A stretch of DNA of 64,000 nucleotides, taken from positions 223,959-287,958 of the forward strand of contig JBFMHR010000004.1 in NCBI GenBank assembly GCA_040751795.1. The letters are read 5' to 3'. Shown here in pieces: positions 1 through 64,000 of this stretch. Each line of letters starts with the position of its first letter. The first letter of the stretch is position 1. Under the pieces are notes generated by a model. The model was not told where the DNA came from. It saw only the letters and a list, made by a program, of their open reading frames with translations, and searched no databases. The stretch comes from Thermoplasmatota archaeon. Lineage in GTDB: Archaea > Thermoplasmatota > Thermoplasmata > UBA10834. The position numbers and the translations under genes were made by a program.

Positions 1-467
1 AGGAGCACGGGCATGCCCTTGTTCCTGGCGACCATCAGGAGCTTCGTCAGCTGGGTGCTGAGGGACTTCCTCGTGCCCTTCTCCTCGTCGTTCCTGGTCA
101 GCCTGTAGTGGATGGTCGCGGAGTCGAGGATGATCACCCCCACCTCCAGGGAGCTGTCGGCCAGCCTCACCGCCTTCTCGACCAGCCTCTCCTGGTCCTC
201 GAAGGTGTGCGGCTCGAAGAAGAGGATGTGCTTCATGACCTCCTCGAACTCGTCCCCCGCCATCTGCCTGAGGCGCTCGAGCGAGACCCCCTCGGTGTCG
301 ATGTACAGGACCTTCTTGCCCTGGGAGGCGACGTTCCTGGCGACCTGGAGGCAGATGTTGGTCTTGCCCGTGCCGGCCTCGCCGAACAGGAGGGTGATGG
401 CCCCTCCCTCGAGGCCCCCCTCCAGGAGCCCGTCCAGGCCCGCCGAGCCTATCGCGACGTGCGCCAC
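1..467 (-). CDS. radB: DNA repair and recombination protein RadB (5' part; runs off window start)
   Basis: Manual translation from GTG at 467: VAHVAIGSAGLDGLLEGGLEGGAITLLFGEAGTGKTNICLQ (Walker A), YIDTEG, VIILDSAT (Walker B); no RadA N-terminal domain. Confidence 0.88.
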   Translation of the reverse strand, partial: MAHVAIGSAGLDGLLEGGLEGGAITLLFGEAGTGKTNICLQVARNVASQGKKVLYIDTEGVSLERLRQMAGDEFEEVMKHILFFEPHTFEDQERLVEKAVRLADSSLEVGVIILDSATIHYRLTRNDEEKGTRKSLSTQLTKLLMVARNKGMPVL

Positions 468-637
468 GGGCCGCCATCGGGCTCGGTGGTGATAAGCGTT
501 GCTGGTGCGAGTAGGTCAGAAGGGCCCCCGCCAGCGCGGGCCCCCGGCCCGCTTCGGGAGGGGCGCCTCGGACGGGGACGGCTCCGTGGGCCCCGGTCGA
601 GGCATCCTTAATTACGGCCGAGGGCGTTCCCGCACCC

Positions 638-1261
638 GTGGCGGTCCACAGGGTAGGCGCGGAGGCGAGGCTCGACTCGTCCGTGTGGATGGGTCGGGAC
701 GTCGTGGTCAAGCAGCGCGTGGTCAAGGGCTACAGGCACCCCTCCCTCGACAAGGCGATACAGACGTCCAGGATCAGGAACGAGGCCCGGCTCCTGATGG
801 AGGCGAGGAGGGCCGGGATAGCCGTGCCAGTCGTGTACTCGGTCGACTACGCCGAGAACAGGATCGTGATGGAGGAGGTCAAGGGCGCCCGGGTCAAGGA
901 CGCCCTCAACCTGCTCCCCGAGCCTGAGGCCCGCACGGTCTGCGCCAAGATCGGGGAGATCGCGGCCCGCCTGCACGCGGGCGACATCGTCCACGGGGAC
1001 CTGACCACCAGCAACATGCTCCTGGAGGGGGAGAGGATAGTCCTCATCGACTTCTCCCTCGGCTCGAAGACCTCCGAGCTGGAGGACAAGGGCGTGGACA
1101 TGCACCTCCTCGAGGAGGCGTTCCACTCCGCCCACCACCAGCGCAGCGGCCTCTACGAGGTCGTCAAGTCGTCGTACGTCGGCGGGTACTCGCAGGGGGA
1201 CGCCGTCCTCAAGAAGGTGAAGGAGATCGAGAAGAGGGGGCGCTACACACGAAAGGAATAG
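638..1261 (+). CDS. bud32: KEOPS complex kinase Bud32 (stand-alone)
   Basis: GAEA, VVKQR, HGDLTTSN, LIDFSL, DKGVD, C-terminal KRGRY motifs. Confidence 0.92.
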   Translation: MAVHRVGAEARLDSSVWMGRDVVVKQRVVKGYRHPSLDKAIQTSRIRNEARLLMEARRAGIAVPVVYSVDYAENRIVMEEVKGARVKDALNLLPEPEARTVCAKIGEIAARLHAGDIVHGDLTTSNMLLEGERIVLIDFSLGSKTSELEDKGVDMHLLEEAFHSAHHQRSGLYEVVKSSYVGGYSQGDAVLKKVKEIEKRGRYTRKE

Positions 1262-1815
1262 CCTTCGTCACCAGCAACGACGGGAAGTTCAGGGAGATAT
1301 CGCAGCAGCTGCGGGCCCACGGGTACGCGGTCGAGCACATAAGGACGAAGTACCCGGAGGTCCAGGCCGAGACGCTCGAGGAGACCATCGTGCCGGGCCT
1401 CGGGTGGCTGATGGAGAGGTACCCGCGCCCCCTGTTCATCGACGACTCCGGCCTCTTCGTGGACGCCCTCAAGGGCTTCCCCGGGGTGTACTCCTCCTAC
1501 GTGTTCAAGACCCTCGGCTGCGAGGGGATACTGAGGCTGATGGAGGGCGTGGAGGACCGGTCCGCGCGCTTCGAGTGCTGCATCGGGTACATGGAGCCGG
1601 GGGGCGAGCCCTTCATGGCCAAGGGGGTGGCCCGCGGGACCATATCCCTCGAGAAGGCCGGGGCGGGCGGGTTCGGCTACGACCCCATATTCGTCCCCGA
1701 GGGCGACACGCGCACGTACGCGCAGATAGGCGTGGCGGAGAAGAACACCATGTCCCACAGGGGCCGGGCGATGGCCGGGTTCATCGAGGAGCTCCCGCGC
1801 CTCCTCGGCGAGTGA
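1249..1815 (+). CDS. rdgB: RdgB/HAM1 family non-canonical purine NTP pyrophosphatase; start codon non-canonical (ACG at 1249)
   Basis: In-frame KGIAFVTSNDGKFRE upstream of the called ORF; DDSGL, FPGVYS, GFGYDPIF, KNTMSHRGRA motifs; no ATG/GTG/TTG before the N-terminal motif. Confidence 0.88.
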   Translation, partial: TKGIAFVTSNDGKFREISQQLRAHGYAVEHIRTKYPEVQAETLEETIVPGLGWLMERYPRPLFIDDSGLFVDALKGFPGVYSSYVFKTLGCEGILRLMEGVEDRSARFECCIGYMEPGGEPFMAKGVARGTISLEKAGAGGFGYDPIFVPEGDTRTYAQIGVAEKNTMSHRGRAMAGFIEELPRLLGE

Positions 1816-1869
1816 GCGAACCCTTTTATTCGGGCGGGGCATAATCGGGTCGAGCGGGCCGTCCAGCGC

Positions 1870-1943
1870 GGGGTAGTGGTCTAGCTTGGTATGATACGTG
1901 CTTTGGGAGCATGAGGTCGTCGGTTCAAATCCGACCTACCCCA
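1870..1943 (+). tRNA. tRNA-Pro(TGG)
   Basis: Acceptor GGGGTAG/CTACCCC, anticodon arm CGTGC-TTTGGGA-GCATG, T loop GGTTCAAATCC; TATA-like CCTTTTATT upstream (~1822). Confidence 0.95.
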
Positions 1944-1949
1944 CACCCC

Positions 1950-3845
1950 TCACACCGCGGGCAGCAGGACGTGGAACAGGGCCCCCTGCGACGGGTCGCC
2001 CTCCACGCGGTCCTCGACCCAGATGCGCCCGCCGTACTTGTCCACGATCGTGCGCACTATCGACAGCCCAAGGCCGATGCCCTTCCCGCCGGCCAGCCTC
2101 GGCGTGAAGCGCTCGAAGATCTGCTCCTTCTTCTCGTCGGGCACCCCGACGCCCCTGTCCGCGACGGTGATGTCCCAGAACCTCTTGCCCTCCTCCGTGA
2201 CGGGCGCTATCTCGATGTCGATCCTCACCGTCTCGTGCGGGTCGTACTTCACGGAGTTGCTCAGGAGGTTCTGGAAGAGGTCGTGGATGAGCTCGTTCCC
2301 CCGCACGAGGCACTGGCTCTCCGCGCACTTCGTGGTGATCTCCAGCTTCTTGTCCGTCCTGACGGCCCTCATCTCCTCCGCGAGGCTGGCGATGGTGGAG
2401 ACGAGGTCCACGGTGAGCATCTTCTCGGAGCCCCTCTCGCGTATGTAGATGAGCTTCCTGATGCGGTTGATGAGCTCGTTGCTCAGCTCGAGCTGCTTCA
2501 TCGCGACGCCGATCGCCTTCTCCTTCAGCTCCGGCGAGGCCTCGGGCCTCGCCGCGACGTCCAGGTACGAGCCTATGCCGGTGTTGTAGTTGCTGATGTC
2601 GTGGAAGAGGAGCCTGTTCATCATGTCGAGGTCCTCGTTCGCCTGGACGGTCTCCCTGATCAGCTGGCTGTTCCTGAAGGCGAGGGAGATGATGGAGCTG
2701 AAGACGCTCATGAGCTCGAGGAGGTCCTTCTCGAACATGACGTCCCTCTGCCTGTCGGTCGCGTAGATGACGCCGACGACGTCGTTCGCGCGGTCCCTGA
2801 GGGGGACCGCGAAGAGGTCGAACCGGTCGTCCTCCTGCCCAGGCGCCTGCCCCGCCCGGTCAGGCCCATGGACGTCCGCCCCCGGCGCCTTGAAGGGCAT
2901 CATCGAGGGCCGGTCCGCGGCGAGCTGCTTCGCCGGCGTCCAGTAGAGGTCGTCGGTGAACCTGAACATGTCGTCGCAGTCCCTGTACACCGCGTCCCTG
3001 GTCAGGGCCTCCTCCTTGTCGGGGAGGCCGCTGGGCGAAATGAAGACATACCTGCTGGCGCGCGCGTCCCAAAGCGCCCCCCGGGCCTTCATGAACCCCA
3101 GCTCGGACGTCAGGAAGTCCGTCGCGGTCAGCAGTATCAGCTCCCCCCTCCTGAGGGAGACCATCCTCGTCGCTATGTTGAGCATCTTCGCGAATATCCT
3201 GGCCCTGCTGCTGTTCGCTGCCAGGAGGGCCTCCTGCGAGCGCCACACGCCGGCGAGTTCCAGGGCGACCGAGGCGATCGCCGCCAGGACCTCCACCCTG
3301 GACACGACCTCCTTGGACGGTATCATGCCGTCCGTGGTCTCGAGGATCTCGAGGGCGCCCAGCTCCCTCCCGTCCTTGTCGAACAGGATGGTGTCGATGA
3401 AGTCCATCATGTGCCAGTGCGCCGGCGATTCCCTGGGGGGGACCTCCTGGGGGAAGCCCCGGTAGAACGCCGAGTCGAAGTCGTCGATCTTGACGTTCTC
3501 GCCCGGCGCGAGGTAGGTCAGGGCCCCCAGCTTCCTGTAGACCTGGAGGGTCTCGTCCCACGAGTCCCTCGAGTAGGTCACGGACATGATGTCCCTCGCC
3601 TGGTCCTCCGGGTACCCGACGACGAACTTGATGTGCCACTCGCCCGTGCTCCGGTCGGTGACGTAGATGACGAGCTTCCTGATGGGGAACAGCGTCATCA
3701 TCGAGCGGCCTATGGTCTCGAGGATGCGGTCCTCGTCCTTGTTGTAGAGCACCGCCAGGGCTATGTCGAGCACCCTGCTCGCCAGGGCCGTCTCCTCGGC
3801 GGCGGGGGCCGGGCGCGGCGCGGTGTCCGTTGGGTCCCCTTCCAT
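1950..3845 (-). CDS. GAF-domain sensor histidine kinase
   Basis: H-box LFHDISN, N-box LFQNLLSNSVKY, DRGVG, GIGLGLSIV; N-terminal GAF-like segments (FAVPLRD...VGVIY); start taken at ATG 3845. Confidence 0.88.
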   Translation of the reverse strand: MEGDPTDTAPRPAPAAEETALASRVLDIALAVLYNKDEDRILETIGRSMMTLFPIRKLVIYVTDRSTGEWHIKFVVGYPEDQARDIMSVTYSRDSWDETLQVYRKLGALTYLAPGENVKIDDFDSAFYRGFPQEVPPRESPAHWHMMDFIDTILFDKDGRELGALEILETTDGMIPSKEVVSRVEVLAAIASVALELAGVWRSQEALLAANSSRARIFAKMLNIATRMVSLRRGELILLTATDFLTSELGFMKARGALWDARASRYVFISPSGLPDKEEALTRDAVYRDCDDMFRFTDDLYWTPAKQLAADRPSMMPFKAPGADVHGPDRAGQAPGQEDDRFDLFAVPLRDRANDVVGVIYATDRQRDVMFEKDLLELMSVFSSIISLAFRNSQLIRETVQANEDLDMMNRLLFHDISNYNTGIGSYLDVAARPEASPELKEKAIGVAMKQLELSNELINRIRKLIYIRERGSEKMLTVDLVSTIASLAEEMRAVRTDKKLEITTKCAESQCLVRGNELIHDLFQNLLSNSVKYDPHETVRIDIEIAPVTEEGKRFWDITVADRGVGVPDEKKEQIFERFTPRLAGGKGIGLGLSIVRTIVDKYGGRIWVEDRVEGDPSQGALFHVLLPAV

Positions 3846-3999
3846 GCTACCGGGGCGGGTATAGGCATACCTGAATATTAACCGCTCAGTCACCAGTCGC
3901 CCCGCCAGGTTGCGCGGCCGCGCGGGACGGCCCCACGATGCCCCTAAATAGGGGGAACATATACCCCATTTCAGGAAAGGAGGCCGAGGGGGCCCTGCG

Positions 4000-5301
4000 A
4001 TGAGAAAGTGGAAGGAGATACCGCTCTACAAGGACGTCACCGCGAAGCAGTGGTCTGACTGGAAGTGGCAGGTCAAGAACCGGATAACCGACGTCGAGAC
4101 GTTGGCGAAGGTCATCAACCTGTCCGATGAGGAGAAGGACGAGATACGCAACTCGACGAAGTACCTCCGCATGGCCATAACGCCCTACTACGCCAGCCTC
4201 ATGGACCCGGACGACCCGGAGGACCCCGTGAGGAAGCAGGCCGTCCCGACGTCGCACGAGCTGCACGTGACCAAGGACGACATGGAGGACACCGTGGGCG
4301 AGACCACCGACGCGCCGCACGAGGGCCTGACCCACAGGTACCCCGACAGGGTCCTGTTCCTCCTGACGGACCAGTGCAGCATGTACTGCAGGCACTGCTG
4401 CAGGCGGAGGATCGTCGGCACGACCGACCACGCCCGCGGCTGGGACGAGATCAAGGAGGGCATAGACTACATCAGGGACACGCCCGAGGTCAGGGACGTC
4501 CTCCTCTCCGGCGGCGACGGACTGCTGGTCTCGGACCAGCTCCTGGAGAAGGTCATACGCGAGCTGAGGAAGATCAAGCACGTCCAGATCATCAGGATCG
4601 GCTCCAGGACCCCCGTGGTCATGCCGCAGAGGATCACCCCCGCGCTCGTCAGGATGCTGCGGAAATACCACCCGATCTGGCTCAACACCCACTTCAACCA
4701 CCCGAAGGAGGTCACGCCCGAGTCGAGGAGGGCCGTCGAGATGCTGGTGGACGCGGGCATCCCCGTGGGCAACCAGAGCGTGCTGCTGAAGGGCGTGAAC
4801 GACTGCCCGGTCATCATGAAGAAGCTGGTGCAGGACCTGGTCTACATCAGGTGCAGGCCCTACTACATCTACCAGTGCGACATAGCCAAGGGTCTGGAGC
4901 ACTTCAGGACGGCCACTGCCAAGGGGATAGAGCTCATCGAGGCCCTCAGGGGCCACACCTCCGGGTTCGCGGTGCCGGAGTTCGTCATCGACGCCCCCAC
5001 GGGCGGCGGCAAGATCCCGGTCGGGCCGCAGTACCTCATATCGATGTCCGACAGGAGAGTCATCCTGAGGAACTACGAGGGCGGCATATTCCAGTTCCCC
5101 GAGGTCGAGGGCGACAGGGTCAGCAGGTGCCCGAAGGGGTGCAAGATGTGCGAGACCTACGGGCACCTCGAGTCCAGGGAGGGCGTCGCCGGCGTCCTCT
5201 CAGGACAGAAGCTGTGCCTCATCCCCGAGGGGACCCTGAGGGAGAAGCGCAGGGTCTCGTACCACAAGGGGAAGAAGGCCCCGAAGTGCACGGACGCCTG
5301 A
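4000..5301 (+). CDS. kamA: Lysine 2,3-aminomutase (radical SAM, PLP)
   Basis: THRYPDRVL, CSMYCRHC (CxxxCxxC), LLSGGD, THFNHP, GGGKIP PLP lysine, C-terminal Cys cluster CPKGCKMC. Confidence 0.9.
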   Translation: MRKWKEIPLYKDVTAKQWSDWKWQVKNRITDVETLAKVINLSDEEKDEIRNSTKYLRMAITPYYASLMDPDDPEDPVRKQAVPTSHELHVTKDDMEDTVGETTDAPHEGLTHRYPDRVLFLLTDQCSMYCRHCCRRRIVGTTDHARGWDEIKEGIDYIRDTPEVRDVLLSGGDGLLVSDQLLEKVIRELRKIKHVQIIRIGSRTPVVMPQRITPALVRMLRKYHPIWLNTHFNHPKEVTPESRRAVEMLVDAGIPVGNQSVLLKGVNDCPVIMKKLVQDLVYIRCRPYYIYQCDIAKGLEHFRTATAKGIELIEALRGHTSGFAVPEFVIDAPTGGGKIPVGPQYLISMSDRRVILRNYEGGIFQFPEVEGDRVSRCPKGCKMCETYGHLESREGVAGVLSGQKLCLIPEGTLREKRRVSYHKGKKAPKCTDA

Positions 5302-5328
5302 CCCCGCAAACACCTTCTCGAAAACCCT

Positions 5329-6003
5329 TCATCCCTTCTTCTCCAGCGACGCCCTGTGGATGACGTAGGTCCCCGAGTCCCTGGACCACCTGGCCTCGGC
5401 CTCCTCCACGTGCACCGACCTCGAGAAGCTCGGGCCGTCGAGGACGAAGGTCTCGATCTCCCCGCCCTCGCCGGAGACGCTGATCCGGTACCTGTCGCGG
5501 AGCCGCTCGAGCTCCTTGATCGTGTGCGAGGTGATGACCTTGCCCAGCCACCCCTCGTCGAACCCGTGGGCGTACACGCCCACGACCATGAACCTGAACC
5601 CCGCGCGGACCATGTCCTCGAGGAGCATGCTCTGGTCCTTCCTCCACAGCGGCGAGTGCAGGGGCCTCCCGAGCCTGTGGCAGATGCCGTTCAGCCTGGA
5701 CCACTGGTAGTCCGACGCGATCGCGCCCGACACGAACCCGTCGACGTCCTCCCCCTTCATCAGCTCCTCGACGTCGTCGAGCTCCTTCTCCTCCTCCCCG
5801 GGGCTCTCCCTCGTCCTTATCGGGATGCCCATCGCCTCGGCCTGGAGCGACGTCCAGCGGATGTTGGGGACATGGAACATGTAGGAGTCCTCGGCGCGAG
5901 GGATGACGGTCAGGAGGCTCGCGACCTCCCACCCCTGCTGCTGCACCAGGTACGCCGCGTACGCGGAGTCCTTGCCCCCGGAGAACAGGACGGAGACCCT
6001 CAT
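5329..6003 (-). CDS. Diphthine-ammonia ligase (Dph6/PP-loop ATPase family)
   Basis: LFSGGKDS, SYMFH, GAIASDYQ, PLWRKDQ, GEGGEIETFVLD. Confidence 0.88.
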   Translation of the reverse strand: MRVSVLFSGGKDSAYAAYLVQQQGWEVASLLTVIPRAEDSYMFHVPNIRWTSLQAEAMGIPIRTRESPGEEEKELDDVEELMKGEDVDGFVSGAIASDYQWSRLNGICHRLGRPLHSPLWRKDQSMLLEDMVRAGFRFMVVGVYAHGFDEGWLGKVITSHTIKELERLRDRYRISVSGEGGEIETFVLDGPSFSRSVHVEEAEARWSRDSGTYVIHRASLEKKG

Positions 6004-6043
6004 GGCCACGGTGTATCCCCCGCGCGCGTATATACGGGTTCGG

Positions 6044-7618
6044 TCAGGTCACGAGGGTCGCGGTGAAGACGAAGGCCAGGACCGCGAGGAAGAACGCGAC
6101 GAGCGGGACCCTGTACGGCCAGTGCTCGTTCAGCACCTGGCGCGCCCCGTAGTAGCCGAACGGGACGGCGGCGGCCAGCTCCAGGACGCCGGTCATCACC
6201 GCACCGCCGTCGAGGAGGAACAGGCCGTAGACGGCGAGGCCGGCCGCGAGAGTCACAGGCAGGGCGGCGACCAGGTGCGTCGACAGCTCCTTCGACCCGG
6301 TCCTCTCCCTGGCGGCCCTGACCCAGAGCAGGACGGCGCCGAGCAGCGCCACGGAGCCGGTGGCGACCCAGTCGATCGCCTCGGAGCACTCCCACGCCAG
6401 CTCAGTCGCGGTCAGCAGGAGGAGGAACCCCCCGACTGCGGCGAAGGCGTCGAGGACGGCGGCGTCCCTGTCCATGGGGTGGAACGTGGCCAGCACCACC
6501 ATCACTGCGCCGGAAATCCCGACGATCAGCGCCATGCCCACCTCCACCTCCCCGAAGTCCACCAGGACCATGGTGGCGGCCGCGACGAGCATCATCAGGA
6601 TGCCGGACGAGAGGAGGAAGTCGCCGCGGAACTCCGGGCGGTACGCGTGGACCGCCACGTAGGCGAGGATCAGTGCACCTATGATCGGGGCCAGGGTCGT
6701 GAAGGTCTCCTCGGAGTCGATCTCAGCGACCGTGAAGTGCCAGACCGCGATGAGCCCGGGGCTCACGGCCAGCGTGTAGAACACCGCCCTCACCCTGCTC
6801 GCCGGCTTCACCGGCTTGCGCGCCTTGCGCCCACCCCTTCTCATCAGGGCCCAGACCGCGATGCCTATGCCCACCGTCAGCAGGGCCAGGAACATCAGGC
6901 AGGGGATGTCCTCCAGCCAGAGGAACAGAACCAATGCGGCGGATGCGGCCACCAAGGGGACGGCAGCGCTCGACCACCCCTGCCTGGTTGGAGCAGGCGC
7001 CTCCTCGGCGGCCCCCTCCTTCCTCAGGGCGGAGACGATCCTGTACGGCCTCCCGCAGCCGGGGCAGTCGAACCCGACCTCGTCCTCCACGGACAGGTTG
7101 TCGACCTCGATCTGCTTCTTGCACGTCGGGCAGAACACGGAAACGACCCTCTTCGCCGGGGAGGCCATGACGGCTATCTCGTCCCTGACGGGCCCCCCCC
7201 TGTCCATCTGGTTGATGACCGAGGCCAGGCTCGCCTTGCGCGCAGTCACGATCTCGGAGACCTTGAGGGTCCTGGTGCCGTCAGGGTCCTCGAACGTGAC
7301 CTCGACCTCGAAGAGCTGCTGGCGCACCGAGGACGCGGCGTCCGCGCCCTTCGGCGTGACGCAGTAGGCGTTCTGCCTCCTGTCCGCTCCCTCGACGTGC
7401 CCCTTGACGCACTCGACGAGCCCGTCCTTCGCGAGCTCCTGCAGCGCGACCGCTACGTGGCTCCTGCGCAGGCCGAGGTGGTCAGACAGGCCCTTCTGCG
7501 TGACCTCGAACGGGAAGACGACATCGTCCGGCCCGCACCTGTGGAGGTACAGCTGGACGAGCACCTTCTCCCTCGCCTTGAGCCTCAGTCCCGCCTGGCC
7601 GTCCTCTCCTGCGCCCAA
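6044..7618 (-). CDS. Membrane protein with N-terminal winged-HTH, Zn ribbon (CPTC...CPGC) and ~10 TM helices
   Basis: TQKGLSDHLGLRRSHVAVALQEL..GLV helix-turn-helix and wing; two CxxC pairs; long hydrophobic C-terminal half; TTG start. Confidence 0.7.
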   Translation of the reverse strand: MGAGEDGQAGLRLKAREKVLVQLYLHRCGPDDVVFPFEVTQKGLSDHLGLRRSHVAVALQELAKDGLVECVKGHVEGADRRQNAYCVTPKGADAASSVRQQLFEVEVTFEDPDGTRTLKVSEIVTARKASLASVINQMDRGGPVRDEIAVMASPAKRVVSVFCPTCKKQIEVDNLSVEDEVGFDCPGCGRPYRIVSALRKEGAAEEAPAPTRQGWSSAAVPLVAASAALVLFLWLEDIPCLMFLALLTVGIGIAVWALMRRGGRKARKPVKPASRVRAVFYTLAVSPGLIAVWHFTVAEIDSEETFTTLAPIIGALILAYVAVHAYRPEFRGDFLLSSGILMMLVAAATMVLVDFGEVEVGMALIVGISGAVMVVLATFHPMDRDAAVLDAFAAVGGFLLLLTATELAWECSEAIDWVATGSVALLGAVLLWVRAARERTGSKELSTHLVAALPVTLAAGLAVYGLFLLDGGAVMTGVLELAAAVPFGYYGARQVLNEHWPYRVPLVAFFLAVLAFVFTATLVT

Positions 7619-7685
7619 ATCCCGAACCCCTCGAACCGACCTGATGAATCGCCCGTGAGTTAATCCTTTGCCGGCGGGGGCGCCC

Positions 7686-10600
7686 TCACGACGCCTCGAA
7701 CACCAGCGGCAGGGTCTCCGACCTGAGCTCCTCGGGGTTGTACATGTCCCACGCGACGACCCCCTGGAGCGTGCTCGTGATGGGCATCTCCGCCACTAGC
7801 GAGTAGTCGAACTCGACGGCGGCGCCCGACACCACGTCGGTGATGTACACCACGACCTGGCGGTCGTTGCAGTCGTACGAGGATATGACGCCCTGGGCGT
7901 CGAGCGCGTCGAACTCGGAGAGGTCGAACGCGAAGCCCATGGGCGCGCGCAGGTCGACGAGGACCATCTTGAGCATCTCCGCGGTCCCGTTGTACAGGAG
8001 GTAGAGGTGGGCCCTGAGCCTGTCGTCGACCGATATCGTCGTCGTGTCGTATGTGACCTCGAGGGTCAGGAACGGGGACGACTCCGGCTCGTCTGGCCAG
8101 GGGACGTACTGCTCCAGGAAGACCGAGTAGAGGACGGACCCGTCCCCCGTGCAGGAGACGGTCACGTTGGTGACGTTCGCGAGGTAGGGCCTGAGGTCGA
8201 CGAGGTAGGTGACGTCCCTGTTGAACTCGCTCATGTCGATGGTCTCGACGACCGAGCCCTCGACGAGGACCTGGACCTGCACATCCTCGACGGAGTTCTC
8301 CCCGGCGACCGCGTCGAGGGCGTGGAACGCCACCACCGTGTCCTGGGTGGACGACCAGCCCCCGAGCTCGCCCCTGTGGTCGAGGAGGTACTTGACGGCC
8401 CCTTGGACGGTGGCGTGGTGCCCAGTCTCCCCGTGGAGGGCCATGGCGGCGTAGCCCGTGGTCTCTATGATCCTCGGGGAGGAGCCTTCCCAGACGTAGT
8501 CGCCGTCGGAGATGAGGTTCACGCCGCCGCTCCAGTGCACGGTGCCGTTGTCGGCGATCTTGAGCTCCTCGAGCCTCTCCGCGATGTCGGCGCGGAGCGC
8601 GGAGGAGCCGTCGCCGGCCTGCAGCAGCAGGAGCGAGAGCGAGAGGCTGTACGGGTCGTCCTGTATCGTGGAGACCTCGTCCTCGACGAACTCGATCGCC
8701 GCCTGGATGTGCGGGTCGTCGCCCGGGACCCCCGAGTGCAGGAGCGCCCTCGCGATGTACCCTGTCGCCGCGACCTCCTTGGACTGGAGGACGGGGTTGT
8801 TGAACTCGTAGATGCCCCAGTCCGGGAACTCCCACGAGCCGTCGTCCTGCTGGATCGACATGAGCCAGCTCTGCATGTCCGTGACGATGTCCTCGTCGAG
8901 CCCGAAGCCCGCGTTGATGGCGTCCTGGAAGGCGATGAGGCCCCAGGAGGTCAGCCACGGGTGCACGTCCTCGTCCCCCGGGAACCAGACGATGCCCCTG
9001 CCCTCGCCGTTGTTCGCCTCGAGCAGGTACATCAGCTCGTGCTGGAGCCCCTGGTTCACGATGCTCTCGTATTCGAACATCATCTCGGGGGTGGCGCCGA
9101 GCTCCACGACGGTGGCGTAGGCCAGTATGTCAATCGAGAGCATCGACAGGGACTGCTCCCCGCATCCGGACACGTGCTGGATGAACTCGTCCACGCCCTC
9201 GAGGAGGACGGCGTCTATGCCGCCCTGGACCTTGACCCAAGCGTTCGCGCTGCCCTCGACCATGTCAGGCTGGAGGTAGAGGGTGTGCTCCGCGCTGCCG
9301 TCGCCGACCTCGCCGTTGTAGAGCGTCTCGACCCTCTTGCCGTCGGGCACGACCTCCATCGGCCTGATGACGGCGTCCGAGGCCTCCGGCGAGGAGGCGA
9401 ACACCGAGACCGTGTGCCACCCGACCTTCTCGGCGACGATCGTGAACGACACGGAGGTGACGTAGTTGGCCGGCACGGTCACTTCCTGCGCCGCGGGGGA
9501 GAGCAGGGTGAGCCATGTCTCGTCGGCCAGCGTCACGTCGACGACCTGCTCCGTGTCGAGGTAGTTGTAGACCATGATGCTGAGCGGGAACTCGTCGCCC
9601 CTGACGACCGACGCCGGTATGTCCGGCTCGACGAAGAAGGGCTGGAACACCGTCACGGACCCGGAGCCCGTGCCGATCTGCCCGTCTGCTGTGGAGGCGA
9701 TGACGTCCACCTGCCACGACGTGATCGAGTCAGGGGCGGTGAGGGATATGTTGGCCCAGCCTCCCTCGTCCGTCAGGAGGCAGGGGTTCCAGTACCACGT
9801 CTCAGGGAAGTACTGGCGCACTATCGACGGCCTTGAGGCCGAGCCTCCGCCGGCGTCGGTCGAGGTCTCGTCGCCGTAGGCGGTGTCCGTGTCCCAGCCG
9901 AAGTCCATGGAGGCCTCCTGAGGCACCATGTTCCACTCATCGGCGTTAGGGTTCCTCGGATCGAACTCGCCGTCCTGGCTGCTGCTCGTCCCGAACCCGA
10001 GGGTCATGACGTAGACCGCCGCCATGCCCGCCAATGCGAGGGCCACGACGACGACCGCGAGGGCGAGGACGGGCACGGCCGTCCTCCTCCCCTTCGTGCC
10101 TATGGCGATCATGAGCCCCAGCATTGCGCAGAGGTAGACGGCGAACCAGTATCCCATGGTCGCGTCCTCCCTGATCTGCTCGGCGGCGGCCAGGTTCTCC
10201 GGCCATGTGGTCGTCACGCGCGCCTCGTCCGTCTCGGGGATGACCTCCGAGGTGTCGGAGGGGAGGGCGCCGACGCCCGCGTATACGTACGTGAGTATCT
10301 GGTACTGGGGGATGACGAACTCCGCGTCGAGCCCGAAGATGATCTCCTCGAAGCCCTGGAACATGCTCCCGACCTCGTAGACGGCCTCGTCCACGACGGA
10401 GACGCCGAGCGCGGCCACCGCCGGCGACCCGGAGTATTCGGCGTAGAACGACAGGCCGACCTCGTCCCTCGGGTAGTAGGAATCGTTGTCGGCGCTCACA
10501 GAGACGGACAGCGTGGACGAGCCGCCCACGGAGAAGGTCACGGCGTCCCTCGTGACGCCCATGTCGGCCTCGATCTTGTAGACCCTGAGCTGCGCGAACG

Positions 10601-12125
10601 GCTCGGCGTCGGGCCCCATGGTGAGCTGCAGGGAGGCCTGCCCGTCGTCCAGCTGGACGACGCCCCTGTCCACGAGGTAGCCGCGAGAGACCAGGTCCCA
10701 GTACACGTTCCTGGTCATGGAGTCGCCGGAGTACATGATGTCGAAGGAGGCCGTGTCGCCGACGTCGTATGACGCCTGGTCGGCCACGACCTTCAGGCCC
10801 GTCGCGGACTCGACGTCGACGTAGACCACGGCTTCGCCGGAGGCGCTGCTCCCGCGGACTCGCGCGGAGGTCTGGCCATCATATGTGAATGTCAGCGCTG
10901 CGACTCCCCTCCCGTCGGTCACGGAGGAGGCCTCGTTGACGTAGTAGTTGCCCTTCAAGAGGCCAAGCTGGACGGTCGCGTTGGCCACCGGCTCGCCGTT
11001 GGGGGACCTTGCAATCACGTAGTACCTGGACTGCATCCCGTCGACGCAGCTGTCGGTGAGCACCGAGAGCACTAGTCCGCTCGGCGCCACGGGGATGACC
11101 CTGTACCTGACCTCCGAGTGGCCTGCGGTGTCCGTCACGGTGAGGTTGAGCTGGATGTACCCGTTCCCCCCGGTCTCCGACAGGCCCACGGCATACTCCA
11201 CCGCCGGGACGGAGAAGACAGCCTCGCCGTCGTAGAGGGAGAACGTGCCGGTGTAGTACGTCTCCCAGACACCCAGATATACGTTCGCCTCGACGTCCAC
11301 CGTGCCGGCGACGGCCTCGCCGAAGAAGTACTCGGCCGAGACGACCCCGTTGATGGGGTCGTCGACCTCGTACCAGTCTTTGGTGCCCAGGAGGTCCACC
11401 CGGAACTTGGGGAGGACGTAGTCCTTGACCGCCAGGGCCTTGGTGACGGTCCTCTCGCCGATCGTGGCGGATATCGTGTAAGTCCCCTGGTTGAGCTGGT
11501 CCGACAGCCACAGGTCGTACGCGCATATGCCGTACCCGTCGGGGGAGAGGAGCTTCTTGAAGATCTTGTCCCCGTTGGGGTCGAGCACCTCGGCGAGGAG
11601 CTGGGACTCCTGGGGAAGCGGGTCCATGCCCGCGTATGTCAGGAACCTCATGTGTATGGTGTCGCCGGGCTTGTAGACGGGCTTGTCGGTGGTGATCACG
11701 ATCCTGACGCTGTCGTCGAGCACGGTGGTGGTCTCGACGACGTCCACGCCCGAGTTGACGACCAGCTTGACCTTGCCCGCGGCCGCGGGGAACTCTATGG
11801 TCGGGGCGGCGGAGCCGTCGGCGCCCGTCCTGCCCGACCAGACGAGAGCGTCCGAGTCGTCGGTGACGAGCCTCACGTCGACCTCCTGACCTCCGACGGG
11901 CTCGCCGTCGCCGTCCATGGCGAAGACCATGATCGTCGACGGGCCGCCCGCGGCGACCCGGTCGGGCACGTAGGCCACCAGGTTGAGCTTGTTCGCGAGG
12001 TAGGCGTCGTCGACGTCCTCCAGGGCTATCCCGATGGCCCCGACGGCCATCAGGGCCGTGATGAATGCCACCACGAGCCTCTCCTTCCTGTCCTTCTCGA
12101 CCAACCGGGCGACGGCCTTCCTCAT
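7686..12125 (-). CDS. Alpha-2-macroglobulin / thioester-containing protein (TEP), membrane-anchored
   Basis: TDKPVYKPGD, YVLPKF, RQYFPETWYW, PDSITSW, FQPFFV..P.SVVRGDE, GCGEQ thioester (9153-9164), GGWSSTQDTVVAFHAL, C-terminal MVLVDL..PMGF...WDMYNPE receptor-binding-like domain. Confidence 0.93.
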   Translation of the reverse strand: MRKAVARLVEKDRKERLVVAFITALMAVGAIGIALEDVDDAYLANKLNLVAYVPDRVAAGGPSTIMVFAMDGDGEPVGGQEVDVRLVTDDSDALVWSGRTGADGSAAPTIEFPAAAGKVKLVVNSGVDVVETTTVLDDSVRIVITTDKPVYKPGDTIHMRFLTYAGMDPLPQESQLLAEVLDPNGDKIFKKLLSPDGYGICAYDLWLSDQLNQGTYTISATIGERTVTKALAVKDYVLPKFRVDLLGTKDWYEVDDPINGVVSAEYFFGEAVAGTVDVEANVYLGVWETYYTGTFSLYDGEAVFSVPAVEYAVGLSETGGNGYIQLNLTVTDTAGHSEVRYRVIPVAPSGLVLSVLTDSCVDGMQSRYYVIARSPNGEPVANATVQLGLLKGNYYVNEASSVTDGRGVAALTFTYDGQTSARVRGSSASGEAVVYVDVESATGLKVVADQASYDVGDTASFDIMYSGDSMTRNVYWDLVSRGYLVDRGVVQLDDGQASLQLTMGPDAEPFAQLRVYKIEADMGVTRDAVTFSVGGSSTLSVSVSADNDSYYPRDEVGLSFYAEYSGSPAVAALGVSVVDEAVYEVGSMFQGFEEIIFGLDAEFVIPQYQILTYVYAGVGALPSDTSEVIPETDEARVTTTWPENLAAAEQIREDATMGYWFAVYLCAMLGLMIAIGTKGRRTAVPVLALAVVVVALALAGMAAVYVMTLGFGTSSSQDGEFDPRNPNADEWNMVPQEASMDFGWDTDTAYGDETSTDAGGGSASRPSIVRQYFPETWYWNPCLLTDEGGWANISLTAPDSITSWQVDVIASTADGQIGTGSGSVTVFQPFFVEPDIPASVVRGDEFPLSIMVYNYLDTEQVVDVTLADETWLTLLSPAAQEVTVPANYVTSVSFTIVAEKVGWHTVSVFASSPEASDAVIRPMEVVPDGKRVETLYNGEVGDGSAEHTLYLQPDMVEGSANAWVKVQGGIDAVLLEGVDEFIQHVSGCGEQSLSMLSIDILAYATVVELGATPEMMFEYESIVNQGLQHELMYLLEANNGEGRGIVWFPGDEDVHPWLTSWGLIAFQDAINAGFGLDEDIVTDMQSWLMSIQQDDGSWEFPDWGIYEFNNPVLQSKEVAATGYIARALLHSGVPGDDPHIQAAIEFVEDEVSTIQDDPYSLSLSLLLLQAGDGSSALRADIAERLEELKIADNGTVHWSGGVNLISDGDYVWEGSSPRIIETTGYAAMALHGETGHHATVQGAVKYLLDHRGELGGWSSTQDTVVAFHALDAVAGENSVEDVQVQVLVEGSVVETIDMSEFNRDVTYLVDLRPYLANVTNVTVSCTGDGSVLYSVFLEQYVPWPDEPESSPFLTLEVTYDTTTISVDDRLRAHLYLLYNGTAEMLKMVLVDLRAPMGFAFDLSEFDALDAQGVISSYDCNDRQVVVYITDVVSGAAVEFDYSLVAEMPITSTLQGVVAWDMYNPEELRSETLPLVFEAS

Positions 12126-12238
12126 GCTATCACTGATTTCGCCTACCGCCTCCGTCCTTCATGTACCCCCCCATGACATGTCATGGGCCTGGGCGACATC
12201 TCGGGCCGGCGCGATGGGGTTTATGTACGGATACGCTA

Positions 12239-12454
12239 ATGCAGAAATCCGTGTACTACTGCCCCAAGTGCGACAGGACCGTGTCCAGGGAGCGCCTCGA
12301 GCAGATCGAGGCGGACCTGGTCGGGAGGTTCGGCAAGAGCTGCCTCGCGACCATGCGGTGCCCTGTGTGCGACACGGACTTCATCGACCTCGGGGATGTC
12401 CGGCCCGGGGGTGAGGGACACGTCGGCGAGGCGCGCCGCATCGAGAAGGGCTGA
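12239..12454 (+). CDS. Small zinc-finger protein (CPKC...CPVC)
   Basis: ATG at 12239 just downstream of TATA-like TTTATGTA; two CxxC motifs; GC3-rich codons. Confidence 0.6.
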   Translation: MQKSVYYCPKCDRTVSRERLEQIEADLVGRFGKSCLATMRCPVCDTDFIDLGDVRPGGEGHVGEARRIEKG

Positions 12455-13181
12455 CGAGGTAACGAGCCCGGAGTTCGCGAGGCTCGCGGAGGCTGGTTCG
12501 CTCTTCGTGCTCCCGTTCGGCTCCCTGGAGGAGCACGGCTCGCACCTCCCGCTGGGGACGGACACGTTCCAGGCGGAGGAGGTCGCCCGGAGGGTGGCCG
12601 AGGAGTTCGGGGGCGTCGTGCTCCCTTCCGTCGGCTACGGGGAGTGCAGGTCCACGCGCAACTTCCCCGGGACCCTCTCCCTCGGCTTCGAGACCGTCCG
12701 CATGCTCGCCCAGGACATCGCGTCGGAGCTCGCGAGGAACGGCGTCACGAGGCTGCTAGTCCTGACGGGGCACGCCGGCTCTGGGCACATGGCCGCCATA
12801 AGGCTCGGGGTGCTCAGGGCTGTGGAGGCGTCCCCGTCGCTGAGGGCGATGGTCCTGTCCGACTACGACCTCGCCTACGAGCTCCGGGGCAAGGAGTTCC
12901 CGGAGGACGACGGCCACGCGGGCCTCATAGAGACATCCAGGATACTCAACATCCGGCCGGGGCTGGTGGGGAGGGAGAGGCCCGTCGGCAGGACGAGGCC
13001 GCCCAGGTTCATGGTCCTGCCCGACCCGGAGAGGCACCTGCCCACCGGCGTCATGGGGGACCCGCGGGGGGCGACCGCGGCGAAGGGCGCGACCATAGAC
13101 GACTACGTCGTCTCGGAGCTGTGCGGGCTCGTCGGAGAGGGTTTCGGGATCAAGCGCGGGAAGGCCAGGGGTAGGGGATGA
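12396..13181 (+). CDS. Creatininase/amidohydrolase family protein
   Basis: LPFGSLEEHGSHLPLGTD, FPGTLSL, GHAG.GH, GHAGLIETS, GVMGDP motifs; exact start uncertain. Confidence 0.88.
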   Translation: MSGPGVRDTSARRAASRRADEVTSPEFARLAEAGSLFVLPFGSLEEHGSHLPLGTDTFQAEEVARRVAEEFGGVVLPSVGYGECRSTRNFPGTLSLGFETVRMLAQDIASELARNGVTRLLVLTGHAGSGHMAAIRLGVLRAVEASPSLRAMVLSDYDLAYELRGKEFPEDDGHAGLIETSRILNIRPGLVGRERPVGRTRPPRFMVLPDPERHLPTGVMGDPRGATAAKGATIDDYVVSELCGLVGEGFGIKRGKARGRG

Positions 13182-13185
13182 CGGG

Positions 13186-13863
13186 ATGGACCTGAAGGAG
13201 ATGGCCGCCGCGGAGGCGGTCAGGTACGTGGAGGACGGGATGGTCGTCGGGCTGGGGAGCGGCTCGACCGCGAGCATCGCGATCAGGCTCATCGGGGACA
13301 AGGTCAAGGAGGAGGGGATCGAGATCGTCGGGGTCCCGACGTCCAAGACCTCCGACCTCCTCGGGCGCGCGGTGGGGATCAAGATCGTCGAGCTGGACGA
13401 CCACCCCACGGTGGACCTCACGATCGACGGCGCGGACGAGGTGGACCCGGGGCTCAACCTCGTGAAGGGCCTCGGGGGCGCCCTCGTCAGGGAGAAGATC
13501 GTCGCGGCCGCGTCGACCGTCGAGATCATAGTCGCGGACGACTCGAAGCTCGTGGACTACCTCGGACAGAAGGCCCCCCTGCCGGTGGAGGTCGTGAGGT
13601 TCTCGTTCAAGACCACCGTCCGGAGGCTCGCCGCGCTGGGCTGCAAGCCCGCGCTGAGGATCAAGGACGGCTCGCCCTTCGTCACGGACAACGGCAACTA
13701 CATCGTCGACTGCAGGTTCGAGAGGATAGAGCACCCAGCGGCCATGGAGTCGGTGATAAACAACGTCCCGGGCGTCGTGGACAACGGCCTCTTCGTGGAC
13801 AGGGCGAGCAAGGCGATGATAGGCACGAAGGACGGCATCAGGATAATGGAGAGGGGCTTCTGA
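13186..13863 (+). CDS. rpiA: Ribose-5-phosphate isomerase A
   Basis: GLGSGST, IDGADEVD, KGLGGALVREK, TDNGN, PGVVDNGLF. Confidence 0.95.
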   Translation: MDLKEMAAAEAVRYVEDGMVVGLGSGSTASIAIRLIGDKVKEEGIEIVGVPTSKTSDLLGRAVGIKIVELDDHPTVDLTIDGADEVDPGLNLVKGLGGALVREKIVAAASTVEIIVADDSKLVDYLGQKAPLPVEVVRFSFKTTVRRLAALGCKPALRIKDGSPFVTDNGNYIVDCRFERIEHPAAMESVINNVPGVVDNGLFVDRASKAMIGTKDGIRIMERGF

Positions 13864-13866
13864 GGC

Positions 13867-14232
13867 TCACTTGGCGACTTCCTTGAGCTGCTTGATGTTC
13901 GCCTCGATGCCCTCCATCTTCTTCTTCTCCTCCGACTCGATCATCTCTATGATCTTGTCGAAGGGGAGGGCGAGCTTGTTGGAGTGCACGGGCCTGCCCT
14001 TGCCCTCCTTCTTGATGTCCCTCTTGACGACCCACTTGCGCCTGCGGAGCTCCTGCATCGCGATGGACACCTCGGGCTGCCTCAGGCTAGTGGCGCTCTC
14101 GATCTCGACCGACGTCGTCTCCTCCTTCTTGCGCAGGTAGACAAGGGTCTTCGCTATGTTCTTGGAGAGACCAGTCCTCATGAGCAGCTCCACCAGCTGC
14201 TCGTCCTTCTTGGTGAGGCCCTTGTCGGTCAT
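13867..14232 (-). CDS. Winged-helix transcriptional regulator (TrmB/ArsR-like)
   Basis: [29 protein letters not shown] wing motif typical of a euryarchaeal wHTH family. Confidence 0.8.
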
Positions 14233-14389
14233 ATTATGTGCCTAGCCATTTATTAATTACCATATATTTATTGATTCCCATGAGAATGCGCCGATATTTT
14301 ATCAGAGATGATATAATAATCGCGGGCGGGGGAGCCGCCGCGCGCGCGCGACGCGTCGCCCAGACCAGCGCGCCCGCGCGGTCAACAAT

Positions 14390-14400
14390 GCTTTTATATA
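14390..14400 (+). promoter_or_regulatory. TATA box of rpl44e operon
   Basis: CTTTTATATA in a GC-rich context ~45 nt upstream of ATG 14446. Confidence 0.6.
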
Positions 14401-14445
14401 GGTTCCCTCTTACTCGTGTCCTGCCCCCAGGGGCCGCTGATTCGC

Positions 14446-14727
14446 ATGAAGATGCCGAGGGTACGGAAGGAGTTCTGTCCGAAGTGCAAGAAGCACACGG
14501 ACCACGAGGTCGAGAGGGTCAAGACCAGGCCCAGGAGCGAGCTCAAGTGGGGTCAGAGGCGGTACAGGCGGGCGACGAGCGGGTACGGCGGTTTCCCGAG
14601 GCCCAAGTACGAGGGCCGCCAGAAGCCGACCACCAAGGTGGCGCTCAGGTACAGGTGCAAGACCTGCAAGAAGGCCCACCAGAGGACCTGCTTCAGGGCC
14701 AAGGTTTTCGAGCTCAAGGAGGCCTGA
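14446..14727 (+). CDS. rpl44e: 50S ribosomal protein L44e
   Basis: [36 protein letters not shown]. Confidence 0.96.
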
Positions 14728-14729
14728 GC

Positions 14730-14915
14730 ATGGAGAGGATCCCGACTCCCAAGAGCAAGTTCATCAACGTCAAGTGTCAGGACTGCGGCAACGAGCAGAT
14801 AGCCTTCGACAGGCCCGCGACGCACGTCAAGTGCAACGTGTGCGGCGCCACGCTGGTCAAGCCGGCGGGCGGCAAGGGGCAGGTCAGGGGGCAGCTGCTC
14901 GGAGAGGTCCAGTAA
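14730..14915 (+). CDS. rps27e: 30S ribosomal protein S27e
   Basis: [18 protein letters not shown]...[16 protein letters not shown]; conserved operon position. Confidence 0.95.
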
Positions 14916-15700
14916 TGCCACGCAAGGCGGAGTTCCCGGAGATAGGAGACCTAGTCATCTGCAGCGTGCAGAACGTCAAGAACTTCGGGGCCTTCGTCTC
15001 GCTGGACGAGTACGAGGGCAAGGAGGGCTTCATCCACGTGCGCGACGTCGCCACGGGGTGGGTCAAGTACATCCGGGACCACGTCCGCGAGGGGCAGAAG
15101 GTCGTGTGCAAGGTCCTGGGCGTGGACCAGGAGCGCGGCCACATCGACCTCTCGCTGAAGCAGGTCAACGACCACCAGCGCAGGGAGAAGATCCAGGAGC
15201 ACAAGAACGAGAAGAAGGCCGAGAAGCTCCTGGAGATCGTGGGCACGAAGATGGGCAAGAGCCTGGACGAGGCCTACGACGAGGTCGGCGCGAAGCTGGT
15301 CGCCGAGTTCGGGACCCTCTACGCGGCCTTCGAGGGGGCCGCCGTCGACACGTCTCAGCTCGACGAGCTGGGCATCGACAAGAAGTGGGCGTCCGCGCTC
15401 GCCTCCGTCGCGGCCGAGAACATCCAGCTCCCGTCGGTCACCATCGACGCGACGCTGGAGGTCACCACCCCGGCGCCCGACGGCGTGGACCACATCAGGG
15501 AGGCGCTCTCCGCGGGGCTCAAGGGCAAGGACGCACAGGTGGACATCAGCTACCTGGGGGCCCCGAGGTACAGGATCACCGTCGTCGCAGAGGACTACAA
15601 GGTCGCCGAGACGGAGCTCAAGCAGGCGGTCGACCGGGTGACCTCGCGCATACACAAGTCGGGCGGGACCGTCTCGTTCAAGAGGAAGGAGGAGGCTTGA
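14915..15700 (+). CDS. eif2a: Translation initiation factor aIF-2 alpha
   Basis: FPEIGDLV, S1 domain GAFVSLDEY..KEGFIH, GHIDLSLK, GAPRYRI; TAATG overlap with rps27e. Confidence 0.95.
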   Translation: MPRKAEFPEIGDLVICSVQNVKNFGAFVSLDEYEGKEGFIHVRDVATGWVKYIRDHVREGQKVVCKVLGVDQERGHIDLSLKQVNDHQRREKIQEHKNEKKAEKLLEIVGTKMGKSLDEAYDEVGAKLVAEFGTLYAAFEGAAVDTSQLDELGIDKKWASALASVAAENIQLPSVTIDATLEVTTPAPDGVDHIREALSAGLKGKDAQVDISYLGAPRYRITVVAEDYKVAETELKQAVDRVTSRIHKSGGTVSFKRKEEA

Positions 15701-15864
15701 AGACCCTCCTGATGAGGTGCGCCTCGTGCGAGGGCTACACCCTCCGCGCGGCGTGCCCCAAGTGCGGCGCGCCCACCGTCATGGCCATGCCCGCGAAGTA
15801 CTCGCCCGAGGACAGGTACGGGGAGTACAGGCGGAGGCTCAAGAGGGAGATGGAGGGGGCGTAG
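15697..15864 (+). CDS. nop10: H/ACA RNP protein Nop10
   Basis: TTG start in TTGA overlap; C..C..YTL...CPKCG....PAKYSPEDRYGEYRR. Confidence 0.92.
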   Translation: MKTLLMRCASCEGYTLRAACPKCGAPTVMAMPAKYSPEDRYGEYRRRLKREMEGA

Positions 15865-16623
15865 GTGGACGACATCCTCACCGTCTACAGGGAGAGGCCG
15901 GAGCTCAGGGCGCCCGTGCTCATAGAGGGGCTGCCGGGCGTGGGGAACGTCGGCAAGCTCGCGGCGGAGCACCTGGTCGACCAGCTCAAGGCCGTCAAGT
16001 TCATAGAGATGTACTCGAAGCACTTCCCCCCGCAGGTCCTGGTCAACGACTCGGGGACCATCAGGCTCGTCAGCAACGAGTTCTTCTACATCAGGAGGCC
16101 CGAGGCGGAGAACGACATAGTCGTCCTCGTCGGGGACTACCAGGGCCTCACCCCCGAGGGGCAGTACGAGCTCTCGGACCGGATACTCGGGGTCGCCAAG
16201 GAGCTGGGCGTGACCATGATCTACACGCTCGGCGGCTACGGCCTGGGCAAGATGATCGAGAAGCCGCGCGTGCTCGGGGCCGCGACGGACGAGCAGCTGG
16301 TCGAGGAGATGAAGGCCGCGGGCGTCACCTTCTCGAAGGGCGAGCCCGGGAGCGGGATCGTCGGCGCGAGCGGCCTCCTGCTCGGGCTGGGCGCGCTGCA
16401 GGGCATGAGGGCCGTGTGCCTCATGGGCGAGACATCGGGGTACTTCGTGGACCCGAAGGCCGCGCAGGCCCTGCTCGAGGTGCTCGCGAGGAAGCTCGGC
16501 TTCAGGATAGACCTCACGGAGCTCGAGGACCGGGCCCAGCAGATCGACGCCATCACGTCCAAGCTGAAGGAGTCGGAGCCCGCGCCGGAGCCGAGGAAGG
16601 AAGACCTGGGCTACATAGGGTGA
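15865..16623 (+). CDS. PAC2 family proteasome assembly chaperone
   Basis: IEGLPGVGNVGKLA, FPPQV, GIVGASGLL, LMGETSG..DP, C-terminal GYIG; conserved position after nop10. Confidence 0.9.
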   Translation: MDDILTVYRERPELRAPVLIEGLPGVGNVGKLAAEHLVDQLKAVKFIEMYSKHFPPQVLVNDSGTIRLVSNEFFYIRRPEAENDIVVLVGDYQGLTPEGQYELSDRILGVAKELGVTMIYTLGGYGLGKMIEKPRVLGAATDEQLVEEMKAAGVTFSKGEPGSGIVGASGLLLGLGALQGMRAVCLMGETSGYFVDPKAAQALLEVLARKLGFRIDLTELEDRAQQIDAITSKLKESEPAPEPRKEDLGYIG

Positions 16624-16631
16624 CCCGTCTG

Positions 16632-16669
16632 GCTGGCGATGGCTCTCGCCAGCGATAAAGAAAAAAATA
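16632..16669. terminator. Hairpin plus A/T tract between convergent genes
   Basis: GCTGGCGA-TGGCTC-TCGCCAGC inverted repeat followed by GATAAAGAAAAAAAT (U-tract on minus strand). Confidence 0.5.
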
Positions 16670-16733
16670 GGGGGGAGGTCATCCTGAGTAGTGAGGTGAA
16701 AGAGTAGTTAGAGTGCATCCCATCCCGTTCTGA

Positions 16734-16970
16734 CTACTTTTTCAGGTACTGATCCTCGAACTGTTTCATCTCCGCGAGCACCTGTTCGGCGTGCTCGAGC
16801 TTCTTCATCCGGTCCATGACGAGCTCCATACGGCCGTATATGAGGTCCCTGATGGCGACCCTTATCGCCTCGGACCTCGAGGGGAAGTCGTCGATCTCCA
16901 CGAGGAAGTCTATGGCACGGAGGTGCCTGTCAGGTATGCGGATGGTGATCTTCTCAGTGTCTGGCTCCAT
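16734..16970 (-). CDS. Ribbon-helix-helix (CopG/CdrS-like) regulator
   Basis: EKITIRIP....IDFLVE..DFPSRSEAIRVAIRDL, typical RHH; TATA-like GGTTTTATATATTT on minus strand at ~17061-17074. Confidence 0.85.
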   Translation of the reverse strand: MEPDTEKITIRIPDRHLRAIDFLVEIDDFPSRSEAIRVAIRDLIYGRMELVMDRMKKLEHAEQVLAEMKQFEDQYLKK

Positions 16971-17222
16971 CAACGATCGCCCCGCTCCCTGTTCTCCCTC
17001 GCGACGCCTTCTGTACCTCTTTTGCCATACGCGCGTCGGACATTCCCGTTATAATGTTGTAAATATATAAAACCTCGGTAATCAGCGTTAAGGACGCTGA
17101 TTGGCCGCGGCCGGCCGTCCGGGACCGGCCCTTGCCAGCAGCGCCGCGGCCCCGCCATCAACAATGCCTTTATATTGAGTTCATGATAAGGTGCGCCACA
17201 GCGCCGTCGTCGCTGACCGGGA

Positions 17223-17335
17223 CCCGACTTAGCTCAGACTGGCTAGAGCGGCTGACTGTAGTGTGGATATCGGCAAGACCGATTGCAGTCGCTGAGATCA
17301 GCAGGCCCCCGGTTCAAATCCGGGAGTCGGGACCA
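17223..17335 (+). tRNA. tRNA-Tyr(GTA) with ~35-nt intron (17262-17296), CCA encoded
   Basis: Acceptor CCCGACT/AGTCGGG-ACCA, anticodon arm GCTGA-CTGTAG|A-TCAGC interrupted at 37/38, T loop GGTTCAAATCC. Confidence 0.93.
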
Positions 17336-17343
17336 CCTCTTTC

Positions 17344-18075
17344 TCAGTAGACGTGCCGGAGCCCGTCGTCCTCGGACGGCTTGACCACGACCCTGTGCCT
17401 CTCGAGGAGGGCCAGCTCCTTCTCCGAGAAGGCCCTCGGGTCGACGGAGACCACGAGCCTGCACGAGCTGGTCATCGCCGCCTCGGTCCACTTGTCCATG
17501 CTCCGTATGACCTTCTGGAAGTCGTTGCTGGTGACCAGGTACTCGACCCCGTCGACCAGGACCACCCCATTCTGGGAACGCTCCATGAAGCTCACCAGGT
17601 AGTCGGTGAGGAGGTTGATCTTCGCCGGGTCCATGTTGTCCTTCCCGGCGACGCTCGAGAGCCAGATTATCGGCGTGGTCTGGATGAAGTGCTTCGCGCG
17701 GACGGTGTTGGGGAACTGCCTCGTGACTATCAGGCCCTGCGCCCTGCTCCTGTACTTGGTGCATGCCCGGCACGGGCAGGGGAGCCTGCAGGACGCGCAC
17801 TCCAGGCTCTCGCACGAGAAGCTGTCGTCGTTCTCGCAGTCGAAGCAGCGCCCCTTCAGGATGTCCGCGAACATCTTGAACGAGAAGTCGGGCTTCTCCT
17901 CCTCGACCAGGTAGACGTGCCTGTGGAGCAGCCTGAACGACGCCTTCGAGCTGGACACCATGGCCTCGGCGGCAGGGGCCGCCTTGGCGCGCCTGCCCCT
18001 GACCCACCCGAGCCTCCCGACGGCGAGGAGGGCCGCCGCAGCGCCGACCGCGATGAGCCCCGTCGTCTCCAGCAT
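17344..18075 (-). CDS. DUF835 domain protein with N-terminal TM anchor and Cys-rich insert
   Basis: YLVEEEKP, GLIVTR.P, IIWLS, VVLVDGVEYL..NDF, LVVSVDP..EKELALLE; SD GGAGG before ATG 18075. Confidence 0.82.
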   Translation of the reverse strand: MLETTGLIAVGAAAALLAVGRLGWVRGRRAKAAPAAEAMVSSSKASFRLLHRHVYLVEEEKPDFSFKMFADILKGRCFDCENDDSFSCESLECASCRLPCPCRACTKYRSRAQGLIVTRQFPNTVRAKHFIQTTPIIWLSSVAGKDNMDPAKINLLTDYLVSFMERSQNGVVLVDGVEYLVTSNDFQKVIRSMDKWTEAAMTSSCRLVVSVDPRAFSEKELALLERHRVVVKPSEDDGLRHVY

Positions 18076-18152
18076 GTGGATGTCCTCCTCTAGGCGGTGT
18101 GCCCGTGCTCCCTCCCCGCGCCTCCACGCGGGGGCCGTGTGGTCCTCCGACC

Positions 18153-18515
18153 TCACGCCGTGGTGGCGGCCCTCACGGCCTCCAGGAGGCGCTCGACCTG
18201 GAACGGCTTGGCGACGAAGTCGACCGCGCCGGCCCGCATGGCCTCCTTCCTCAGCGCCTCCTTGACGAGGGCGCTGACGACTATGATCTTGGCCTTCGGG
18301 TCGAGCTCCATGATCTTCATTATGGCGGAGAGGCCGTCCATGCCTGGCATCAGTATGTCCATGAGCACGACGTCCGGCTTGAGGGCCTTGTACTTCTCGA
18401 TGGCCTCGAGGCCGTTCGCCGCCTCGCCGACGATCTCGTGGTCGTGGGACTCGAGAATGTCCCTGATCATCTCCCTGATGAAGGGCGCATCCTCCACGAT
18501 GAGAACCTTAGCCAT
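18153..18515 (-). CDS. Stand-alone response regulator receiver (CheY-like)
   Basis: KVLIVED, PDVVLMDILMPGMDG, IIVVSA, FVAKPF. Confidence 0.92.
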   Translation of the reverse strand: MAKVLIVEDAPFIREMIRDILESHDHEIVGEAANGLEAIEKYKALKPDVVLMDILMPGMDGLSAIMKIMELDPKAKIIVVSALVKEALRKEAMRAGAVDFVAKPFQVERLLEAVRAATTA

Positions 18516-18845
18516 CCTTAAGACCTGCCTCTGGGCGGACATGCACGTGCCATGCGAGCCCGCCTCACCAGTGAAGAAGAATCCGGACATATATAAGTTG
18601 GCCACTTTGGCTATCGCGCGTGATACGCACCGAAGGAGGGGGTGCCGGCGGAGGGCGCCGCGGACGTCGTGTGCGCGCCCGCCCGTGCGCATGTCCGTGG
18701 CCCTCCGCCACGCCCCGTCACCGGAATGCCGTAGGCATTCCCGTCTGACATTTGGCTTGCGCAATCCAGCACCGGCAAACAAATAAATACGATGTACGCC
18801 CTACCGATAATCGTCCGACAGTCGTCGGACTCAGAAGGGATGGGC

Positions 18846-20075
18846 ATGGTATTCGGCATCGGGAGAAGGGATGCTCGCGACATGGAGGACGCGCAGGAGC
18901 CAGCAAGGGTTCCGTACAGGCTCGCGTCCTACGAACACGACCACGAGGGCAAGAGGTTCAGGTCCTCCCACGTGGTCTACAGCTTCTGGAGCGCATCCAA
19001 GTACGTCCTCATCCTGTCCCTCGTGCTCTGGTGGCTCCCGATGTTCGGCCAGATGATCGCCGGCTACGTCGGCGGGAGGCGCGCGGGCGGACCGTGGCGC
19101 GGGGTCGCCGCGTCGATCCTCCCGGTGGTCTGCCTCTACGTCGTCATAACCGGCTTCGACTCCGGTTTCTTCCCGTCGCACGTCATGGGCGTCGCGATAG
19201 CGCCCGCGGCCGTGTCGGCGGTCCTCAGCGACAGCGTGCCGTTCGTCTCCCCGTACCTCCAGTTCTCCTCGGAGTACGTGGGCTCCTTCGTCGAGGCCCT
19301 CTCGGGCGCGAGCCCGTACGGCATCAACACCTACATCCTCACCGTCGCGTTCGCATACGTCGGAGGGATACTGGCCGAGCAGAGCAGGAGGGAGATAGAG
19401 TACAACTCCGGCGCCATGATGTCCAACACCACGGTCCTTGTGGCGGACGGCCAGGGCCAGCAGCTCCCGCAGCCGCAGCACCCGTACCCGTCCCACCACG
19501 GCCTCGCCCACATGATATCGTCCGCGCTGCCGTGGTCGAGGCACGAGCAGGGCCAGCCGCAGGGCGCCTTCGCGTCTCACGGCCGCTCGTCCTGGTCGGG
19601 CGCCGTACCGATGAGGTACGAGGACCAGCACCACGCGTCGGCCGCGATGCTGCCCCCGTCCGGGGACGAGGCCGTCACGTTCAGCAGGGCCAGCACGAGG
19701 TCGCACCCGGCGAGGTCCGTCAAGACCAGGGTCGCGAGGGGCGACCCATGGAGGCGGGCCGACAGGAGGGTCAAGCACCACTACACCTCGGCCCAGAGGT
19801 TCTCGGACGAGCCGCGCCCGGAGCCGGAGTTCGAGAGGGGTTCCAGGCCCAGCCGCCATGCGGCCCCCAGGATCGTCCCGGGCGACGAGAGGTCCGTGAG
19901 GAGGGCGAGGAGGGCAATCGAGAGCGAGTGGGGCCACAAGAGGTACCCGACGCTCGAGGACCGCCCGTCGCGCCCGTCCAGGCACGCCGGGGCGGAGGCC
20001 GCCGAGCCGGAGGAGGCGCCCCAGGCCCACAGGCACGGGCCGAGGACCCCCGGGAACCACTGGGACAGCATCTGA
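18846..20075 (+). CDS. Membrane protein (3-4 TM) with long low-complexity C-terminal tail
   Basis: LSLVLWWLPMFGQMIAGYVGGRRAGG hydrophobic motif; R/P/S/H-rich C-terminus; coding-like GC3; start uncertain. Confidence 0.65.
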   Translation: MVFGIGRRDARDMEDAQEPARVPYRLASYEHDHEGKRFRSSHVVYSFWSASKYVLILSLVLWWLPMFGQMIAGYVGGRRAGGPWRGVAASILPVVCLYVVITGFDSGFFPSHVMGVAIAPAAVSAVLSDSVPFVSPYLQFSSEYVGSFVEALSGASPYGINTYILTVAFAYVGGILAEQSRREIEYNSGAMMSNTTVLVADGQGQQLPQPQHPYPSHHGLAHMISSALPWSRHEQGQPQGAFASHGRSSWSGAVPMRYEDQHHASAAMLPPSGDEAVTFSRASTRSHPARSVKTRVARGDPWRRADRRVKHHYTSAQRFSDEPRPEPEFERGSRPSRHAAPRIVPGDERSVRRARRAIESEWGHKRYPTLEDRPSRPSRHAGAEAAEPEEAPQAHRHGPRTPGNHWDSI

Positions 20076-20161
20076 GCCCTTCGCCGGCCTGGTGAGACGG
20101 ATATCTATTTATCCAGCCACGGCTTCGCTCGCCGTGCGCGATGGAAGACGGAGCGGGTCCG

Positions 20162-20461
20162 ATGTTCTGCGACAAGTGCAAGTGCCTCCTCTTCCCCAAG
20201 GACGGGAAGCTCGTGTGCAACAAGTGCGGCGCCGAGCACACCCCGGGGAAGAAGTCTCAGGTGATCAAGCACAAGGGGACGGAGAAGGAGATGGCCGTGA
20301 TGGGCGAGCTCTCGGGGACCCTGCCCACGACGGACGTCGAGTGCCCCAAGTGCGGGAACCGGACCGCATACTGGGTCCTGAGGCAGACGAGGGCCGCGGA
20401 CGAGCCGGAGACGCGCATATTCAGGTGCACGAAGTGCTCGCACTCCTGGCGCGAATACTGA
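20162..20461 (+). CDS. tfs: Transcription factor S (TFS/RpoM family)
   Basis: MFCDKC, CPKCGN..AYW...QTRAADEPETRIFRCTKC..WREY. Confidence 0.94.
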   Translation: MFCDKCKCLLFPKDGKLVCNKCGAEHTPGKKSQVIKHKGTEKEMAVMGELSGTLPTTDVECPKCGNRTAYWVLRQTRAADEPETRIFRCTKCSHSWREY

Positions 20462-20527
20462 GCTGGATGCATGCGAAAAGCTTTTTAAAACACCATAGGG
20501 TTACAGGTAGGTACGGAAGGGGGGCTA

Positions 20528-21268
20528 ATGTTCCAGGCGAAAGCCAGAGCTGAAGTCTTGAAGGAAGTAGTGAACGTAGTGTCCACGCTCGTGGACGAGG
20601 CCAAGTTCAGCGTCAACGCCGACGGCCTCTCTCTCAGGGCGGTGGACCCCGCCCACATAGCCATGGTCGACCTCTCCCTCGGCAAGGACGCCTTCGAGGA
20701 GTTCAAGGCGGACGAGGCCGAGATAGGCATCGACATCGACAAGCTCAACCAGTTCCTGAAGCTCGCGAGGTCCGACGACATCGTGGACCTCAAGCACGAC
20801 GAGGACAAGCGCAGGCTGAACATCGTCGTGGGGGACATCACGAGGCGCATGAGCCTCATCGACACCACGGGCATGAGCGACCCGAAGGTCCCCAACCTGA
20901 GCCTCCCGGCAACGGTCACCGTCAAGGGAGACGACCTCACCCAGGGGATCAGGGCCAGCGAGACGGTGTCGGACCACATAGCCCTCGTCGCGAACCCGGA
21001 GGGCTTCGAGATGAGCTGCGAGGGCGACATGGACCAGGTGCAGTTCAGGAAGTCGAAGAAGGACCTGGTGGCCCTGGAGTCCCCGTCGAGCGTCAGGAGC
21101 CTCTTCCCCCTCGAGTACTTCTCCAACATGCTGAAGGCGGTCTCCTCGGGCAACACCGTGACGCTCCAGCTGGGCAACGACTACCCGGTCAAGATGGAGT
21201 TCAAGATCGCCGGAGGCAAGGGCGAGGTGCGCTACCTCCTCGCCCCGAGGATCGAGAGCGGTGACTGA
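20528..21268 (+). CDS. pcn: DNA polymerase sliding clamp PCNA
   Basis: RAVDPAHIAMVDL, SLFPLEY, LGNDYP, YLLAPRIE. Confidence 0.96.
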   Translation: MFQAKARAEVLKEVVNVVSTLVDEAKFSVNADGLSLRAVDPAHIAMVDLSLGKDAFEEFKADEAEIGIDIDKLNQFLKLARSDDIVDLKHDEDKRRLNIVVGDITRRMSLIDTTGMSDPKVPNLSLPATVTVKGDDLTQGIRASETVSDHIALVANPEGFEMSCEGDMDQVQFRKSKKDLVALESPSSVRSLFPLEYFSNMLKAVSSGNTVTLQLGNDYPVKMEFKIAGGKGEVRYLLAPRIESGD

Positions 21269-21344
21269 TGAGGCTCGCCCAGAGGTCCCTCAAGGTCGTC
21301 CCAGTGGCTTCGAAGCGATAGCGGTCATGCTCGGTTGATGTCCC

Positions 21345-21971
21345 ATGAAGCGCGCGAGGATAGGGGTCCTGGCATCGGGCGGCGGAACGAACCTCCAGTG
21401 CATCATCGACGCGTGCGAGCGCGGCGAGATCGACGGCGACGTCGCCGTGGTCATCTCCAACGTGCCCGAGGCGTTCGCCCTGGAGAGGGCGAGGAAGCAC
21501 CGGATAGACGCCTACGCCTTCCCGCACAAGGGGGTGACGAGGGAGCAGCACGAGGCGGACATCATCGCCTGCCTCGACCAGCACGGCGTCGACCTGGTCG
21601 TCCTCGCCGGCTACCTCAGGATCCTGACCCCGCTCTTCATCGACAGGTACGCTGGCAGGCTCATGAACACGCACCCGGCCCTCCTGCCCTCGTTCGGGGG
21701 CAGCGGCATGCACGGCCTGAACGTGCACAGGGCGGTCCTCGCCTACGGCTGCAAGGTCTCGGGCTGCACCATCCACTTCGTCACCCTCGACGTCGACGGC
21801 GGCCCAATAATCCTCCAGAAGGCCGTGCCCGTCCTCGAGGACGACACCCCGGAGACCCTCCAGGAGAGGGTCCTGAAGGAGGAGCACAAGCTCCTCCCGC
21901 GGGCGGTGCAGCTGTCCGCGGCCGGGAAGCTCAGGCTCGAGGGGCGCAGGGTGCGCATATTGGAGCAGTGA
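21345..21971 (+). CDS. purN: Phosphoribosylglycinamide formyltransferase
   Basis: ASGGGTNLQ, LAGYLRIL, NTHPALLPSFGG, SGCTIHFV, DGGPII.Q. Confidence 0.95.
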   Translation: MKRARIGVLASGGGTNLQCIIDACERGEIDGDVAVVISNVPEAFALERARKHRIDAYAFPHKGVTREQHEADIIACLDQHGVDLVVLAGYLRILTPLFIDRYAGRLMNTHPALLPSFGGSGMHGLNVHRAVLAYGCKVSGCTIHFVTLDVDGGPIILQKAVPVLEDDTPETLQERVLKEEHKLLPRAVQLSAAGKLRLEGRRVRILEQ

Positions 21972-22050
21972 CCTGGCACCCGAATCCTTTAAACCGGAAT
22001 GACCGATATCCCGCGTGAAGGCAGGCGACGGCACCCAGGGGGAGGCGCGC

Positions 22051-22881
22051 ATGGAGATCTACGACGGCGAATTCATCAAGGAGCTCGAGTCCATCGCGAA
22101 GAGGGTCAGGAGGCACTCCATACGCATGATCTACCACGCCGGCTCGGGCCACCCGGGCGGCTCGCTCTCCGGCACCGACATCATGGTCGCCCTCTACTTC
22201 CACATCATGAGGCACGACCCGAAGAAGCCCGACTGGCCTGACAGGGACAGGTTCGTCCTCAGCAAGGGCCACGCCGCCCCCGCGCTGTACGCGGTCCTCG
22301 CGGAGGCCGGCTACCTCCCGGTAGAGGAGCTCGACACCCTGAGGAAGATGGGCAGCCGGCTCCAGGGGCATCCGTGCATGAGCAAGACCCCGGGCGTGGA
22401 GATGTCCACCGGCTCGCTGGGGCACGGCCTCGCGGCGGGAAACGGGATGGCACTCGCGGCCAAGCTGGACAGGAAGCTCCACCGCGTCTACGTGCTCCTG
22501 GGCGACGGCGAGATGGACGTCGGGGAGACGTGGGAGGCGGCCATGCTCGCCTCGCACTACAAGCTCGACAACGTCACGGCATACGTCGACAGGAACAAGC
22601 TGCAGCTCGACGGGCCCACGGAGAAGATCATGTCGCTGGAACCGCTGGCCGACAAGTGGAAGGCCTTCGGCTGGCACGTCATCGAGATCAACGGCCACAA
22701 CATGAAGGAGATCATCCACGCGACCAACGAGGCCAAGAGCGTAAAGGGCAGGCCCACGGTCGTGATATGCCACACGGTGAAGGGCAAGGGCGTGAGCTTC
22801 ATGGAGGGCGCCGTCCACTTCCACGGGAAGGCGCCGAGCGACCAGGAGTTCGAGCAGGCGATGAAGGAGCTGGGCGAATGA
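22051..22881 (+). CDS. Transketolase N-terminal subunit
   Basis: [39 protein letters not shown] motif. Confidence 0.95.
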
Positions 22882-23831
22882 GCGCGGCCGCGTGGAAGGA
22901 GGAGAGCCAGAGGAAGCAGTACGGGAAGGCGCTCGTCGAGCTCGGCAAGGAGCGCGGGGACATCGTGGTCCTCGACGCCGACCTGTCCAGCTCCACCAGG
23001 ACCTCGGACTTCATGACGCACTTCCCCGAGAGGTTCTTCAACGTGGGCATCGCCGAGCAGAACATGATGGACACCGCCGCGGGCCTCGCCGCCTCCGGCA
23101 AGACGGTGTTCGTCTCGACCTTCGCCGTGTTCGGCACGGGCAGGTGCTACGACCAGATCAGGCAGTCGATAGCCTACCCGAAGCTCAACATCAAGATCGT
23201 CGCGTCGCACGCCGGCATCACCGTCGGCGGGGACGGCGCGTCCCACCAGATCATCGAGGACATCGCCCTGATGCGGGTCCTCCCCAACATGACCGTGATA
23301 GTCCCGGTGGACTCGCCCGAGACCTACAAGGTGGTCAAGGCGGTGGCCAAGATGAAGGGCCCCGTCTACGTCAGGATAGGGCGGTCGGACGTGCCCACGC
23401 TGACGGACGGGTCGACGCCCTTCGAGATGAACAACGCGGCGGTGATGCGCGACGGCAGGGACGTCACCCTCATCGGCTGCGGGATCATGGTCGCCAGGTG
23501 CCTGGAGGCGGCCGACGAGCTGGCCAAGCACGGTGTGGACGCCCGCGTCATCAACCTTCACACGATCAAGCCGCTGGACGAGAAGACCATCGTCAAGGCG
23601 GCGAGGGAGACCGGCGGGGTCGTCACCGCGGAGGAGCACTCCGTGATGATGGGCATGGGCAGCGCGGTCGCCATGTGCCTGGTGGAGAACTTCCACGTCC
23701 CGATGAAGAGGGTCGGCATCCCCGACACCTTCGGGGAGTCGGGCGGCTGCGACGAGCTGATGGCCAAGTACGGCCTCACGGTCGAGAACATAGTCGAGGC
23801 GGCGCACGACGTGCTGCGCAGGAAGAAGTGA
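22878..23831 (+). CDS. Transketolase C-terminal subunit
   Basis: [38 protein letters not shown]; ATGA overlap. Confidence 0.95.
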
Positions 23832-23840
23832 GGTGGAGAG

Positions 23841-24488
23841 ATGAGGATATTCATAGACACCGCGAACCTGGACCACATCAGGGAGGTCAACAGCTGGGGC
23901 ATCCTGGACGGCGTCACGACGAACCCGTCGCTGATAGCCAAGGAGGGGTGCTCCTTCGAGGACCGCGTCAAGGCGATATGCGCCATCGTCGACGGCCCGA
24001 TAAGCGCGGAGGCGGTCTCCATGGACGCGGAGGGGATGGTCAGGGAGGCGCGCCAGCTCTCCAAAATCCACGAGAACGTCATAGTCAAGATCCCCATGAC
24101 CGCGGAGGGCCTGAAGGCGGTGAAGATACTCTCCGAGGAGGGTGTCAGGACCAACGTCACCCTCGTGTTCTCGGCCAACCAGGCGCTCCTGGCGGCCAAG
24201 GCCGGGGCCACCTACGTGTCCCCCTTCGTGGGCCGCCTGGACGACATAAGCCACACGGGCATGGACCTCGTCAGGGACATCGTGGAGATCTTCGACATCT
24301 ACGGGTACGACACGCAGGTCATAGCGGCGAGCATAAGGCACCCGGTCCACGTGACCGAGGCCGCGCTCGCCGGCGCCCACGTCGCCACCGTCCCCTACGA
24401 CGTCCTGAAGAAGATGCTCAGGCACAACCTGACGGACGAGGGGATCCAGAAGTTCCTGAAGGACTGGGAGAAGGTCCCGAAGAAGTGA
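23841..24488 (+). CDS. Transaldolase / fructose-6-phosphate aldolase
   Basis: [43 protein letters not shown]. Confidence 0.95.
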
Positions 24489-24489
24489 G

Positions 24490-25011
24490 TCAGGCGATGT
24501 AGGGGTCGGACGCCGACCTGTCGAACCCCTTCACGAGCTCCATCCTGAACTCCCCCGGGGGCCTCCACCCGTACACCGGGTAGACCAGCTTCGGTATGAA
24601 CCTGGAGAGGTCCGCCGCCAGCTGGGAGACCGGGTGGTCCCTGCCGAAGGTCGTCTCGCTCACCTCGAGCGCCTTCCTGCGCGTGGCCTCCTCGTCGATT
24701 ATGCCGAGGGTGTGGAGGTACTCGTGCAACAGGATGTGGAAGACGTAAGGTTTGTAGAGCCCCGGCTCGGTCTCCTTGACCCTCTTCAGGGGCAGGGAGT
24801 TCATCACTATGATGTTGGTCGTGAGCGGGTGGAAGGCACCGACCAGGCCGTCGGCGCCGCCGCCGAGGTTCGCCATACCCAGCATCAGGCCTCCCCTCTC
24901 CATCCCCGTGGTCCTCCTGACCGCCGTCTTGACAAGCTCGAATATGTCTGGGAGGTCCTTCGCCCCCTCCAGCTCCGCGTCGTACGCAGGTGGGTTGTTC
25001 ACGGCACACAT
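24490..25011 (-). CDS. Hypothetical protein, putative zinc metallopeptidase (HExxH)
   Basis: ILLHEYLHTLG motif; coding-like GC3; start at ATG 25011 or GTG 25002. Confidence 0.65.
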   Translation of the reverse strand: MCAVNNPPAYDAELEGAKDLPDIFELVKTAVRRTTGMERGGLMLGMANLGGGADGLVGAFHPLTTNIIVMNSLPLKRVKETEPGLYKPYVFHILLHEYLHTLGIIDEEATRRKALEVSETTFGRDHPVSQLAADLSRFIPKLVYPVYGWRPPGEFRMELVKGFDRSASDPYIA

Positions 25012-25081
25012 GTTGTCGTTCCAGGGATTTATCGCCTCCGCCTGACAAGCCTGAAATACGTAGGACGGTCTGTCTCCGCCC

Positions 25082-26242
25082 GTGAAGGCCGAAGTCCTCG
25101 TCATAGGCGCTGGCCCGGCGGGCTCGACCGCCGCGGCGGGGCTGGCGAGGGACCACGAGGTGGTCCTGCTCGAGGAGCACCCCCGGCCCGGTTCGCCGGT
25201 CCAGTGCGCGGGCCTGGTCACGCCGAGGGGCGTCCCCCAGTTCGCCCACGGGACGATCCTCGGGAGGGTCGAGGGAGCGAGGATACACTCCCCTCTGGGC
25301 TACACCCTCGAGCTCAGGGCGAGGGCCCCGCGCGCCTACGTCATAGACCGCGCGCTCTTCGACATGGCCCTCTTCCAGAGGGCGGTTGACAGGGGAGCGA
25401 CGGCCGTCTCGGGGGCGAAGGTCGTCTCCGTCCACCACGGCGACAGGGGGGTCGAGGCCCAGGTCGACTCGGGGACGGGGCGCACGCGCGTCTCGTGCCA
25501 GGTCGCGGTCGGGTGCGACGGGTACCGGTCCGAGACCAGGAGGGCGGCCGGGCTCGCGCCCGCGAAGCACATGCTCACCGGCATCCAGGCGGACGTCGCC
25601 GGGGCGGAGCTCGACCCGGACTACGTCGAGCTGTACCTCGGGGAGAAGGTCGCCCCGGGCTTCTTCGCGTGGGCGATACCCGCGGGAGACACCGCGAGGG
25701 TCGGCCTCTGCACGTGGAGGGGGGCCCATGCGCCCGCCGTCTACCTGAGGAAGCTGCTGGAGCGGCCCGAGTTCTCCAGGGCCAGGAAGGTCTCGTCCTC
25801 GTCCGGGAAGATCCCGGTGGGCGCGGGCGGGACGGCCCGCTCGGGGAGGATACTCCTGGCGGGGGACGCCGCGTGCCACGCGAAGCCCCTCTCGGGCGGC
25901 GGCGTGTACACGGGCATCAAGGGGGCCGAGCTCTGCGCGGAGTGCGCCCACGGCTTCCTCGCCACCGGGGAGGGGGCCGCGCTCGCGAGGTACGACCCGC
26001 TCTGGAAGGAGGCCTTCGGGAAGGAGCTGGCCAAGGCCTTCAGGCTGAGGAGGGTCTTCGTGTCCCTCAGCGACAGGAAGATGGACAAGGCCCTCAGGAT
26101 ATTCGGCGAACCGTCCCTCATCCACCTCGTCCAGGAGAGGGGGGACATCGACTACCCGGCGTCACTTTCGCCGCAGGTCCTTAAGCTTGCCCCTAAGCTC
26201 GCTCAGTTCTCCCCTCAGCTTGTAGAGTCTCTTCTCAAGTGA
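25082..26242 (+). CDS. Geranylgeranyl reductase family FAD oxidoreductase
   Basis: VIGAGPAGS, QCAG, IDR..FD, PGFFAW.IP, LAGDAA...KPLSGGG. Confidence 0.9.
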   Translation: MKAEVLVIGAGPAGSTAAAGLARDHEVVLLEEHPRPGSPVQCAGLVTPRGVPQFAHGTILGRVEGARIHSPLGYTLELRARAPRAYVIDRALFDMALFQRAVDRGATAVSGAKVVSVHHGDRGVEAQVDSGTGRTRVSCQVAVGCDGYRSETRRAAGLAPAKHMLTGIQADVAGAELDPDYVELYLGEKVAPGFFAWAIPAGDTARVGLCTWRGAHAPAVYLRKLLERPEFSRARKVSSSSGKIPVGAGGTARSGRILLAGDAACHAKPLSGGGVYTGIKGAELCAECAHGFLATGEGAALARYDPLWKEAFGKELAKAFRLRRVFVSLSDRKMDKALRIFGEPSLIHLVQERGDIDYPASLSPQVLKLAPKLAQFSPQLVESLLK

Positions 26243-26974
26243 CGGGTACCTCCCCGGGTTGTCCAGGACGAAGTAGTAGAGGGCCATGAACGCCGAGAGG
26301 CAGCAGCCCCCGATCAGCACGCCGAGGGGCCACCTGGGTATGGGTATCTTGATCCCGAACGAGGAGTCGGGGATCAGCCCGTCGACCCCGAGGGAGTGCA
26401 TGTAGGTCAGGTTCACGATGCTCTCCGTCGGGTCGAAGGAGACCATCGTGTCCCACTCCTCCTCGGTGAAGAACCCGCGCGACTGGAGCAGCACGCGCGT
26501 GTCGTTGCCCTCGAAGTTGAACGCCAGCCTGAGGCGCACGAAGTAGGTGCTCTGGGAGAAGTAGGACCCGTGGGGCGTGTCGTCGTCCGTGGATATGGTC
26601 AGGTCCACCCTGACTGTCTCGTTGAGCTGGAGGGCGTCGAAGAGGAGGTCGGTCTCCGGCAGGCCGTTCTCGAACGCCGGCGGGTCGTCGAACTCGGCGT
26701 CGACGTCCCTTACCTCCTCCTGCGTCGCGTACCTGTAGATGCCGACGGTGAGGTTCAGGTCCACCATGGTGCACACAGGGTCGTCGTACGGGTTGGTCAT
26801 GTTGAATCCGAACACGAGCGTGTCGCCGGGCCTTATCGTCGGCGTCACGAACCCGGAGAAGATGTTGTTTGCGTAGTGCGGACCCCCCGGCTCGTCTATG
26901 TCCGCGCTGGCGGCGCCCGACGCGAGGAGGACGAATGTGACGGCGACGGCGTATGCCCAGGGGGTGTGCCTCAT
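26162..26974 (-). CDS. Hypothetical exported protein with signal peptide and C-terminal TM anchor
   Basis: N-terminal hydrophobic segment ending ASA; acidic Ig-like middle with N-x-T sequons; C-terminal TM then basic tail. Confidence 0.65.
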   Translation of the reverse strand: MRHTPWAYAVAVTFVLLASGAASADIDEPGGPHYANNIFSGFVTPTIRPGDTLVFGFNMTNPYDDPVCTMVDLNLTVGIYRYATQEEVRDVDAEFDDPPAFENGLPETDLLFDALQLNETVRVDLTISTDDDTPHGSYFSQSTYFVRLRLAFNFEGNDTRVLLQSRGFFTEEEWDTMVSFDPTESIVNLTYMHSLGVDGLIPDSSFGIKIPIPRWPLGVLIGGCCLSAFMALYYFVLDNPGRYPSLEKRLYKLRGELSELRGKLKDLRRK

Positions 26975-27063
26975 CCTCTGCTCCGAAGCCCCAATCCGAC
27001 TATATCACTTTCGGTCTCCGCCCGCCTGAAAGAGTTATTACCGCCCCGTGCGTTGGGTCGTCC

Positions 27064-28092
27064 GTGCTAGGAGTGAAGGTCCCCAGGGCGCTGGCGGAGG
27101 AGCTCAGGCTGTCCATCGCCAGGAAGGGCATCGTGGACAAGACCCTCGCCATACTCGACGAAGGCGACTCCGTCCTCATCCCCGTCCACAGCGCCCCGGC
27201 GGCGGACATCATGGGGAGGTACCACGCGAGCCTCGTCGAGAGGGACTTCCCATCCAGGAGGACCAGGGTGGACCCTATCGACCAGGTGAGGGCCAGGGCC
27301 GAGGTCCCGGAGGAGCTCAAGCTCCTCCTCCCGGAGAAGTGGGAGCAGCTAGGGGACGTCGTCACTCTCAGGCTCCCCAAGGAGCTCGGGTCGTTCGAGG
27401 GCGCGATCGGCGAGGCCTACGCGGGGGTCCTGAAGGCGAAGACGGTCCTGAGGGATGTGGGCGGGATAGCGGGCAGCTACAGGACGCCGGTCGTGAGGTT
27501 CATCTTCGGGACCGACCCGGTCTCGGTGCACAGGGAGAACGGGGTGCTCTACAGGCTGGACGCGTCGAAGGTGATGTTCTCCTCCGGCAACGTCGACGAG
27601 AGGGCCAGGATGGCGACGGTCGCCTGCGACGGCGAGACCGTCGTGGACATGTTCGCGGGCATCGGGTACTTCACCCTCCCGCTGGCCGTCCACCAGAGGC
27701 CGCGGCGGATCATCGCGTGCGAGCTGAACGGGGTCGCACACGGGTACCTGGTGGAGAACATCGCGTTGAACAAGGTCGGGGGGAGGGTGGAGCCGATCCT
27801 CGGCGACAACAGGGACCTCCCGGGGGAGGGCTTCGCGGACAGGGTCATAATGGGATACGTGAAGACGACCCACGAGTTCCTCCACACCGCCTTCCGCCTC
27901 TTGAAGAGCGGCGGGGTCATCCACTACCACGAGACATGCCCCAACGACCTTCTGCCGGGGCGACCCACCCAGAGGCTGAGGGACGCCGCGAGGGGCGGGA
28001 GGGTGGAGGTGCTGAGGTTCAAGGAGGTCAAGTCCTACTCGCCAGGGGTGAGCCACGTTGTCGTAGACGCGAGGTTCACGAGGACCTCTTGA
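27064..28092 (+). CDS. Trm5/TYW2 (Taw2, Met-10+) family SAM-dependent tRNA modification enzyme
   Basis: GDV, YRTP, HRENG, SKVMFSSGN..ER, VVDMFAGIGYF, ADRVIMGY, VKSYSPG; start uncertain. Confidence 0.88.
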   Translation: MLGVKVPRALAEELRLSIARKGIVDKTLAILDEGDSVLIPVHSAPAADIMGRYHASLVERDFPSRRTRVDPIDQVRARAEVPEELKLLLPEKWEQLGDVVTLRLPKELGSFEGAIGEAYAGVLKAKTVLRDVGGIAGSYRTPVVRFIFGTDPVSVHRENGVLYRLDASKVMFSSGNVDERARMATVACDGETVVDMFAGIGYFTLPLAVHQRPRRIIACELNGVAHGYLVENIALNKVGGRVEPILGDNRDLPGEGFADRVIMGYVKTTHEFLHTAFRLLKSGGVIHYHETCPNDLLPGRPTQRLRDAARGGRVEVLRFKEVKSYSPGVSHVVVDARFTRTS

Positions 28093-29638
28093 TCTCCTCG
28101 GTGCTCCCGGCCTCCTTCATGAAGGCGACGAAGGCCGCATGGTGCGACTCAGCGTCCTGGCTCTCCAGGAGGCGTTTGGCCGCTCCGGCCAGGTGCCCCC
28201 CGAACTCCTGCTCCTCGCTGGTGTACTTCCAGGACTTGGTCGAGATGCCCATCGAGAGGTAGAACGCGTGGGCTATCGATCTCGTCCTGTGGTCGTTGGA
28301 GGTGTCGGCGTCGAGCAGCGCGTTGGCGCCGGACGAGCCGCGGGTCTTGTAGGCCCTCGTCACATCGTCGACGAACCTGGCGTGCTGCGAGAGCCCCGAG
28401 TAGGAGGGCATCCGAGACGTCACCTCGGCGTGTGCGGCCTTCTTGACCGCCAGCCTGACCACCTTCAGGGGGGACTGGGCGGACTCGTCGTCGTCCTTGA
28501 AGTGCGCCTCCGCGGCCTCGCCGGACACGACGCCCTTCAGCGCGGCCAGGCCGTGTTCGGACCAGAACCTCGACATGATGCTGTTGACGGTGTCCTTGGG
28601 GTCGGCGACCACCGGATGGCCTATGTCGGCGAGCATGGCCGAGAGCGCGGCGGACTCGACCGGGTCCTCCGTCATCTCCCTGATGAAGGCCGCCCGGTCG
28701 TCCCCGAACGACCTGTCACCGCGGACGTACGCGGGGCCGTCCTCAGCCTCGACCTTGGCGTGGACCTGCTCGAAGTGCCTGTCGATCAACTCCCTGTCCC
28801 CGAACTGGCCGGAGGCGTACTTCTCGAGGAGGGCATGCTCCACCGGCATGCTCAGGAGGCCCCTGAGGTCCTTTCTCCCTGCGACGGCGGTCAGCGGCCT
28901 CTCGACCGTCACGTCGACCTCGTCCAGGATGCTCGGGACCGCCATCCCCTCAGCGAGCTTGGTGAGGCTGTTCCCGTTCTTGGCCCCGCACTGCGGGCAG
29001 ACGGAGACCCTCGAGTCGGTGTTGACGAAGGCGAACTCGATCCTCTCCGCCGAGGGGGACGCGTGAGGGCAGCTGTAGCCGCCGTCGTCCTTCCGCGTCG
29101 CGCCCACGGCGTCCGCCGCCTTCGCGATGTACCCCTCCGGGGGCTTCGGCTCCCTCCCGGTGCAGACGAACTCGTCGCCGTAGGAGTAGAAGTGCAGGCC
29201 CTTCTTCTTCACGAGGTCCAGCACGCCCAGGACGCGCCACTTCGGGGAGTCGTAGTTCTGGACGCCTATGAGCTTCTCCTTGCTGGTCCTGCCCCTGAGC
29301 GCGAACATCACGGTCCCGCCGGGGTACTTCGCCGAGGCCAGGTACGGGGCCTTCTCCTCGTGGACCAGGCCGATGGTGGCCGCGTAGGCGCGGGCGAGCC
29401 TGTCCCCCCTCTTGGCGAACTTGGCCAGCTTGGCGGGGTCGTCCTTGTACCTGGCGATCTTCTCCAGGCGCGCGCGCGTCTTCTTGAAGGGGCAGGACCC
29501 GCACTCGGCCGCGCACTCGGGGAGTATGAGCCCGGGGTCATCCATGAGCGCCCTCGCCTTCTCCATCAGGTCCTTCTCCCTGACCTTGGAGGCGATCCTC
29601 GCGTTGACCCTGATCCTCATGTTCTTCCTGCGCGGCAT
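28076..29638 (-). CDS. Hypothetical protein with several Cys motifs
   Basis: Long ORF with strong GC3 bias; CAAECGSCPF, CPH, CPQC motifs; no family recognised. Confidence 0.7.
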   Translation of the reverse strand: MPRRKNMRIRVNARIASKVREKDLMEKARALMDDPGLILPECAAECGSCPFKKTRARLEKIARYKDDPAKLAKFAKRGDRLARAYAATIGLVHEEKAPYLASAKYPGGTVMFALRGRTSKEKLIGVQNYDSPKWRVLGVLDLVKKKGLHFYSYGDEFVCTGREPKPPEGYIAKAADAVGATRKDDGGYSCPHASPSAERIEFAFVNTDSRVSVCPQCGAKNGNSLTKLAEGMAVPSILDEVDVTVERPLTAVAGRKDLRGLLSMPVEHALLEKYASGQFGDRELIDRHFEQVHAKVEAEDGPAYVRGDRSFGDDRAAFIREMTEDPVESAALSAMLADIGHPVVADPKDTVNSIMSRFWSEHGLAALKGVVSGEAAEAHFKDDDESAQSPLKVVRLAVKKAAHAEVTSRMPSYSGLSQHARFVDDVTRAYKTRGSSGANALLDADTSNDHRTRSIAHAFYLSMGISTKSWKYTSEEQEFGGHLAGAAKRLLESQDAESHHAAFVAFMKEAGSTEEIKRSS

Positions 29639-29772
29639 GTCCGAGTCCCTCCGACATAACGGCCCATGGTACTAGTCTTTTGCGGAGGCGGTCCAGGTCA
29701 CAGGCCAGTCTCCGCAAAAGCTTATTAGCAGCACTGGACCATAAGGAAGGTAGCGGGATGCGGATGGTCTAG

Positions 29773-30498
29773 ATGTCGCAGGAGGAGGACTTCGCCAAGG
29801 GCTTCATCAAGGGCTTCGAGGAGGGCCTCAAGGACGCTTGGGAGGAGATCATCAAGCTGTCCATGAAGGGCTACACCTCGAGGGAGCTCCAGATCATGGC
29901 GAAGACCAAGAAGTCCATGCTCTTCCAGAGGGTCCAGCAGAGGACCGACGAGCTCGAGAGGGCCCTCGGCAGGAAGATCCAGGCCCCCGAGGCCGCCGCG
30001 AAGCCCGCCCCCGCCCAGGCGGAGATGAGGCCCGGGTGGAGCTACGTCATCAAGGAGGAGAGGCCCGAGAGGAGCTTCTCCATGTTCTCGGCCCTGGTCG
30101 GGGGCGGCGCCCGCGGCCTCTGCATATCCAGGACGCACCCCGACATGCTGAAGCAGAAGTACGGGTTCGAGGCGGAGACGATCTGGCTCACGAAGACGGA
30201 GAGCGCCCAGGTCTCGTCGGGCAGGAAGGGCGCGGAGTTCGTGTCGCCCAACAACCTTGCGCACCTCGCGTCCGCCGTCCGCGAGTTCCTCTCGAAGGGG
30301 GAGAACGGCGCGGTGGTCATCGAGGGCCTCGAGTACCTCACCACCCAGAACGATTTCAAGAGCGTCCTGAGGTTCGTGCAGCTCATCAACGAGCAGGTGG
30401 TCCTGGACAAGGGCTATCTCATCATCCCCGTCGACGAGGGGACGATGGACCCGAAGGACTTCTCCCTCGTAGAGAGGGAGATGAGCCAGGTGCTCTGA
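29773..30498 (+). CDS. DUF835 domain protein
   Basis: SYVIKEERP, GLCISRTHP, IWLT, VVIEGLEYL..QNDF..VLRF, LIIPVD. Confidence 0.85.
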   Translation: MSQEEDFAKGFIKGFEEGLKDAWEEIIKLSMKGYTSRELQIMAKTKKSMLFQRVQQRTDELERALGRKIQAPEAAAKPAPAQAEMRPGWSYVIKEERPERSFSMFSALVGGGARGLCISRTHPDMLKQKYGFEAETIWLTKTESAQVSSGRKGAEFVSPNNLAHLASAVREFLSKGENGAVVIEGLEYLTTQNDFKSVLRFVQLINEQVVLDKGYLIIPVDEGTMDPKDFSLVEREMSQVL

Positions 30499-30539
30499 GG
30501 AAGGAGAGATATTGAGGGGGGTTCTCCCCCCTGGAAGCC

Positions 30540-31853
30540 TCAGCCTCCCATTATCGCCTTGACGTCGGCTTTCGGGTCCCCGATCAGCCTGATGCCGTAG
30601 CCCTCGGTGAGCACCTTGACCACGTCCTCGTTCGCCCATGCGGGCAGGACGGGGCCCAGGTACATCCCCTTCAGGCCGAGCGCGAGAAGGCTCCATAGGA
30701 TCGAGACCGCCTTCTGCTCCATCCAGCTCAGCACCAGCGTCAGGGGCAGCTCGGTCACCTCGACCCCGAACATGTCGGCGAGGGCCGACGCCACCTCGAC
30801 CGCGACGATCGCGTCGTTGCACTGGCCCAGGTCGATCAGCCTCGGGACGCCGTCGATCGTCCCCAGGTCCATGTGGTTGAACCTGAACTTGCCGCACGCG
30901 AGGGTCAGGACCACGGCGTCGCCCGGGAGCGACCTCACCAGGTCCGCGTAGTACTGGTTCCTCTTGGTCGGCGAGTCGCAGCCGCCCACCAGGACGAACC
31001 TCCGGATCTTCCCCGCCTCGACTAGCTCCTTTATCTTCGGGGCGGCCGCCAGCAGGACGCCCTTGGAGAACCCGGTGGTCAGCTCATGGTCGCCGGGCGC
31101 ATCCGGGAGGGGAGGTAGCTCCTTCGCCTTCCTTATTACAGCGGAATAGTCGTGGCCGTCGATGTGCTTCACGCCAGGGAGCCGGACCACGCCCGTCGTG
31201 AACATCCTGTCCCTGTAGCCGTCCCTCGGGAGCAGGGCGCAGTTGGAGGTCGCGAGGACCGCCGCCGAGTGCTCCTGGAAGAGGTCCTTCTGGTCGTGCC
31301 AGGCCCCGCCGAGGTTCCCCACGAGGTGCGGGTACCTCTTGAGCTTCGGGTAGCCGTGCGCCGGCAGCATCTCCGAGTGCGTGTACACGTTGACCCCGGT
31401 CCCCTCGGTCTGCTTCAGGAGCTCATCGAGGGCCTTGAGGTCGTGGCCCGTGACGATGATGCCGGGGCCGGCCACGGTCCCGGTCCTCACCCTGGTGGGC
31501 TCCGGCTCGCCGTAGGTCTCGATGTGTGCCTTCTTCAGGAGCCGCATCGCCCCGATGTTGGCCATCCCGGACTCCAGCCCGAGGTCGATGAGCGACTTCG
31601 CGTCGAAGTTCACGTTGGTGAGGGTCGTGTAGAGGCTCCTCTCCACGAACGCGTCCAGCTTTCCGTCCGTGTACCCGAGCCCCCTCGCGTGGTACAGGTA
31701 CGCCGAGATCCCCTTCAGGGAGTAGATCAGGTTGTCCTGCATCCTCGCCGTGGTGGCGTCCTTCCCGCACGCTCCAGTGGTTGTGCAACCCGTGCCGCCG
31801 ACCGTCTGGGAGCACTGGTTGCAGAACATCTTCGTCCCCTTCGCTTCCGTCAT
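30540..31853 (-). CDS. hcp: Hybrid cluster protein / hydroxylamine reductase
   Basis: [11 protein letters not shown]...[48 protein letters not shown]. Confidence 0.95.
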
Positions 31854-31955
31854 CCATTCACCTTGGTCCGAACTCGCAGTGCCTCGGCGCCTGGGTGCCG
31901 CCCCCGCGCCTGGGCCCGCGGCTCGGAGAGCGGAGGACCTTTATATCCCGGTCGC

Positions 31956-34046
31956 CTAACCGCGCCGGGCCTCCCCGCAGGGCGGGCCGCCCTTCTGTCC
32001 GGCCCTCCTGTACGAGCCCCCGGGCACGGTTATCTCGAACCTCGCGCCCTCCCCCTCGCGGCCGCACTCCCTGACGGTCATCCCGGTGATGGAGAGTATC
32101 TCCCTGACCAGGTAGAGGCCGAGGCCGGTGTTCTTGCCGAACCCGCGCTCGAAGATGCGCTCCTTCTCGGCGTCCGGGATGCCCACGCCGTCGTCCCGGA
32201 CGACGATGACGAGGTCCGGGCCGCGGACCTCGCACGCCGCCGCCACCTCCGTCACCCTCTGCCCGTGCCGGAGGGCGTTCTCGGCCAGGTTGTAGAAGAC
32301 CTTCCCCAGGAGGGCGTCCGCGAGCACCTCGACGCCGTCGAGCCCGTTCGCGAGCCTCACGCCCCCCATGCGGAGGTTGGCGGCAGCCGAGGAGAGCAGG
32401 TGCCCCGCGTCCTGCCAGACGGGGTCCAGCGACCCGAGGTCCTGGTAGTCCTTGGTGAACGATATGATCGCCTCCGCCGCCGTCGCCTCCCTGCCGAGCT
32501 TCTCCAGGTACCCCGCGGCCTTCTCCGGCCTCCTGTCCTCGACCGACATCTGCGCATACGCCCTGATGGACGTGAGCTTGTTCAGCAGGTCGTGCCTGGT
32601 TATGCTCGAGAGCATGTTCAGCTTCACGTTCGCGACCCTCAGCGCGTCCGTCGCCTTCCGCCTCTCGTTTATGTCGTTGAAGGCGATGAAGTACGCCTCC
32701 TGCCCCTCGAACACTATCGTGGTCGTGGAGAGGTATGCCCAGAACCTCTCGCCGTCCGATGTCTTGAACTGTATCTCGTAGCCCTGGACCTTCCCGGTCC
32801 GCCCCATGGCCTCGATGAGCCTGGCCCGGTCCGCCGGGTCGGCATAGAAGTCGGCGGTCCCCATCCGGAGCGCCTCCTCCCTGGGGATGCGGAACTGCTC
32901 CTCGGCCATCCGGTTCACGAGCAGTATCCTCCCGTCCGACCTCCTCGTGATAGCCACGGGGAACGGGGCCATCTCGATCATCTCCCTGTAGCGTTCCTCG
33001 CTCTCCCGGAGGCGCCCCTCCGCCTCCTTGCGGTCGGTGACGTCCCTCAGGATGACGACCCTGCCCGGCCCCGCGTATGGCGACGGCACCTGCCTGACGG
33101 ACAGGTCGAACGCCCTCCTCCCCGTCCTGGTCTCGATGGACAGCTCCTCGCGGAACGCTGTCTCGGCGCGGCACCTGTCCATCAGGTCGGGCGTCCCCGC
33201 GAGCACCTCCGAGAAGTGCCTCCCGAAGGCCGACGCGCCCTCGAACCCGAACTGCGCGCCCGCCGCCCTGTTGTAGTCTATGAGCCTGCACCGGTCGTCG
33301 AACACCAGCACGGGGTCGGGCATCTCCTCCATCACGATGTCCCTGGCGGTCGGCCTGATGTCCAGCAGCCCCAGCCTGACGAACCCCCAGAGCATGAAGA
33401 CGCAGCCCAGGGTGAAGGACGCGGAGGTGAAGTTGAACCCCTCGACGGGGGTCAGGCCGAGCTGGTACGCGAGGTTCACCGCGAGCGGGAAGAGCAGGGA
33501 GCCGGCGAGTATCCCGCCGTGGGTCCTGTATATCCCCTTCGAGTGCCTCGTCGACCGGTAGATGATCGCCACGGCGCTCGCTATCAGGACGTAGTTGTAG
33601 GCGATCTGGAGGAGGAAGAACGGGCCCGAGCGGTAGGTGAGGACCCTCAGCTCCCCGATCTCCTCCACGGCGAAGTCGTCGATCATGTACGGGTAGTCCC
33701 CCGCGGTGAAGCAGAGGAGAGCCAGGATCGCAGGGAATATGGAGAGGAGGATGGCGTTGCGCCTGTTCAGGAGCCGCCTGTTCCCCGCCACTCCGGCAGC
33801 GAGCCCGAAGCACGCCAGGCCGAGGAACGTGGTCGGCAGCATACGTAACTTGACCAGGAGGGTCTTCGCCTCGAGCGTCTGCGCGTTCATCTCGAGGCCG
33901 TAGAAGAGGGCCCAGGCGAGGCAGAGCGCCAACATCGCCTGGAAGGCCCTGGTCGTGTGGTCCTGCCTGAGCCTCATGGTGAACCAGAGGCACGTCGCGA
34001 GCACGCCTACGGAGAGAAGCTGCGGGAAAAGGGGCATGATCTGCAT
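31956..34046 (-). CDS. Membrane (7TM-type) PAS-domain sensor histidine kinase
   Basis: ~7 N-terminal TM helices, two PAS-like domains, SSITRHDLLN H-box, NLAENALRHG, DDGVG, GLGLYL. Confidence 0.9.
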   Translation of the reverse strand: MQIMPLFPQLLSVGVLATCLWFTMRLRQDHTTRAFQAMLALCLAWALFYGLEMNAQTLEAKTLLVKLRMLPTTFLGLACFGLAAGVAGNRRLLNRRNAILLSIFPAILALLCFTAGDYPYMIDDFAVEEIGELRVLTYRSGPFFLLQIAYNYVLIASAVAIIYRSTRHSKGIYRTHGGILAGSLLFPLAVNLAYQLGLTPVEGFNFTSASFTLGCVFMLWGFVRLGLLDIRPTARDIVMEEMPDPVLVFDDRCRLIDYNRAAGAQFGFEGASAFGRHFSEVLAGTPDLMDRCRAETAFREELSIETRTGRRAFDLSVRQVPSPYAGPGRVVILRDVTDRKEAEGRLRESEERYREMIEMAPFPVAITRRSDGRILLVNRMAEEQFRIPREEALRMGTADFYADPADRARLIEAMGRTGKVQGYEIQFKTSDGERFWAYLSTTTIVFEGQEAYFIAFNDINERRKATDALRVANVKLNMLSSITRHDLLNKLTSIRAYAQMSVEDRRPEKAAGYLEKLGREATAAEAIISFTKDYQDLGSLDPVWQDAGHLLSSAAANLRMGGVRLANGLDGVEVLADALLGKVFYNLAENALRHGQRVTEVAAACEVRGPDLVIVVRDDGVGIPDAEKERIFERGFGKNTGLGLYLVREILSITGMTVRECGREGEGARFEITVPGGSYRRAGQKGGPPCGEARRG

Positions 34047-34205
34047 CCATGACCACCTCCTCGGGGACCAGGCGAGTCTACGAATCGCCCGGCGTCCATA
34101 TAACGGTTGGCTCCGGCCAGGCCGTCCCGGGGCGCCCCGGTCCGGCGTTCAGCACGGACGCGACGGGCTGCGACGGCGATGGGGGCGTGGGCCGCAGGGC
34201 TCAGG

Positions 34206-34280
34206 TGCTCCCGCCGGGATTTGAACCCGGGTGACCAGCTCGAAAGGCTGGGATGATGGACCGGACTACACTACGGGAGC
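34206..34280 (-). tRNA. tRNA-Glu(TTC)
   Basis: Reverse complement GCTCCCG...CCAGC-CTTTCGA-GCTGG...GGTTCAAATCC..CGGGAGC-A. Confidence 0.95.
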
Positions 34281-34411
34281 ATGCGCGACGAAAGCCCGCA
34301 AATTCCGTCTATGAGGTGTCCGTATTTAACCCTTCGCGGGACTGGCTGCGACGACGGCCGTGTCCGAAACAAGACAAAGCTTAAAGGCGGTCTTGCGGAT
34401 TCGCCTGGAGT

Positions 34412-35098
34412 ATGGACAGGAAGGACAAGGGGAAGCCGAGCGTCGCCGAGACGACCCGGAAGTACATCGACAGGCACCCGAGCATCCGGGACTGCATCAG
34501 CAAGGACCTCGTCAACTTCTCCTCCCTGTCGAGGCTCATCATGAAGGAGATGGGCGTCACCCACGAGGAGGCGGTCCTCGCGGCCAGCCGGCGCTACGCC
34601 TCGAAGCTGTCCAGGACCGACTTCGAGGGCGACATCATGAGCGTCTTCGAGGAGAGCCGCCTCGAGCTCAAGACGCGCATATGCATCGTGGTCGCGAAGA
34701 ACGAGTGGATCGTCCTCAGGAACCTCGAGGAGGTCGTCAAGAAGATCCTCTCCGACAAGAGCACGATGCAGGTCATGGAGAGCACCAACGCCATCACAGT
34801 CATCTCCGAGGACAAGTTCCTCCCGATGATCACCAGGGCAATAGGCGAGGACCATGTGGTCTCCGTCAAGCAGAACCTCGCGGAGATCACGGTCAAGAGC
34901 CCCCAGAGGATCGAGACCACCACCGGGGCGTTCACCTACCTCGTCTCGATGCTCTCGGAGCAGGGCATCAACCTGCTCGAGGCCGTGAGCTGCTACACCG
35001 ACACGATCTTCATAGTGGACAGGGAGGACATGATGCGCGCCTTTGACATACTGTCCGCATGCATAGAGGACAAGATCGAGCCCGAGAACGGGCGCTGA
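34412..35098 (+). CDS. ACT-domain protein (archaeal regulator-like)
   Basis: N-terminal LVNFSSLSR motif; C-terminal IETTTG..YL...LSEQGINLLEAVSCYTDTIFIV ACT-like fold. Confidence 0.75.
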   Translation: MDRKDKGKPSVAETTRKYIDRHPSIRDCISKDLVNFSSLSRLIMKEMGVTHEEAVLAASRRYASKLSRTDFEGDIMSVFEESRLELKTRICIVVAKNEWIVLRNLEEVVKKILSDKSTMQVMESTNAITVISEDKFLPMITRAIGEDHVVSVKQNLAEITVKSPQRIETTTGAFTYLVSMLSEQGINLLEAVSCYTDTIFIVDREDMMRAFDILSACIEDKIEPENGR

Positions 35099-35101
35099 GC
35101 C

Positions 35102-36535
35102 TCACCCCGAGACCAGCCTGTCCACCGCGGCCGCCTGCTTCTTCATCCCCCTGAGGGCCCTCCTGCCCCTGGAGAGCGAGGACGAGGCCCGCTTGGCCTG
35201 CTGCGCGACCGCCGACGGGGCCGTCCCGCCCTGCGACCTCCGCCTCGACAGGGAGTGCTCCAGCTCCAGGACGCCAAGGTCCGACCTCCTGACCCCCTCG
35301 ATCCCGGCGGCCAGCTCCCTGAACTTGTGCGGGTCCCCCCCGGACCGCTCGGAGATCTGTTGCACGATCCCGTGAGCGGCCCGGAAGGGGATGCCGCGGG
35401 TTGCGAGGAAGTCGGCGAGGTCGGTCGCGGTCATCAACCCATCCTCCGCCGACTCCCTCATCCTCACCACGTCGAACTCCAAGTCTGCAAGGAAGTCTGT
35501 GAGGGCATGGAGCGAGGCCCCAACGGTGTCGAAGACATCGAAGAGGTTCTCCTTGTCTTCCTGCAGGTCGCGGTTGTACGCGAGGGGAAGAGATTTCAGC
35601 ATGGTGAGGATCGCGACGAGGTGGCCGATGGTCCTGCCCGACTTCCCCCGGACCAGCTCGGGGATGTCCGGGTTCCTCTTCTGCGGCATCATGCTCGAGC
35701 CGCTGGAGAGGCCCTCCGGGAGCCGGACGAAGCCGAACTCCTGGGACGACCACAGGACGAGCTCCTCGCTGAGCGAGGAGAGGTGGACCATCAGGAGGGA
35801 GAGGGCGAAGGCGGCCTCCGCGACGAAGTCCCTGTCGGAGACGGAGTCGAGGGAGTTCTCGGTGACGCCGTCCATCGCGAGCATCCGGGCGGCGATGCTC
35901 CTGTCGATCCCGAAGGCGGTGCCGGCGAGGGCCCCCGCACCGAGGGGGGAGACGTTCGCGCGGGCGTAGCACCCGGCCATCCTCTGGACGTCCCTCTCGA
36001 GCCTCCAGAAGTGGGCGAGCAGGTGGTGCGAGAGCAGGACCGGCTGCGCGCGCTGCAGGTGGGTGTAGCCGGGCATCGGGGCAGCGTCGGCCTCCCTCGC
36101 CCTCCTGAGGAGGACCTCCTGGAGAGCGAGGGTCGCCGAGACCGCGCCGACCAGCGACTCCCTGACCATCAGCCTCATGTCGAGGGCGACCTGGTCGTTG
36201 CGGCTCCTGCCCGTGTGGAGTTTCGCGCCCGCCTCGCCGACCCGGTCGGTGAGCATCCGCTCGATGTTCATGTGGACGTCCTCCAGGCGCGGGTCGAACG
36301 CCGCCGTCCCCCTGGAGCACTCCGCGGCGATGTCCCTGAGGCCTGAGACCATCAGCTCCTTCTCCCGCGCGGTGACGACGCCCGCCTCCGCGAGCGCGTG
36401 CACGTGCGCGATGCTGCCCGCTATGTCGTGCTTCCAGAGCCTCCTGTCGTAGTGGACGGAGCCTGTGAACCCGAGGAACGCGTCACTTACACGCGACGCA
36501 CGGTTCCTCGTTGACCGCGGACTCATTCGACGCAC
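35102..36535 (-). CDS. argH: Argininosuccinate lyase
   Basis: EDVH, LHTGRSRNDQVA, PGYTHLQRAQP, SPLGAGALAG, GSSMMPQKRNPD, YNRDLQEDK. Confidence 0.96.
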   Translation of the reverse strand: MRRMSPRSTRNRASRVSDAFLGFTGSVHYDRRLWKHDIAGSIAHVHALAEAGVVTAREKELMVSGLRDIAAECSRGTAAFDPRLEDVHMNIERMLTDRVGEAGAKLHTGRSRNDQVALDMRLMVRESLVGAVSATLALQEVLLRRAREADAAPMPGYTHLQRAQPVLLSHHLLAHFWRLERDVQRMAGCYARANVSPLGAGALAGTAFGIDRSIAARMLAMDGVTENSLDSVSDRDFVAEAAFALSLLMVHLSSLSEELVLWSSQEFGFVRLPEGLSSGSSMMPQKRNPDIPELVRGKSGRTIGHLVAILTMLKSLPLAYNRDLQEDKENLFDVFDTVGASLHALTDFLADLEFDVVRMRESAEDGLMTATDLADFLATRGIPFRAAHGIVQQISERSGGDPHKFRELAAGIEGVRRSDLGVLELEHSLSRRRSQGGTAPSAVAQQAKRASSSLSRGRRALRGMKKQAAAVDRLVSG

Positions 36536-37766
36536 CGTTCCCGTTGGCCTGGGCCGCCCTGACGAGCGCCCCCACCTTCAGGGGCAGTCCCCAGACGTAG
36601 ATGAAGCCCTTCGCGGCGGAGTGGTCGAAGGCGTCGGCCTTGTCGTACGTCGACAAGGCCGTGCTGTAGAGCGAGCAGGGGGACTCCCTGCCCACGACCA
36701 CCGCGCTGCCCTTGTGGAGCTTGACCCTGACCGTCCCCGTGACGCCCTGCTGTGTGCTCTCGACGAAAGCGTCGAGCGCCTCCTTCAGCGGCGAGAACCA
36801 GAGGCCGTTGTAGACCAGGTCCGAGTAGTGCTGCTCGACCGTCTTCTTGTAGTGGAGCAGGTCCTTGGGGAGGACGAGCGCCTCCAGGTCCTGGTGGGCC
36901 CTGATGAGCACCGTGGCGGCGGGCGCCTCGTAGACCTCGCGGGACTTGATCCCGACGAGCCTGTTCTCTATGTGGTCTATCCTGCCGACCCCGTGCTTCC
37001 CCGCCCTCTCGTTGAGCGAGGCAATGATGTCCATGAGCTCCATCGGCGCCCCGTCGAGGGTCACGGGCTTCCCCTCCAGGAAGCCTATCTCCACGTACTC
37101 CGGCGCCTCGGGCGCCTCCCCGACGGCCTTGGTCCAGCCGTAGATGGACTCCGGGGGCTCGGCCCACGGGTCCTCGAGCACGCCGCACTCGATCGCCCTG
37201 CTCCAGACGCTCTCGTCAATGCTGTAGGGCGCCTCGACCGAGACGGGGATCGGGATCCCGTGCTCCCTGGCGTACGCGATCTCCTCCTCCCGGGACATCT
37301 TCCAGTCCCTGGTGGGGGCCATGATCTTCATCTCCGGGGCGAGGGCCATGATGGAGACCTCGAACCTGACCTGGTCGTTGCCCTTGCCCGTGCAGCCGTG
37401 GGCGATGGTGTCCGCCCCGAGCCTCTTGGCCATCTCGACGAGCTTCGCCACCATCAGGGGGCGCGCGATCGCGGTGCCGAGAGGGTAGTTGCCCTCGTAG
37501 AGGGCGTTGGCCTTGAGCGCGGGCAGGACGTAGGAGTCGGCGAACTCCTTCTTCGCGTCTATCACCCACGCGCGCGACGCACCTATTGCCCTGGCCCTCC
37601 TCATCGCATCCTTGAGGTCGTCAGTCTGACCGACGTCTACGGTCACGGTGACGACATCGCAGCCGTGCATCTGTCTCAGCCAGTGGATCGCCACTGACGT
37701 GTCCAGGCCGCCCGAGTATGCGAGGAGTATCTTCGGCTTCTCCTTCTTCTGTCCAGGGTTGTCCAT
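36483..37766 (-). CDS. argG: Argininosuccinate synthase
   Basis: [39 protein letters not shown]; ATG 37766. Confidence 0.97.
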
Positions 37767-37983
37767 GGAGTCGTCGCCTCCGCCCGTCCCATTCGGCGGG
37801 GCGTATATGGGGGTGGTGACACGTCGAGAACAACGCCGGGAGGGCCGTGTCGCGTTTCGGACACACGGTCGCCGCAGGCCCCTCCGCGGTCCGCCGCTGG
37901 ACACGTCTGGACGGCCCCCTGGCGCATGTCCAGCACCCTTAAGTATGCGCAGAATATTACTTGCTGGTAGCGGACTGAGTCAC

Positions 37984-38337
37984 TTGGCGTACAAGCGATA
38001 CAACCCGGACGACGAGGCGCAGATAGGGCCCGACGGCCAGCCCGAGTTCGTGAGGGTGCGGCTTCCCCGCAAGAAGGACAACGAGATATTCGGGATAGCG
38101 GACCAGCTGCTCGGCGCCTCGAGGATCAAGGTCATGTGCGCGGACGGGAAGTCCCGCATGGGCCGCATCCCCGGGAAGATCAAGAAGCGCATGTGGATCA
38201 GGGAGGGCGACCTGGTCATCGTGCAGCCGTGGGAGTTCCAGGACGAGAAGGCCAACATCATGTACAGGTACACCAAGACCCAGGCCATGTACCTGAGCAG
38301 GAAGAAGATGCTCCCCAAGTCGATCGACATATTCTGA
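37984..38337 (+). CDS. eif1a: Translation initiation factor aIF-1A
   Basis: [38 protein letters not shown]; TTG start assumed. Confidence 0.93.
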
Positions 38338-38354
38338 GGCCCAGGGTGTCGCCT

Positions 38355-39137
38355 TTGCCCTACGACAAGAAGAGCCAGGACTCGGAGAAGGCGATTGAGC
38401 GGATAGTCGACTCCTGGAAGATGCGCAGGAAGGATGACGATGACAGGAAGTCGTACGACGAGGTCTTCAACAAGCAGAACCTGATGCGCATATACAAACT
38501 CATGTCGGACGGGGTCATGGACAAGTTCGACTTCACGATATCGACAGGCAAGGAGGGCAACCTCTTCAGGGCGAGCACGGTCAGGGGCGAGTTCGTCGCG
38601 GTGAAGATCTTCAGGACGTCCACGGCGACCTTCGGTGACATGTACAAGTACGTCGCCGGCGACCCGCGCTTCTTCGGCGTCGGCGGGGGCAACCGCAAGA
38701 GGCTCATCATGGTCTGGGCAGAGAAGGAGTTCATGAACCTAGAGGCGCTCCACAGGGTGGGCGTGCGGGTTCCGAAACCCATCGCGCGCAACCAGAACAT
38801 CATAGTCATGGAGTACATAGGCGACGAGAAGGAGCCCGCGAGGCAGCTGAGGAACGTGCAGCTGGAGGACCCCGGGAAGGTCGCCAGGCAGGTCCTCGAC
38901 TACGTGGCCGTCGCCTACAGGAAGGCCTCCCTCGTCCACAGCGACCTCAGCGAGTTCAACATACTGGTGAAGGACGGCGAGCCGGTCATCATCGACGTCG
39001 GCCAGGCGGTCCTGAAGGACCACCCCAACGCGCATGAGTGGCTCAGGCGGGATGTCACCAACATCGCAAGGTACTTCAGAAGGGACGACGTGAAGATAGA
39101 CGTCGAGGCAGAGCTGAAGGAGATCACGAGGCCATGA
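38355..39137 (+). CDS. rio1: RIO1 family serine protein kinase
   Basis: ISTGKEG, AVKIF, WAEKEF.NL, VMEYIG, LVHSDLSEFN, IDVGQAV; start uncertain. Confidence 0.92.
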   Translation: MPYDKKSQDSEKAIERIVDSWKMRRKDDDDRKSYDEVFNKQNLMRIYKLMSDGVMDKFDFTISTGKEGNLFRASTVRGEFVAVKIFRTSTATFGDMYKYVAGDPRFFGVGGGNRKRLIMVWAEKEFMNLEALHRVGVRVPKPIARNQNIIVMEYIGDEKEPARQLRNVQLEDPGKVARQVLDYVAVAYRKASLVHSDLSEFNILVKDGEPVIIDVGQAVLKDHPNAHEWLRRDVTNIARYFRRDDVKIDVEAELKEITRP

Positions 39138-39679
39138 CGCAGTCGGTCAAGATCCCGAAGGACCGCGTCGGCGTGCTCATCGGCAGGGGCGGCGAGACGA
39201 AGGACGCCCTGGAGAGGCTCACCGGCGTCAGGATAACGATAGACTCGGAGGAGGGCGACGTCGAGATGGACCACACCCACGCCTCCGACCCGGCGATGGC
39301 CCTGGCGGTCCAGGACGTCGTCGTGGCCATAGGCAGGGGCTTCTCCGCCGACAAGGCGATGAAGCTCCTGGACGAGGACATCTTCCTCGAGGTCATGGAC
39401 ATCAGGGACTATGTGGGGAAGAAGCCGGCCCACGTGGTCAGGATGAGGGCGAGGGTCATAGGCACCAAGGGCAAGACCCGCAGGATCTTCGAGGAGCTCG
39501 CCGGCGTGTACCTGTCCGTCCAAGGGAACACGGTCGCCATAATAGGGGACCTCCTGCAGATCGACGTGGCCAAGCGCGGCCTGGACATGCTCCTCTCTGG
39601 GAGCGAGCACGCCGCGGTGTACAAGTTCCTCGAGGGCAGGCGGCCCGAGATAAGGATAGACGGGATGGGCTTCTCCTGA
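39134..39679 (+). CDS. KH-domain rRNA processing protein (Dim2/Pno1-like)
   Basis: IPKDRVGVLIG.GG, AIGRGFS, RVIGTKGKTR, G.EH..VY.FLE; conserved aIF1A-RIO1-KH order. Confidence 0.92.
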   Translation: MTQSVKIPKDRVGVLIGRGGETKDALERLTGVRITIDSEEGDVEMDHTHASDPAMALAVQDVVVAIGRGFSADKAMKLLDEDIFLEVMDIRDYVGKKPAHVVRMRARVIGTKGKTRRIFEELAGVYLSVQGNTVAIIGDLLQIDVAKRGLDMLLSGSEHAAVYKFLEGRRPEIRIDGMGFS

Positions 39680-39725
39680 GCCAGGGGACGCTTGAAATAT
39701 CCCGGACTGCATTCACGTGGAGGAC

Positions 39726-40271
39726 ATGCCCGACAACATCCCCGCCACCTTCGACCAGGACATGGCGTCCATCCCAGTCGACCATGTAGCTGGGGACAAC
39801 GACAACGGGCGCGTGATGAAGCTCATGGCGCACATGATCCTCAGGGTGTGGACGAGGTTCGCCGTCGAGACCGGCCAGAAGCTCTCGATGACCCCGTACC
39901 AGTACTCTCTGGGCACATACCACGGCCAGATGAACTGGGTGGTGAACGAGGTCATGAACTTCGAGGAGCTCCCCAGGATCCTCCTGGGCGCCAACTACGG
40001 CCACGCGCACGGCCTGCTCGCCGAGACCTACAAGAGGAAGGACGAGGACCGCGTGAGGCTGGTGTTCGCCCTCGACGAGGAGGAGGTCAAGGGCAAGCCC
40101 CTGGCGGTGAACTACCTCCTGTACGACGCCCCCTCGGCCGGGTTCCGGTTCGAGGAGGCCGCGGCCGCCCTGAGGGCCGCCATGCCGAAGTGGATGGAGA
40201 CGGTCGCGACCAAATCCGACGGCCCCCTCTTCACCTTCTGCAAGGAGAGCCTCGAGTGCGTCGGGGTCTGA
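39726..40271 (+). CDS. Hypothetical protein
   Basis: SD GGAGG before ATG 39726; strong GC3 bias; no family recognised. Confidence 0.7.
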   Translation: MPDNIPATFDQDMASIPVDHVAGDNDNGRVMKLMAHMILRVWTRFAVETGQKLSMTPYQYSLGTYHGQMNWVVNEVMNFEELPRILLGANYGHAHGLLAETYKRKDEDRVRLVFALDEEEVKGKPLAVNYLLYDAPSAGFRFEEAAAALRAAMPKWMETVATKSDGPLFTFCKESLECVGV

Positions 40272-40279
40272 CCCGGCGC

Positions 40280-40741
40280 TCAGAGGGGGGCCCCGCAGGA
40301 CCCGCACTTCTCCTCGTCCTCGTCGCTCAGGGCGCCGCAGTACCTGCACCGGACCTTTATCGTGCCCTTCATCTTCTCCTTGACCGACTGCGCGATCTCC
40401 TCCTTGAACCGGTCGCGCTCCGCCTCGGCCCGCGCCCTCTCCTCCTCGGCCAGCCTCTTCTCGCGGTCATTCGCAGCCAGTCCGGCCACGATGAACACGA
40501 GGCCCATGAGCACAGGGAAGGCGACGAAGAACCCCGGGGCGCCCGCGCTCGCGAAGACAATGGACATGAACATCACCAGGATGCCCACGCCAATTATGCC
40601 CGCGGCGGACTTCGGCTGGTGTTCCCGGTCGGGGCGACGCCTTGCGTCCGACATGAAATCAGGGTGGAAATCGTCAGTCACGCTGCTCACGCCATTCCTC
40701 TGAGGGTGCGTTAGCGCGACAGGCCTATTCACCCTTTCCAT
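40280..40741 (-). CDS. Membrane protein with C-terminal zinc ribbon
   Basis: Two TM helices, coiled coil, VRCRYCG......KCGSCGAPL; start may be downstream (GTG 40681 / ATG 40654). Confidence 0.7.
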   Translation of the reverse strand: MERVNRPVALTHPQRNGVSSVTDDFHPDFMSDARRRPDREHQPKSAAGIIGVGILVMFMSIVFASAGAPGFFVAFPVLMGLVFIVAGLAANDREKRLAEEERARAEAERDRFKEEIAQSVKEKMKGTIKVRCRYCGALSDEDEEKCGSCGAPL

Positions 40742-40796
40742 GGATTCCGCCGCCGGGCAAACGATTTATACGCGCTCGTCCTGCCCTCGGCCGTAG

Positions 40797-42026
40797 ATGT
40801 CCGCAAGGCTCGAGATCGCAGGGCGAGCGCTTCAGCGCCCTCTGTGCAACCACTGCCTCGGCAGGCTGTTCGCGAAGCTCACCACAGGCATGGCCAACGA
40901 CCAGCGGGGGGCGATCATCAGGGCGCTCCTGCCCGGCGCTTCGCCTGACCCCGGCAGCGCGGGGTGCGATGTGTGCCGGGGCCTCTTCGACGAGCTCGAC
41001 AAGTTCGCAGCCATGGCCGCAAGGTCCTCGGAGGGGTACGAGTTCTCGACGTTCCTGGTAGGGACCAAGGTCGACGCCGAGCTCCTCGAGAGGGAGGAGC
41101 AGCTCTGGGCGGAGGTCGGCGCGAAGGAGACCGAGACGCTCAAGTCGGAGCTCAACAGGGAGGTCGGCAAGCGCGTCGAGGCCCTCCTCCTGAAGCCCGT
41201 CGACTTCACCAACCCCGACATGGTCTACCTCGTCGACACGCGGTTCGACAGGGTGGAGACCTCGGTCTCCCCCCTCTTCGTCTACGGGCGGTACAGGAAG
41301 CTCTCGAGGGAGATCCCTCAGACGAGGTGGCCCTGCAGGGACTGCAGGGGCAAAGGGTGCCCCCGGTGCGGCGGCAGGGGCGTCATGTACGAGAGGAGCG
41401 TGCAGGACCTCACCGGACCCATAGTGATGAGGCACGCGCAGGGGGAGGCCGACTTCTTCCACGGCATGGGCAGGGAGGACATCGACGCCCGCATGCTCGG
41501 GAACGGCCGGCCCTTCGTCGTGGAGGTCAGGCGCCCGCGGGTGAGGTCCTTGGACCTCCCCCGGGTGCAGGAAGAGGTCAACGCCTCCGCGGGGGGCCTC
41601 GTCGAGGTCGAGGGGCTGAGGCCCTCGGACAGGTCCGAGATGAGGGCGATAAAGGAGGCGGCGCACTCCAAGACGTACAGGGTCAGGGTGCGCTTCCAGC
41701 ATGATTTCGACCATGCAAAGCTTAATGAGATAGTTCATGTATTGGCCAAAAACCCTATAAGTCAGCAGACTCCGAACAGGGTGTCGCACAGGCGTGCCGA
41801 CCTAGAGCGCATAAGGACGGTCAGGTCCTTCAGGACCGAGTCCGTCGAGGGCCTCGAGGCGGTGTTCGTCGTCGAGGCGGACAGCGGCACGTACATCAAG
41901 GAGCTCATGCACGGGGACGGGGGCCGGACGAGGCCCAGCGTCGCCGAGGTCGTGGGCGTGCCCTGCGAGGTGCTCTCGCTCGACGTTATATGGATCGGAG
42001 ACCAAGGGGCGGAAGGACATGGTTAA
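40797..42026 (+). CDS. pus10: tRNA pseudouridine(54/55) synthase Pus10
   Basis: LCNHCLGR, GRYRKL.R.IPQT.WPC, GREDIDARMLG.GRPF, QQTP.RV.HRRA, GTYIKEL.HGD.GRT.PS. Confidence 0.95.
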   Translation: MSARLEIAGRALQRPLCNHCLGRLFAKLTTGMANDQRGAIIRALLPGASPDPGSAGCDVCRGLFDELDKFAAMAARSSEGYEFSTFLVGTKVDAELLEREEQLWAEVGAKETETLKSELNREVGKRVEALLLKPVDFTNPDMVYLVDTRFDRVETSVSPLFVYGRYRKLSREIPQTRWPCRDCRGKGCPRCGGRGVMYERSVQDLTGPIVMRHAQGEADFFHGMGREDIDARMLGNGRPFVVEVRRPRVRSLDLPRVQEEVNASAGGLVEVEGLRPSDRSEMRAIKEAAHSKTYRVRVRFQHDFDHAKLNEIVHVLAKNPISQQTPNRVSHRRADLERIRTVRSFRTESVEGLEAVFVVEADSGTYIKELMHGDGGRTRPSVAEVVGVPCEVLSLDVIWIGDQGAEGHG

Positions 42027-42309
42027 GGCTTCCAAGGGCTACAGGCGCAGGACTCGGTCCGTCATGCAGAAGCGCGCGAGAGACAGGGGTCTCTCTCCGA
42101 TCACGAAGGAGTTCCAGACGTTCGAAGTGGGCGAGAAGGCCGCGGTCACGGTCGACCCGAGCATCCACAAGGGCCAGCCCCACATAAGGTTCCAGGGCAA
42201 GACGGGCACCGTCAAGGGGATGCAGGGGAGGGCCTACCTCCTCGACATCAAGGACGGGGACATGATGAAGGAGATCATCGTCAAGCCCCAGCACCTGAGG
42301 AAGTGCTAG
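42019..42309 (+). CDS. rpl21e: 50S ribosomal protein L21e
   Basis: SKGYRRRTR, DPSIHKGQPH.RFQGKTG, P.HL. Confidence 0.96.
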   Translation: MVKASKGYRRRTRSVMQKRARDRGLSPITKEFQTFEVGEKAAVTVDPSIHKGQPHIRFQGKTGTVKGMQGRAYLLDIKDGDMMKEIIVKPQHLRKC

Positions 42310-42339
42310 AGGCCGGACAGGCACTGGCTGGTGTTTTCC

Positions 42340-42660
42340 ATGGAGGACAAGAAGATAGCCACCCTCGCGGAGGTCAGGGACATACTGCTCGAGAGGCAGG
42401 AGCAGGGCGAGCTGACGCCGGAGCAGAAGCTGGCGCTCGAGCACAGCCAGAAGTTCGCCAGGACCGACGCCAAGAAGTCCAGGAAGCTCGTGAAGGAGCT
42501 CCTCGAGCTCGGCTTCGTGTCCGAGCTGAACGCCGTCAAGATCGCGGACGTCATGCCCGACCACGCGGACGACGTGAGGGCGATGTTCGCCAAGGAGAGG
42601 GCGAACCTCGACAAGAAGGACATCGAAAAGATACTTAGCGTCGTAGAGAAGTACCTCTGA
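42340..42660 (+). CDS. rpoF: RNA polymerase subunit Rpo4/F
   Basis: TLAEV..IL, EQK.ALEH..KF, AVKIADVMP...DDVRA.FAKER; conserved position. Confidence 0.9.
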   Translation: MEDKKIATLAEVRDILLERQEQGELTPEQKLALEHSQKFARTDAKKSRKLVKELLELGFVSELNAVKIADVMPDHADDVRAMFAKERANLDKKDIEKILSVVEKYL

Positions 42661-42675
42661 CGAGCGGAGGGGGGA

Positions 42676-43230
42676 TTGTCGTTGGAGGACTACGCAAGGA
42701 TACTAGATTACCTGCCCCAGGGGCTCCCGGACGACCGGAAGTTCAAGCGGGAGCCCATCGCCTACGCGCTGGGCGACGACCAGTTCAAGCTCTTCGAGCT
42801 CGTGCCCAAGCCCGACATCAACCTGGCCGTGGGGGACAAGGTCTACATAGGCAAGGACCTGAACCTCAGGCAGGAGATCCTCCACGTCAAGAGGCGCATA
42901 GGCTACAGTGAGCTCACCAACGCCGCCCAGAGCGAGCTCCAGTTCGTCATAATGGACGTCATCAAGGCCCACGAGGAGCGGTTCGTCAGATTCTTCAACG
43001 AGTCGCAGGCCATAACCACCAGGTTCCACATGCTCGAGCTGCTCCCCGGGCTGGGGAAGAAGACCATGTGGAGCATCATCGAGGAGAGGAAGAAGGGCCC
43101 GTTCAAGTCCCTCAAGGAGGTCGAGGAGCGGGTCCCGATGGCGCACCAGGTGGACAAGCTCCTCGCGAAGCGGATAGAGGAGGAGCTCTCCAACCCGACC
43201 GAGAAGTACCACCTCTTCGTCATGAGGTGA
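42676..43230 (+). CDS. DUF655 family putative RNA-binding protein
   Basis: EDYA.ILDYLP.G, FVRFFN, H.LELLPG.GKK HhH, PF.S; conserved rpoF-DUF655-ksgA order. Confidence 0.88.
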   Translation: MSLEDYARILDYLPQGLPDDRKFKREPIAYALGDDQFKLFELVPKPDINLAVGDKVYIGKDLNLRQEILHVKRRIGYSELTNAAQSELQFVIMDVIKAHEERFVRFFNESQAITTRFHMLELLPGLGKKTMWSIIEERKKGPFKSLKEVEERVPMAHQVDKLLAKRIEEELSNPTEKYHLFVMR

Positions 43231-43243
43231 GGCCGGTCCGGAC

Positions 43244-44077
43244 ATGAGAGCCGATGAGGTCAGGTCGGTCCTCGAGTCGATGGGCAAGCGCCCCTCGAAG
43301 AGCCTGGGACAGCACTTCCTCCTCGACGAGGGAATCATCAGGAGGCAGGTGAAGCTCGCGTCCCTGGAGGAGGGCGAGCGCGTCCTTGAGATAGGGCCGG
43401 GCATAGGCAACCTGACCGAGGAGATCCTCAGGTACGGCGTCAGGCTCGTCGCCGTCGAGCAGGACCCGGGGTTCTGCGGGTTCCTGAGGCGCAGGTTCGG
43501 GGAGAGGGTGGAGATCATACAGGCCGACGCCGTGCGCGCCTTCCTCCCTGAGTTCGACAAGGTCGTCTCGAACCTTCCATATCAGATCTCGTCGCCCATC
43601 ACCTTCAAGCTGCTGGACACCGGCTTCGACTCCGCCGTCCTGATGCTCCAGAGGGAGTTCGCGGAGCGGATGGTCGCCAGGCCCGGCACTCCGGAGTACG
43701 GACGCCTGTCGGTCGGGGTGTACTGCAGGGCCGAGTGCGAGATCGCCATGAAGGTCTCCCCGGCGTCCTTCTGGCCCCAGCCGAAGGTCGACTCGTGCGT
43801 CGTGAGGCTGACCCCGAGGCCGCCGCCCTTCGAGGTCCGCGACATGCAGGCGTTCGCAGACGTCACCAAGGCGCTCTTCTCGCACCGGAGGAAGAAGGTC
43901 TCGAACTGCCTCGAGACGGACCCCGCCGTGAGGAGGTTCGTCACCGTCGGCATGAAGGATGCCCTGAGGTCGCTCCCGCACGCCTCCGAGAGGCCCGGGG
44001 ACCTGACGCCGGAGCAGATCGGCGAGCTGACCGACGCCCTCCTGGCGCTCAGCGCTTCTTCGGGAAGTACCTGTTGA
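43244..44077 (+). CDS. ksgA: 16S rRNA dimethyladenosine transferase
   Basis: LGQHFL, VLEIGPG.G.LT, VSNLPYQISS, QREFAER, F.P.PKVDS. Confidence 0.95.
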   Translation: MRADEVRSVLESMGKRPSKSLGQHFLLDEGIIRRQVKLASLEEGERVLEIGPGIGNLTEEILRYGVRLVAVEQDPGFCGFLRRRFGERVEIIQADAVRAFLPEFDKVVSNLPYQISSPITFKLLDTGFDSAVLMLQREFAERMVARPGTPEYGRLSVGVYCRAECEIAMKVSPASFWPQPKVDSCVVRLTPRPPPFEVRDMQAFADVTKALFSHRRKKVSNCLETDPAVRRFVTVGMKDALRSLPHASERPGDLTPEQIGELTDALLALSASSGSTC

Positions 44078-45122
44078 CGATCGCGTCCGCGATCTTCCCG
44101 GGCCCGTCGACGAGGACGTCGCACGCCGGCACGCCGTACTTCCTCTCGTACTCCTTGATGTGCGCCTCGACCTCGGCCCTGGTCAGGTTCTCGTGGTTGA
44201 GCGTGATGCCTATGACGTCGGTCTGGGCGAACACCCTGATGAGCTCCATCTCCCTGTCTATGGTGCCGTTCGGGAGGTGCAGCTCGTCGGCGTGGTAGCT
44301 CCTGTACTTCCTGCCCGGGGCGTGCTGCAGCACGACCGTGTTCGGTGCCGACGCGTTCACTATGGTCCTCGAGCCGACCACGTATGCGGGGTGGCTCAGA
44401 GCGCCCTGCCCTTCGACTATGATGACCTTGGGCTTCTCGTTCACGTACGCCTGCTCGATGGCGTTCTCGAGCTCGCCCACGACGTAGTCGCCCCTGATGG
44501 CGTCGAGGGGTATGCCGTACCTGGACCCCTGGAGCAGGCCGGTCTGCCCCGTGGCGACAAAGGCGGTCTTGATCCCCCTCTCGTTGAGCTCCTTGGTGAG
44601 TGTGACCGCGGTGGTCCTCTTGCCCGAGGCCGCGTCCGTCCCCAGGACCGGTATCCTGATGCAGTCCATCTTGGCCGCCAGGCCCCTGTAGTAGTGCATC
44701 TTGTCGAGCGGCGGCTCCTTCCTGATGTCGACGATCTGGACCTTGTGCTTCTTGGCGAGCGGGGCGAACTCCCTGTCGTCCGCGAGCCACTCGTGGAGGC
44801 CGGAGATGACGCTGACGCCGTTCTCGATGGCCACCTTGACGGGCTTCCTGAACTCCGGCGGCAGCATCCCGCCGATGGTCGCGACGCCTATGATCATCCA
44901 CTGGGGCTTCGCCTTCAGTCTCCCGAGCGACTCCTCGACGGAGGCGAATATCGGGATGCCGTCCCTCTTGCCGTCCAGGACCTCGCCCGCGTCCTTCCCG
45001 GCCTGCTTGCTGTCCACCACGCCCAGTATCTTGAACCTCAGTGAGTGGCGGATCAGGCCTGCCGCGGTCTTGCCCCTGACCTTGCCGAAGCCATCCTCGC
45101 AGAGGATGATAGCGGTCTCCAT
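44049..45122 (-). CDS. DUF1611 family P-loop protein
   Basis: GKTAAGL, GGMLP, SGLH, GTDAASGKRTT, ATGQTG, VEGQGAL.HP, LQHAP. Confidence 0.88.
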   Translation of the reverse strand: METAIILCEDGFGKVRGKTAAGLIRHSLRFKILGVVDSKQAGKDAGEVLDGKRDGIPIFASVEESLGRLKAKPQWMIIGVATIGGMLPPEFRKPVKVAIENGVSVISGLHEWLADDREFAPLAKKHKVQIVDIRKEPPLDKMHYYRGLAAKMDCIRIPVLGTDAASGKRTTAVTLTKELNERGIKTAFVATGQTGLLQGSRYGIPLDAIRGDYVVGELENAIEQAYVNEKPKVIIVEGQGALSHPAYVVGSRTIVNASAPNTVVLQHAPGRKYRSYHADELHLPNGTIDREMELIRVFAQTDVIGITLNHENLTRAEVEAHIKEYERKYGVPACDVLVDGPGKIADAIVNRYFPKKR

Positions 45123-45245
45123 GCGACGGGCGACGGCGAGACCTGTATAAATCCCTTGAGAACCTATCCCGTTGGTTGACGTGGCGGGGCTGGCCATCCC
45201 ACGTCAGCTTCATTACCCCCTGACCCCGTCTTGAGCACGGTCAAG

Positions 45246-45626
45246 ATGGTCGCCAAGTGCGGGAAGTGCGGCGGGGAGTTCGTCGACGGAACGGTATTCT
45301 GCGAGCACTGCGGGGAGCGGATCATGGTCGGGGTCCCGGACGGTTTCGAAGACGGCCGCCCGTTCTACGCCTACCAGTGGATGGGCGAGACGCACCTGCT
45401 CTCGTCCTTCGGGTGGGCCCTGAGGTGGTTCGTGGTCCAGCTGTTCGTGGTCCTGGCGGTCGTCGTGATGGCGGCGGACGCGGGCGAGGATGGCCTCCCC
45501 CTCCTGCTGGCCGCGGCCCTGCTCGGCTCGGCGTACTTCCTGGCCTGGTTCGTGCTCATCAGGCGCTACCGTTCTAGGGGCAGCCCCACGGACTTCGGAG
45601 GCGGCGGCCCACCCACGCGTCCCTGA
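45246..45626 (+). CDS. Zinc-ribbon membrane protein
   Basis: KCGKCG.......FCEHCG followed by two TM helices. Confidence 0.7.
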   Translation: MVAKCGKCGGEFVDGTVFCEHCGERIMVGVPDGFEDGRPFYAYQWMGETHLLSSFGWALRWFVVQLFVVLAVVVMAADAGEDGLPLLLAAALLGSAYFLAWFVLIRRYRSRGSPTDFGGGGPPTRP

Positions 45627-45780
45627 GACTGGGACTCTGGCTCCGGCCCCATCACCTGCGGTCCTGCCGAGGGCGTAATCTCAGAGCATATGTGAGATAT
45701 CCGGATGACAGCTCGCCTGGGACTCAGAACTCCATGTCAATCGTTAAGTACCCAGGTGCGGATTGAACGCGGGTGAGTCA

Positions 45781-46143
45781 GTGAACTGCCAGAATTGCCG
45801 CTCTGAGAATCCCGACGGGTCGGTCTTCTGCAACACCTGCGGCGGCAGGATAGCGGTCTTACGCCCAGGGGAATCATACAGCGGAGAGCCTTCGATTTCC
45901 GAGAGCGAGTTGATCAGAGTGGAGTATCCGCTGGGCCACACCGCGAGCTACACCCGCGAAGGTGCGGTCGCCAGGGCGACCTTAGGCATTGTGGTCGCCC
46001 TCTTCTTCGGCCTCGTCATGCTCGTCGTCGGCTACTCTCGATCCGAGTATGGCATAGTCTTTGGCGGGACGTTGTGGCTCGCCTTCGGAGCAATCATCGC
46101 CCTCCGGGTCTTCGTCTTCCCTGTCAAGCGAAGCCCGCCCTGA
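45781..46143 (+). CDS. Zinc-ribbon membrane protein
   Basis: NCQNC.SENPDGSVFCNTCG followed by two TM helices; GTG start assumed. Confidence 0.7.
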   Translation: MNCQNCRSENPDGSVFCNTCGGRIAVLRPGESYSGEPSISESELIRVEYPLGHTASYTREGAVARATLGIVVALFFGLVMLVVGYSRSEYGIVFGGTLWLAFGAIIALRVFVFPVKRSPP

Positions 46144-46225
46144 GTTGCTCCAGACTCCGCACCCATCACTTGAACTGGGGGCACCTTTTTCTAGGCATAC
46201 CGACATTGAGCCCGGGGGGAGCAGA

Positions 46226-47413
46226 GTGCTAGTAGGCATAGTAGGCAAGCCCAACGTCGGCAAGTCGACCTTCTTCACGGCCCTGACGATGGCGACCGCC
46301 CAGATAGCGTCGTACCCGTTCACCACGATCCAGCCCAACAAGGGCGTGGGCTACGTACGGAGCCCCTGCCCGCACACCGGCTTCGGCAAGCCGTGCAACC
46401 CCAACAACTCCCTGTGCGAGGACGGCATCAGGTTCGTTCCGATCGAGGTGCTCGACGTGGCGGGGCTCGTCCCCGATGCGCACGCAGGCAGGGGCCTCGG
46501 CAACAAGTTCCTCGACGACCTGAGGCAGGCCGACGCGTTCATACACGTGGTCGACGCGAGCGGCGGCACCGATTTCGAGGGAAACCCCGTGGGCGTCGGC
46601 ACCCACGACCCGACCCTGGACGTCAGCTTCCTCGAGAGGGAGATCACCTACTGGCTCTACGGCATCCTCGAGAAGCACTTCGCCAAGATGGCGAAGCAGT
46701 CCAAGCTGACGGGGACCAAGCTCGAGAAGATGCTGCACGAGAAGCTCACCGGGCTCTCGATAACCGAGCACCAGATCCTCGCGGCCTTCAGGCACGCGGC
46801 CATCGAGGCGGAGCCGACGCTCTGGGGCGAGGCCGAGATACTGAAGTACTGCGCCTCGCTGCAGAAGATTAGCAAGCCGATGATCATCGCGGCGAACAAG
46901 GCCGACATAGCGCCCCCGGAGAACCTGGAGAGGCTGAGGGGGACCGGCTACCCCGTGGTGGCGACGAGCGCTGAGTACGAGCTCGCCCTCAGGAGGGCAT
47001 CGAAGGCCGGCCTGATATCGTACGTCCCGGGCAGCGGGGCGTTCGAGGTCGCCGACAGGTCCAAGCTCAACGCGGGCCAGCTCGCGGCGCTGGACAAGAT
47101 GTCCTCGTGGCTGAAGGAGCACACCAGCACCGGGGTGCAGGCGATCCTCGAGGACGTGGTGTTCAAGGTCCTGGACCTCATGGTGGTGTACCCTGTCGAG
47201 GACGAACACAAATGGTCCGACAAGCAGGGGAAGGTCCTGCCCGACGCCTACCTCATGAGGCGGGGCACCAACGCCAAGGACCTCGCGTTCAAGGTCCACA
47301 CGGACCTCGGCGACAACTTCATCAGGGCCATTGACGGCAGGACCCACATGGCCATCGGGCACGACCACGTCCTGAAGGACGGGGACGTCATCAAGATAGT
47401 CGCGAAGGCATGA
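46226..47413 (+). CDS. ychF: YchF/OLA1 family Obg-like ATPase/GTPase
   Basis: GIVGKPNVGKST, YPFTTI.PN, DVAGL, GLGNKFLDDLR, NKAD, C-terminal TGS domain. Confidence 0.93.
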   Translation: MLVGIVGKPNVGKSTFFTALTMATAQIASYPFTTIQPNKGVGYVRSPCPHTGFGKPCNPNNSLCEDGIRFVPIEVLDVAGLVPDAHAGRGLGNKFLDDLRQADAFIHVVDASGGTDFEGNPVGVGTHDPTLDVSFLEREITYWLYGILEKHFAKMAKQSKLTGTKLEKMLHEKLTGLSITEHQILAAFRHAAIEAEPTLWGEAEILKYCASLQKISKPMIIAANKADIAPPENLERLRGTGYPVVATSAEYELALRRASKAGLISYVPGSGAFEVADRSKLNAGQLAALDKMSSWLKEHTSTGVQAILEDVVFKVLDLMVVYPVEDEHKWSDKQGKVLPDAYLMRRGTNAKDLAFKVHTDLGDNFIRAIDGRTHMAIGHDHVLKDGDVIKIVAKA

Positions 47414-49803
47414 TCCGGATGGGGCAGTGGGACGTAAGGCTGATAGGGGTATCCTACTCGAAGGGAGGCGGAGACCTGGCGCTCCACCTCTACGGGAAGA
47501 CCGAGGACGGGCGCTCCGTCGCGATAAGGTACACGGGCTTCGAGCCCTACTTCTTCGTCCTGGAGCCGTCCGAGGAGGTCCTCGACATCCTGGGCAGCGA
47601 CCCACGGGTCGTGAGGATGGAGGACAAGGAGCTCCTGTACAAGGGCGAGACGAAGAAGGCGAAGAGGGTCGTCGTCACCTATCCGTGGCTCGTCCCGGAC
47701 ATAAGGGGCCAGGTGATACAGAAGTGCACGGTCCTCGCGGCCGACATACCCTTCCACTTCAGGTTCATGTACGACCTCGACCTCGGCTCGTGCGTCCGCG
47801 TGTTCGGCGAGGAGATCGAGGACGCGCGGTACAGGACGGACCTGGCCGTCAGGGCGGAGCGGTTCGAGACGATCAAGCCCTTCAGGCCGCGCCTGAGGGT
47901 CCTCAGCTTCGACATAGAGACGAGCCTGAAGGAGCCCAGGATATTCACCATCTGCTGCGTCGTCAAGGACGGCGACAGGGTCGAGAGCAGGAGCTTCGAC
48001 GGGGACGAGGGGCAGATGATCAAGGCCTTCTCCGACTTCATAGTCGAGTCGGACCCGGACGTCATCACCGGGTACAACATCGACGGGTTCGACATCCCCC
48101 AGATCATCCAGCGGCTCACGGCCCTGAGGCAGCCGGAGCTGTCGTGGGGCAGGTTCCCCGGCACGATATCGCAGTACAACAACAGGTTCTGGTGGTGCGA
48201 GGGCAGGGTCATAATCGACGCTTGGTGGGCGGTCAAGAAGGTCATGAAGCCGAAGCAGGAGACGCTGAACGCGGTCTCGAAGCTCCTCCTCGGGGAGGAG
48301 AAGCACGACGTCGACCCCAAGAAGATGGACGAGGAGTGGGCCGCGGACAAGGACCGGGTCATGAGGTACTGCACCCATGACGCGCACCTCGCCCTCAGGG
48401 TCCTCGAGAAGATCGCCATGCTCAACAGGAGCATGGACCTCGCGGCGGTGTCCAAGCTCCCCCTGGACGACGTCGTGAACGGCACGACCTCCCAGTTCAT
48501 CGACTCCATCCTGATCCGCCTCGCCGACAGGAGGGGGGTCGCGGTGCCCATGACCTCCCGGAACTACGAGGACGCGGAGGCCATCGAGGGCGGGTACGTC
48601 CACGACATCAAGTCGGGGCTGCACCACTGGGTCCTCACCCTGGACTTCAGGAGCATGTACCCGAGCACGATCATATCCAAGAACATCTGCTTCACGACGC
48701 TCCACCCGGACGGGACCGTCGTCTCGCCGACGGGCGCGAGGTTCCTGGACAAGGGCGTCAGGGTCGGCCTCCTCCCCGGCATACTCGAGGACCTGATGCG
48801 CGAGAGGGCCCTCACCAAGAAGGCCATGAAGGAGGCCGCGACGCCAGAGGAGGCGGACTACTACAACGGCCTCCAGGAGGCCATCAAGATCCTCATGAAC
48901 TCGTTCTACGGCGTCCTCGCCTCCTCCTTCTACAGGTTCACCGACCCGAGGATCGGCGCGAGCATCACCGCCTTCGCGCGCGAGGCCACCAAGGACCTCA
49001 TCAGGAAGCTGGAGTCCGAGGGGCTGGAGGTCATATACTCAGACACGGACTCGGTGTTCTTCCTCTCGCCGCACAAGGAGCTCGAGGCCTCCATCAAGTT
49101 CGGCCAGCAGATCGCCGAGCGCTTCTCGAAGGGGGGGATGGTCCTCGAGTTCGAGAAGATCATGGAGCCGTTCTTCTCCCACGGGATGAAGAAGAGGTAC
49201 GTCGGGCGCATGGTGTGGCCCAGGAAGGAGCTCGTGGTCAGGGGCTACGAGATGCGCAGGACCGACTCCTTCGACCTCCAGAGCGAGACGCTGCAGGCCG
49301 TGTTCGAGAAGGTCCTGGACGGTGACAACGAGGGCGCCGTCGCGCTCACCAGGAAGGCCATCGAGGACCTCATGGCGGGGAACGTCGACGCGTCGAAGCT
49401 GGTCATATCCCGCACCGTGAGGGACTTCGACGCCTACAAGGCGAGCGACCGCATGGTCAACGTGCGGGCGGCGAAGAAGCTCCAGGAGATGGGGTACGAG
49501 TTCCAGCCGGGGATGAAGGTCTCGTGGGTCGTCACCGACGGGAGGAGGTCCCCCAACGAGGTGGAGCCGTGGATAGAGGGCCGCGAGTTCAAGGGCCGGC
49601 CCGACTACAGGTACTACGCCACGAGGCTCTCCGCCACGATATCGCGCGTGACCGACTCCTTCGGGTGGGACCAGAAGTCCCTCGTCAGCGGGGCGCAGCA
49701 GGTCACATTCAAGGACAACGACTTCGAGAACAAGAGGGCCGCCAAGGTGGCCGCCCAGCCCAAGAAGACGGACAAGAAGCTCAAGCTGGACGACTTCATG
49801 TAG
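47410..49803 (+). CDS. polB: Family B DNA polymerase
   Basis: Exonuclease motifs FDIET, GYNIDGFD, YCTHD; polymerase motifs DFRSMYPS, K.LMNSFYG, YSDTDS, KKRY; C-terminal PIP-box-like KLDDFM. Confidence 0.96.
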   Translation: MIRMGQWDVRLIGVSYSKGGGDLALHLYGKTEDGRSVAIRYTGFEPYFFVLEPSEEVLDILGSDPRVVRMEDKELLYKGETKKAKRVVVTYPWLVPDIRGQVIQKCTVLAADIPFHFRFMYDLDLGSCVRVFGEEIEDARYRTDLAVRAERFETIKPFRPRLRVLSFDIETSLKEPRIFTICCVVKDGDRVESRSFDGDEGQMIKAFSDFIVESDPDVITGYNIDGFDIPQIIQRLTALRQPELSWGRFPGTISQYNNRFWWCEGRVIIDAWWAVKKVMKPKQETLNAVSKLLLGEEKHDVDPKKMDEEWAADKDRVMRYCTHDAHLALRVLEKIAMLNRSMDLAAVSKLPLDDVVNGTTSQFIDSILIRLADRRGVAVPMTSRNYEDAEAIEGGYVHDIKSGLHHWVLTLDFRSMYPSTIISKNICFTTLHPDGTVVSPTGARFLDKGVRVGLLPGILEDLMRERALTKKAMKEAATPEEADYYNGLQEAIKILMNSFYGVLASSFYRFTDPRIGASITAFAREATKDLIRKLESEGLEVIYSDTDSVFFLSPHKELEASIKFGQQIAERFSKGGMVLEFEKIMEPFFSHGMKKRYVGRMVWPRKELVVRGYEMRRTDSFDLQSETLQAVFEKVLDGDNEGAVALTRKAIEDLMAGNVDASKLVISRTVRDFDAYKASDRMVNVRAAKKLQEMGYEFQPGMKVSWVVTDGRRSPNEVEPWIEGREFKGRPDYRYYATRLSATISRVTDSFGWDQKSLVSGAQQVTFKDNDFENKRAAKVAAQPKKTDKKLKLDDFM

Positions 49804-49844
49804 CCGGTCCGACAGCTATATATAAGATGACCATCTTCGTCGTG

Positions 49845-49926
49845 CCCGCAGCGGCGAGACCACCTCGGTCTCGCGGGGAATGTGCGCCCCCCGGGGCGTG
49901 AACCCTCAACGGCTGGATGTGACACG
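49845..49926 (+). promoter_or_regulatory. Structured 5' leader of rpl15e (candidate eL15 r-leader)
   Basis: TATATAA at ~49818; hairpins GCGAGACC/GGTCTCGC (49854-49874) and CGCCC/GGGCG (49885-49898) before ATG 49927. Confidence 0.45.
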
Positions 49927-50640
49927 ATGGCAGAAGAGGCTGGATCGGCTCCCAAGAAGGAGCGCAAGGCCAAGGCGCCCGTTGAGGCGCCTGCAGAGGC
50001 CAAGGCACCCGCGCCCGCGGGCGCGCAGGATTCTAAGACGGGCGGGCCCGCCAAGGGCATGTACCACTACATCGGCGAGGCCTGGAAGGACGTCGGCAGC
50101 GACGAGATGAAGCAGCTGATGTGGCAGCGCATGGTCGACTGGAGGAAGGAGGGCACCTTCGTCCGCGTCCAGAAGCCGCTGAGGCTCGACAAGGCCCGCC
50201 AGCTCGGCTACAAGGCGAAGCAGGGCTTCGTCATAGTCAGGACCAAGGTCAGGAAGGGCGGCCTGAGGAAGCACAGGATCAGGAAGGGCCGCAAGCCGAA
50301 GAGGAAGGGTATACTCAAGATCACCATGAGGAAGAACATCCAGAGGATCGCGGAGGAGAGGACCTCCAAGAAGTACCCGAACCTCGAGGTCCTGGCATCC
50401 TACTGGGTCGGCGAGGACGGGAGGCACAAGTGGTTCGAGGTCATACTCATCGACGTGAACCACCCCGTGATCAAGGCCGACCCGAAGCTCAACTGGATAT
50501 GCAGCTCGAAGCACACGCACAGGGCCATCAGGGGCCTCACCCCCGCCGGCAAGAAGGGCAGGGGGCTCGTGAGGACCAGGGGCATGGGCGCGGAGAAGGT
50601 CAGGCCTTCCCTCCGGGCGCACAAGAGGATGGGCACCTAG
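49927..50640 (+). CDS. rpl15e: 50S ribosomal protein L15e (with Ala/Pro/Lys-rich N-terminal extension)
   Basis: MYHYI.EAWK, RLDKAR.LGYKAKQG, IAEER...KYPNLEVL.SYWVGEDG..KWFEVI, RGLT.AG. Confidence 0.96.
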   Translation: MAEEAGSAPKKERKAKAPVEAPAEAKAPAPAGAQDSKTGGPAKGMYHYIGEAWKDVGSDEMKQLMWQRMVDWRKEGTFVRVQKPLRLDKARQLGYKAKQGFVIVRTKVRKGGLRKHRIRKGRKPKRKGILKITMRKNIQRIAEERTSKKYPNLEVLASYWVGEDGRHKWFEVILIDVNHPVIKADPKLNWICSSKHTHRAIRGLTPAGKKGRGLVRTRGMGAEKVRPSLRAHKRMGT

Positions 50641-51494
50641 GGGCCGATCCTCGCAAGCAGCTTCCGGACCTCGTCCTGGGTCATACCTATGAGCGGATGG
50701 AACACCGGGAGGTCCCCCTTCAGAGAGGCGCCGCTCTCGACGTCGCCGAGGCCCCACTCCACCACCACGCCTTCGCAGTGCATGTGGGCGGCCTGGGAGA
50801 ATACGTCCTGCTCCGGGCGCACGACCTTGAGGTCGGGGTTCCAGGCGGCGAGCGGCGAAGGCGTCGCGTCGTCGGCGCACGCGACGACCACGTTGCACCC
50901 CCTCTTCATGAGGAGCCACGATGACGCCAGACCCCTCTCCGACTCGACGAGCGAGAGGACCTTCCCCTGGGTGCCCTTCGGCATCCCCCCGGGGCCGGCG
51001 ATGACAGAGCTGTACAGGTAGGCCTCCTTCCCGCGGACCTCGACAGACACCTCGGCGTCCGGCTCCTCGAGGTCGACCCTGAGGCCGAGGTCCCTGAACG
51101 ACTCCAGTATGGAGGAGCCCAGGTCCGCCGCGAGCTGCTGGCTCGTGTAGGGGTGGTTCCCCGTCCTCCTGGTCCGGACCGCGAAGGAGGCGCCCTTGAA
51201 GAACAGCGGCGCGGAGAACGCCCTCACCGCCTCCCTCAGTCCCTCGAGCTCGCTCGTAGCCTTCGTCACCGGGCTGAACGAGACGACCCCGAACGTGCGC
51301 GAGAGGATCTCGCAGCTCCTCCTCCAGTCGTCCGAGTCGGCGAAGAGCCTCCCCCTGACGGAGGAGATGACGCACGGTACCCCGGCGAGGAGGTGCTTCC
51401 TGCGGATGTCCTGGACGAGCGCCTGCTCGAACCTCCTCCGGACCCCCTCGCTCTTGAGCCCGAGCTCTCCGTACCTGATCAGGAGCGTAGGCAT
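50637..51494 (-). CDS. ThiI-like THUMP-domain protein, PP-loop degenerate
   Basis: LIRYGELGLKS, FGVVSFSP, SFAVR.RR.G, VDL..PD, GPGG.P.GTQGKV, MKRGC, PLIG; lacks SGGxDS. Confidence 0.8.
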   Translation of the reverse strand: MPTLLIRYGELGLKSEGVRRRFEQALVQDIRRKHLLAGVPCVISSVRGRLFADSDDWRRSCEILSRTFGVVSFSPVTKATSELEGLREAVRAFSAPLFFKGASFAVRTRRTGNHPYTSQQLAADLGSSILESFRDLGLRVDLEEPDAEVSVEVRGKEAYLYSSVIAGPGGMPKGTQGKVLSLVESERGLASSWLLMKRGCNVVVACADDATPSPLAAWNPDLKVVRPEQDVFSQAAHMHCEGVVVEWGLGDVESGASLKGDLPVFHPLIGMTQDEVRKLLARIGP

Positions 51495-51610
51495 GCGACC
51501 GGGCCAACCCCTTGGGACCGAATAAACATTTCATCCGCGGGCCCGTGTCAGAAGGAAAATCTAATTAGGGGCTGTGCGTTCACGCTTAACGGAGCCATAA
51601 GAGGGGTAGA

Positions 51611-52969
51611 TTGAACACTGAGCAAAAGGCAAAGGTTTCTTTGAAAAGAGTTGTGGAACCCCCCGGGCCCAAGGCGAAGTCTACCGTCGAGAGGGACAAG
51701 AAGGTCCTCTCGCCCTACAACAGGCCCTACTACTACCCGTTCGTGGTGGAGAAGGGCAAGGGCTGCATCATAGAGGACATCGACGGCAACGAGTACGTGG
51801 ACTTCAACTCCGGGCTGGGGGCGATGAACGTCGGGCACTGCCACCCAGAGGTCGTGAAGGCGATAGCGGACCAGGCGAAGCGCCTGCTCCACTACAGCTA
51901 CACGGACTTCTACTACCGCTACGCCGTCGAGCTGGCGGAGAAGCTGAACGAGATCACGCCCGGCGACTACACCAAGAAGGTGTTCTTCAGCGGTTCGGGG
52001 GCGGAGAGCATCGAGGCCTTCGCGAAGGTCGCGAGATGGCACTCGAAGAGGCCGCTCTTCCTGGCCTACACGGGCGCGTTCCACGGCAGGAGCATGGGGG
52101 CCCTGAGCTTCACGGCCAGCTCCATCGTGCAGAAGGCGAGGTACTTCCCGACGATGCCGGGCGTGTACCACGTGCCCTTCGCGTACTGCTACAGGTGCCC
52201 GTACAAGATGTCCCTCCCGGACTGCAACTACTGGTGCGTCGACTTCATCGAGGACTTCGTCCTGAAGAAGTACGTCCCGCCGAACGAGGTCGCGGCGTCG
52301 CTCATTGAGCCGATACAGGGCGAGGGGGGCTACGTCGTCCCGCCGCCCGAGTACCACAAGAGGCTCAAGAAGCTCTACGACAAGTACGGCATCCTCTACG
52401 GCGTGGACGAGGTCCAGTGCGGCATGGCGAGGACCGGGAAGTGGTGGGCGATAGAGCACTTCGGCGTCGTGCCGGACATCATATGCAGCTCCAAGGCCCT
52501 CGGCGGCGGGATATCCCTGGGCGCGACCATCGGCCGCGCGGAGATATTCGACTGGGACGCCGGCTCGCACTGCACGACCCTCGGCGGGACGCCCGTGGCC
52601 TGCGAGGCCTCCCTCGCCACCATCAGGGTGATCGAGAAGGAGAAGCTGATGCAGAACGCCACCAGGATGGGCGACCACATCATGAAGCGCATGAGGGAGG
52701 TAATGCAGACCTCCGACATCGTCGGGGACGTCAGGGGCAAAGGCCTCATGATCGGGGTCGAGATCGTCAAGGACAAGAGGTCGAAGGCCAAGTGGGGCGA
52801 CGGCGCCCACGACATAATCCACAAGGCGTGGAAGAAGGGCGTCGTGGCCATAGGCGCCGGCGAGAACAGCTTCCGGATCGCCCCGCCGCTGGTCATCACC
52901 AAGGACCAGGCCGACTTCGGCGTCGACGTCCTGACGGAGTGCATCAGGGAGGTCGAGAAGGAGCGCTGA
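51611..52969 (+). CDS. Class III PLP aminotransferase (acetylornithine/4-aminobutyrate type)
   Basis: D.DGNEYVDF, NVGH.HP, SGAESIE, FHGRS, EPIQGEGG, DEVQ.G.ARTG, SKALGGG. Confidence 0.92.
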   Translation: MNTEQKAKVSLKRVVEPPGPKAKSTVERDKKVLSPYNRPYYYPFVVEKGKGCIIEDIDGNEYVDFNSGLGAMNVGHCHPEVVKAIADQAKRLLHYSYTDFYYRYAVELAEKLNEITPGDYTKKVFFSGSGAESIEAFAKVARWHSKRPLFLAYTGAFHGRSMGALSFTASSIVQKARYFPTMPGVYHVPFAYCYRCPYKMSLPDCNYWCVDFIEDFVLKKYVPPNEVAASLIEPIQGEGGYVVPPPEYHKRLKKLYDKYGILYGVDEVQCGMARTGKWWAIEHFGVVPDIICSSKALGGGISLGATIGRAEIFDWDAGSHCTTLGGTPVACEASLATIRVIEKEKLMQNATRMGDHIMKRMREVMQTSDIVGDVRGKGLMIGVEIVKDKRSKAKWGDGAHDIIHKAWKKGVVAIGAGENSFRIAPPLVITKDQADFGVDVLTECIREVEKER

Positions 52970-53048
52970 GCGGTCGGCGACGCCGTCCGCTCGTAGCCCC
53001 GAAACCCTTTATTCCGTCCCTTTCGTTCGGAGTTAGGAGTCTGATATC

Positions 53049-54413
53049 ATGAACAACAGCAAGAAGTGGAAGCTCAAGGGGCCCAAGATCGTGGTGGAGC
53101 CGCCAGGCCCCAAGTCGAAGAAGGTACTGGCTCGCAAGGAGAAGTTCGTCACCGACGGCATCCGGATCGGGCTGCCGACCGCCCTCGACATCGCCGAGGG
53201 GCCGTTCCTGAGGGACCTGGACGGCAACGTCTTCCTGGACTTCACCGTGGGCATAGGCGTCCACAACTGCGGCCACAGGCCGGAGGCCATGGTCAAGGCG
53301 TGCAAGGACCAGCTGGACAAGTTCATACACATCTGCGTGATGGTCTCGCCGTACGAGCCCTACATCAAGCTCGCCGAGGAGATGGCCAAGATCATGCCGG
53401 GCAAGCTGGAGAAGAGCATATTCCTCAACAGCGGGTCCGAGGCGATCGAGAACGCCCTCAAGATCGCGAGGTCGTACAACAAGAAGAAGTGGATTGTCTC
53501 GTACAAGACCTCGTTCCATGGCAGGACCTTCATGGACATATCCCTCACGGCCAAGGAGAAGCCCTACAGGGACGGGTTCCACCCGCTCATGCCCTATGTC
53601 CAGCACGTGGACTACGCCTACTGCTACAGGTGCCCCCTGGGCCTCGAGCACCCGGGCTGCGACCTGGCCTGCGCCGACACCATAAGGACCATCGTGGAGA
53701 CGGCCCCGCTCGCGGGGGACGTCTGCGCGCTGGTGATGGAGCCGGTCGAGGGCGAGGGAGGGTTCATCGACCCGCCGCCGGGCTACTGGGAGAAGGTGCG
53801 CAAGATCTGCGACGACAACGAGGTCGTCTTCATAGACGACGAGGTCCAGACGGGCTTCGGCAGGACCGGCAAGATGTTCGCGATACAGCACTGGGACGTC
53901 GAGCCGGACATCGTCGTCACGGGCAAGGGCCTCTCCCTGGGGATGCCCCTGGGCGGCGTCACGGGCAAGGAGAAGATCATGGCCTCCCCGCCGCCGGCGA
54001 GCCTCGGTGGCACATACGGCGGGAACCCAGTCTGCTGCGCCGGGGCGATAGAGTCCATCAAGATGACCAAGAAGCTGCTGCCCAACACGAAGATGATCAA
54101 CAAGGTCGAGAAGAAGCGCCTCACCGAGTGGAAGGAGAAGTACGAGGTCGTGGGCGACGTCAGGGGCCTCGGCGCGATGATGGGCATGGAGCTCGTCAAG
54201 ACCAAGGCGGGGAAGGAGCCGGCGTCCGACCTGGCGAGGGCCATACAGCTCAACTGCTTCAAGAAGGGGCTGTACATCCTCACGGCCGGCGCGTACGGGA
54301 ACGTGATAAGGCTGCACCCGCCGCTGACCATCGACCAGAAGCTCCTCAACAAGGGCCTCGACATACTCGAGTCGGCCCTCGCGGAGGAGTCGAAGAAGGC
54401 CGGCCTGGTCTAG
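53049..54413 (+). CDS. Class III PLP aminotransferase (GabT-like)
   Basis: DGNVFLDF, NSGSEAIENALK, FHGRT, EPVEGEGG, DEVQTGFGRTG, GKGL, GGTYGGNP, GNVIRL.PPL. Confidence 0.92.
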   Translation: MNNSKKWKLKGPKIVVEPPGPKSKKVLARKEKFVTDGIRIGLPTALDIAEGPFLRDLDGNVFLDFTVGIGVHNCGHRPEAMVKACKDQLDKFIHICVMVSPYEPYIKLAEEMAKIMPGKLEKSIFLNSGSEAIENALKIARSYNKKKWIVSYKTSFHGRTFMDISLTAKEKPYRDGFHPLMPYVQHVDYAYCYRCPLGLEHPGCDLACADTIRTIVETAPLAGDVCALVMEPVEGEGGFIDPPPGYWEKVRKICDDNEVVFIDDEVQTGFGRTGKMFAIQHWDVEPDIVVTGKGLSLGMPLGGVTGKEKIMASPPPASLGGTYGGNPVCCAGAIESIKMTKKLLPNTKMINKVEKKRLTEWKEKYEVVGDVRGLGAMMGMELVKTKAGKEPASDLARAIQLNCFKKGLYILTAGAYGNVIRLHPPLTIDQKLLNKGLDILESALAEESKKAGLV

Positions 54414-54433
54414 GCGAGCCGACCCCAAACCTC

Positions 54434-54451
54434 TATGTGAAGAGGCCCTCG
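54434..54451 (+). repeat. IS inverted repeat, downstream end
   Basis: TATGTGAAGAGGCCCTCG vs reverse complement of 55688-55707 TATGTAGAAGAGGTCCCTCG (2 indels). Confidence 0.75.
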
Positions 54452-54621
54452 CGCCTCTTCCAAATCACTTTCCTTCTTCTTTTCTCTTCTGCCTCCTATC
54501 AGCGATTCTCATCTCGTTCGCGGGTTGGGGAGTTTAGCGGACAAACCTCTATCCGCGGTCAGTGCCGCACTATGGCCGCTTCGTCCCTTGTCAAGGACTT
54601 GCCCCAATCCCCTTCACGCAC
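54440..54621 (-). ncRNA. Candidate bridge/seek RNA of the IS110 element
   Basis: ~185-nt non-coding end downstream of tnp with hairpins (GTCCTT..AGGGAC; GCGGAT..GTCCGC; TTGGGG..CCCCAA) and a 13-nt copy of the reconstructed target; exact ends unknown. Confidence 0.65.
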
Positions 54622-55662
54622 TCAGACGGTGCAGGTTTGACGGCCGGGGTTCGGTCCATGACTCTGATACGGTTGCTTCCTGACGAGCATCCAGTAGATG
54701 ATATGGACGAGCTTCCTCGCGGTCGCCGAGGCGGCTTTCTGCTTGCCCCTACGCCTCGCGATTCGCGCGTGGAATTGCGAGATGCGCGAATCCGGATGAC
54801 ATCTGACGTGGGAGTGGACCACCTCCGTGAGGACCCACCTTAGATAGGCGGACCCCTCCTTGCTCACCCCTCCGTAGTGGACGGAGGATGCTGACTGGCT
54901 CACAGTCGGCACGAGCCCCGAGTATGCAGACAGCTTCTCGGGGCTCGGGAACCTCGAGATGTCATCGATCTCGGCGTGGATTAGGAGGGCGGAGTAGAAC
55001 CCGATGCCCGGGATCGTGGCTATCAGCTGGGCATCGGGTCTTCTGTGGAACTCGTCCAGGAGTTGGGAGTTGAGGGCGTCTATCTGTGCCTGGACTCCCT
55101 CGAGGCAGCAGAGGCACGAGTCCACGGTGGGGATCTTGAGCGAGCGCATCCAGGCGGTGTGTTTCTGGGTGAATGGTTTGAGCATGCCATCTGGGCGCCG
55201 GACTCCTCGTCTGAGGAGTTCGGCGTGCATCCTGTTCTTGAGGCTTGTTGACTGGCGTACGAGATATGCGCGCTGTCTCACGAGCTGCCTGAGGTCGCGC
55301 ATATCCTTGGAGGGCACCCAGGAGCGGGGTATGAGGTCAGCCCTGAGGAGCTGGGCGAGGGTCTCGGCGTCGACCTTGTCGGTCTTGACCCTGGCCTCGG
55401 CGATGGCCCTGACCTTGAGCGGATGGGCCAGCACGGCCTCGAACCCTCGGTTCTCGATGCCCTCGTATATGAACTCCCAAATGCCCGTGGATTCAAGGAC
55501 GAACTTGGCGTTCTTGAATCCGTCGAGGAACTCGTCCAGTTCCTCCTGGGTGGACGAGAACCTCTCGTTGGAGATTACCCGTCCGTTGCGGTCGATGACA
55601 CAAGCTTGGCAGAATTCTTTATGTACGTCCAGGCCCACATATACCATGGTCTCTCGTCTCAT
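54622..55662 (-). CDS. IS110 family transposase/recombinase
   Basis: YVGLDVHK, VLESTG, KTDKVDA (DEDD RuvC-like), IPGIG, AEI.D..RF, Y.GLVP...QS, G..YLR..L, A.ARKL; SD GGTGA upstream. Confidence 0.95.
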   Translation of the reverse strand: MRRETMVYVGLDVHKEFCQACVIDRNGRVISNERFSSTQEELDEFLDGFKNAKFVLESTGIWEFIYEGIENRGFEAVLAHPLKVRAIAEARVKTDKVDAETLAQLLRADLIPRSWVPSKDMRDLRQLVRQRAYLVRQSTSLKNRMHAELLRRGVRRPDGMLKPFTQKHTAWMRSLKIPTVDSCLCCLEGVQAQIDALNSQLLDEFHRRPDAQLIATIPGIGFYSALLIHAEIDDISRFPSPEKLSAYSGLVPTVSQSASSVHYGGVSKEGSAYLRWVLTEVVHSHVRCHPDSRISQFHARIARRRGKQKAASATARKLVHIIYWMLVRKQPYQSHGPNPGRQTCTV

Positions 55663-55687
55663 CGTTGTTCACCACATTCGATATAGA

Positions 55688-55707
55688 CGAGGGACCTCTT
55701 CTACATA
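55688..55707 (-). repeat. IS inverted repeat, upstream end
   Basis: CGAGGGACCTCTTCTACATA, inverted relative to 54434-54451. Confidence 0.75.
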
Positions 55708-55759
55708 CCATCCCCTTATCCAAACCCCAACCGCCTTTTCGATCCATGAGAAATGGGAG

Positions 55760-55831
55760 AGCCACTGGAGGGAATCGAACCCTCGACCTACGCCTTACCA
55801 AGGCGTCGCTATACCTCTAAGCCACAGTGGC
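55760..55831 (-). tRNA. tRNA-Thr(GGT)
   Basis: Reverse complement GCCACTG...ACGCC-TTGGTAA-GGCGT...GGTTCGATTCC..CAGTGGC-T. Confidence 0.95.
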
Positions 55832-55957
55832 ACGGTCCCGGCCGCAAGTCATCTTGACATGCCTATTAAAAGGTTGTTGACCTCCCGTGGGCGCCGGGGC
55901 CGCCCCGCCAGGCTAGTCGCATCATTTATTACCGTACCTGGGCATCAGTTCCACGCC

Positions 55958-57877
55958 ATGAAGGAGGCCCTGAGCAGCTTCGACGTGATTGCGGTGGTCG
56001 CAGAGCTCCAGCGGCGCACAGGCGGGCACCTCGACAAGGTCTACCACCCCCGGTGGGACCACCTCGTGCTGTCCGTGAGGGGGGCGGGGGAGGGCAAGGA
56101 GTACCTCCACTTCCACGTCGGGAGGTGGCTCTTCCTCTCCAGGGGCACGAGGGAGATGCCCCAGCAGCCCTCGGACTTCGCCATGATGCTCAGGAAGAGG
56201 GTGGCCAACGCCCGCATAGCGGGCGTGAGGCAGCAGGGCTTCGACAGGATCGTCGTCCTCACCCTCGAGAAGGAGGAGACCTTCGACCTCGTCCTCGAGC
56301 TCTTCGGGGACGGCAACGTCATACTCGTCAAGGGCGGCACCATCGTGCAGCCCCTAACCAGCCACACGTGGAAGCACAGGGACGTCAAGGCCAAGCGGGA
56401 GTTCGCGTTCCCGCCGCCCGTGCCCGACCCGGGGGCCATGGACGCCGCCGCCCTGCTGGCCGTGCTGAGGTCCTCGGACTCGGACCTGGTCCGCACCCTC
56501 GCCACGAAGCTCAACGTCGGGGGGAGGTACAGCGAGGAGCTGTGCGCCAGGACCAACATCGCCCCGTCGACGCCGGCGGCCGGCCTCGACGATACGCAGG
56601 CGGACGCGGTCCTGCGCGAGCTCAGGGGGATGATGGCGGAGGCGGCGTCGTCCGGGAAGGGGTTCGTCTACAGCAGGGCGGGCGTGCCCGAGGACGTCTC
56701 CCCCTTCCCCATGAGGACCTGCGCTGGCCTCGAGGCGCGGGAGTTCGCCACGTTCTCCGAGGCGGTCGAGGACTACGTGTCCAGGAAGCCGGCGGCCAAG
56801 AAGGAGAAGCCGAAGGAGGAGACGAAGGATCTCGACCGGCTCAAGAGGCGGGTCGCCCAGCAGGAGGCGGCGGTAGTCAGCCTCCAGGACGAGGCGAGGG
56901 AGGCGCAGGCCGCGGGAGACGCCCTGTTCGCCCATTACTCCGAGGTCGCGAAGGCCATCTCCGAGGCGCGGAGGCGCGCGGAGGGCGGCGAGGGGATGGA
57001 GGGGATCCCCGGGTTCGTCGGCTACGACCCGAAGAGGGCCGTCCTGAAGGTGGAGATCGGCGGGACGGTCCACGCCCTGGACACCAAGGGCACGGTCGAG
57101 TCCAACGCCGAGGCCAGGTACGAGGACGGGAAGAAGGCCAGGAGGAAGCTCGAGGGGGTCCTCAGGGTGGTCGAGGAGACCCGGGCGGGGGTCGACAGCA
57201 TCGCCCGCAAGGAGGCCGAGAGGCGGGAGAGGAAGGCCGTCAGGCCCACCAAGAGGTTCTGGTTCGAGAAGTTCAGGTGGTTCATATCCAGCGAGGGCGC
57301 GGTCGTGCTGGGCGGCAAGGACGCCAAGAGCAACGACCTCCTCGTCAAGAAGCACCTAGAGCCCGGGGACAGGTACGCCCACGCGGACATGCACGGGGCC
57401 CCGAGCGTCGTGGTGAAGATGCGCGACGGGGTGACGGAGGCGACCCTCAGGGAGGCGTGCGAGTTCGCCGTCGCGACCTCCAAGGCGTGGAACGCGAAGA
57501 TAGGGTCGGCCAGCGGATACTGGGTACTGCCCGAGCAGGTCAGCAAGACGCCGCAGAGCGGCGAGTACCTCGCGAAGGGGGCCTTCGTCATCAGGGGCAA
57601 GAGGAACTACTCCGACAAGCTCGGCATAAGGCTGGCCCTCGGCGAGGTCGAGCACGAGGGCGAGAGGAAGGTCATGTGCGGGCCCGAGTCGGCGGTGAAG
57701 GCCAGGTCGGAGAGGTACATCGTCATGAGGCCCGGCGACTGGGACAAGGACGCCGTCGCGAAGCTGCTGGCCGAGGAGCTGCACGTGCCGATCGAGGAGG
57801 TCCAGAGCGTCATGCCTCCGGGCGACGTGGACGTCGTCGAGAGGGCCGGGCTGGAGCTGAAGGGCCTCACCGCTTGA
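55958..57877 (+). CDS. Ribosome quality control protein Rqc2/NEMF (NFACT family)
   Basis: LSSFDV, FAMMLRK, FDRIV, ELFGDGN.IL, WFEKFRWF.SS.G, GGKDA..N, HAD.HGAP, QVSKTP.SGEYL.KGAF.IRG. Confidence 0.93.
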   Translation: MKEALSSFDVIAVVAELQRRTGGHLDKVYHPRWDHLVLSVRGAGEGKEYLHFHVGRWLFLSRGTREMPQQPSDFAMMLRKRVANARIAGVRQQGFDRIVVLTLEKEETFDLVLELFGDGNVILVKGGTIVQPLTSHTWKHRDVKAKREFAFPPPVPDPGAMDAAALLAVLRSSDSDLVRTLATKLNVGGRYSEELCARTNIAPSTPAAGLDDTQADAVLRELRGMMAEAASSGKGFVYSRAGVPEDVSPFPMRTCAGLEAREFATFSEAVEDYVSRKPAAKKEKPKEETKDLDRLKRRVAQQEAAVVSLQDEAREAQAAGDALFAHYSEVAKAISEARRRAEGGEGMEGIPGFVGYDPKRAVLKVEIGGTVHALDTKGTVESNAEARYEDGKKARRKLEGVLRVVEETRAGVDSIARKEAERRERKAVRPTKRFWFEKFRWFISSEGAVVLGGKDAKSNDLLVKKHLEPGDRYAHADMHGAPSVVVKMRDGVTEATLREACEFAVATSKAWNAKIGSASGYWVLPEQVSKTPQSGEYLAKGAFVIRGKRNYSDKLGIRLALGEVEHEGERKVMCGPESAVKARSERYIVMRPGDWDKDAVAKLLAEELHVPIEEVQSVMPPGDVDVVERAGLELKGLTA

Positions 57878-58712
57878 CGAGCGACCGCAGTGCCTTGAGC
57901 TCCTTCCTGTAGCGCTTCTCCCCCTCGGGGGTCTCGAGCACCATCGGAATGCCGTCCCACCTGTCGTCGTTCATGAAGTGGGAGAAGCACTCGAGTCCGA
58001 GGAAGCCCTCCCCTATCTGCGCGTGCCTGTCCAGGTGGGAGCCCTGCTTCCCCTTCGAGTCGTTGATGTGCATGGCCCTCATCGTGTCCGCCCCGAGGAC
58101 GTCCTCGAAGAGGGCGAAGGTCGCCTCGTACCCCTTCCTCGACCTCACGTCGTACCCCGCGGCGTACGCGTGGCAGGTGTCGAAGCACACGCCAGCGCCC
58201 TTCTGGTCGTCCAGCATGTCGATGACCTTCGCGAGCTGCTCGAAGGAGTGGCCGAGGACCGTGCCCTGGCCCGCGGTGTTCTCGAGGACGAAGCACACGG
58301 CCCCGGAGCCGGCCTCCTTCCTGGCCCAGTTCAGCGAGTCGGCGATGCGCCTGAGCCCCGCCTGCTCGCCCGCCCCCATGTGCGCCCCGGGGTGGAATAT
58401 CAGGTTCCTCACCCCCAGCGCCTCCGCCCTGACGACCTCCTCCAGGAACGCCTCCCTGGACCTCTTCATCAGGGCCGCGTCGGGCGTCCCGAGGTTGATC
58501 AGGTAGGAGTCGTGTATGACGGTCTCCATGACCCCGTGGGCCTCCATGTTCTCCCTGTAGAGGGAGACGTCCTCCGGGGCGAGCGGCTTCGAGGACCACT
58601 GCATCTGGTTCTTCGAGAATATCTGCATGCAGTCGCACGTGGCGTCGCGCGCTCGCTGCGGGGCGTTCTGCACCCCGCCCGTCACGGACACGTGGCCGCC
58701 CAGCACCTTCAT
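57867..58712 (-). CDS. nfo: Endonuclease IV
   Basis: GGHVS..GG, QIF, H.SYLINL, FHPG, LENTAGQG, CFDTCH..AAGY, H.NDSK, DRH..IG.G, LETP. Confidence 0.95.
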   Translation of the reverse strand: MKVLGGHVSVTGGVQNAPQRARDATCDCMQIFSKNQMQWSSKPLAPEDVSLYRENMEAHGVMETVIHDSYLINLGTPDAALMKRSREAFLEEVVRAEALGVRNLIFHPGAHMGAGEQAGLRRIADSLNWARKEAGSGAVCFVLENTAGQGTVLGHSFEQLAKVIDMLDDQKGAGVCFDTCHAYAAGYDVRSRKGYEATFALFEDVLGADTMRAMHINDSKGKQGSHLDRHAQIGEGFLGLECFSHFMNDDRWDGIPMVLETPEGEKRYRKELKALRSLVKR

Positions 58713-58750
58713 CCCGAGCACCACGGGGTAATCCCGCTCCGGCTAGATAA

Positions 58751-60676
58751 TCAATCCTCGAGGTCCATGGTGAAGAGGTAGCTGCCGTTGACGATGGACG
58801 ACTTCGGCGGCACCCCGGCCTTGTGCATGAGGGCGATCATGGCGACGTTGTCCCTGAGCACCTCCGCCGTGAGGCCGCGGATCCGCTTCGCCCTCGCGAT
58901 CTTGACGAGCTCCTTCATCAGGTAGGTGCCTATTCCGCGCCCCTGCCAGTCGTCCGCGACCAGGAAGGCTATCTCCGCCCTCCTCGTCGACGGGTTCAGG
59001 TGGTAGCTGCCCACGCCCACCATCTTCTGCTTCGGGCCCTTGCCGTGCAGCACGACCAGGGACATCTCCGACTGGTAGTCTATGACGCAGAACTCCTGGA
59101 GCTTCCTGTGCGGCATGGACTTCAGCATGCTGAAGAACCTGTTGATGATCGTCTGGTCGCTCAGGTCGTAGAACATGTCGCTTAGGAGCTCCTCGTCCGT
59201 CGGCTCTATCGGCCGCACCAGGAGCTTCGCCCCGTCCTTCTCGACCATCACGCTCTCGTACTCCTCGGGGTAGACCGTCGTCGCAGGGGCCAGCTTCTGG
59301 TCGCTGTAGACGTAGTTCATGGCCTTGGCCTCCTCGAGGAGCTGCTTGCGGAACTTCGGGTGGGCGATGTTGATGAGCGCCATCGCCCTCTCGCGGATGT
59401 TCTTGCCGTGGAGGTACGCGGCCCCGTACTCGGTGACGACGTAGTGCACGTCGCCCCTGGTCGTCACCACGCCGGCGCCCTCGTTGAGCTTCGCCGAGAT
59501 CCTGGAGACGGTGTCGTCCTTGGCCGTGGAGGGCAGGGCTATGATCGGCTTGCCCCCCTTCGAGCGGGCGGAGCCGCGGACGAAGTCGACCTGGCCGCCT
59601 ATGCCGGAGTAGAACATCGCGCCCAGCGAGTCGGCGCAGACCTGCCCGGTGAGGTCCACCTCGATCGCCGAGTTGATGGCAATCATCCTGTCGTTCTGCG
59701 CGATGATGAACGGGTCGTTGGTGTACTCCGTTGGGTGGAACTCAATCATGGGGTTGTCGTCCACGAACTCGTAGAGGGCCTTGCTCCCCATGCAGAAGGA
59801 CGCCACGGTCTTGCCCTGGTGGATGGTCTTCTTGGAGTTGTTGATGACCCCCTTCTGGGCGAGCTCCATGAGGCCGTCGGAGAACATCTCGGTGTGGATG
59901 CCAAGGTCCTTCTTGTCGGTGAGGTAGTACAGGACCGAGTCGGGGATGGTCCCGATGCCCATCTGCATCGTGGAGCCGTCCTCTATCAGCTCGGCGATGT
60001 TCTTCCCGATCCGCTTGGCCACGTCGTCCGCGCGGTCCCTCTTCGCGCACAGGAGGGGCTCGTTCACGGGGACGGCGATGTCTATGTCGTCCATGCTGAT
60101 GAAGCAGTCCCCGAGCGCCCTCGGCATCTGCGGGTTGATCTCGGCGATGACCCTGACCGCGGACTCCGCTCCGGACTTGACGACGTCCGTGGAGACGCCG
60201 TAGCTGCAGAAGCCGTGCCTGTCGGGGAGAGAGACCTGTATGAGGGCGACGTCGATGTGCGCCTGGCCGGAGCGGAACAGCGCCGGGATCTCGGACAGGA
60301 AGACCGGGGTGTAGTCCGCCCTCCCCTCCGCGACCGCCTTCCGGGTGTTGGCCCCGATGAAGAACGCGTTGTGCCTGAACTGGTCGGTGAACTTCTCCTC
60401 TGTGTACGGCGCGACCCCCAGGGTCATGATGTGCATGATCCTCGTGTCCGCGAGCCTGCCGGCGCCCTCGATGAGGGCCTTCACGAGGGTCTGCGGCTCG
60501 GCCGCGCCGGAGCCGATGAAGACCTTGTCGCCACGCCTTATGGTCGACACCGCCTGGGCGGCGGTCCTGACCTTGTCCTTGTAGCGCTCCTGCCAGTCCG
60601 GCATGGCGTATGGCCTGGACGGCGGGGCCTCGCCGGCCGGCTTCTTGCCCTTGGTGTCGCTGTCCTTCTCTGCCAT
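58751..60676 (-). CDS. Acetyl-CoA hydrolase/CoA-transferase fused to C-terminal GNAT domain
   Basis: ADYTPVFLSEIP, DGST.QMGIG.IP, LGIHTEM.SDG, DLTGQV, SGIGGQVDF, VTEYG; C-terminal AEIAFLVAD.WQGRGIG GNAT motif A. Confidence 0.9.
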   Translation of the reverse strand: MAEKDSDTKGKKPAGEAPPSRPYAMPDWQERYKDKVRTAAQAVSTIRRGDKVFIGSGAAEPQTLVKALIEGAGRLADTRIMHIMTLGVAPYTEEKFTDQFRHNAFFIGANTRKAVAEGRADYTPVFLSEIPALFRSGQAHIDVALIQVSLPDRHGFCSYGVSTDVVKSGAESAVRVIAEINPQMPRALGDCFISMDDIDIAVPVNEPLLCAKRDRADDVAKRIGKNIAELIEDGSTMQMGIGTIPDSVLYYLTDKKDLGIHTEMFSDGLMELAQKGVINNSKKTIHQGKTVASFCMGSKALYEFVDDNPMIEFHPTEYTNDPFIIAQNDRMIAINSAIEVDLTGQVCADSLGAMFYSGIGGQVDFVRGSARSKGGKPIIALPSTAKDDTVSRISAKLNEGAGVVTTRGDVHYVVTEYGAAYLHGKNIRERAMALINIAHPKFRKQLLEEAKAMNYVYSDQKLAPATTVYPEEYESVMVEKDGAKLLVRPIEPTDEELLSDMFYDLSDQTIINRFFSMLKSMPHRKLQEFCVIDYQSEMSLVVLHGKGPKQKMVGVGSYHLNPSTRRAEIAFLVADDWQGRGIGTYLMKELVKIARAKRIRGLTAEVLRDNVAMIALMHKAGVPPKSSIVNGSYLFTMDLED

Positions 60677-60752
60677 CTGGTCCCGTCGTGATGACCGCAT
60701 ACGGAATAATAACGATTTGCCACGTACACGGGCCTTCACAGCATATAAGTGG

Positions 60753-61064
60753 TCATAGGGACTGGACGATGGCCTTCATCGCCTCGATCTCCCTTCCGAC
60801 CCGCACTATCGCCCGGGTCCCGTCCCCCATGTCGAGGTCCGGGTGCCTCGCCCTGAGCCGGTCGACGACCTCTGCCGGGAACATCTGGTGGAGCTCCCTT
60901 ATGAACGTGTCGCGCTGGCGGGCGACCGACTCGAACACGGGTCTGAAGAGGGGGGCCAGCTCGATATCCCCCTCCAGCCACGCGTCGAAGTCGCCCCTCT
61001 CGATCAGCTGGTCCATGCTGCTGAGGACGAGATGGTACAGCGCCTCCCGCGCCTTGGACTCCAC
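60753..61064 (-). CDS. Small hypothetical protein
   Basis: GTG start after GGTG; GC3-rich codons; directly upstream of the CoA-transferase-GNAT gene on the same strand. Confidence 0.5.
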   Translation of the reverse strand: MESKAREALYHLVLSSMDQLIERGDFDAWLEGDIELAPLFRPVFESVARQRDTFIRELHQMFPAEVVDRLRARHPDLDMGDGTRAIVRVGREIEAMKAIVQSL

Positions 61065-61268
61065 CGTATCGCACCTGGATGGGTGGGAGGTGCCGAGGGT
61101 GCCTTTAACGTTGCGCCTGGCCCCGTGGAGCCCCGATGGGCCCTTGGGACGGGTATTTCAGGGTTCGCTGGCCTGTTTCGAACGGCGTTCATGGACATCC
61201 CGCATGACAGGGCAAAAGTACATCAAAATCGAACGAGTTGCCCGGTCCGCTTAGGGAGAGTTGGGCGA

Positions 61269-62690
61269 ATGGCACGGGCACGCATGTCTTTCTTGGACGG
61301 TTCGGAGGTACAGCGCATCCACGGCACGACCATGAGGATCCTGAGCGAGGTCGGGGTGCTGATACACAGCCCGTCAGCCCGCACCCTCGCCGAGGATGCC
61401 GGGGCCGTCCCCTCCAAGGACGGCAAGCGCACCCTGATCCCTGAGCAGGCCGTGAAGTGGGCCCTGGCCTCCGCCAGCAAGTCGGTGCTCCTCGCCTCCA
61501 GGGACGGGAGGCACGACATCAGGATACCCTCCGGCAGGCTCCATGCGGCGAACGGGGGGGAGGGCGTGTTCGTCAGGGACCTCGTCAAGGGGGAGTCGCA
61601 CTCAGCCAGCTCCGACGACCTGAGGGACTTCGCGGTCCTCGTCAACGAGCTACCGGAGGTCGACTTCTTCTGGCCCATGGTCGGCTCGCTGGAGCAGCCG
61701 GTTCACCTCAAGGGGATGGTCGAGCTCAAGACCTCCCTCGTGCACACCACGAAGCACATCCAGGCCATGGCCGCCGACGCGGCCGAGGCGAAGTGGATGA
61801 CCGAGATGGCGGCGATCCTCACGGGAGGCGAGGACGGTCTCGCGAAGAGGCCCATCGTCTCCGCGGTCGAGTGCCCCATATCCCCGCTCACCTTCGAGAA
61901 GGGGCTAATCGAGGCGCAGGTCGAGCTCGCGAAGGCGGGCATACCCGTCGTCGCCATGTCCGCGTCAGTCGCCGGGCTCACCTCGCCTGTGACCCTCTCA
62001 GGGACCATCGCACAGATGAACGCGGAGAACCTCGCGAGCCTGTTCATATCGCAGGCGGCGAGGAAGGGCGCGCCGTTCATCTACAGCATCGACTCGTCCC
62101 CGGGGGACCTCAAGACGGGCTCTATAGACTACGGGGCGCTGGAGGTGCCCATCCTGAGGACCGGGGCCGGGGAGATGGGCAGGCACTACGGGCTGCCGAC
62201 GATGGTCGCGGGCATCGGGCTCGAGAACCTCACGTTCAACATGGTGAACGAGTGGGAGGGTGTGCCCCACGTGTCGATCCAGTCCATGGTGCCGTCCGAT
62301 CTTGGCGCCGGGTTCGGCGGGGTCGACATGGCCACGGGGGCGTCGCTCGAACAGCTGGTTGCGGACGCGTGGGTCTGGGGCGTCGCGAAGGAGTTCTCGA
62401 GGGACTTCGACGCCGGCGACCAGGCGATCTCCTTCGAGACCATCAGGGACGCAGGGATCGACGGCAACTTCCTCGGCAAGAGGCACACTATCTCGCGCTT
62501 CAGGAAGGAGGTCATCGGGTCCGCAATCCCCAAGGCCTCCCTCGACGTGAGGATGAAGCCAGGCGCGCAGGGGGACCTGCTGCGCAGGGCCCAGGCCGAG
62601 GCGAAGAGGATCCTGGCCGAGCCCAGGGCGCCCCTCGTCACGAAGGACGAGGCGGCCAGGATGGACCAGTGCATGAGGAGGGGACGCTAG
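61269..62690 (+). CDS. MttB/MtgB superfamily methyltransferase (non-pyrrolysine)
   Basis: RIH..TM.IL.EVG, TTKH, ISPL, SPVTL.GT.AQ.NAE.LA, Q....GAP.IY, D.KTG...G..E, HYGLP, GNFL...HT...F; no internal TAG. Confidence 0.85.
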   Translation: MARARMSFLDGSEVQRIHGTTMRILSEVGVLIHSPSARTLAEDAGAVPSKDGKRTLIPEQAVKWALASASKSVLLASRDGRHDIRIPSGRLHAANGGEGVFVRDLVKGESHSASSDDLRDFAVLVNELPEVDFFWPMVGSLEQPVHLKGMVELKTSLVHTTKHIQAMAADAAEAKWMTEMAAILTGGEDGLAKRPIVSAVECPISPLTFEKGLIEAQVELAKAGIPVVAMSASVAGLTSPVTLSGTIAQMNAENLASLFISQAARKGAPFIYSIDSSPGDLKTGSIDYGALEVPILRTGAGEMGRHYGLPTMVAGIGLENLTFNMVNEWEGVPHVSIQSMVPSDLGAGFGGVDMATGASLEQLVADAWVWGVAKEFSRDFDAGDQAISFETIRDAGIDGNFLGKRHTISRFRKEVIGSAIPKASLDVRMKPGAQGDLLRRAQAEAKRILAEPRAPLVTKDEAARMDQCMRRGR

Positions 62691-63559
62691 AACCTCTGCG
62701 CCAGCTTCGGGTGCACCTTCGCGCCCCAGACCGCCCTCTGGGCGTCCTCCGTCGATAGCCGGCCCCTCTCGGAGAAGAGGGCCGTCACGTGCTTGAACGA
62801 GACCTGCTCGAAGTAGAGGTTCTCCACTGAGACGCCGGGGGTGACGCCCTCGAGCAGCTCGGAGGGGTCGCGCAGGTCCCTCGAGAGGGCGATGGGCGCG
62901 AACTTGGTCGAGTCCGCGAGGACTATCAGGGGGATGCCCCTCGCCTCGCACGCCAGAGCCATGTGCGCCAGGCCGATCTTGCCTATGACGCCTTCCCTGT
63001 TCACGGCGTCGGCCCCGACCACCCCGACGCCCGCCTCCGACGAGAAGAGCGAGAGGGCCGCGTCCGCGATCAGCGTCACGTTCACGTTCATCCGGCCGAG
63101 CTCCCTGGCCATGAGCACGCCCTCCCTCATCGGCCTCGACTCGCAGGCTATGACTGTGGTCGCTGGGTCCTTGGAAGCCCTGACCAGCGTGTGGAACACC
63201 GCGCTGCTCGAGCTCGTCGTCAGCACGCGTTTCCCGGCCATCTCGCCCGCCGCCAGCTCCGCTATCCTGGCCGCGGCCGCGGGGTAGTGGTCGGACACGG
63301 CCTCGCAGAAGGACGCGACGGACGAGGAGTCGGCCGACCTGTGGAGGATGCCGTTCGCCAGGGTCCAGATGCTCGCTATGTTGGGCTGCGCCTTAGCGAG
63401 CGCCAGGGCGAACTCCTCCAGGTCGTGCTGGAGCTGCCTGCCGGGCACCCTTTCGCAGAGCGTCCTCAGGGGGACGCAGACGTGCGCCGCCAAGGCGCTC
63501 GCGCCCGACAGCCTGTCGTCCCTCACCTGGTGGAGGATCGCCTCGAGCTCGGACAGCAT
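62687..63559 (-). CDS. eIF-2B alpha/beta/delta family protein (sugar-phosphate isomerase-like)
   Basis: SGAS, AQP.IA, T.S.SSAV, ESRP..EG, LIADAA, VGADAV, KIG...A, N.YFE. Confidence 0.85.
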   Translation of the reverse strand: MLSELEAILHQVRDDRLSGASALAAHVCVPLRTLCERVPGRQLQHDLEEFALALAKAQPNIASIWTLANGILHRSADSSSVASFCEAVSDHYPAAAARIAELAAGEMAGKRVLTTSSSSAVFHTLVRASKDPATTVIACESRPMREGVLMARELGRMNVNVTLIADAALSLFSSEAGVGVVGADAVNREGVIGKIGLAHMALACEARGIPLIVLADSTKFAPIALSRDLRDPSELLEGVTPGVSVENLYFEQVSFKHVTALFSERGRLSTEDAQRAVWGAKVHPKLAQRF

Positions 63560-64000
63560 CGGGCACGGATGCGCGTCCCGGATAGATGTGCCTTGCGAGA
63601 GAAAGGTCCTGCATAAAGTCGGGTGATACATGCAGGGCGAAGCGCAAAGACCCCCGCGTCCCGATCGGCCTCCTCATGCCCGAAGAGGCATTCGCGCGGG
63701 CCGGTACGGCCGGCCCCGCAGGCGGCGTGCCGCGCCCGACATGTGGGAGGAATCCTCATTCCCGAATGGGCGCGCAATCTGCTCCAGCCACCCCGGACAG
63801 TGTCTTAGAGACACTGCTGGGACATGCTGGCCCGCCGCTACCAGCCGCCCGCGACAGGGCGGCAGGGGGCTTACGGTTCAGCCCCGGCGCGTCCCGGCAT
63901 GACGTGATGATGGCCCTCTGCGACCCCGTGAGGGGCGCACGGCCGGAGCCGAACGGGACGAGTCAGCTGTCGAAGTGGTCAGAAGGGTTACCACCCGACT

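What the first reader, a model, noticed from the sequence alone, without database searches (positions are those of the whole stretch)
7686..12125. Animal-like thioester protein (alpha-2-macroglobulin/TEP) in an archaeon
Seen: intact GCGEQ thioester; Asn at the specificity position ~120 aa downstream (YEFNNP, compare LLNNA in human A2M; complement C3 has His); YVLPKF, RQYFPETWYW, PDSITSW, GGWSSTQDTVVA and a C-terminal receptor-binding-like domain. Known: these motifs match metazoan A2M/CD109/insect TEPs, whereas proteobacterial A2M (YfhM) is a lipoprotein usually encoded next to pbpC. No lipobox or pbpC is seen here. Inferred: a covalent protease trap or opsonin-like surface defence protein, relevant to the origin of TEPs.
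Basis: partly seen in the sequence, partly recalled or inferred. Interest (0 to 1): 0.8.

Follow-up and report, generated by a model that had tools for sequence, protein, structure and literature searches.

The report
Membrane-threaded archaeal alpha-2-macroglobulin thioester protein
An archaeon of the Thermoplasmata group encodes a complete thioester protein of the alpha-2-macroglobulin type whose protease "bait" loop contains two membrane-spanning helices, an arrangement I found described in none of the papers searched, and it is often followed by a gene for a membrane-bound DNA-binding protein.

Summary
Window 7686-12125 (-) is an intact 1479-aa A2M/TEP protein (MG2, MG3, MG4, bait-region domain, A2M, TED with GCGEQ, receptor-type C-terminal domain). 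It has no lipobox and no pbpC. It is much closer to human A2M (222 bits) than to Salmonella A2M (22 bits).

- Archaeal CxEQ A2M homologues are already in print (PMC8416519).
- This protein belongs to an archaeal family found in 31 of 401 genomes of its phylum.
- In my trees, fish A2Ms group with a different prokaryotic clade. An AU test rejects joining them to this family (p 0.0015).

In 103 of 103 complete family members the bait position holds two hydrophobic helices. The loop joining them is short and net positive in 101 of 103. A roughly 70-aa acidic linker follows and is predicted disordered. A gene for a winged-helix, zinc-ribbon, polytopic membrane protein lies directly downstream in 11 of 19 assessable loci.

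Best reading (0.58): a membrane-integrated covalent protease trap whose linker is the bait. A protease-sensing role through the neighbouring gene is the bolder rival. I rate it a new variant of a known kind, interest about 0.55. Nothing has been tested biochemically.

The parts
7686..12125 (-). Whole gene: 1479-aa A2M/TEP-type thioester protein (P0001)
   Evidence: ORF and translation. Pfam domain set. PDB phmmer against human A2M 6.6e-65.
12021..12077 (-). N-terminal hydrophobic helix, residues 17-35, after a basic N-terminus: signal anchor or uncleaved signal peptide
   Evidence: Kyte-Doolittle mean 2.62. AF2 helix at residues 2-36. Coordinates checked. Whether it is cleaved was not determined.
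10374..11702 (-). MG2 to bait-region-domain part of the macroglobulin array (residues 142-584)
   Evidence: Pfam MG2 142-226, MG3 236-282, MG4/Big_1 about 367-428, A2M_BRD 444-584. All-beta in both AF2 models.
10101..10157 (-). Bait-region hydrophobic helix 1 (residues 657-675; model helix 641-677)
   Evidence: Two such helices occur in 103 of 103 complete family members.
10071..10100 (-). Short basic loop between the two helices (residues 676-685, net charge +3), inferred cytoplasmic
   Evidence: loop median 7 aa, net positive in 101 of 103 members. The positive-inside rule is established knowledge. The topology is inferred.
9999..10070 (-). Bait-region hydrophobic helix 2 (residues 686-709)
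   Evidence: Kyte-Doolittle mean 2.87. AF2 helix 684-709 and 686-709.
9831..9998 (-). Acidic, Gly/Asp/Ser-rich linker (residues 710-765): candidate bait proper
   Evidence: pLDDT about 27-32 and no secondary structure in both models. Family median length 70 aa, net negative in 95 of 103. Among the least conserved parts, 0.30 against 0.51-0.66 for the domains. It ends where HMMER begins the alignment to human A2M at residue 730.
9528..9800 (-). A2M (MG7) domain, residues 776-866, preceded by RQYFPETWYW at 770-779
   Evidence: Pfam PF00207 2.3e-25. F494, P495, E496, W498 and W500 of alignment A1 are invariant.
8316..9203 (-). Thioester domain (TED), residues 975-1270
   Evidence: Pfam PF07678 3.7e-28. 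Helical in the model.
9153..9167 (-). GCGEQ thioester motif (Cys988, Gln991)
   Evidence: G, C, G, E and Q are invariant in all 74 rows of alignment A1.
8799..8801 (-). Asn1109, aligned with the first Asn of LLNNA in human A2M
   Evidence: HMMER alignment. In 66 family rows the column holds N in 39 and T in 23. Equivalence to the catalytic His of C3 is recalled.
7728..7970 (-). C-terminal MG8 / receptor-binding-type domain (residues 1386-1466)
   Evidence: Pfam PF07677 7.2e-6, 27 bits against a cut-off of 21.7.
6044..7618 (-). Linked downstream gene, 67 nt after the stop codon: 524-aa protein with a winged helix-turn-helix, a CPTC...CPGC zinc ribbon and about 9 hydrophobic helices
   Evidence: Pfam HTH_Crp_2 4.4e-7. 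Invariant wHTH and zinc-ribbon residues in 43 homologues. Directly downstream on the same strand in 11 of 19 assessable loci. 13 of its 47 homologue clusters share a contig length with an A2M cluster.

Best explanation
The gene encodes a functional thioester protein of the canonical alpha-2-macroglobulin/TEP type. It belongs to an archaeal (Thermoplasmatota) family that is held in the cytoplasmic membrane by a two-helix hairpin inserted in the bait region.

Inferred topology:
- The basic N-terminus is inside and helix 17-35 crosses the membrane.
- MG1-MG6 lie outside.
- Helix 657-675 goes in, the basic loop 676-685 is cytoplasmic, and helix 686-709 comes out.
- An exposed acidic disordered linker (710-765) follows.
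- MG6b-MG7-CUB-TED-MG8 lie outside.

Proposed mechanism (inferred from the family, not shown here):
- A foreign protease that reaches the cell surface cuts the exposed linker.
- Cleavage releases the latch that keeps the TED thioester (Cys988-Gln991) shielded.
- The thioester then reacts with amines of the protease. This A2M-like chemistry is suggested by Asn rather than His at the aligned position.
- The protease is held covalently at the membrane.

The role would be comparable to lipid-anchored YfhM in bacteria and GPI-anchored CD109 in animals. The downstream wHTH membrane protein probably belongs to the same module, with a regulatory or sensing role. How it would act is unknown.
For: Shown:
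- The A2M/TEP domain set is complete.
- GCGEQ is invariant in all 74 aligned rows.
- PDB sequence matches are to human A2M 6.6e-65, A2ML1 1.4e-58 and CD109 7.6e-54.
- The AF2 model of residues 280-1479 has pLDDT 79.8. Its best Foldseek matches are native-state A2ML1, CD109 and A2M, with TMq 0.42-0.45. Most protease- or methylamine-activated A2M, A2ML1 and CD109 forms give 0.31-0.33, though endopeptidase-induced A2M chain 6tav_A gives 0.38.
- Two hydrophobic 19-mers lie in the bait position in 103 of 103 complete family members. The joining loop is net positive in 101 of 103. The following linker is net negative in 95 of 103.
- The 25 relatives outside the family that carry the FPET motif have no such segment.
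- Both AF2 models give two long helices (641-677 and 684-709) followed by a disordered stretch 709-765.
- The hairpin and linker are the least conserved parts of the protein, as expected of anchors and baits.
- The linker ends where the alignment to human A2M resumes, at FPETW.
- The family forms one clade with 100% SH-type support.

Inferred: the topology (positive-inside rule), the trigger and the chemistry.
Against: - No biochemistry exists for any member. No RNA evidence was found.
- Membrane helices were called with a crude Kyte-Doolittle window. No dedicated topology predictor was available. Single false segments do occur with this method: the fish A2M rows were labelled with one.
- Asn1109 is not conserved. 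The column holds N in 39 of 66 rows and T in 23, so the amine-directed chemistry is uncertain.
- A simple anchor would be expected at a terminus. Its placement inside the bait, together with the linked wHTH gene, hints at a role beyond trapping.
- The partner gene is missing from 8 of 19 assessable loci.
- Distribution is patchy: 31 of 401 genomes of the phylum.
Confidence: 0.58

Rival explanations
1. Protease (or envelope-damage) sensor. The A2M ectodomain is the input module. Cleavage of the linker, or the conformational change that follows, is passed through the bait-region hairpin to the co-encoded wHTH, zinc-ribbon, polytopic membrane protein. That protein then changes transcription. Trapping may be secondary or may coexist with sensing.
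For: - The wHTH membrane protein gene lies directly downstream on the same strand in 11 of 19 assessable loci, at down to 30-35% identity.
- 13 of its 47 homologue clusters share a contig length with an A2M cluster.
- The full-length partner was matched only next to such genes. In one search the only whole-profile match among the rows listed was the window's own.
- In the related GCFEQ clade, 31 of 88 complete rows have 2-6 hydrophobic segments in the bait region. Some of these carry a zf-HC2 anti-sigma N-terminus: P0151 and 3 of 28 scanned. This is an independent link between this ectodomain and transcription control.
Against: - 8 of 19 loci lack the partner yet keep the hairpin.
- The cytoplasmic loop is only about 7 residues long, so it offers little surface for signalling.
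- Gene adjacency alone is weak evidence of contact.
- The wHTH N-domain is a widespread paralogous module, found in 218 of 401 genomes.
Confidence: 0.2
2. Covalent adhesin or tagging protein. The thioester serves to attach the cell covalently to a surface, a partner cell or a virus particle, in the manner of an opsonin or a thioester adhesin. Protease trapping is not its purpose.
For: - The thioester motif is intact and the predicted location is the cell surface.
- TEP1, C3 and C4 are also significant matches, at 1e-34 to 4e-25.
- Makarova et al. discuss archaeal A2M homologues in the setting of inter-microbial conflict (passages).
Against: - The best sequence and fold matches are the protease-trapping members A2M, A2ML1 and CD109, not C3 or TEP1.
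- Asn or Thr, not His, occupies the aligned position. His appears in only 3 of 66 rows, in the adjacent column.
- A long disordered, variable linker at the bait position fits protease triggering.
Confidence: 0.12
3. The two hydrophobic helices are not membrane-spanning. They would be a buried or oligomerisation element of a secreted protein, analogous to the helical anaphylatoxin domain that occupies the same insertion point in C3, C4 and C5.
For: - The insertion site is the same as that of the ANA domain (recalled).
- AF2 cannot tell a membrane helix from a buried one.
Against: - The Kyte-Doolittle means are high (up to 2.9-3.4 over 19 residues), while the helix sequences themselves are poorly conserved.
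- The connecting loop is basic in 101 of 103 members. This is the signature of a membrane hairpin, not of a folded domain.
- No ANATO Pfam hit was found.
Confidence: 0.06

Closest known systems
Vertebrate alpha-2-macroglobulin, A2ML1 and CD109 (thioester protease traps)
   Same: - Same domain order and Pfam models.
- GCGEQ and FPETW are identical.
- Asn aligns with the LLNNA Asn of human A2M.
- These are the best sequence matches (6.6e-65 to 7.6e-54) and the best fold matches, in their native state.
- The C-terminal MG8/receptor-type domain is present.
   Different: - Identity is only about 19-20% in the structural alignment.
- The protein has 7 Cys, so it lacks the disulphide-rich pattern.
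- The short soluble bait is replaced by a two-helix membrane hairpin plus a roughly 56-aa acidic linker.
- An N-terminal hydrophobic helix is present. There is no GPI-type C-terminal tail; the sequence ends ...LPLVFEAS.
- Fish A2Ms fall in a different clade.
Methanosarcinales-type archaeal A2M homologues (Methanolobus, Methanococcoides, ANME-2) and their unnamed prokaryotic kin
   Same: - GCGEQ, FPETW and the same Pfam set.
- 33-35% identity over the C-terminal half.
- Together with this family they form one GCGEQ superclade, supported at 97 and 100.
- Archaeal A2M homologues of this kind are in print (PMC8416519).
   Different: - They have only an N-terminal signal, some with a lipobox-like Cys.
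- No hydrophobic segment lies in the bait region in any of those scanned.
- They group with fish A2M, not with the window's family.
Bacterial type I A2M (E. coli YfhM/ECAM, Salmonella A2M)
   Same: - A thioester protein anchored at the outer face of the cytoplasmic membrane and thought to guard the envelope. This function is recalled from the ECAM/SaA2M literature cited.
- The overall fold is recognisable: Foldseek E 2e-43, TMq 0.37.
   Different: - Sequence similarity is marginal: 2.2e-4, and 10.7 bits to E. coli YfhM.
- Those proteins use a lipobox anchor and are linked to pbpC. Here there is no lipobox, no pbpC and no bMG-type Pfam domains.
- Their motif is CLEQ, not GCGEQ.
GCFEQ/FPETL clade of large prokaryotic A2M-like proteins (unnamed in the databases available here)
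   Same: - Same Pfam set and 30-35% identity over the C-terminal 715 aa.
- 31 of 88 complete rows also carry hydrophobic segments in the bait region.
   Different: - The motif is GCFEQ instead of GCGEQ.
- They have 2-6 hydrophobic segments rather than a fixed pair.
- Many have lipobox-like N-termini, and some have zf-HC2 anti-sigma N-termini.
- They form a separate clade with support 100.

Membership tests
A2M/TEP superfamily, canonical (eukaryote-type) architecture | Array of macroglobulin domains with an A2M (MG7) domain | tested here: met
   Pfam MG2, MG3, MG4, A2M_BRD and A2M all pass their cut-offs. Beta-sandwich array in both AF2 models.
A2M/TEP superfamily, canonical (eukaryote-type) architecture | Thioester domain with a CxEQ motif | tested here: met
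   TED_complement 3.7e-28. GCGEQ at 987-991, invariant in 74 rows.
A2M/TEP superfamily, canonical (eukaryote-type) architecture | Protease-sensitive bait region inserted in MG6, before FPETW | tested here: inconclusive
   A variable, disordered, acidic linker lies at the right place. It is preceded by a two-helix hydrophobic hairpin that I know of in no described member. Protease sensitivity was not tested.
A2M/TEP superfamily, canonical (eukaryote-type) architecture | C-terminal MG8 / receptor-binding-type domain | tested here: met
   PF07677, 27 bits against a cut-off of 21.7.
A2M/TEP superfamily, canonical (eukaryote-type) architecture | Overall fold like solved native A2M-family structures | tested here: met
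   Foldseek top hits are native A2ML1, CD109, A2M, C5 and TEP1, with E 2e-59 to 1e-50.
A2M/TEP superfamily, canonical (eukaryote-type) architecture | A thioester actually forms and reacts on activation | not testable with these tools
   Needs methylamine, autolysis and protease-adduct assays.
Bacterial type I A2M (YfhM/ECAM) | N-terminal lipobox (lipoprotein anchor) | tested here: not met
   The first Cys is residue 201. E. coli YfhM begins with ...LALAGC.
Bacterial type I A2M (YfhM/ECAM) | Genetic linkage to pbpC | tested here: not met
   Neighbours. PF00912 not found in the own genome, which is 92.8% complete. In E. coli pbpC abuts yfhM.
Bacterial type I A2M (YfhM/ECAM) | Bacterial-type MG domains and close sequence similarity | tested here: not met
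   No bMG Pfam hits. Salmonella A2M scores 2.2e-4 against human A2M at 6.6e-65.
Complement C3/C4/C5 | Anaphylatoxin domain at the bait position and a C345C/NTR C-terminal domain | tested here: not met
   Neither Pfam family appears. The protein ends after the MG8-type domain.
Complement C3/C4/C5 | Catalytic His about 115 residues after the thioester Cys (recalled) | tested here: not met
   Asn1109 aligns with the Asn of human A2M. His occurs in only 3 of 66 family rows, in the neighbouring column.
CD109-type membrane-bound TEP | C-terminal GPI-anchor signal (hydrophobic tail; recalled) | tested here: not met
   No hydrophobic segment lies after residue 709. The C-terminus is ...RSETLPLVFEAS.

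The most novel reading that the evidence does not exclude
The bait-region membrane hairpin turns an A2M-type thioester protein into a transmembrane protease sensor. Cutting the extracellular linker would be reported across the membrane to the co-encoded winged-helix, zinc-ribbon membrane protein, which would switch on a defence regulon. The zf-HC2 anti-sigma fusions, and the multi-helix bait insertions seen in 31 of 88 complete rows of the related GCFEQ clade, would be the bacterial version of the same principle. Together they would form a widespread, undescribed class of prokaryotic 'A2M receptors'. It would also mean that placing a functional module at the bait site, as complement did with the anaphylatoxin domain, is an old and recurrent feature of this fold.
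Probability: 0.17. Interest if true: 0.82.

Novelty: new variant of a known kind. Interest (0 to 1): 0.55.

Why it matters
A2M/TEP proteins are textbook effectors of animal innate immunity, and their prokaryotic history is poorly mapped.

This locus shows an archaeal lineage in which the full canonical architecture and the thioester motif are kept while the bait region has been rebuilt into a membrane hairpin followed by a disordered linker. If the topology holds, three things follow:
- It would be a third way of tethering a thioester trap to a cell, besides the bacterial lipid anchor and the GPI anchor of CD109.
- It would be the only one of the three that places the trigger site at the membrane surface.
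- These archaea are thought to be bounded by little more than a membrane and an S-layer (recalled). The arrangement would give a concrete, testable model for how they protect or monitor their surface against foreign proteases.

The linked wHTH membrane protein and the anti-sigma-fused bacterial relatives raise the possibility that this fold is also used as a sensor.

For the origin of animal TEPs the result is sobering. This family is a sister branch. The hairpin-less prokaryotic GCGEQ clade is the closer relative of the vertebrate A2Ms tested.

Tried and rejected
**Complex prediction.** I tested the hairpin (residues 630-720) against the partner's membrane part (residues 205-524). The verdict was 'no answer', score 0.00. 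This is no evidence either way.

**RNA evidence.** The look-up of sequencing runs listed no RNA holder. The DNA holders had shares of 0.22 or less in sediment, freshwater and soil metagenomes. I did not lay any reads and draw no conclusion on habitat or expression.

**Protein atlas.** The search with the partner protein gave only a 0.76 hit to an unnamed bacterial cluster, which is uninformative.

**AU test.** The test under the LG+C20 model did not finish in three runs. I repeated it with LG+G4 on 30 of the 49 rows. The grouping tested was chosen after seeing the tree.

**An early label I corrected.** I first called the FPETL clade 'thioester-less' (labels). That was wrong, because my pattern allowed only G, A, S or L at the x of CxEQ. 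In fact 101 of 105 rows have GCFEQ, 2 have GCMEQ and 2 have neither.

**YfhM as outgroup.** Its branch is very long (5.17), so I do not trust the root.

**Genome-contig scan.** With P0001 it returned only 2 loci.

**Literature.**
- searched alpha-2-macroglobulin + archaea + thioester and found 6 papers.
- searched macroglobulin / bait region / transmembrane / archaea and found 105 papers holding at least 3 terms. I saw the listing of 15.
- searched anti-sigma / macroglobulin / zf-HC2 and found 6 papers (listing only).
- searched macroglobulin + Thermoplasmat and found 4 papers, 2 of them listed.
- I read passages of PMC8416519, 10.1101/2021.09.22.461418, 10.1101/2025.09.22.677704 (unrelated CAGE complex), 10.1101/2022.08.08.503129 (Patescibacteria A2M) and PMC9245690 (irrelevant).
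- None mentions a membrane hairpin in a bait region or Thermoplasmatota A2Ms.
- The supplementary tables of PMC8416519, which list its 27 archaeal proteins, were not opened because supplements are closed. They could include relatives of this family.

**Rejected reading: recent transfer from animals or a pseudogene.** The family spans 93% down to about 35% identity across many archaeal contigs and keeps the motif invariant.

**Taxon names.** Names for the unnamed clades could not be obtained.

Full report
**What is there**

Window 7686-12125 on the minus strand is one uninterrupted ORF of 1479 codons with an ATG start.

Pfam recognises the complete canonical alpha-2-macroglobulin/TEP set:
- MG2 (residues 142-226)
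- MG3 (236-282)
- MG4/Big_1 (about 367-428)
- A2M bait-region domain (444-584)
- A2M/MG7 (776-866)
- TED_complement (975-1270, 3.7e-28)
- A2M_recep (1386-1466, 27 bits against a cut-off of 21.7)

NCBIfam gave nothing above its cut-offs.

**Which kind of A2M**

Against all PDB sequences the whole protein matches as follows:
- human A2M, 6.6e-65 (222 bits)
- A2ML1, 1.4e-58
- CD109, 7.6e-54
- mosquito TEP1, about 1e-34
- C4, about 1e-27
- C3, about 4e-25
- the bacterial Salmonella A2M, only 2.2e-4 (22 bits)

E. coli YfhM, fetched from the K-12 record where it abuts pbpC, gives a 10.7-bit partial match and carries CLEQ and a lipobox.

The window protein has its first Cys at residue 201 and only 7 Cys in all. 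Its neighbours are not pbpC. The transglycosylase family PF00912 was not found in the 92.8%-complete genome.

HMMER aligns the query's FNN with the LNN of LLNNA in human A2M. That this is the position of the catalytic His of C3 is my recollection, not a result.

**How special that is**

1. *Prior literature.* Makarova et al. [quoted passage not shown]
   - These are mainly Halobacteria and Methanomicrobia.
   - The authors regard the Methanolobus proteins as bacterial-like transfers.
   - The main text does not mention Thermoplasma-group archaea or bait-region membrane helices.
   - I could not see its supplementary tables.

2. *The protein has many relatives.*
   - The word-index search listed 120 of 567 hits.
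   - P0002-P0094 are 93% down to about 35% identical over essentially full length.
   - Where a source names them they are Thermoplasmata, Thermoplasmatota, 'Methanobacteriota' or 'Euryarchaeota' MAGs, several already labelled 'alpha-2-macroglobulin family protein'.
   - Two genome contigs titled Thermoplasmata and Thermoplasmatota archaeon carry 86% and 70% identical copies.

3. *Distribution.*
   - In a sample of 401 genomes of the window's phylum, 31 (25 of 162 genera) have a match at E<=1e-20.
   - Only one other genome of the window's own class does.
   - The distribution is therefore patchy.
   - The window's genome has a single copy.

4. *Closer prokaryotic relatives exist.* An exhaustive HMMER search with residues 765-1479 found 11421 clusters at E<=1e-3 and 1580 at E<=1e-30.
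   - After the family itself come more than 100 clusters of 1500-1800-aa proteins at 300-370 bits.
   - Human A2M scores 190 bits on the same query.
   - Fish A2Ms score 155-180 bits.
   - P0191's 331 bits is the sum over two tandem copies in a mis-joined fish gene model.

5. *Phylogeny.* I built trees of the C-terminal region.
   - Rows were kept only if their match spanned nearly the whole 715-aa query. This gave 167 rows including YfhM.
   - FastTree and IQ-TREE with LG+C20+F+G4 on 49 of them agree on three clades.
   - Clade 1 is the window's family: 42 and 19 rows, support 100 in both trees.
   - Clade 2 contains the Methanosarcinales-type proteins, six unnamed prokaryotic proteins (some with lipobox-like N-termini) and the fish A2Ms. 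Support is 100 in both trees. The fish rows sit beside P0227 with support 98.
   - Clade 3 is the large 1500-1800-aa clade (support 100).
   - Clades 1 and 2 join with support 97 and 100.
   - Forcing the fish A2Ms together with clade 1 costs 54.8 log-likelihood units and is rejected (p-AU 0.0015; LG+G4, 30 rows). That grouping was named after seeing the tree. The C20 version of the test did not finish.
   - Caveats: the only animal sequences I could bring in were cyprinid-type fish A2Ms; the YfhM root is on a very long branch; many rows have deviant composition.
   - Within these limits the family is a sister branch, not the nearest prokaryotic kin of animal A2Ms.

A correction of my own labels: clade 3, which I first labelled 'noTE', has GCFEQ in 101 of 105 rows and GCMEQ in 2. 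It is a CxEQ clade.

Between the bait-region domain and FPETW the protein has two strongly hydrophobic stretches, 657-675 and 686-709. A basic loop of ten residues (676-685) joins them, and a 56-residue acidic Gly/Asp/Ser/Thr-rich stretch follows.

This is a family character:
- With a 19-residue Kyte-Doolittle window (>=1.5), all 94 proteins P0001-P0094 have at least one such segment within 200 residues before FPETW, and 86 have two.
- None of the 25 more distant proteins that carry the FPET motif has any. These are Methanosarcinales-type and GCFEQ-type proteins.
- At >=1.3, 103 of 103 complete family members have two. I started from 110 listed members; 7 with fewer than 600 residues before the motif were dropped.
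- The joining loop has a median of 7 residues (range 4-24) and is net positive in 101 of 103.
- The following linker has a median of 70 residues (range 51-161), is net negative in 95 of 103, and is rich in G, D, S, A, T, E and P.

The helix sequences themselves, the loop and the linker are the least conserved parts. Mean majority-residue frequency is 0.30-0.38, against 0.51-0.66 for the folded domains.

Two AlphaFold2 models built on family alignments agree on this region:
- One covers residues 280-1479 (pLDDT 79.8, pTM 0.68). The other covers residues 1-800 (pLDDT 78.1).
- Both give long helices at about 641-677 and 684-709.
- Both then give a stretch with pLDDT about 27-32 and no secondary structure up to residue 764-765.
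- The N-terminal residues 2-36 form a helix.

Most activated A2M, A2ML1 and CD109 forms are lower (0.31-0.33), although endopeptidase-induced A2M chain 6tav_A gives 0.38. ECAM and Salmonella A2M rank 35 and 42-43.

The alignment to human A2M resumes at its residue 730, TVRKYFPETW. From recollection this is just past the human bait region. The hairpin plus linker therefore occupies the bait position.

**Topology and mechanism (inferred)**

A basic N-terminus, a first hydrophobic helix, and a hairpin with a basic connecting loop give a simple positive-inside topology. Both large lobes lie outside and only the loop and the N-terminus lie inside.

The exposed, disordered, fast-evolving acidic linker next to the membrane is the obvious candidate for the bait. 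By analogy with A2M, A2ML1, CD109 and ECAM, I propose these steps:
- Cleavage of the linker unlatches the molecule.
- The Cys988-Gln991 thioester becomes exposed.
- The attacking protease becomes covalently bound.
- It stays at the cell surface, because the N-terminal half remains anchored by the hairpin.

None of this has been tested for any member. Asn1109 is only moderately conserved: N in 39 of 66 rows, T in 23, and His in 3 of 66 in the next column. The nucleophile preference is therefore open.

**The neighbour**

The next gene starts 67 nt after the stop codon on the same strand, at 6044-7618. It encodes a 524-aa protein with three parts:
- an N-terminal winged helix (HTH_Crp_2 4.4e-7)
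- an invariant CPTC...CPGC zinc ribbon
- about nine hydrophobic helices

A homologue lies directly downstream of the A2M gene on the same strand in 11 of 19 assessable loci:
- Present in the window, L002, L003, L024, L025, L026, L027, L029, L037 and L040, and as a fragment in L036.
- Absent from L030-L035, L038 and L039.
- L028 ends at the gene and cannot be assessed.

Loci without the neighbour still have the hairpin where the region is complete. One genome (G129) has one copy of each kind.

The neighbour's family has 47 clusters (31-90% identity). Thirteen of them report the same longest-contig length as an A2M cluster. I take this to mean the same contigs, which is an inference.

Its N-terminal wHTH module alone is widespread. 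The profile search matched 218 of 401 genomes, almost all over profile positions about 7-145 only, including two further copies in the window's genome.

A structure-based test of contact between the hairpin and the neighbour's membrane part gave no answer.

**A parallel in relatives**

In the GCFEQ clade, 31 of 88 complete rows have 2-6 hydrophobic segments in the same bait position. P0151 and 3 of 28 further proteins begin with a zf-HC2 anti-sigma-factor zinc finger.

Membrane insertions at the bait site, and links between this ectodomain and transcription factors, thus recur. This keeps the sensor reading alive. The lipobox-like and anti-sigma N-termini suggest bacteria, which is an inference.

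**Novelty and verdict**

My four literature searches and the passages read found no description of a membrane hairpin in an A2M bait region, of Thermoplasmatota A2Ms, or of anti-sigma-A2M fusions.

The protein is a member of a known superfamily, and A2M homologues in archaea are already known. The membrane-threaded bait and the conserved wHTH membrane neighbour make it a new variant of a known kind.

The 'animal-like protein in an archaeon' angle is neither new nor phylogenetically privileged. It is not rated low either, because the architecture is unusual, conserved and directly testable.

Noticed in passing
Proteins P0148-P0253 (relatives), not in the window: In the related GCFEQ/FPETL clade, 31 of 88 complete rows carry 2-6 hydrophobic segments in the bait region. 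P0151 and 3 of 28 further proteins start with a zf-HC2 anti-sigma zinc finger. Others have lipobox-like N-termini. A2M-like ectodomains fused to anti-sigma modules appeared in none of the papers listed.
   Followed up: partly
Window 6044-7618 (-); own genome C23:110308-110673 and C1:84588-84938: The N-terminal wHTH module (about 140 aa) of the neighbour protein is a widespread paralogous module. It matched 218 of 401 genomes of the phylum, in proteins of about 300-1100 aa, including two more copies in the window's own genome.
   Followed up: partly
G015:C10:31661-33343, G190:C165:8067-9725, G174:C4:20213-21850, G004:C39:15581-17173, G146:C51, G083:C4, G016:C78: Several genomes of the phylum hold a second, much larger A2M-like open frame (2389-2560 aa). 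It is only 25-29% identical to residues of about 751-1352 of the window protein. This looks like a further, unexamined family.
   Followed up: no
L030:2317-5850 (-) and L031:1961-3742 (-): In loci that lack the wHTH neighbour, the gene downstream of the hairpin-A2M is another large protein with an N-terminal hydrophobic helix (1177 aa and 593 aa). Genome G129 has one A2M copy of each locus type.
   Followed up: no
L003:5980-10433: The 70%-identical A2M gene of this Thermoplasmatota MAG is split over three overlapping frames (479, 765 and 335 aa). Its neighbour gene is also split. This points to frameshifts or assembly errors.
   Followed up: no
L034:1935-2468 (+): Next to the 3' end of a hairpin-A2M gene, on the opposite strand, lies an ArsR-like HTH protein with two hydrophobic segments (177 aa). 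This is another small membrane-associated HTH protein at such a locus.
   Followed up: no
Window 17223-17335 (+): Rfam calls a tRNA of 110 nt (53.8 bits). ARAGORN calls an 85-nt tRNA with an odd two-base anticodon in the same place. This is probably an intron-containing archaeal tRNA.
   Followed up: no
Window 14238-14915 (+): The 225-aa ORF matches ribosomal protein S27e only at residues 171-220. The real gene is probably much shorter than the listed ORF.
   Followed up: no

Follow-up and report, generated by a model that had tools for sequence, protein, structure and literature searches.

A Thermoplasmata thioester macroglobulin with a candidate transmembrane hairpin at its bait position and a linked membrane regulator gene

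Alpha-2-macroglobulin (A2M), TEP and complement proteins act as soluble or surface-attached protease traps and opsonins, and the bait of the trap is seen as a free loop. An archaeal gene within the 64,000-nucleotide stretch of DNA analyzed here (the window) raises the question of what two hydrophobic helices do at precisely this place, and whether the membrane protein encoded next to the trap has anything to do with them. The original prediction proposed that the bait is tethered to the membrane, in an architecture not recognized from described TEPs, and our literature search likewise found no description of it.

A thioester macroglobulin and the helices at its bait position

P0001 is a thioester A2M/TEP-family protein of a Thermoplasmata archaeon. 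Its Pfam domains, all scoring above the curated cut-offs, are MG2 (residues 142-226, 54.6 bits), MG3 (236-282, 31.9 bits), A2M_BRD (444-584, 54.2 bits), A2M (776-866, 88.7 bits), TED_complement (975-1270, 99 bits) and A2M_recep (1386-1466, 27 bits), which is the family order of MG domains, BRD, A2M, TED and receptor-binding/MG8 domain. These are eukaryote-type domain models; none of the bMG models of Pfam matched at E <= 0.01, and NCBIfam gave sub-threshold matches only. The sequence G-C-G-E-Q around the thioester motif was unvarying over the 101 rows of alignment A1, and FPETW was found at residue 773, within RQYFPETW at residue 770. The best PDB sequence matches were A2M (E 7e-65), A2ML1 and CD109, and residues 440-800 alone returned nothing at E <= 1e-3 when searched with phmmer against PDB sequences. 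The AlphaFold model of residues 280-1479 (mean pLDDT 79.4) was matched in a fold search to native A2ML1, CD109, A2M, C5, TEP1, ECAM and Sa-A2M, with E values ranging from 3.7e-57 (A2ML1, 7q1y) to 8.3e-44 (Sa-A2M). Thioester formation, conformational change and covalent protease capture are predicted for P0001.

Only about 14 residues precede the first hydrophobic helix of the protein, the N-terminal signal or anchor helix that had been foreseen, and it may serve either as a signal-anchor or as a signal peptide. The first 40 residues of P0001 contain no Cys, and a lipobox is thus lacking. All 14 hairpin-clade N-termini inspected were laid out in this way, with a YN.D..YL..K.N-like motif next, and again lacked a lipobox.

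Table 1. Features of the trap gene, its partner gene and the upstream region (positions in the window)
Feature	Position	Strand	Residues	Remark
P0269 gene (partner)	6044..7618	-	524 aa	67 bp downstream of P0001, same strand; GC3 0.94
P0001 gene	7686..12125	-	1479 aa	stop-free frame; GC3 0.95
Thioester motif CGEQ	9153..9164	-	988-991	motif read from translation
Post-hairpin linker	9831..9989	-	713-765	acidic, disordered, hypervariable; candidate bait
Whole hairpin	9990-10157
Putative TM helix b	9990..10079	-	683-712	ends in LGFG motif; Kyte-Doolittle maximum 2.87
Basic loop TKGRRT	10080..10097	-	677-682	charge +3; predicted cytoplasmic side
Putative TM helix a, MGYWFAVYLCAMLGLMIAIGT	10095..10157	-	657-677	Kyte-Doolittle maximum 1.93
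Pre-hairpin linker	10158..10325	-	601-656	acidic overall, first half conserved
N-terminal hydrophobic helix	12012..12083	-	15-38	after basic stretch; Kyte-Doolittle maximum 2.62
Palindrome TGACATGTCA, candidate operator	12174..12183	.		49-58 nt upstream of P0001 start codon
Partial operator copy GAGATGTC	12195..12202	.		further upstream; composite pattern with one genome match

Two further hydrophobic helices come after the BRD domain and ahead of the A2M domain, a short way upstream of RQYFPETW. They are joined by the basic loop exactly as had been described, and the hairpin and the acidic stretch after it fall inside 9830-10230. Hydropathy was scanned by Kyte-Doolittle over 19 residues at a threshold of 1.6, with both scale and threshold taken from general knowledge, and transmembrane calls were made by our own hydropathy rules. 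Four stretches of the whole of P0001 were detected, at residues 15-38, at 343 (one marginal position, 1.63), at 657-677 and at 679-712; the segments at the bait thus score as transmembrane by these rules, contrary to one of the outcomes that had been named as a refutation. Net charge is -7 over the 51 residues before the hairpin, +3 in the loop and -9 over the 56 residues after it. Human A2M aligns to P0001 again only from residue 767 onward, and because the alignment resumes there, the insert is placed exactly at the A2M bait site, the place where the anaphylatoxin domain of C3, C4 and C5 also sits.

In the AlphaFold model, this region appears as a helix-loop-helix between linkers with pLDDT < 50, and the possibility that the segments fold into the core, which had been named as a refutation, was not borne out. 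The pLDDT is mostly < 56 in the pre-hairpin linker and 24-48 in the post-hairpin linker. Helix a is contained in model helix 362-398 (protein 641-677), with pLDDT 77-79 in its membrane part, and helix b corresponds to model helix 406-427 (protein 685-706), with pLDDT of only 50-61. The post-hairpin linker is a candidate for an exposed, protease-sensitive bait between the MG6 halves.

The hairpin in relatives and other assemblies

Of P0001-P0094, 91 relatives (35-93% identity) could be evaluated; the fragments P0072, P0084 and P0093 had too little sequence before the motif to be scored. Two uncharged hydrophobic segments were present at the bait position in 82 of the 91, one segment (strict rule) in nine and none in zero, a pattern beyond chance; the check that had been proposed, whether homologues keep the hairpin there, thus came out in its favor. 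No hydrophobic segment occurred at this position in P0095-P0113, the Methanosarcinales type. The loop of the hairpin clade has a median of 6 aa (range 4-22 aa) and a charge of +3, and each flank has a median charge of -7; the positive-inside loop and acidic bait-like stretch of the original prediction are in this way found clade-wide. Over 86 clade rows, identity is 45% for residues 601-625 and 26% for residues 626-656. Helix a has 26% identity, with its hydrophobic character still kept, and helix b 21%. No part of the protein varies more than the post-hairpin stretch (20% identity, 39-156 aa), a hypervariability that would be expected of a bait.

In the phylogenetic tree, from which 70 of 160 proteins were left out (no motif, < 450 residues before the motif or < 600 after it), the hairpin proteins group together in a single clade (26 rows, support 100), and the hairpin-less Methanosarcinales-type proteins are its sister. 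By the strict rule, 25 of the 26 rows score one to three segments, and P0135 shows the hairpin by plain hydropathy. Among 301 sampled genomes of the class, 34 encode a member of the clade; by genus, it was found in 19 of 88. Since the hairpin proteins are a single clade, hairpin and partner may share one origin. Other A2M-like relatives bear 4-8 helices at the same bait site; the P0001 clade, with its minimal hairpin of two, is separate from these.

An artefact, whether by misassembly, frameshift or chimeric fusion of two genes, is refuted by these relatives and by bridging contigs, and we give it practically no credence. P0001 is one open frame with a GC3 of 0.95, all 91 relatives that could be evaluated, which come from independent assemblies, repeat the architecture, and contigs of three other sequencing runs cross the hairpin with in-frame indels only: X1 rec5 (8364-10747), X3 rec22 (9541-10598) and X4 rec28 (8935-11580). 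The sequencing-run search returned 20 DNA runs (shares <= 0.20) of 14 studies and listed no RNA run, an outcome without bearing on expression.

The same data bear on whether the helices might be shielded in the native macroglobulin and freed on activation, for insertion into a target membrane or for oligomerization. AlphaFold cannot model a membrane, and therefore its placement of the hairpin helices is uninformative; in addition, the bait of native A2M lies within the molecule. Both points would allow for shielding. However, the basic loop and acidic flanks throughout the clade are as expected of a resting hairpin under the positive-inside rule, by which cytoplasmic loops are basic, and the linkers on either side, ~50 aa each, are predicted to be disordered, not packed. 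A hydropathy of up to 2.87 over 30 residues would make a soluble precursor unlikely, and the 4-8 helices of the other relatives cannot hide in a cavity. We consider shielding highly improbable, and the properties of the segments of P0001 are those of a conserved transmembrane hairpin placed at the bait, its membrane insertion being suggested by hydropathy and charge.

The downstream gene and its candidate operator

The gene directly downstream encodes P0269, which comprises a winged helix (~15-103), a beta domain with a zinc ribbon CPTC...CPGC (163-188) and 11 putative membrane helices (219-523). Its HTH_Crp_2 match in Pfam reaches 30.2 bits against a cut-off of 27. The CPTC and CPGC motifs are unvarying, and 6-11 hydrophobic segments were counted in homologues by our own hydropathy rule. 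The AlphaFold model has a mean pLDDT of 77.5, with 80-96 from about residue 275, and its N-domain aligns to MarR/PadR/ArsR regulators (Z 11.6, rmsd 3.2 Å, 92 residues). PDB structure matches span only residues 2-118; the membrane domain gave no match at E <= 1e-3 with Foldseek against the PDB, and the best Atlas feature-search score was 0.77. With its predicted DNA-binding domain and membrane segments, P0269 is a transmembrane transcription regulator by definition. Such regulators were surveyed by Demey et al. 2023 (PMC10269533), whose definition P0269 fits; the text of that survey counts 1,384 archaeal members and gives more than two membrane segments for 27%, and that same text contains the word 'macroglobulin' 0 times and no regulator paired with a thioester protein. 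Two other reading frames were rejected. The + strand ORF at 5903-7663 (586 aa, no Pfam match) is spurious, with a GC3 of 0.68 vs 0.94 for P0269 on the opposite strand, and the small divergent zinc-ribbon ORF at 12239-12454 was dismissed as a third module member, with tblastn matches in the loci of close relatives only.

Trap and partner genes are inherited together. In the home family f1, all 13 genomes that encode the hairpin protein also have the full-length partner, and none of the 12 that lack the hairpin protein do; all 12 of the latter had winged-helix paralogue matches only (E 1e-9 to 1e-15, residues ~3-160). Among metagenome hairpin loci with >= 1.8 kb of sequence downstream, 27 of 31 had the partner immediately downstream in the same orientation; shorter loci were dropped, as were 16 of 80 metagenome loci in which no + strand ORF with the FPET motif was found. 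The partner was absent from all five hairpin-less thioester loci and all 11 thioester-less loci of the metagenomes. In distant families of the class, it was present in 14 of 15 evaluable loci, a count that left out L019 and L124. A search for fused trap-regulator or longer partner forms found none, which is weak evidence by the search's own grading. Independent support for linkage comes from the repeated joint presence or absence within f1, whose members, as kin, are not independent of one another. The partner was not downstream at hairpin loci L041, L060, L066 and L087 and in genome L128, and the trap can therefore exist without an adjacent regulator.

The palindrome upstream of P0001 was unvarying in 7 of 7 aligned upstream regions and is the sole copy in the 2.05-Mb genome; promoter elements (a TATA-like box) were picked by eye in alignment A4. 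Sites of the palindrome family NNACATGTNN are ~190-fold enriched upstream of hairpin-A2M genes, with 19 in 10,133 nt upstream (18 of 29 loci) vs 4 in 398,704 nt elsewhere, and the palindrome occurs in 9 of 16 class-level loci. A half-site GAC goes with the partner motif RRSH in 19 of 20 loci, and TAC or CAC with non-RR variants in 11 of 11. The half-site thus appears to co-vary with the recognition helix of the partner, a covariation confounded by phylogeny. The palindrome and this covariation offer indirect support for P0269 as a regulator that would bind DNA and act on transcription from the membrane.

Coupling or anchoring in the light of known systems

Human A2M, A2ML1 and CD109, mosquito TEP1 and C3/C4/C5 share with P0001 the domain order and the CGEQ thioester. 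CD109 is GPI-anchored, and some insect TEPs carry a C-terminal anchor. These eukaryotic thioester proteins have no membrane helices at the bait, whereas P0001 is archaeal and has an N-terminal helix, a bait hairpin and a regulator gene. The bacterial type I A2Ms (E. coli ECAM/YfhM and Salmonella Sa-A2M, with PBP1c) are, as is predicted for P0001, thioester traps at the cytoplasmic membrane, and their fold match to P0001 is good (5a42, 4u48). P0001 differs from them in lacking a lipobox Cys and a pbpC neighbor, and in having its anchor in the bait, not at the N-terminus alone; its neighbors encode the winged-helix membrane protein, a diphthamide-synthase-like, a KamA-like radical SAM and a creatininase-like protein and RpiA, and no pbpC (PBP1c) gene is among them, nor was a Yip1-like or ribophorin-like partner seen there. 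All seven tested bacterial A2M-like proteins with bait membrane helices (P0146, P0147, P0177, P0203, P0214, P0215 and P0238) have an N-terminal zf-HC2 anti-sigma domain. The ZAS motif was found in 11 of 140 representatives, nine of which have a bait insert; unlike these ZAS anti-sigma A2M-like proteins, P0001 has no zf-HC2 (HxxxCxxC) motif.

Makarova et al. 2021 (PMC8416519) described archaeal TED/CxEQ proteins with a proposed conflict or immunity role, and the Methanolobus-type proteins in the text of that paper correspond to the hairpin-less sister group of the P0001 clade. That text mentions signal peptides and varied domain orders, no bait membrane helices, and 'Thermoplasmata' 0 times. 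A likeness in arrangement is also seen in the type II A2M of Pseudomonas aeruginosa. According to passages of PMC5764988, MagD is retained at the inner membrane along with MagB, a membrane protein from its operon; MagD itself lacks both a thioester and a transmembrane segment, and MagB has one predicted helix and no DNA-binding domain. Both systems pair an A2M protein with an operon-encoded membrane partner, MagD in a six-gene operon and P0001 in what may be a two-gene module. It had also been proposed that cleavage could release the thioester half of the protein. This gained no support: the same passages of PMC5764988 report that the two fragments of cleaved MagD stay associated, and nothing at our locus suggests shedding.

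We put forward, as a reading with about an even chance of being right, that P0001 is a membrane-stitched protease trap in an autoregulated two-gene module with a transmembrane regulator, in which signaling is inferred. Its N-terminus would be inside and MG1-MG6 outside; helix a would run inward to the basic loop inside and helix b outward again, so that the MG6b-MG7-CUB-TED-RBD half, like the acidic bait-like linker before it, would be outside. If the hairpin in the bait loop crosses the archaeal cytoplasmic membrane in this way, the trigger of the trap is fixed to the cell surface. An outside protease would cut the exposed acidic linker; the macroglobulin would rearrange, with the usual large change, and capture the protease by its thioester while remaining membrane-bound; the regulator would feel the change within the membrane and would alter transcription of the operon from the ACATGT palindrome. 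The most conditional of these steps is the coupling of hairpin and regulator. The cytoplasmic loop of 4-22 residues is too small to signal alone, and therefore any signal needs a partner, through which signaling would have to pass. That trap and P0269 form a two-protein transmembrane signaling system, in which an attack on the bait trips a spring and the hairpin acts on the regulator bundle to turn the operon on, is a doubtful proposal that we advance tentatively. A complex prediction of P0269 residues 205-524 (alignment A2) with hairpin residues 635-725 (alignment A1) scored 0.04 vs a mark of 0.32, and speaks neither for nor against binding.

The hairpin could instead be an anchor only, which retains the trap on a cell without an outer compartment, and the regulator could answer an unrelated cue such as envelope stress, with no contact between the two. 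The linkage would be explained equally well if the regulator only controls expression of the trap upon another signal. The low identity of both helices would be less expected of a specific interface between helices than of a generic anchor, and the short loop and the four hairpin loci and one genome without the partner are in keeping with anchoring. In the account given in passages of PMC5764988, the known prokaryotic A2Ms likewise stay at the inner membrane, through a lipid anchor or through a partner such as MagB. Against this, all members examined have an N-terminal helix, and a second anchor exactly at the bait needs a reason. The partner, moreover, accompanies none of the hairpin-less sister proteins (0 of 5) and is gained or lost jointly with the hairpin protein in f1, and anti-sigma domains are fused to bacterial A2M-like proteins that have bait inserts. 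We regard anchoring alone as possible and somewhat doubtful, a little less so than the full signaling proposal. As to the original prediction, the tether of the bait has gained from the conserved hairpin at that position, and for a signal across the membrane the evidence is circumstantial, namely the co-inherited regulator, the operator and the anti-sigma fusions.

These data indicate that a whole archaeal clade appears to embed the trigger of its bait in its own membrane, with its gene linked to a membrane transcription factor and a candidate operator. If the coupling is real, the two genes would offer a testable system for the membrane read-out of a thioester-protein conformational switch, bearing on how archaea sense hostile proteases and on the function of the many A2M-like proteins of bacteria that combine a polytopic bait insert with an anti-sigma domain. 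The anti-sigma-fused, bait-inserted bacterial proteins would then be single-chain versions of the same principle, and the A2M family would be, beyond its inhibitors, an ancient and widespread class of protease (danger) receptors in prokaryotes. On the conservative reading as well, in which the hairpin is a new kind of anchor for a trap, the range of architectures in the family grows, with a bearing on the prokaryotic origins of complement-like immunity. The joint inheritance of trap and regulator hints at a means, not so far described, by which a cell could sense proteases that attack it.

Thioester macroglobulin with a hairpin at the bait position

The gene for the macroglobulin P0001 translates without stops into 1479 residues, and its GC3 of 0.95 matches the codon usage of genuine genes in the source genome (65% G+C, 2.05 Mb, 53 contigs, completeness 92.8%). 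Neighbouring aIF2-alpha and S27e genes, together with the names of relatives, mark the source as an uncultured Thermoplasmata archaeon. Besides the domains and thioester motif listed in the table, its best solved-structure matches were human A2M (E 7e-65), A2ML1, CD109, Xenopus A2M, mosquito TEP1, and C3/C4/C5; the human A2M alignment picks up again at residue 767, immediately past the human bait position.

The original prediction had described two hydrophobic helices joined by TKGRRT ahead of RQYFPETW, and a Kyte-Doolittle scan (threshold 1.6) of whole P0001 bore this out, calling four stretches: both hairpin helices, a marginal window at 343, and an N-terminal hydrophobic helix where a signal/anchor had been proposed. 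RQYFPETW lies C-terminal of the hairpin, at residue 770. The basic loop and subsequent acidic stretch were likewise recovered, with net charges of -7 in the 51 residues preceding the hairpin, +3 in the loop, and -9 in the 56 residues following. The positive-inside rule places such a basic loop inside, and the N-terminal helix plus hairpin are consistent with a three-helix topology in which both large halves would be outside and the loop inside. Transmembrane (TM) assignments throughout derive from our own hydropathy rules and AlphaFold secondary structure.

AlphaFold2 modeling of residues 280-1479 (101 aligned rows) gave a mean pLDDT of 79.4 and a pTM of 0.67, and the fold matched native A2ML1, CD109, C5, A2M, TEP1, ECAM, and Sa-A2M. 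The first hairpin helix (residues 641-677) had pLDDT 77-79 across its membrane part and the second (685-706) 50-61; because both flanks (about 598-642 and 700-765) fell below 50, the model suggests that the helices lie outside the folded core. Contigs from other public sequencing runs (about 95% identical) span the hairpin with in-frame indels only (X1 8364-10747, X3 9541-10598, X4 8935-11580), so the hairpin is not an assembly error, and two further contigs span the junction with the downstream gene. None of the three outcomes named beforehand as contrary to the hairpin, namely segments that are not TM, folding into the core, or misassembly, was found.

Coordinates of the module, its neighbours, and related frames
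Feature	Position	Strand	Basis or remark
Macroglobulin gene (P0001)	window 7686-12125	-	
N-terminal helix	P0001 residues 15-38		Kyte-Doolittle
MG2 and MG3	P0001		Pfam, each above curated cut-off
A2M_BRD	P0001 residues 444-584		Pfam, above curated cut-off
Hairpin helices	P0001 residues 657-677, 679-712		Kyte-Doolittle
A2M	P0001 residues 776-866		Pfam, above curated cut-off
TED_complement	P0001 residues 975-1270		Pfam, above curated cut-off
Thioester motif CGEQ	P0001 residue 988		
A2M_recep	P0001 residues 1386-1466		Pfam, above curated cut-off
Partner gene (P0269)	window 6044-7618	-	same strand as macroglobulin gene, 67 bp downstream; GC3 0.94
Palindrome TGACATGTCA	window 12174-12183		
Spurious ORF, 586 aa	window 5903-7663	+	
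71-aa ORF	window 12239-12454	+	
HATPase_c gene, 647 aa	window 1950-3893	-	
ArsR-like gene, 181 aa	L041:8038-8583	-	
805-aa frame	L018:7083-9500	+	
Winged-helix paralogues, examples	G000:C23:320669-321052, G000:C34:57518-57796		genome search with partner
Small frames	G009:C28:2247-2486, G007:C108:1595-1798, G011:C35:5819-6052		weak match to residues 96-175 of the query

Distribution of the hairpin and of other bait inserts

A word-seeded search with P0001 yielded 567 relatives, and among the best 120 of these, P0001-P0094 (35-93% identity) belonged to Thermoplasmata or Thermoplasmatota MAGs where named. The hairpin was conserved at the bait position: all 91 scorable proteins (three short fragments were not) had at least one hydrophobic uncharged segment, with two in 82, one in 9 by a strict rule, and none in 0. 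The loop had a median of 6 aa and a charge of +3, and each flank a median of -7; Methanosarcinales-type relatives P0095-P0113 had no such segments at this position. Across 86 clade rows, the two helices retained their character at sequence identities of 26% and 21%, and the stretch after the hairpin was most variable (20%, 39-156 aa), compared with 62% for the A2M domain and 59% for TED. We consider it established at the sequence level that P0001 is a thioester macroglobulin, complete in its domains, whose bait loop holds a conserved hairpin of two helices.

Residues 440-900, used as query in an exhaustive search without a profile, retrieved 9,578 proteins at E <= 1e-3. In a 90-row FastTree tree of the part after the bait, insert excluded (70 of 160 proteins were dropped, the motif being missing or the sequence too short), hairpin proteins formed a single group (26 rows, support 100), sister to five hairpin-less thioester rows (support also 100); P0135, the sole group row scored "0 TM", shows the hairpin by plain hydropathy. 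A bait-plus-hairpin query (E <= 1e-8) matched 34 of 301 sampled genomes of the class (20/199 high-quality genomes; 19/88 genera) and 12 of 39 in the source genome's own (home) family, and hence the hairpin macroglobulin is a patchy accessory gene. Frames of 184-197 aa in genomes G009, G007, and G011 matched residues 96-175 of their search query (helix b and the following linker) weakly (E 1e-4 to 5e-4); these similarities may reflect hydrophobicity alone, by chance, or a relationship between small membrane proteins and the hairpin.

In 59 of 140 new 50%-identity representatives, the FPET motif was closely preceded by at least two hydrophobic segments, and many thioester-less ones (among P0142-P0260, probably of bacterial origin) had 4-8 bait-position segments. 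Bait-insert proteins formed several separate groups amid insert-less proteins on the tree, a three-state insert label requiring 13 changes versus a shuffled mean of 41.2. The hairpin clade is distinct and has a minimal form of insert, with two helices. An N-terminal ZAS motif occurred in eleven of the 140, nine of them with a bait insert, and Pfam confirmed the anti-sigma domain zf-HC2 in all seven tested (P0146, P0147, P0177, P0203, P0214, P0215, P0238); other proteins among P0142-P0260 had a ZAS-less helical extension preceding the first membrane helix. No description of anti-sigma-fused macroglobulins was found in the literature, including the accessible portions of PMC8416519, PMC5764988, and PMC10269533.

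Partner gene and upstream palindrome

The partner P0269 (524 residues) has a winged helix that scores 30.2 bits with Pfam HTH_Crp_2 (cut-off 27); its zinc ribbon, CPTC...CPGC, is invariant, and its membrane domain is polytopic. Between residues 219 and 523 the AlphaFold2 model (mean pLDDT 77.5) has 11 helices, and pLDDT is 80-96 from about position 275 onward. Over 92 residues, the N-domain aligns with MarR/PadR/ArsR regulators (Z 11.6, rmsd 3.2 A). Structure and feature searches gave no match for the membrane domain, and an alignment of partner homologues (A2) showed no conserved catalytic-type residues there. P0269 fits the definition of a transmembrane transcription regulator in the accessible portion of PMC10269533. 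A long opposite-strand ORF beside the macroglobulin gene (ATG start, no Pfam match) was rejected as a shadow of the partner gene (GC3 0.68 versus 0.94), and several more long opposite-strand ORFs in this high-GC genome are likewise shadows.

Within the home family, all 13 genomes with the hairpin protein had a full-length partner match (E 1e-94 or better), and the 12 without it had winged-helix paralogue matches only (E 1e-9 to 1e-15). Among 80 metagenome loci, 16 gave no macroglobulin ORF by script and were excluded; partner-like genes were defined by N-domain HMM E <= 1e-14 and 6-11 hydrophobic segments. Such a gene lay directly 3' on the same strand in 27 of the 31 hairpin-clade loci whose downstream sequence reached 1.8 kb or more (gaps 10-773 bp), with none directly downstream at L041, L060, L066, and L087, and none beside hairpin-less thioester genes (0/5) or thioester-less genes (0/11); these loci include near-copies (L034-37; L048/50/68; L046/69; L066/87). 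Distant families of the class had the partner in 14 of 15 evaluable loci, L128 lacking it. We take it as established from sequence that the membrane regulator is co-inherited with the hairpin macroglobulin.

At L041, a convergent ArsR-like winged-helix protein with two hydrophobic/membrane segments takes the place of the usual partner and is possibly a replacement regulator. A second partner N-domain match (E 1e-20) heads the 805-aa frame at L018 (genome G029), which has no hydrophobic segment by our rule and is divergent, upstream of the hairpin macroglobulin gene. Genome G000 and relatives each carry several paralogues of the winged-helix domain heading 290-1100-aa frames, which hints at a large Thermoplasmata family of membrane/surface proteins with an N-terminal DNA-binding module.

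Sequence upstream of the gene, compared among seven genomes, shows poor alignment apart from the invariant palindrome TGACATGTCA, which has GAGATGTC before it and a TATA-like box, read by eye, after it; this 10-mer is single-copy in the whole genome. Relative to the macroglobulin start, a perfect NNACATGTNN palindrome occurs in the interval -260..+90 in 18/29 metagenome loci (19 sites/10,133 nt near macroglobulin starts versus 4/398,704 nt elsewhere) and in 9/16 class-level loci; a further 12 partner-bearing loci with upstream sequence had an ACATGT core with imperfect flanks in 10 and none in two. We regard it as established from sequence that the operon is preceded by a palindrome of its own, a candidate operator. 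Its flanks vary symmetrically by lineage (TGAC.., TTAC.., CTAC.., TCAC..) and follow the partner recognition helix, RRSH accompanying GAC half-sites in 19/20 loci and non-RR variants TAC/CAC half-sites in 11/11; this covariation, confounded by shared ancestry, is compatible with direct read-out by the partner.

The 71-aa ORF, divergent from the macroglobulin gene, is zinc-ribbon-like with two CxxC pairs and overlaps the listed start of a creatininase-like ORF. Because its conservation (49-99% identity) is confined to close relatives' loci, it probably represents local synteny and not a module part. About 2 kb beyond the module, past diphthamide-synthase-like and KamA-like genes, lies a gene whose product has a C-terminal, histidine-kinase-like HATPase_c domain.

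Proposed trap and regulator

No description of membrane helices in a macroglobulin bait was found in the literature searched, nor of a macroglobulin-regulator pair; the supplementary lists of PMC10269533 and, in PMC8416519, the supplements and Figure 3A may bear on both and on the anti-sigma fusions. We propose that the hairpin crosses the cell's own membrane and would therefore keep the exposed acidic linker at the surface as bait. Bait cleavage would set off the usual macroglobulin rearrangement with both fragments remaining in place, for which the model is cleaved MagD, whose fragments stay put according to the accessible portion of PMC5764988. P0269 would bind the palindrome upstream of the operon. 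That P0269 senses the state of this trap is the weakest step: complex prediction gave no verdict, no fusion of trap and regulator was found, and the helix sequences are poorly conserved. The main rival takes the hairpin as an anchor only, with the regulator responding to something else.

Follow-up and report, generated by a model that had tools for sequence, protein, structure and literature searches.

The window, that is, the whole stretch of 64,000 nucleotides that was analysed, carries an insertion sequence flanked by a class-III aminotransferase gene and a tRNA-Thr gene (Table 1). The recombinase (transposase) of the element matches PF01548 (2.5e-28, 99.2 bits) and PF02371 (2.8e-22, 79.3 bits), both above the curated cut-offs, and aligns with the IS621 transposase 8wt6 with an E-value of 8.3e-17. 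In this alignment D12, E57, D95, D98 and S257 correspond to D11, E60, D102, D105 and S241, which are named as the catalytic residues of IS621 in the part of PMC11208158 used here; the numbering offset relative to that paper was worked out in this analysis. The protein has a RuvC-like DEDD domain at its N-terminus and a Tnp domain at its C-terminus, and keeps the catalytic DEDD residues and the serine nucleophile, as is characteristic of the IS110 family. The non-coding DNA comprises 190 nt downstream of the recombinase gene (54432-54621) versus 49 nt upstream of it (55663-55711), and the longer non-coding region downstream is a mark of the IS1111 group. The assignment to an IS110/IS1111-type element, made earlier in a sequence-only reading of this DNA, is therefore borne out by the two Pfam domains of the minus-strand gene and by its 190-nt downstream stretch. 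The genome holds three copies of the element, of which the window copy is one, and the host is archaeal (Thermoplasmata MAGs).

Table 1. Positions in the window of the insertion sequence, its RNA features and its neighbouring genes
Feature	Position	Strand	Basis
Class-III aminotransferase, left flank (locus A)	53049-54413	+	PF00202 at 4e-110
Core dinucleotide CC (GG in transposase orientation), tnp-distal (RE) junction	54430-54431	.	single in unoccupied sites, on both sides of the element
Insertion sequence body, 1280 bp (1282 bp with one 2-bp core copy)	54432-55711	-	unoccupied sites
Subterminal inverted repeat, tnp-distal copy, 2 nt in from the end	54434-54451	.	sequence reading
Bridge/seekRNA region (predicted)	54527-54656	-	covariance model R1 from 44 homologues
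Reported 13-mer, RNA GG-AUAGA-GG-UUUG	54542-54554	-	second loop of the RNA
Inner hairpin of donor loop, GCGG/CCGC	54555-54568	-	99% paired, 4 + 3 double changes
Candidate right-donor guide, RNA CCAU, 5' side of donor loop	54572-54575	-	tentative
Target loop between helices P1 and P2	54602-54649	-	compensatory changes
Left-target guide, RNA GAAGG + GG, 3' side of target loop	54609-54615	-	flank covariation
Recombinase (transposase), DEDD/Ser, 346 aa	54622-55662	-	Pfam and IS621 alignment
Right-target guide, RNA CAAA + CC, 5' side of target loop	54634-54639	-	flank covariation
Subterminal inverted repeat, tnp-proximal copy, 4 nt in from the end	55688-55707	.	sequence reading and repeat search
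Core dinucleotide CC, tnp-proximal (LE) junction	55712-55713	.	junctions and unoccupied sites
tRNA-Thr (GGT), right flank (locus B)	55759-55831	-	RNA search

Boundaries, core and flanking loci

The boundaries of the element were established in silico from unoccupied sites. A contig of the public run X1 aligns to 54200-54431 and then enters the other flank, locus A being unoccupied there, and a second X1 contig passes from the left flank of locus B into an alignment starting at 55712, with locus B likewise unoccupied. In five relatives (four at locus A and one at locus B) the flanks abut with an overlap of 1-2 nt. In the sites of the X1 contigs and the five relatives, ...CAAAC(C) always runs straight into (C)CCTT..., and CTCTAT is absent between them; the target on the + strand is CAAA-CC-CCTT(C), and TCTAT is part of the element, not of the target. 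Insertion brings no duplication beyond the shared core dinucleotide in these same sites, as is typical of IS110 elements. In homologous elements CC-TCTATG... and ...ACCAT-CC are common whereas the adjoining bases vary, and all 11 aligned left junctions share CC-TC..TG, with the preceding 4 nt differing. Of 61 events, 57 have a GG core and 3 an AG core, and the related elements L045, L047 and L054 have AG in every guide position.

The sequence-only reading had taken TAT as a duplicated core and had rebuilt the empty site as CAAACCTCTATCC, naming any other empty site as its refutation. The two junction strings that it quoted are correct for the window copy. The rebuilt site is wrong: unoccupied alleles were found both in relatives and in reads, they do not read CAAACCTCTATCC, and TAT is present at only one of the three right junctions in the genome (CCCCT/TATCC in the window copy, CCCCT/TCCTGG and CCCCT/TCGCC in the others).

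The window copy joins a left flank from locus A to a right flank from locus B, which are two different loci. Downstream of the aminotransferase gene, four relatives and one run contig continue as the flank at the end of contig C1 and never as the tRNA flank; the native left partner of the tRNA-Thr flank, according to one relative and an X1 contig, is the flank at the start of contig C45. For the third copy we assume that its left flank, which closes C23, belongs with its right flank, which opens C34; matches in relatives begin only 65-237 nt off this junction, at 66-69% identity, and an unoccupied site was not found for it. IS1111 elements also have a circular intermediate whose abutted ends create a junction promoter. 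From the contigs of public sequencing runs no joints, circle junctions or RNA start and end points were obtained, the best run reaching 0.15 of the words.

Both ends carry a subterminal inverted repeat, which by eye is ~18 nt long with one indel and is kept in homologues; subterminal inverted repeats of 7-17 bp are another mark of the IS1111 group. Its gapless 10-nt core (54439-54448 versus 55692-55701) is 90% complementary, and the tnp-distal copy can fold as a hairpin with 54452-54461.

The predicted RNA region and its target guides

The covariance model R1 matches G000:C34:278485-278614, which corresponds to the bridge/seekRNA region of the window. This region shares ~35 nt with the end of the recombinase gene, and the stop codon of the gene (54622-54624) falls within a hairpin loop of the region. 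The helices were established in silico from paired and compensatory positions in the homologues. P1 (54644-54649 with 54602-54607) is 97% paired with 9 double changes at one pair, and P2 (54629-54633 with 54617-54621) is 92% paired with 15 + 15 double changes; the double-change cells number 9 in P1, 30 in P2 and 7 in the inner donor hairpin. The helix 76-80/120-124 (GGACG/UGUCC) is invariant and 99% paired, and competes with the hairpin 61-67/73-79 (81% paired, some covariation) for the same GGAC. An outer donor-loop helix GCGGCC/GUCCGC was tried and rejected, being just 63% paired, and the invariant GGACG/UGUCC fits better. The whole structure is 85-97% paired versus 17-55% in slid controls.

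The fold stability of the single sequence is not above that of shuffles (z = +0.65; 147 of 200 shuffles fold at least as well), and an Rfam search of 54300-55900 with E up to 10 gave just the tRNA-Thr and chance-level matches, and no RNA family. RNA-library contigs of run X19 extend over 54565-54610; they come from a related element, could be DNA, and are a weak hint at best.

The target guides occupy the two sides of the internal loop closed by P1 and P2. The right-target guide is complementary to the top strand of the core and right target, and the left-target guide is identical to the top strand of the left target and core; directly after the latter, AU (54607-54608) equals the first 2 nt of the element, as it does in 44 of 44 aligned homologues. 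Covariation of both guides with the flanks was established in silico. The longest match of the right guide to its cognate flank has a mean of 6.92 nt versus 4.32 nt for non-cognate flanks (64 distinct events), and the suffix match of the left guide has a mean of 5.98 versus 2.83 (51 distinct events); in each case 0 of 2000 shuffles reach the observed match, although these shuffle counts overstate independence because the homologues are related. Watson-Crick pairing of the right guide is found at +3, +4 and +5 in 61, 55 and 50 of 64 events with 3-4 kinds of pair, and the fixed-register counts at +1 and +2 are only 39/64 and 43/64 because some classes have a core segment that is 1 nt shorter. 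Identity of the left guide at -1 to -5 is found in 45, 48, 48, 48 and 35 of 51 events, with a sharp drop to 7/51 at -6; five of the 51 left junctions match just the two core bases, and some of these belong to composite or hybrid elements. L012 and L019, being duplicates of L036 and L035, were excluded from the statistics, as were loci without a parsable junction (right junction in 68 of 95 parsed anchors). The homologous insertions represent at least five target classes, and the target motif GAAGGGGTTTG occurs unoccupied 5 times in the genome versus 0.3-0.8 expected.

The match to the top strand of the target lies 5' of the match to the bottom strand and overlaps it at the core, which is the order described for IS1111 seekRNAs, with overlap at the crossover, in the part of PMC11187229 used here. 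We propose that a bridge/seekRNA of ~125 nt begins within the last codons of the recombinase gene and extends into the downstream non-coding end. In the IS110 family the RNA encoded by the element binds the recombinase and is needed for transposition; the RNA predicted here would likewise be produced, bound by the recombinase and used to guide the reaction. The 5' side of its target loop (CAAA+CC) would pair with the top strand of the core and right target, and the 3' side (GAAGG+GG) with the bottom strand of the left target and core, so that the two pairings would specify the site 5'-GAAGG-GG-TTTG-3' in transposase orientation, that is, CAAA-CC-CCTTC on the + strand.

The internal 13-mer and the proposed donor loop

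The sequence-only reading had centred on an internal 13-mer, CAAACCTCTATCC, which is present exactly where it was reported, and had taken it for a guide copied from the target. A guide RNA does appear to be encoded in this non-coding end, and the 13-mer does lie in a loop of guides, but it is not a copy of the target. The 4-nt extension of the 13-mer, compared base for base with the target, does not track it (mean 1.77 versus 1.59 of 4), two of its nucleotides belong to the invariant helix, and it is the segments at 54634-54639 and 54609-54615 that track the flanks instead. Flank covariation places the real target guides in these segments, about 60-90 bases from the 13-mer. The hairpin GCGGAU/GUCCGC, around which the 13-mer had been placed, forms in the window copy; in 44 homologues, however, it shows no covariation, its central G-C is unpaired in 32, and it competes with a helix that shows compensatory changes.

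The 13-mer is made up in part of AUAGA + GG (54546-54552), the two loop nucleotides UU (54544-54545), and UG (54542-54543) in the invariant helix. The seven RNA bases of AUAGA and the core GG equal the last 5 nt of the element at its tnp-distal end plus the core. ATAGA and the core occur in every M1 (motif) parsed, and the motif core equals the junction core in 60 of 61 cases (57 GG, 3 AG). By analogy, we read AUAGA + GG as the guide for the tnp-distal end (left donor and core); since ATAGA never varies, that part of the claim rests on this analogy together with the covariation of the core. The core covariation comes from the three AG elements, which represent few lineages.

In the proposed mechanism, AUAGA+GG on the 3' side of the donor loop would pair with the bottom strand of the tnp-distal end and core, and CCAU on the 5' side is the probable partner of the first bases at the tnp-proximal end. 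Recombination at the shared GG/CC core would then insert the circularised element without duplication. CCAU is able to pair with ATGG, the first 4 nt of the tnp-proximal end, in most variants, and a class with the changed end ATTGG... carries CCAA in its place; the class with ATGTT ends keeps CCAU without compensation. Among the homologue variants this candidate guide amounts to just 4-7 nt, and no core pairing was seen. Compared with the two-loop layout of bridge RNAs, the target loop is fully supported, the left-donor guide and core are supported, and the right-donor guide is tentative.

The 13-mer looks like the target because the left junction and the internal motif share 11 nt, CAAACCTCTAT; this identity is found at all three left junctions in the genome and is composed of 7 nt of donor guide and core, 2 loop nt that happen to equal the target of this lineage, and 2 helix nt. 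The possibility that CAAACCTCTAT lies wholly within the element was rejected, CAAAC being native flank in the relatives and in the X1 contig.

It is conceivable, but on balance unlikely, that the 13-mer is a donor guide with a 'handshake' extension, in which UU(UG) after the core would pair, in the product junction, with the start of the right target; such pairing would stabilise the inserted state like the 2-nt handshake guides of IS621. All three junctions of the window lineage have TTTG in both extension and target, the 13 events with extension TTTG all have targets starting with TTT, a first extension base U goes with a first target base T in 21 of 23 events, and the AU that comes after the left-target guide in all 44 homologues likewise equals the first 2 nt of the element. 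Taken over all 4 nt there is a weak association (11 of 2000 shuffles), which related sequences inflate. However, extensions starting with C match the first base of the target in just 9 of 38 events, and a match at the second extension base is seen in 19 of 61 events, among them all 13 of the TTTG cases. Classes targeting AGGA, TCTT, AAAA and CATT keep CUUG, CAUG or UGUG, and the last two extension bases are paired in the invariant helix. A broader version, which we regard as similarly doubtful, would have both bottom-strand guides as contiguous copies of the product junctions (left target, core and first 2 nt of the element; element end, core and first 2-4 nt of the right target), so that the RNA would come ready to stabilise, on the bottom strand, the inserted state; the 13-mer would then represent a handshake of unusual length (4 nt), and the guide DNA would serve as a recombination half-site. 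If this were true, the guide-encoding DNA would spawn tnp-less, RNA-only mini-elements and duplicated ends.

It is improbable that the motif acts mainly as DNA, as an internal copy of the element end (a pseudo-end or recombinase half-site), instead of or besides acting as an RNA guide. In two unrelated records, L023 and L044, the tnp-distal end and core are directly followed by the sequence that normally comes after the motif, an arrangement that recombination between end and motif would give, and in the tnp-less derivative L021 the start coincides exactly with the core of the left-target guide. Yet such cases look like rare by-products, being 2 of about 70 right junctions, and in L044 masked bases follow, which makes an assembly artefact possible; moreover, the internal loop that holds the motif is bounded by helices that covary or are invariant, and is a counterpart of the target loop. 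Finally, a contiguous single-strand guide copying the whole of CAAACCTCTATCC across the crossover, with a duplicated TAT core and a new architecture, accounts for the exact 13-mer and for TAT on both sides of the window copy, but is almost certainly wrong given the unoccupied sites and right junctions described above, the foreign origin of one flank relative to the other, the retention of TCTATG at the ends of elements in unrelated flanks and the covariation of split guides elsewhere in the RNA.

Relation to known IS110-family systems

With a probability of about 0.8, this 1.28-kb element of a Thermoplasmata (Methanomassiliicoccales-like) archaeon belongs to the IS1111 type within the IS110 family and has an ordinary RNA-guided architecture, with AUAGA + GG as a donor guide and the target guides elsewhere in the RNA. 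The predicted order of the guides, the subterminal inverted repeats, the downstream non-coding region and the DEDD+Ser recombinase fit the published IS1111 seekRNA/bridge-RNA design.

As far as the sections of PMC11187229 (Siddiquee et al. 2024) used here describe the IS1111 seekRNA elements ISEc11, ISKpn4 and ISPa11, the present element shares with them the long non-coding region downstream of the transposase gene, the subterminal inverted repeats, a transposase within the range of 330-350 aa, site-specific insertion without duplication, and two short target matches on opposite strands that overlap at the crossover. It differs in its archaeal host, in an RNA that begins inside the transposase reading frame, and in its C-terminal motif, which reads GL-P----SA in the translation in contrast to the S(T)G of IS1111 elements. 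A donor-type second loop is evident here, whereas those sections describe the seekRNA by its target matches.

Within the corresponding parts of the IS621 bridge RNA papers (Durrant et al. 2024, PMC11208160; Hiraizumi et al. 2024, PMC11208158), the likeness extends to a homologous DEDD+Ser recombinase, a shared 2-nt core, 2-nt extensions matching the partner DNA, and two internal loops, each with a left-half bottom-strand guide and a right-half top-strand guide, of which the right-donor guide is tentative in the present element. Different from IS621, the RNA here is in the tnp-distal end, downstream of the gene rather than upstream, and the two guides of each loop follow one another in the opposite order. 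The core is GG where IS621 has CT, the subterminal inverted repeats are long, and the right-donor guide has no core pairing.

The nearest named insertion sequence found is ISHvo10 of Haloferax volcanii pHV4, also an archaeal IS110-family element, with a low protein identity of 35.3% over 98% of the protein. In the portion of PMC11187229 that concerns it, ISHvo10 is among the diverged relatives of the IS1111 cluster and has long non-coding regions on both sides. The bacterial ISPpu9/Ssr9 system, in the part of PMC12288879 used here, has copies of a downstream RNA module without a transposase gene, as in the tnp-less L021, and is taken as a lead only. A preprint (10.1101/2024.06.21.599552) counts, in the part drawn on, 662 archaeal IS110 recombinases. 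In the parts of the literature covered, no description of a Thermoplasmata IS1111-type guide RNA was found, and the supplementary bridge-RNA tables of Durrant et al. (ISfinder entries) may already list archaeal IS1111 members.

A different guide architecture had been suggested from the 13-mer. The target guides are split left and right on opposite strands as described for IS1111 seekRNAs, and therefore this suggestion falls; it arose because the element boundaries had been placed wrongly and because the window copy combines the flanks of two loci. The element leaves the known mechanism unchanged and is an archaeal member of a known design, with no new architecture. It provides a worked archaeal example of an RNA-guided IS1111-type recombinase in which natural variation alone gave the precise ends of the element, its core and 11-bp target, the two target guides and a single donor guide. 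The ~60 distinct natural insertions in at least five target classes form a retargeting series for the guide rules in the less-studied IS1111 branch, and could seed tools for Methanomassiliicoccales-like archaea.

Element ends, core and recombinase

The sequence observation itself is real: the 13-mer CAAACCTCTATCC is present at 54542–54554, and both junction strings quoted in the sequence-only reading match the window. That reading rested on wrong boundaries. Further copies exist in the window's own genome (G000), where four contig ends break off inside them; all three left junctions in this genome read ...CAAACCTCTAT|GTGAAG, and the three right junctions have CCCCT followed by TATCC, TCCTGG or TCGCC. 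Since the right junctions differ after CCCCT while the left ones are identical, TAT, previously taken as the duplicated core, is ruled out, and part of CAAACCTCTAT must be the element's own.

Each flank was aligned to relatives on its own, the left flank ending and the right flank beginning with the core, and the two abut with an overlap of 1–2 nt in all five relatives. Four of these genomes, all from the same genus, have ...CAAAC-ACCTTCC... or ...GAAAC-CCCTTCC... behind the aminotransferase gene and then run on into the flank that G000 has at the end of contig C1; in the fifth genome, the tRNA-Thr flank is preceded by the sequence found at the start of contig C45. Contigs of the public sequencing run X1 give the same empty-site picture at higher identity, one aligning up to 54431 (12 other letters over 232 nt) and then going on CCTTCGCCAAACC..., another reading ...GGACCGCAAA before its alignment starts at 55712. 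The boundaries and core tabulated below follow from these unoccupied sites. Read against them, TCTAT is the end of the element, and CCCCTT at the right junction is native sequence.

Coordinates of the element, its core and its recombinase gene
Feature	Position	Strand	Basis or content
Element	54432-55711		Unoccupied sites in relatives and X1 contigs
Core dinucleotide CC	54430-31 and 55712-13		Unoccupied sites
Recombinase, 346 aa	54622-55662	minus	Both IS110-family domains, PF01548 and PF02371

In the window copy, the class-III aminotransferase locus supplies the left flank and the tRNA-Thr locus the right one (54426–54431 with 55712–55730; L003, L005), the partner flanks lying at the ends of C1 and C45. 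Either two copies have rearranged or recombined with each other, or the assembly is chimeric over the 1.28-kb repeat. A third copy, L004 (C23, about 352598–353469), lies just downstream of another class-III aminotransferase gene, a paralogue with 75% DNA identity to that of the window.

The recombinase matches that of IS621, whose structure is solved (E 8.3e-17), and its D12, E57, D95, D98 and S257 align with the catalytic residues as named in PMC11208158. Among named insertion sequences, the closest found is ISHvo10 from Haloferax volcanii (35% identity), and records related to the element are Thermoplasmata/Methanomassiliicoccales MAGs. Archaeal members of the family were already known, 662 archaeal IS110 recombinases being counted in a preprint (10.1101/2024.06.21.599552).

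Target guides and target site

Homologous elements were collected as copies in relatives, 33 loci from species genomes and 80 metagenome loci, in which 95 RNA anchors were parsed. Across them, two RNA segments vary together with the flanks. The right-target guide directly precedes a small hairpin on its 5′ side and is reverse-complementary to core plus right flank (guide/flank pairs CAATGCC/CATTG, GAAACC/TTTC, CTTTTTCT/AG-AAAAAG and TTTCCTCC/AGGAAAG). The left-target guide, just 5′ of ATTGGGG, is identical to left flank plus core, its variants including CATAG, CCTAT, TAAGA, GAATG and TAAAAA-AG. The mean longest match of the right guide is 6.92 nt to cognate and 4.32 nt to non-cognate flanks (64 distinct events), and the mean suffix match of the left guide is 5.98 versus 2.83 nt (51 distinct events). 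In both cases 0 of 2000 shuffles reach the cognate value; these counts overstate independence because the sequences are related, yet at least five distinct target classes have matching guides. By position, the right guide is Watson–Crick with the flank at +3 to +5 in 61, 55 and 50 of 64 events, and the left guide equals the flank at −1 to −5 in 45, 48, 48, 48 and 35 of 51, falling to 7 of 51 at −6. Five of the 51 left junctions match the core alone, some being composite or hybrid (e.g. L048, L015, L114 and L115). The last three are hybrids in which the tnp-proximal end and flank come from one target class and the guides from another; near 2400, the tnp-distal end of L048 carries an insertion of a second, related end.

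In an alignment of 44 non-redundant RNAs, the target guides occupy opposite sides of one internal loop, with an outer helix 97% paired (9 double changes) and an inner hairpin 92% paired (30 double-change cells), within whose loop the recombinase stop codon falls. The RNA has a second internal loop, bounded by an inner hairpin of its own (7 double changes, 99% paired) and by the GGACG/UGUCC helix, which is invariant and likewise 99% paired. Pairing over the whole structure is 85–97%, versus 17–55% with partners slid; the single-sequence fold is not unusually stable. An Rfam search returned no family for the non-coding end. Our covariance model matches 14 of 151 sampled genomes of the class, or 7 of 66 genera.

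In G000 (for example at C12:146127, C1:93365 and C1:159724) the unoccupied 11-bp site GAAGG-GG-TTTG (GAAGGGGTTTG) occurs five more times against 0.3–0.8 expected, and the 10-mer AAGGGGTTTG 18 times against 0.5–2.5, an excess of roughly 7- to 37-fold over composition or Markov models. The target therefore looks like a repeated, apparently intergenic motif to which the element homes. Homing to repeated motifs is common among IS110-family elements.

The 13-mer and the donor ends

In the RNA the 13-mer reads GG-AUAGA-GG-UUUG and forms part of the second loop's 3′ side. In transposase orientation every element ends, tnp-distally, in ...ATAGA-core-flank, and AUAGA plus core equals the element's last 5 nt plus core in every element parsed; in 60 of 61 the core after AUAGA is the same as at the junction, three AG-core elements included. 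The next 4 nt (UUUG, CUUG, CAUG, UAUG, UCUG, UGUG or CCUG) do not track the bases of the right flank one by one (mean identity 1.77 of 4, versus 1.59), and their final two bases belong to the invariant helix. The proposal of a contiguous target guide is not borne out. In position and strand, the segment is the counterpart of the first loop's left-target guide, and we read it as the left-donor guide.

The tnp-proximal end is flank-core-ATG(G/T)NATG in all classes but one, which begins ATTGG. Across the second loop from the 13-mer, CCAU is able to base-pair with the initial 4 nt of this end, and the ATTGG class carries CCAA in its place. CCAU is tentatively a right-donor guide, tentatively because core pairing is absent and one class fails to compensate. 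The invariant AU after the left-target guide equals the element's first two bases and resembles the 2-nt handshake guides of IS621 in PMC11208158 and PMC13626964; the UU that comes behind the donor guide may have the same role, on mixed evidence.

Several side observations concern this region. In the window copy, 54537–54548 and 54633–54644 (13-mer region and right-target guide) are 83% complementary over 12 nt because both carry core plus right target, and could pair inside the RNA. In classes with other targets the complementarity is absent. The tnp-distal end (54437–54461 and homologues) folds as a hairpin of inverted repeat and upstream complement, followed in several homologues by a terminator-like T run. 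Metatranscriptome contigs of run X19 cover part of a related element's RNA region (54565–54610) at word depth 130–150, against 24.7 for a contig over the gene body, which is only a hint of RNA, since DNA may have been carried over and contig depth is a limited measure.

L021 (G002:C37:2500-3600), a derivative without transposase, keeps a normal tnp-distal end and starts precisely with the left-target guide's core (GGAAAG-GG-ATTGGGG...), the product expected had guide-coding DNA acted as a pseudo-end. In L023 (G016:C17) and L044 (2198–2460), tnp-distal end and core are followed directly by the sequence normally after the 13-mer motif, so that the motif-to-end segment is in effect duplicated; in L044 masked bases come next.

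Relation to the IS1111 group

The element resembles the IS1111 group, as described in PMC11187229 and PMC11208160, in its downstream non-coding region, subterminal inverted repeats, protein length, a top-strand match 5′ of the bottom-strand match, and guide matches that overlap at the crossover. According to the latter source, 93% of ISfinder IS1111 elements have a predicted bridge RNA in their right end, and donor-binding bases occur in loops of greater complexity. The literature listings and main-text passages searched contained no account of this Thermoplasmata RNA. Judged from sequence comparison, the element is of the IS1111 seekRNA/bridge-RNA type with the known split-guide design, and the 13-mer a probable guide for the donor end rather than a contiguous target guide. 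It adds an archaeal example to the IS1111 seekRNA/bridge-RNA kind, the guide design itself being already known.
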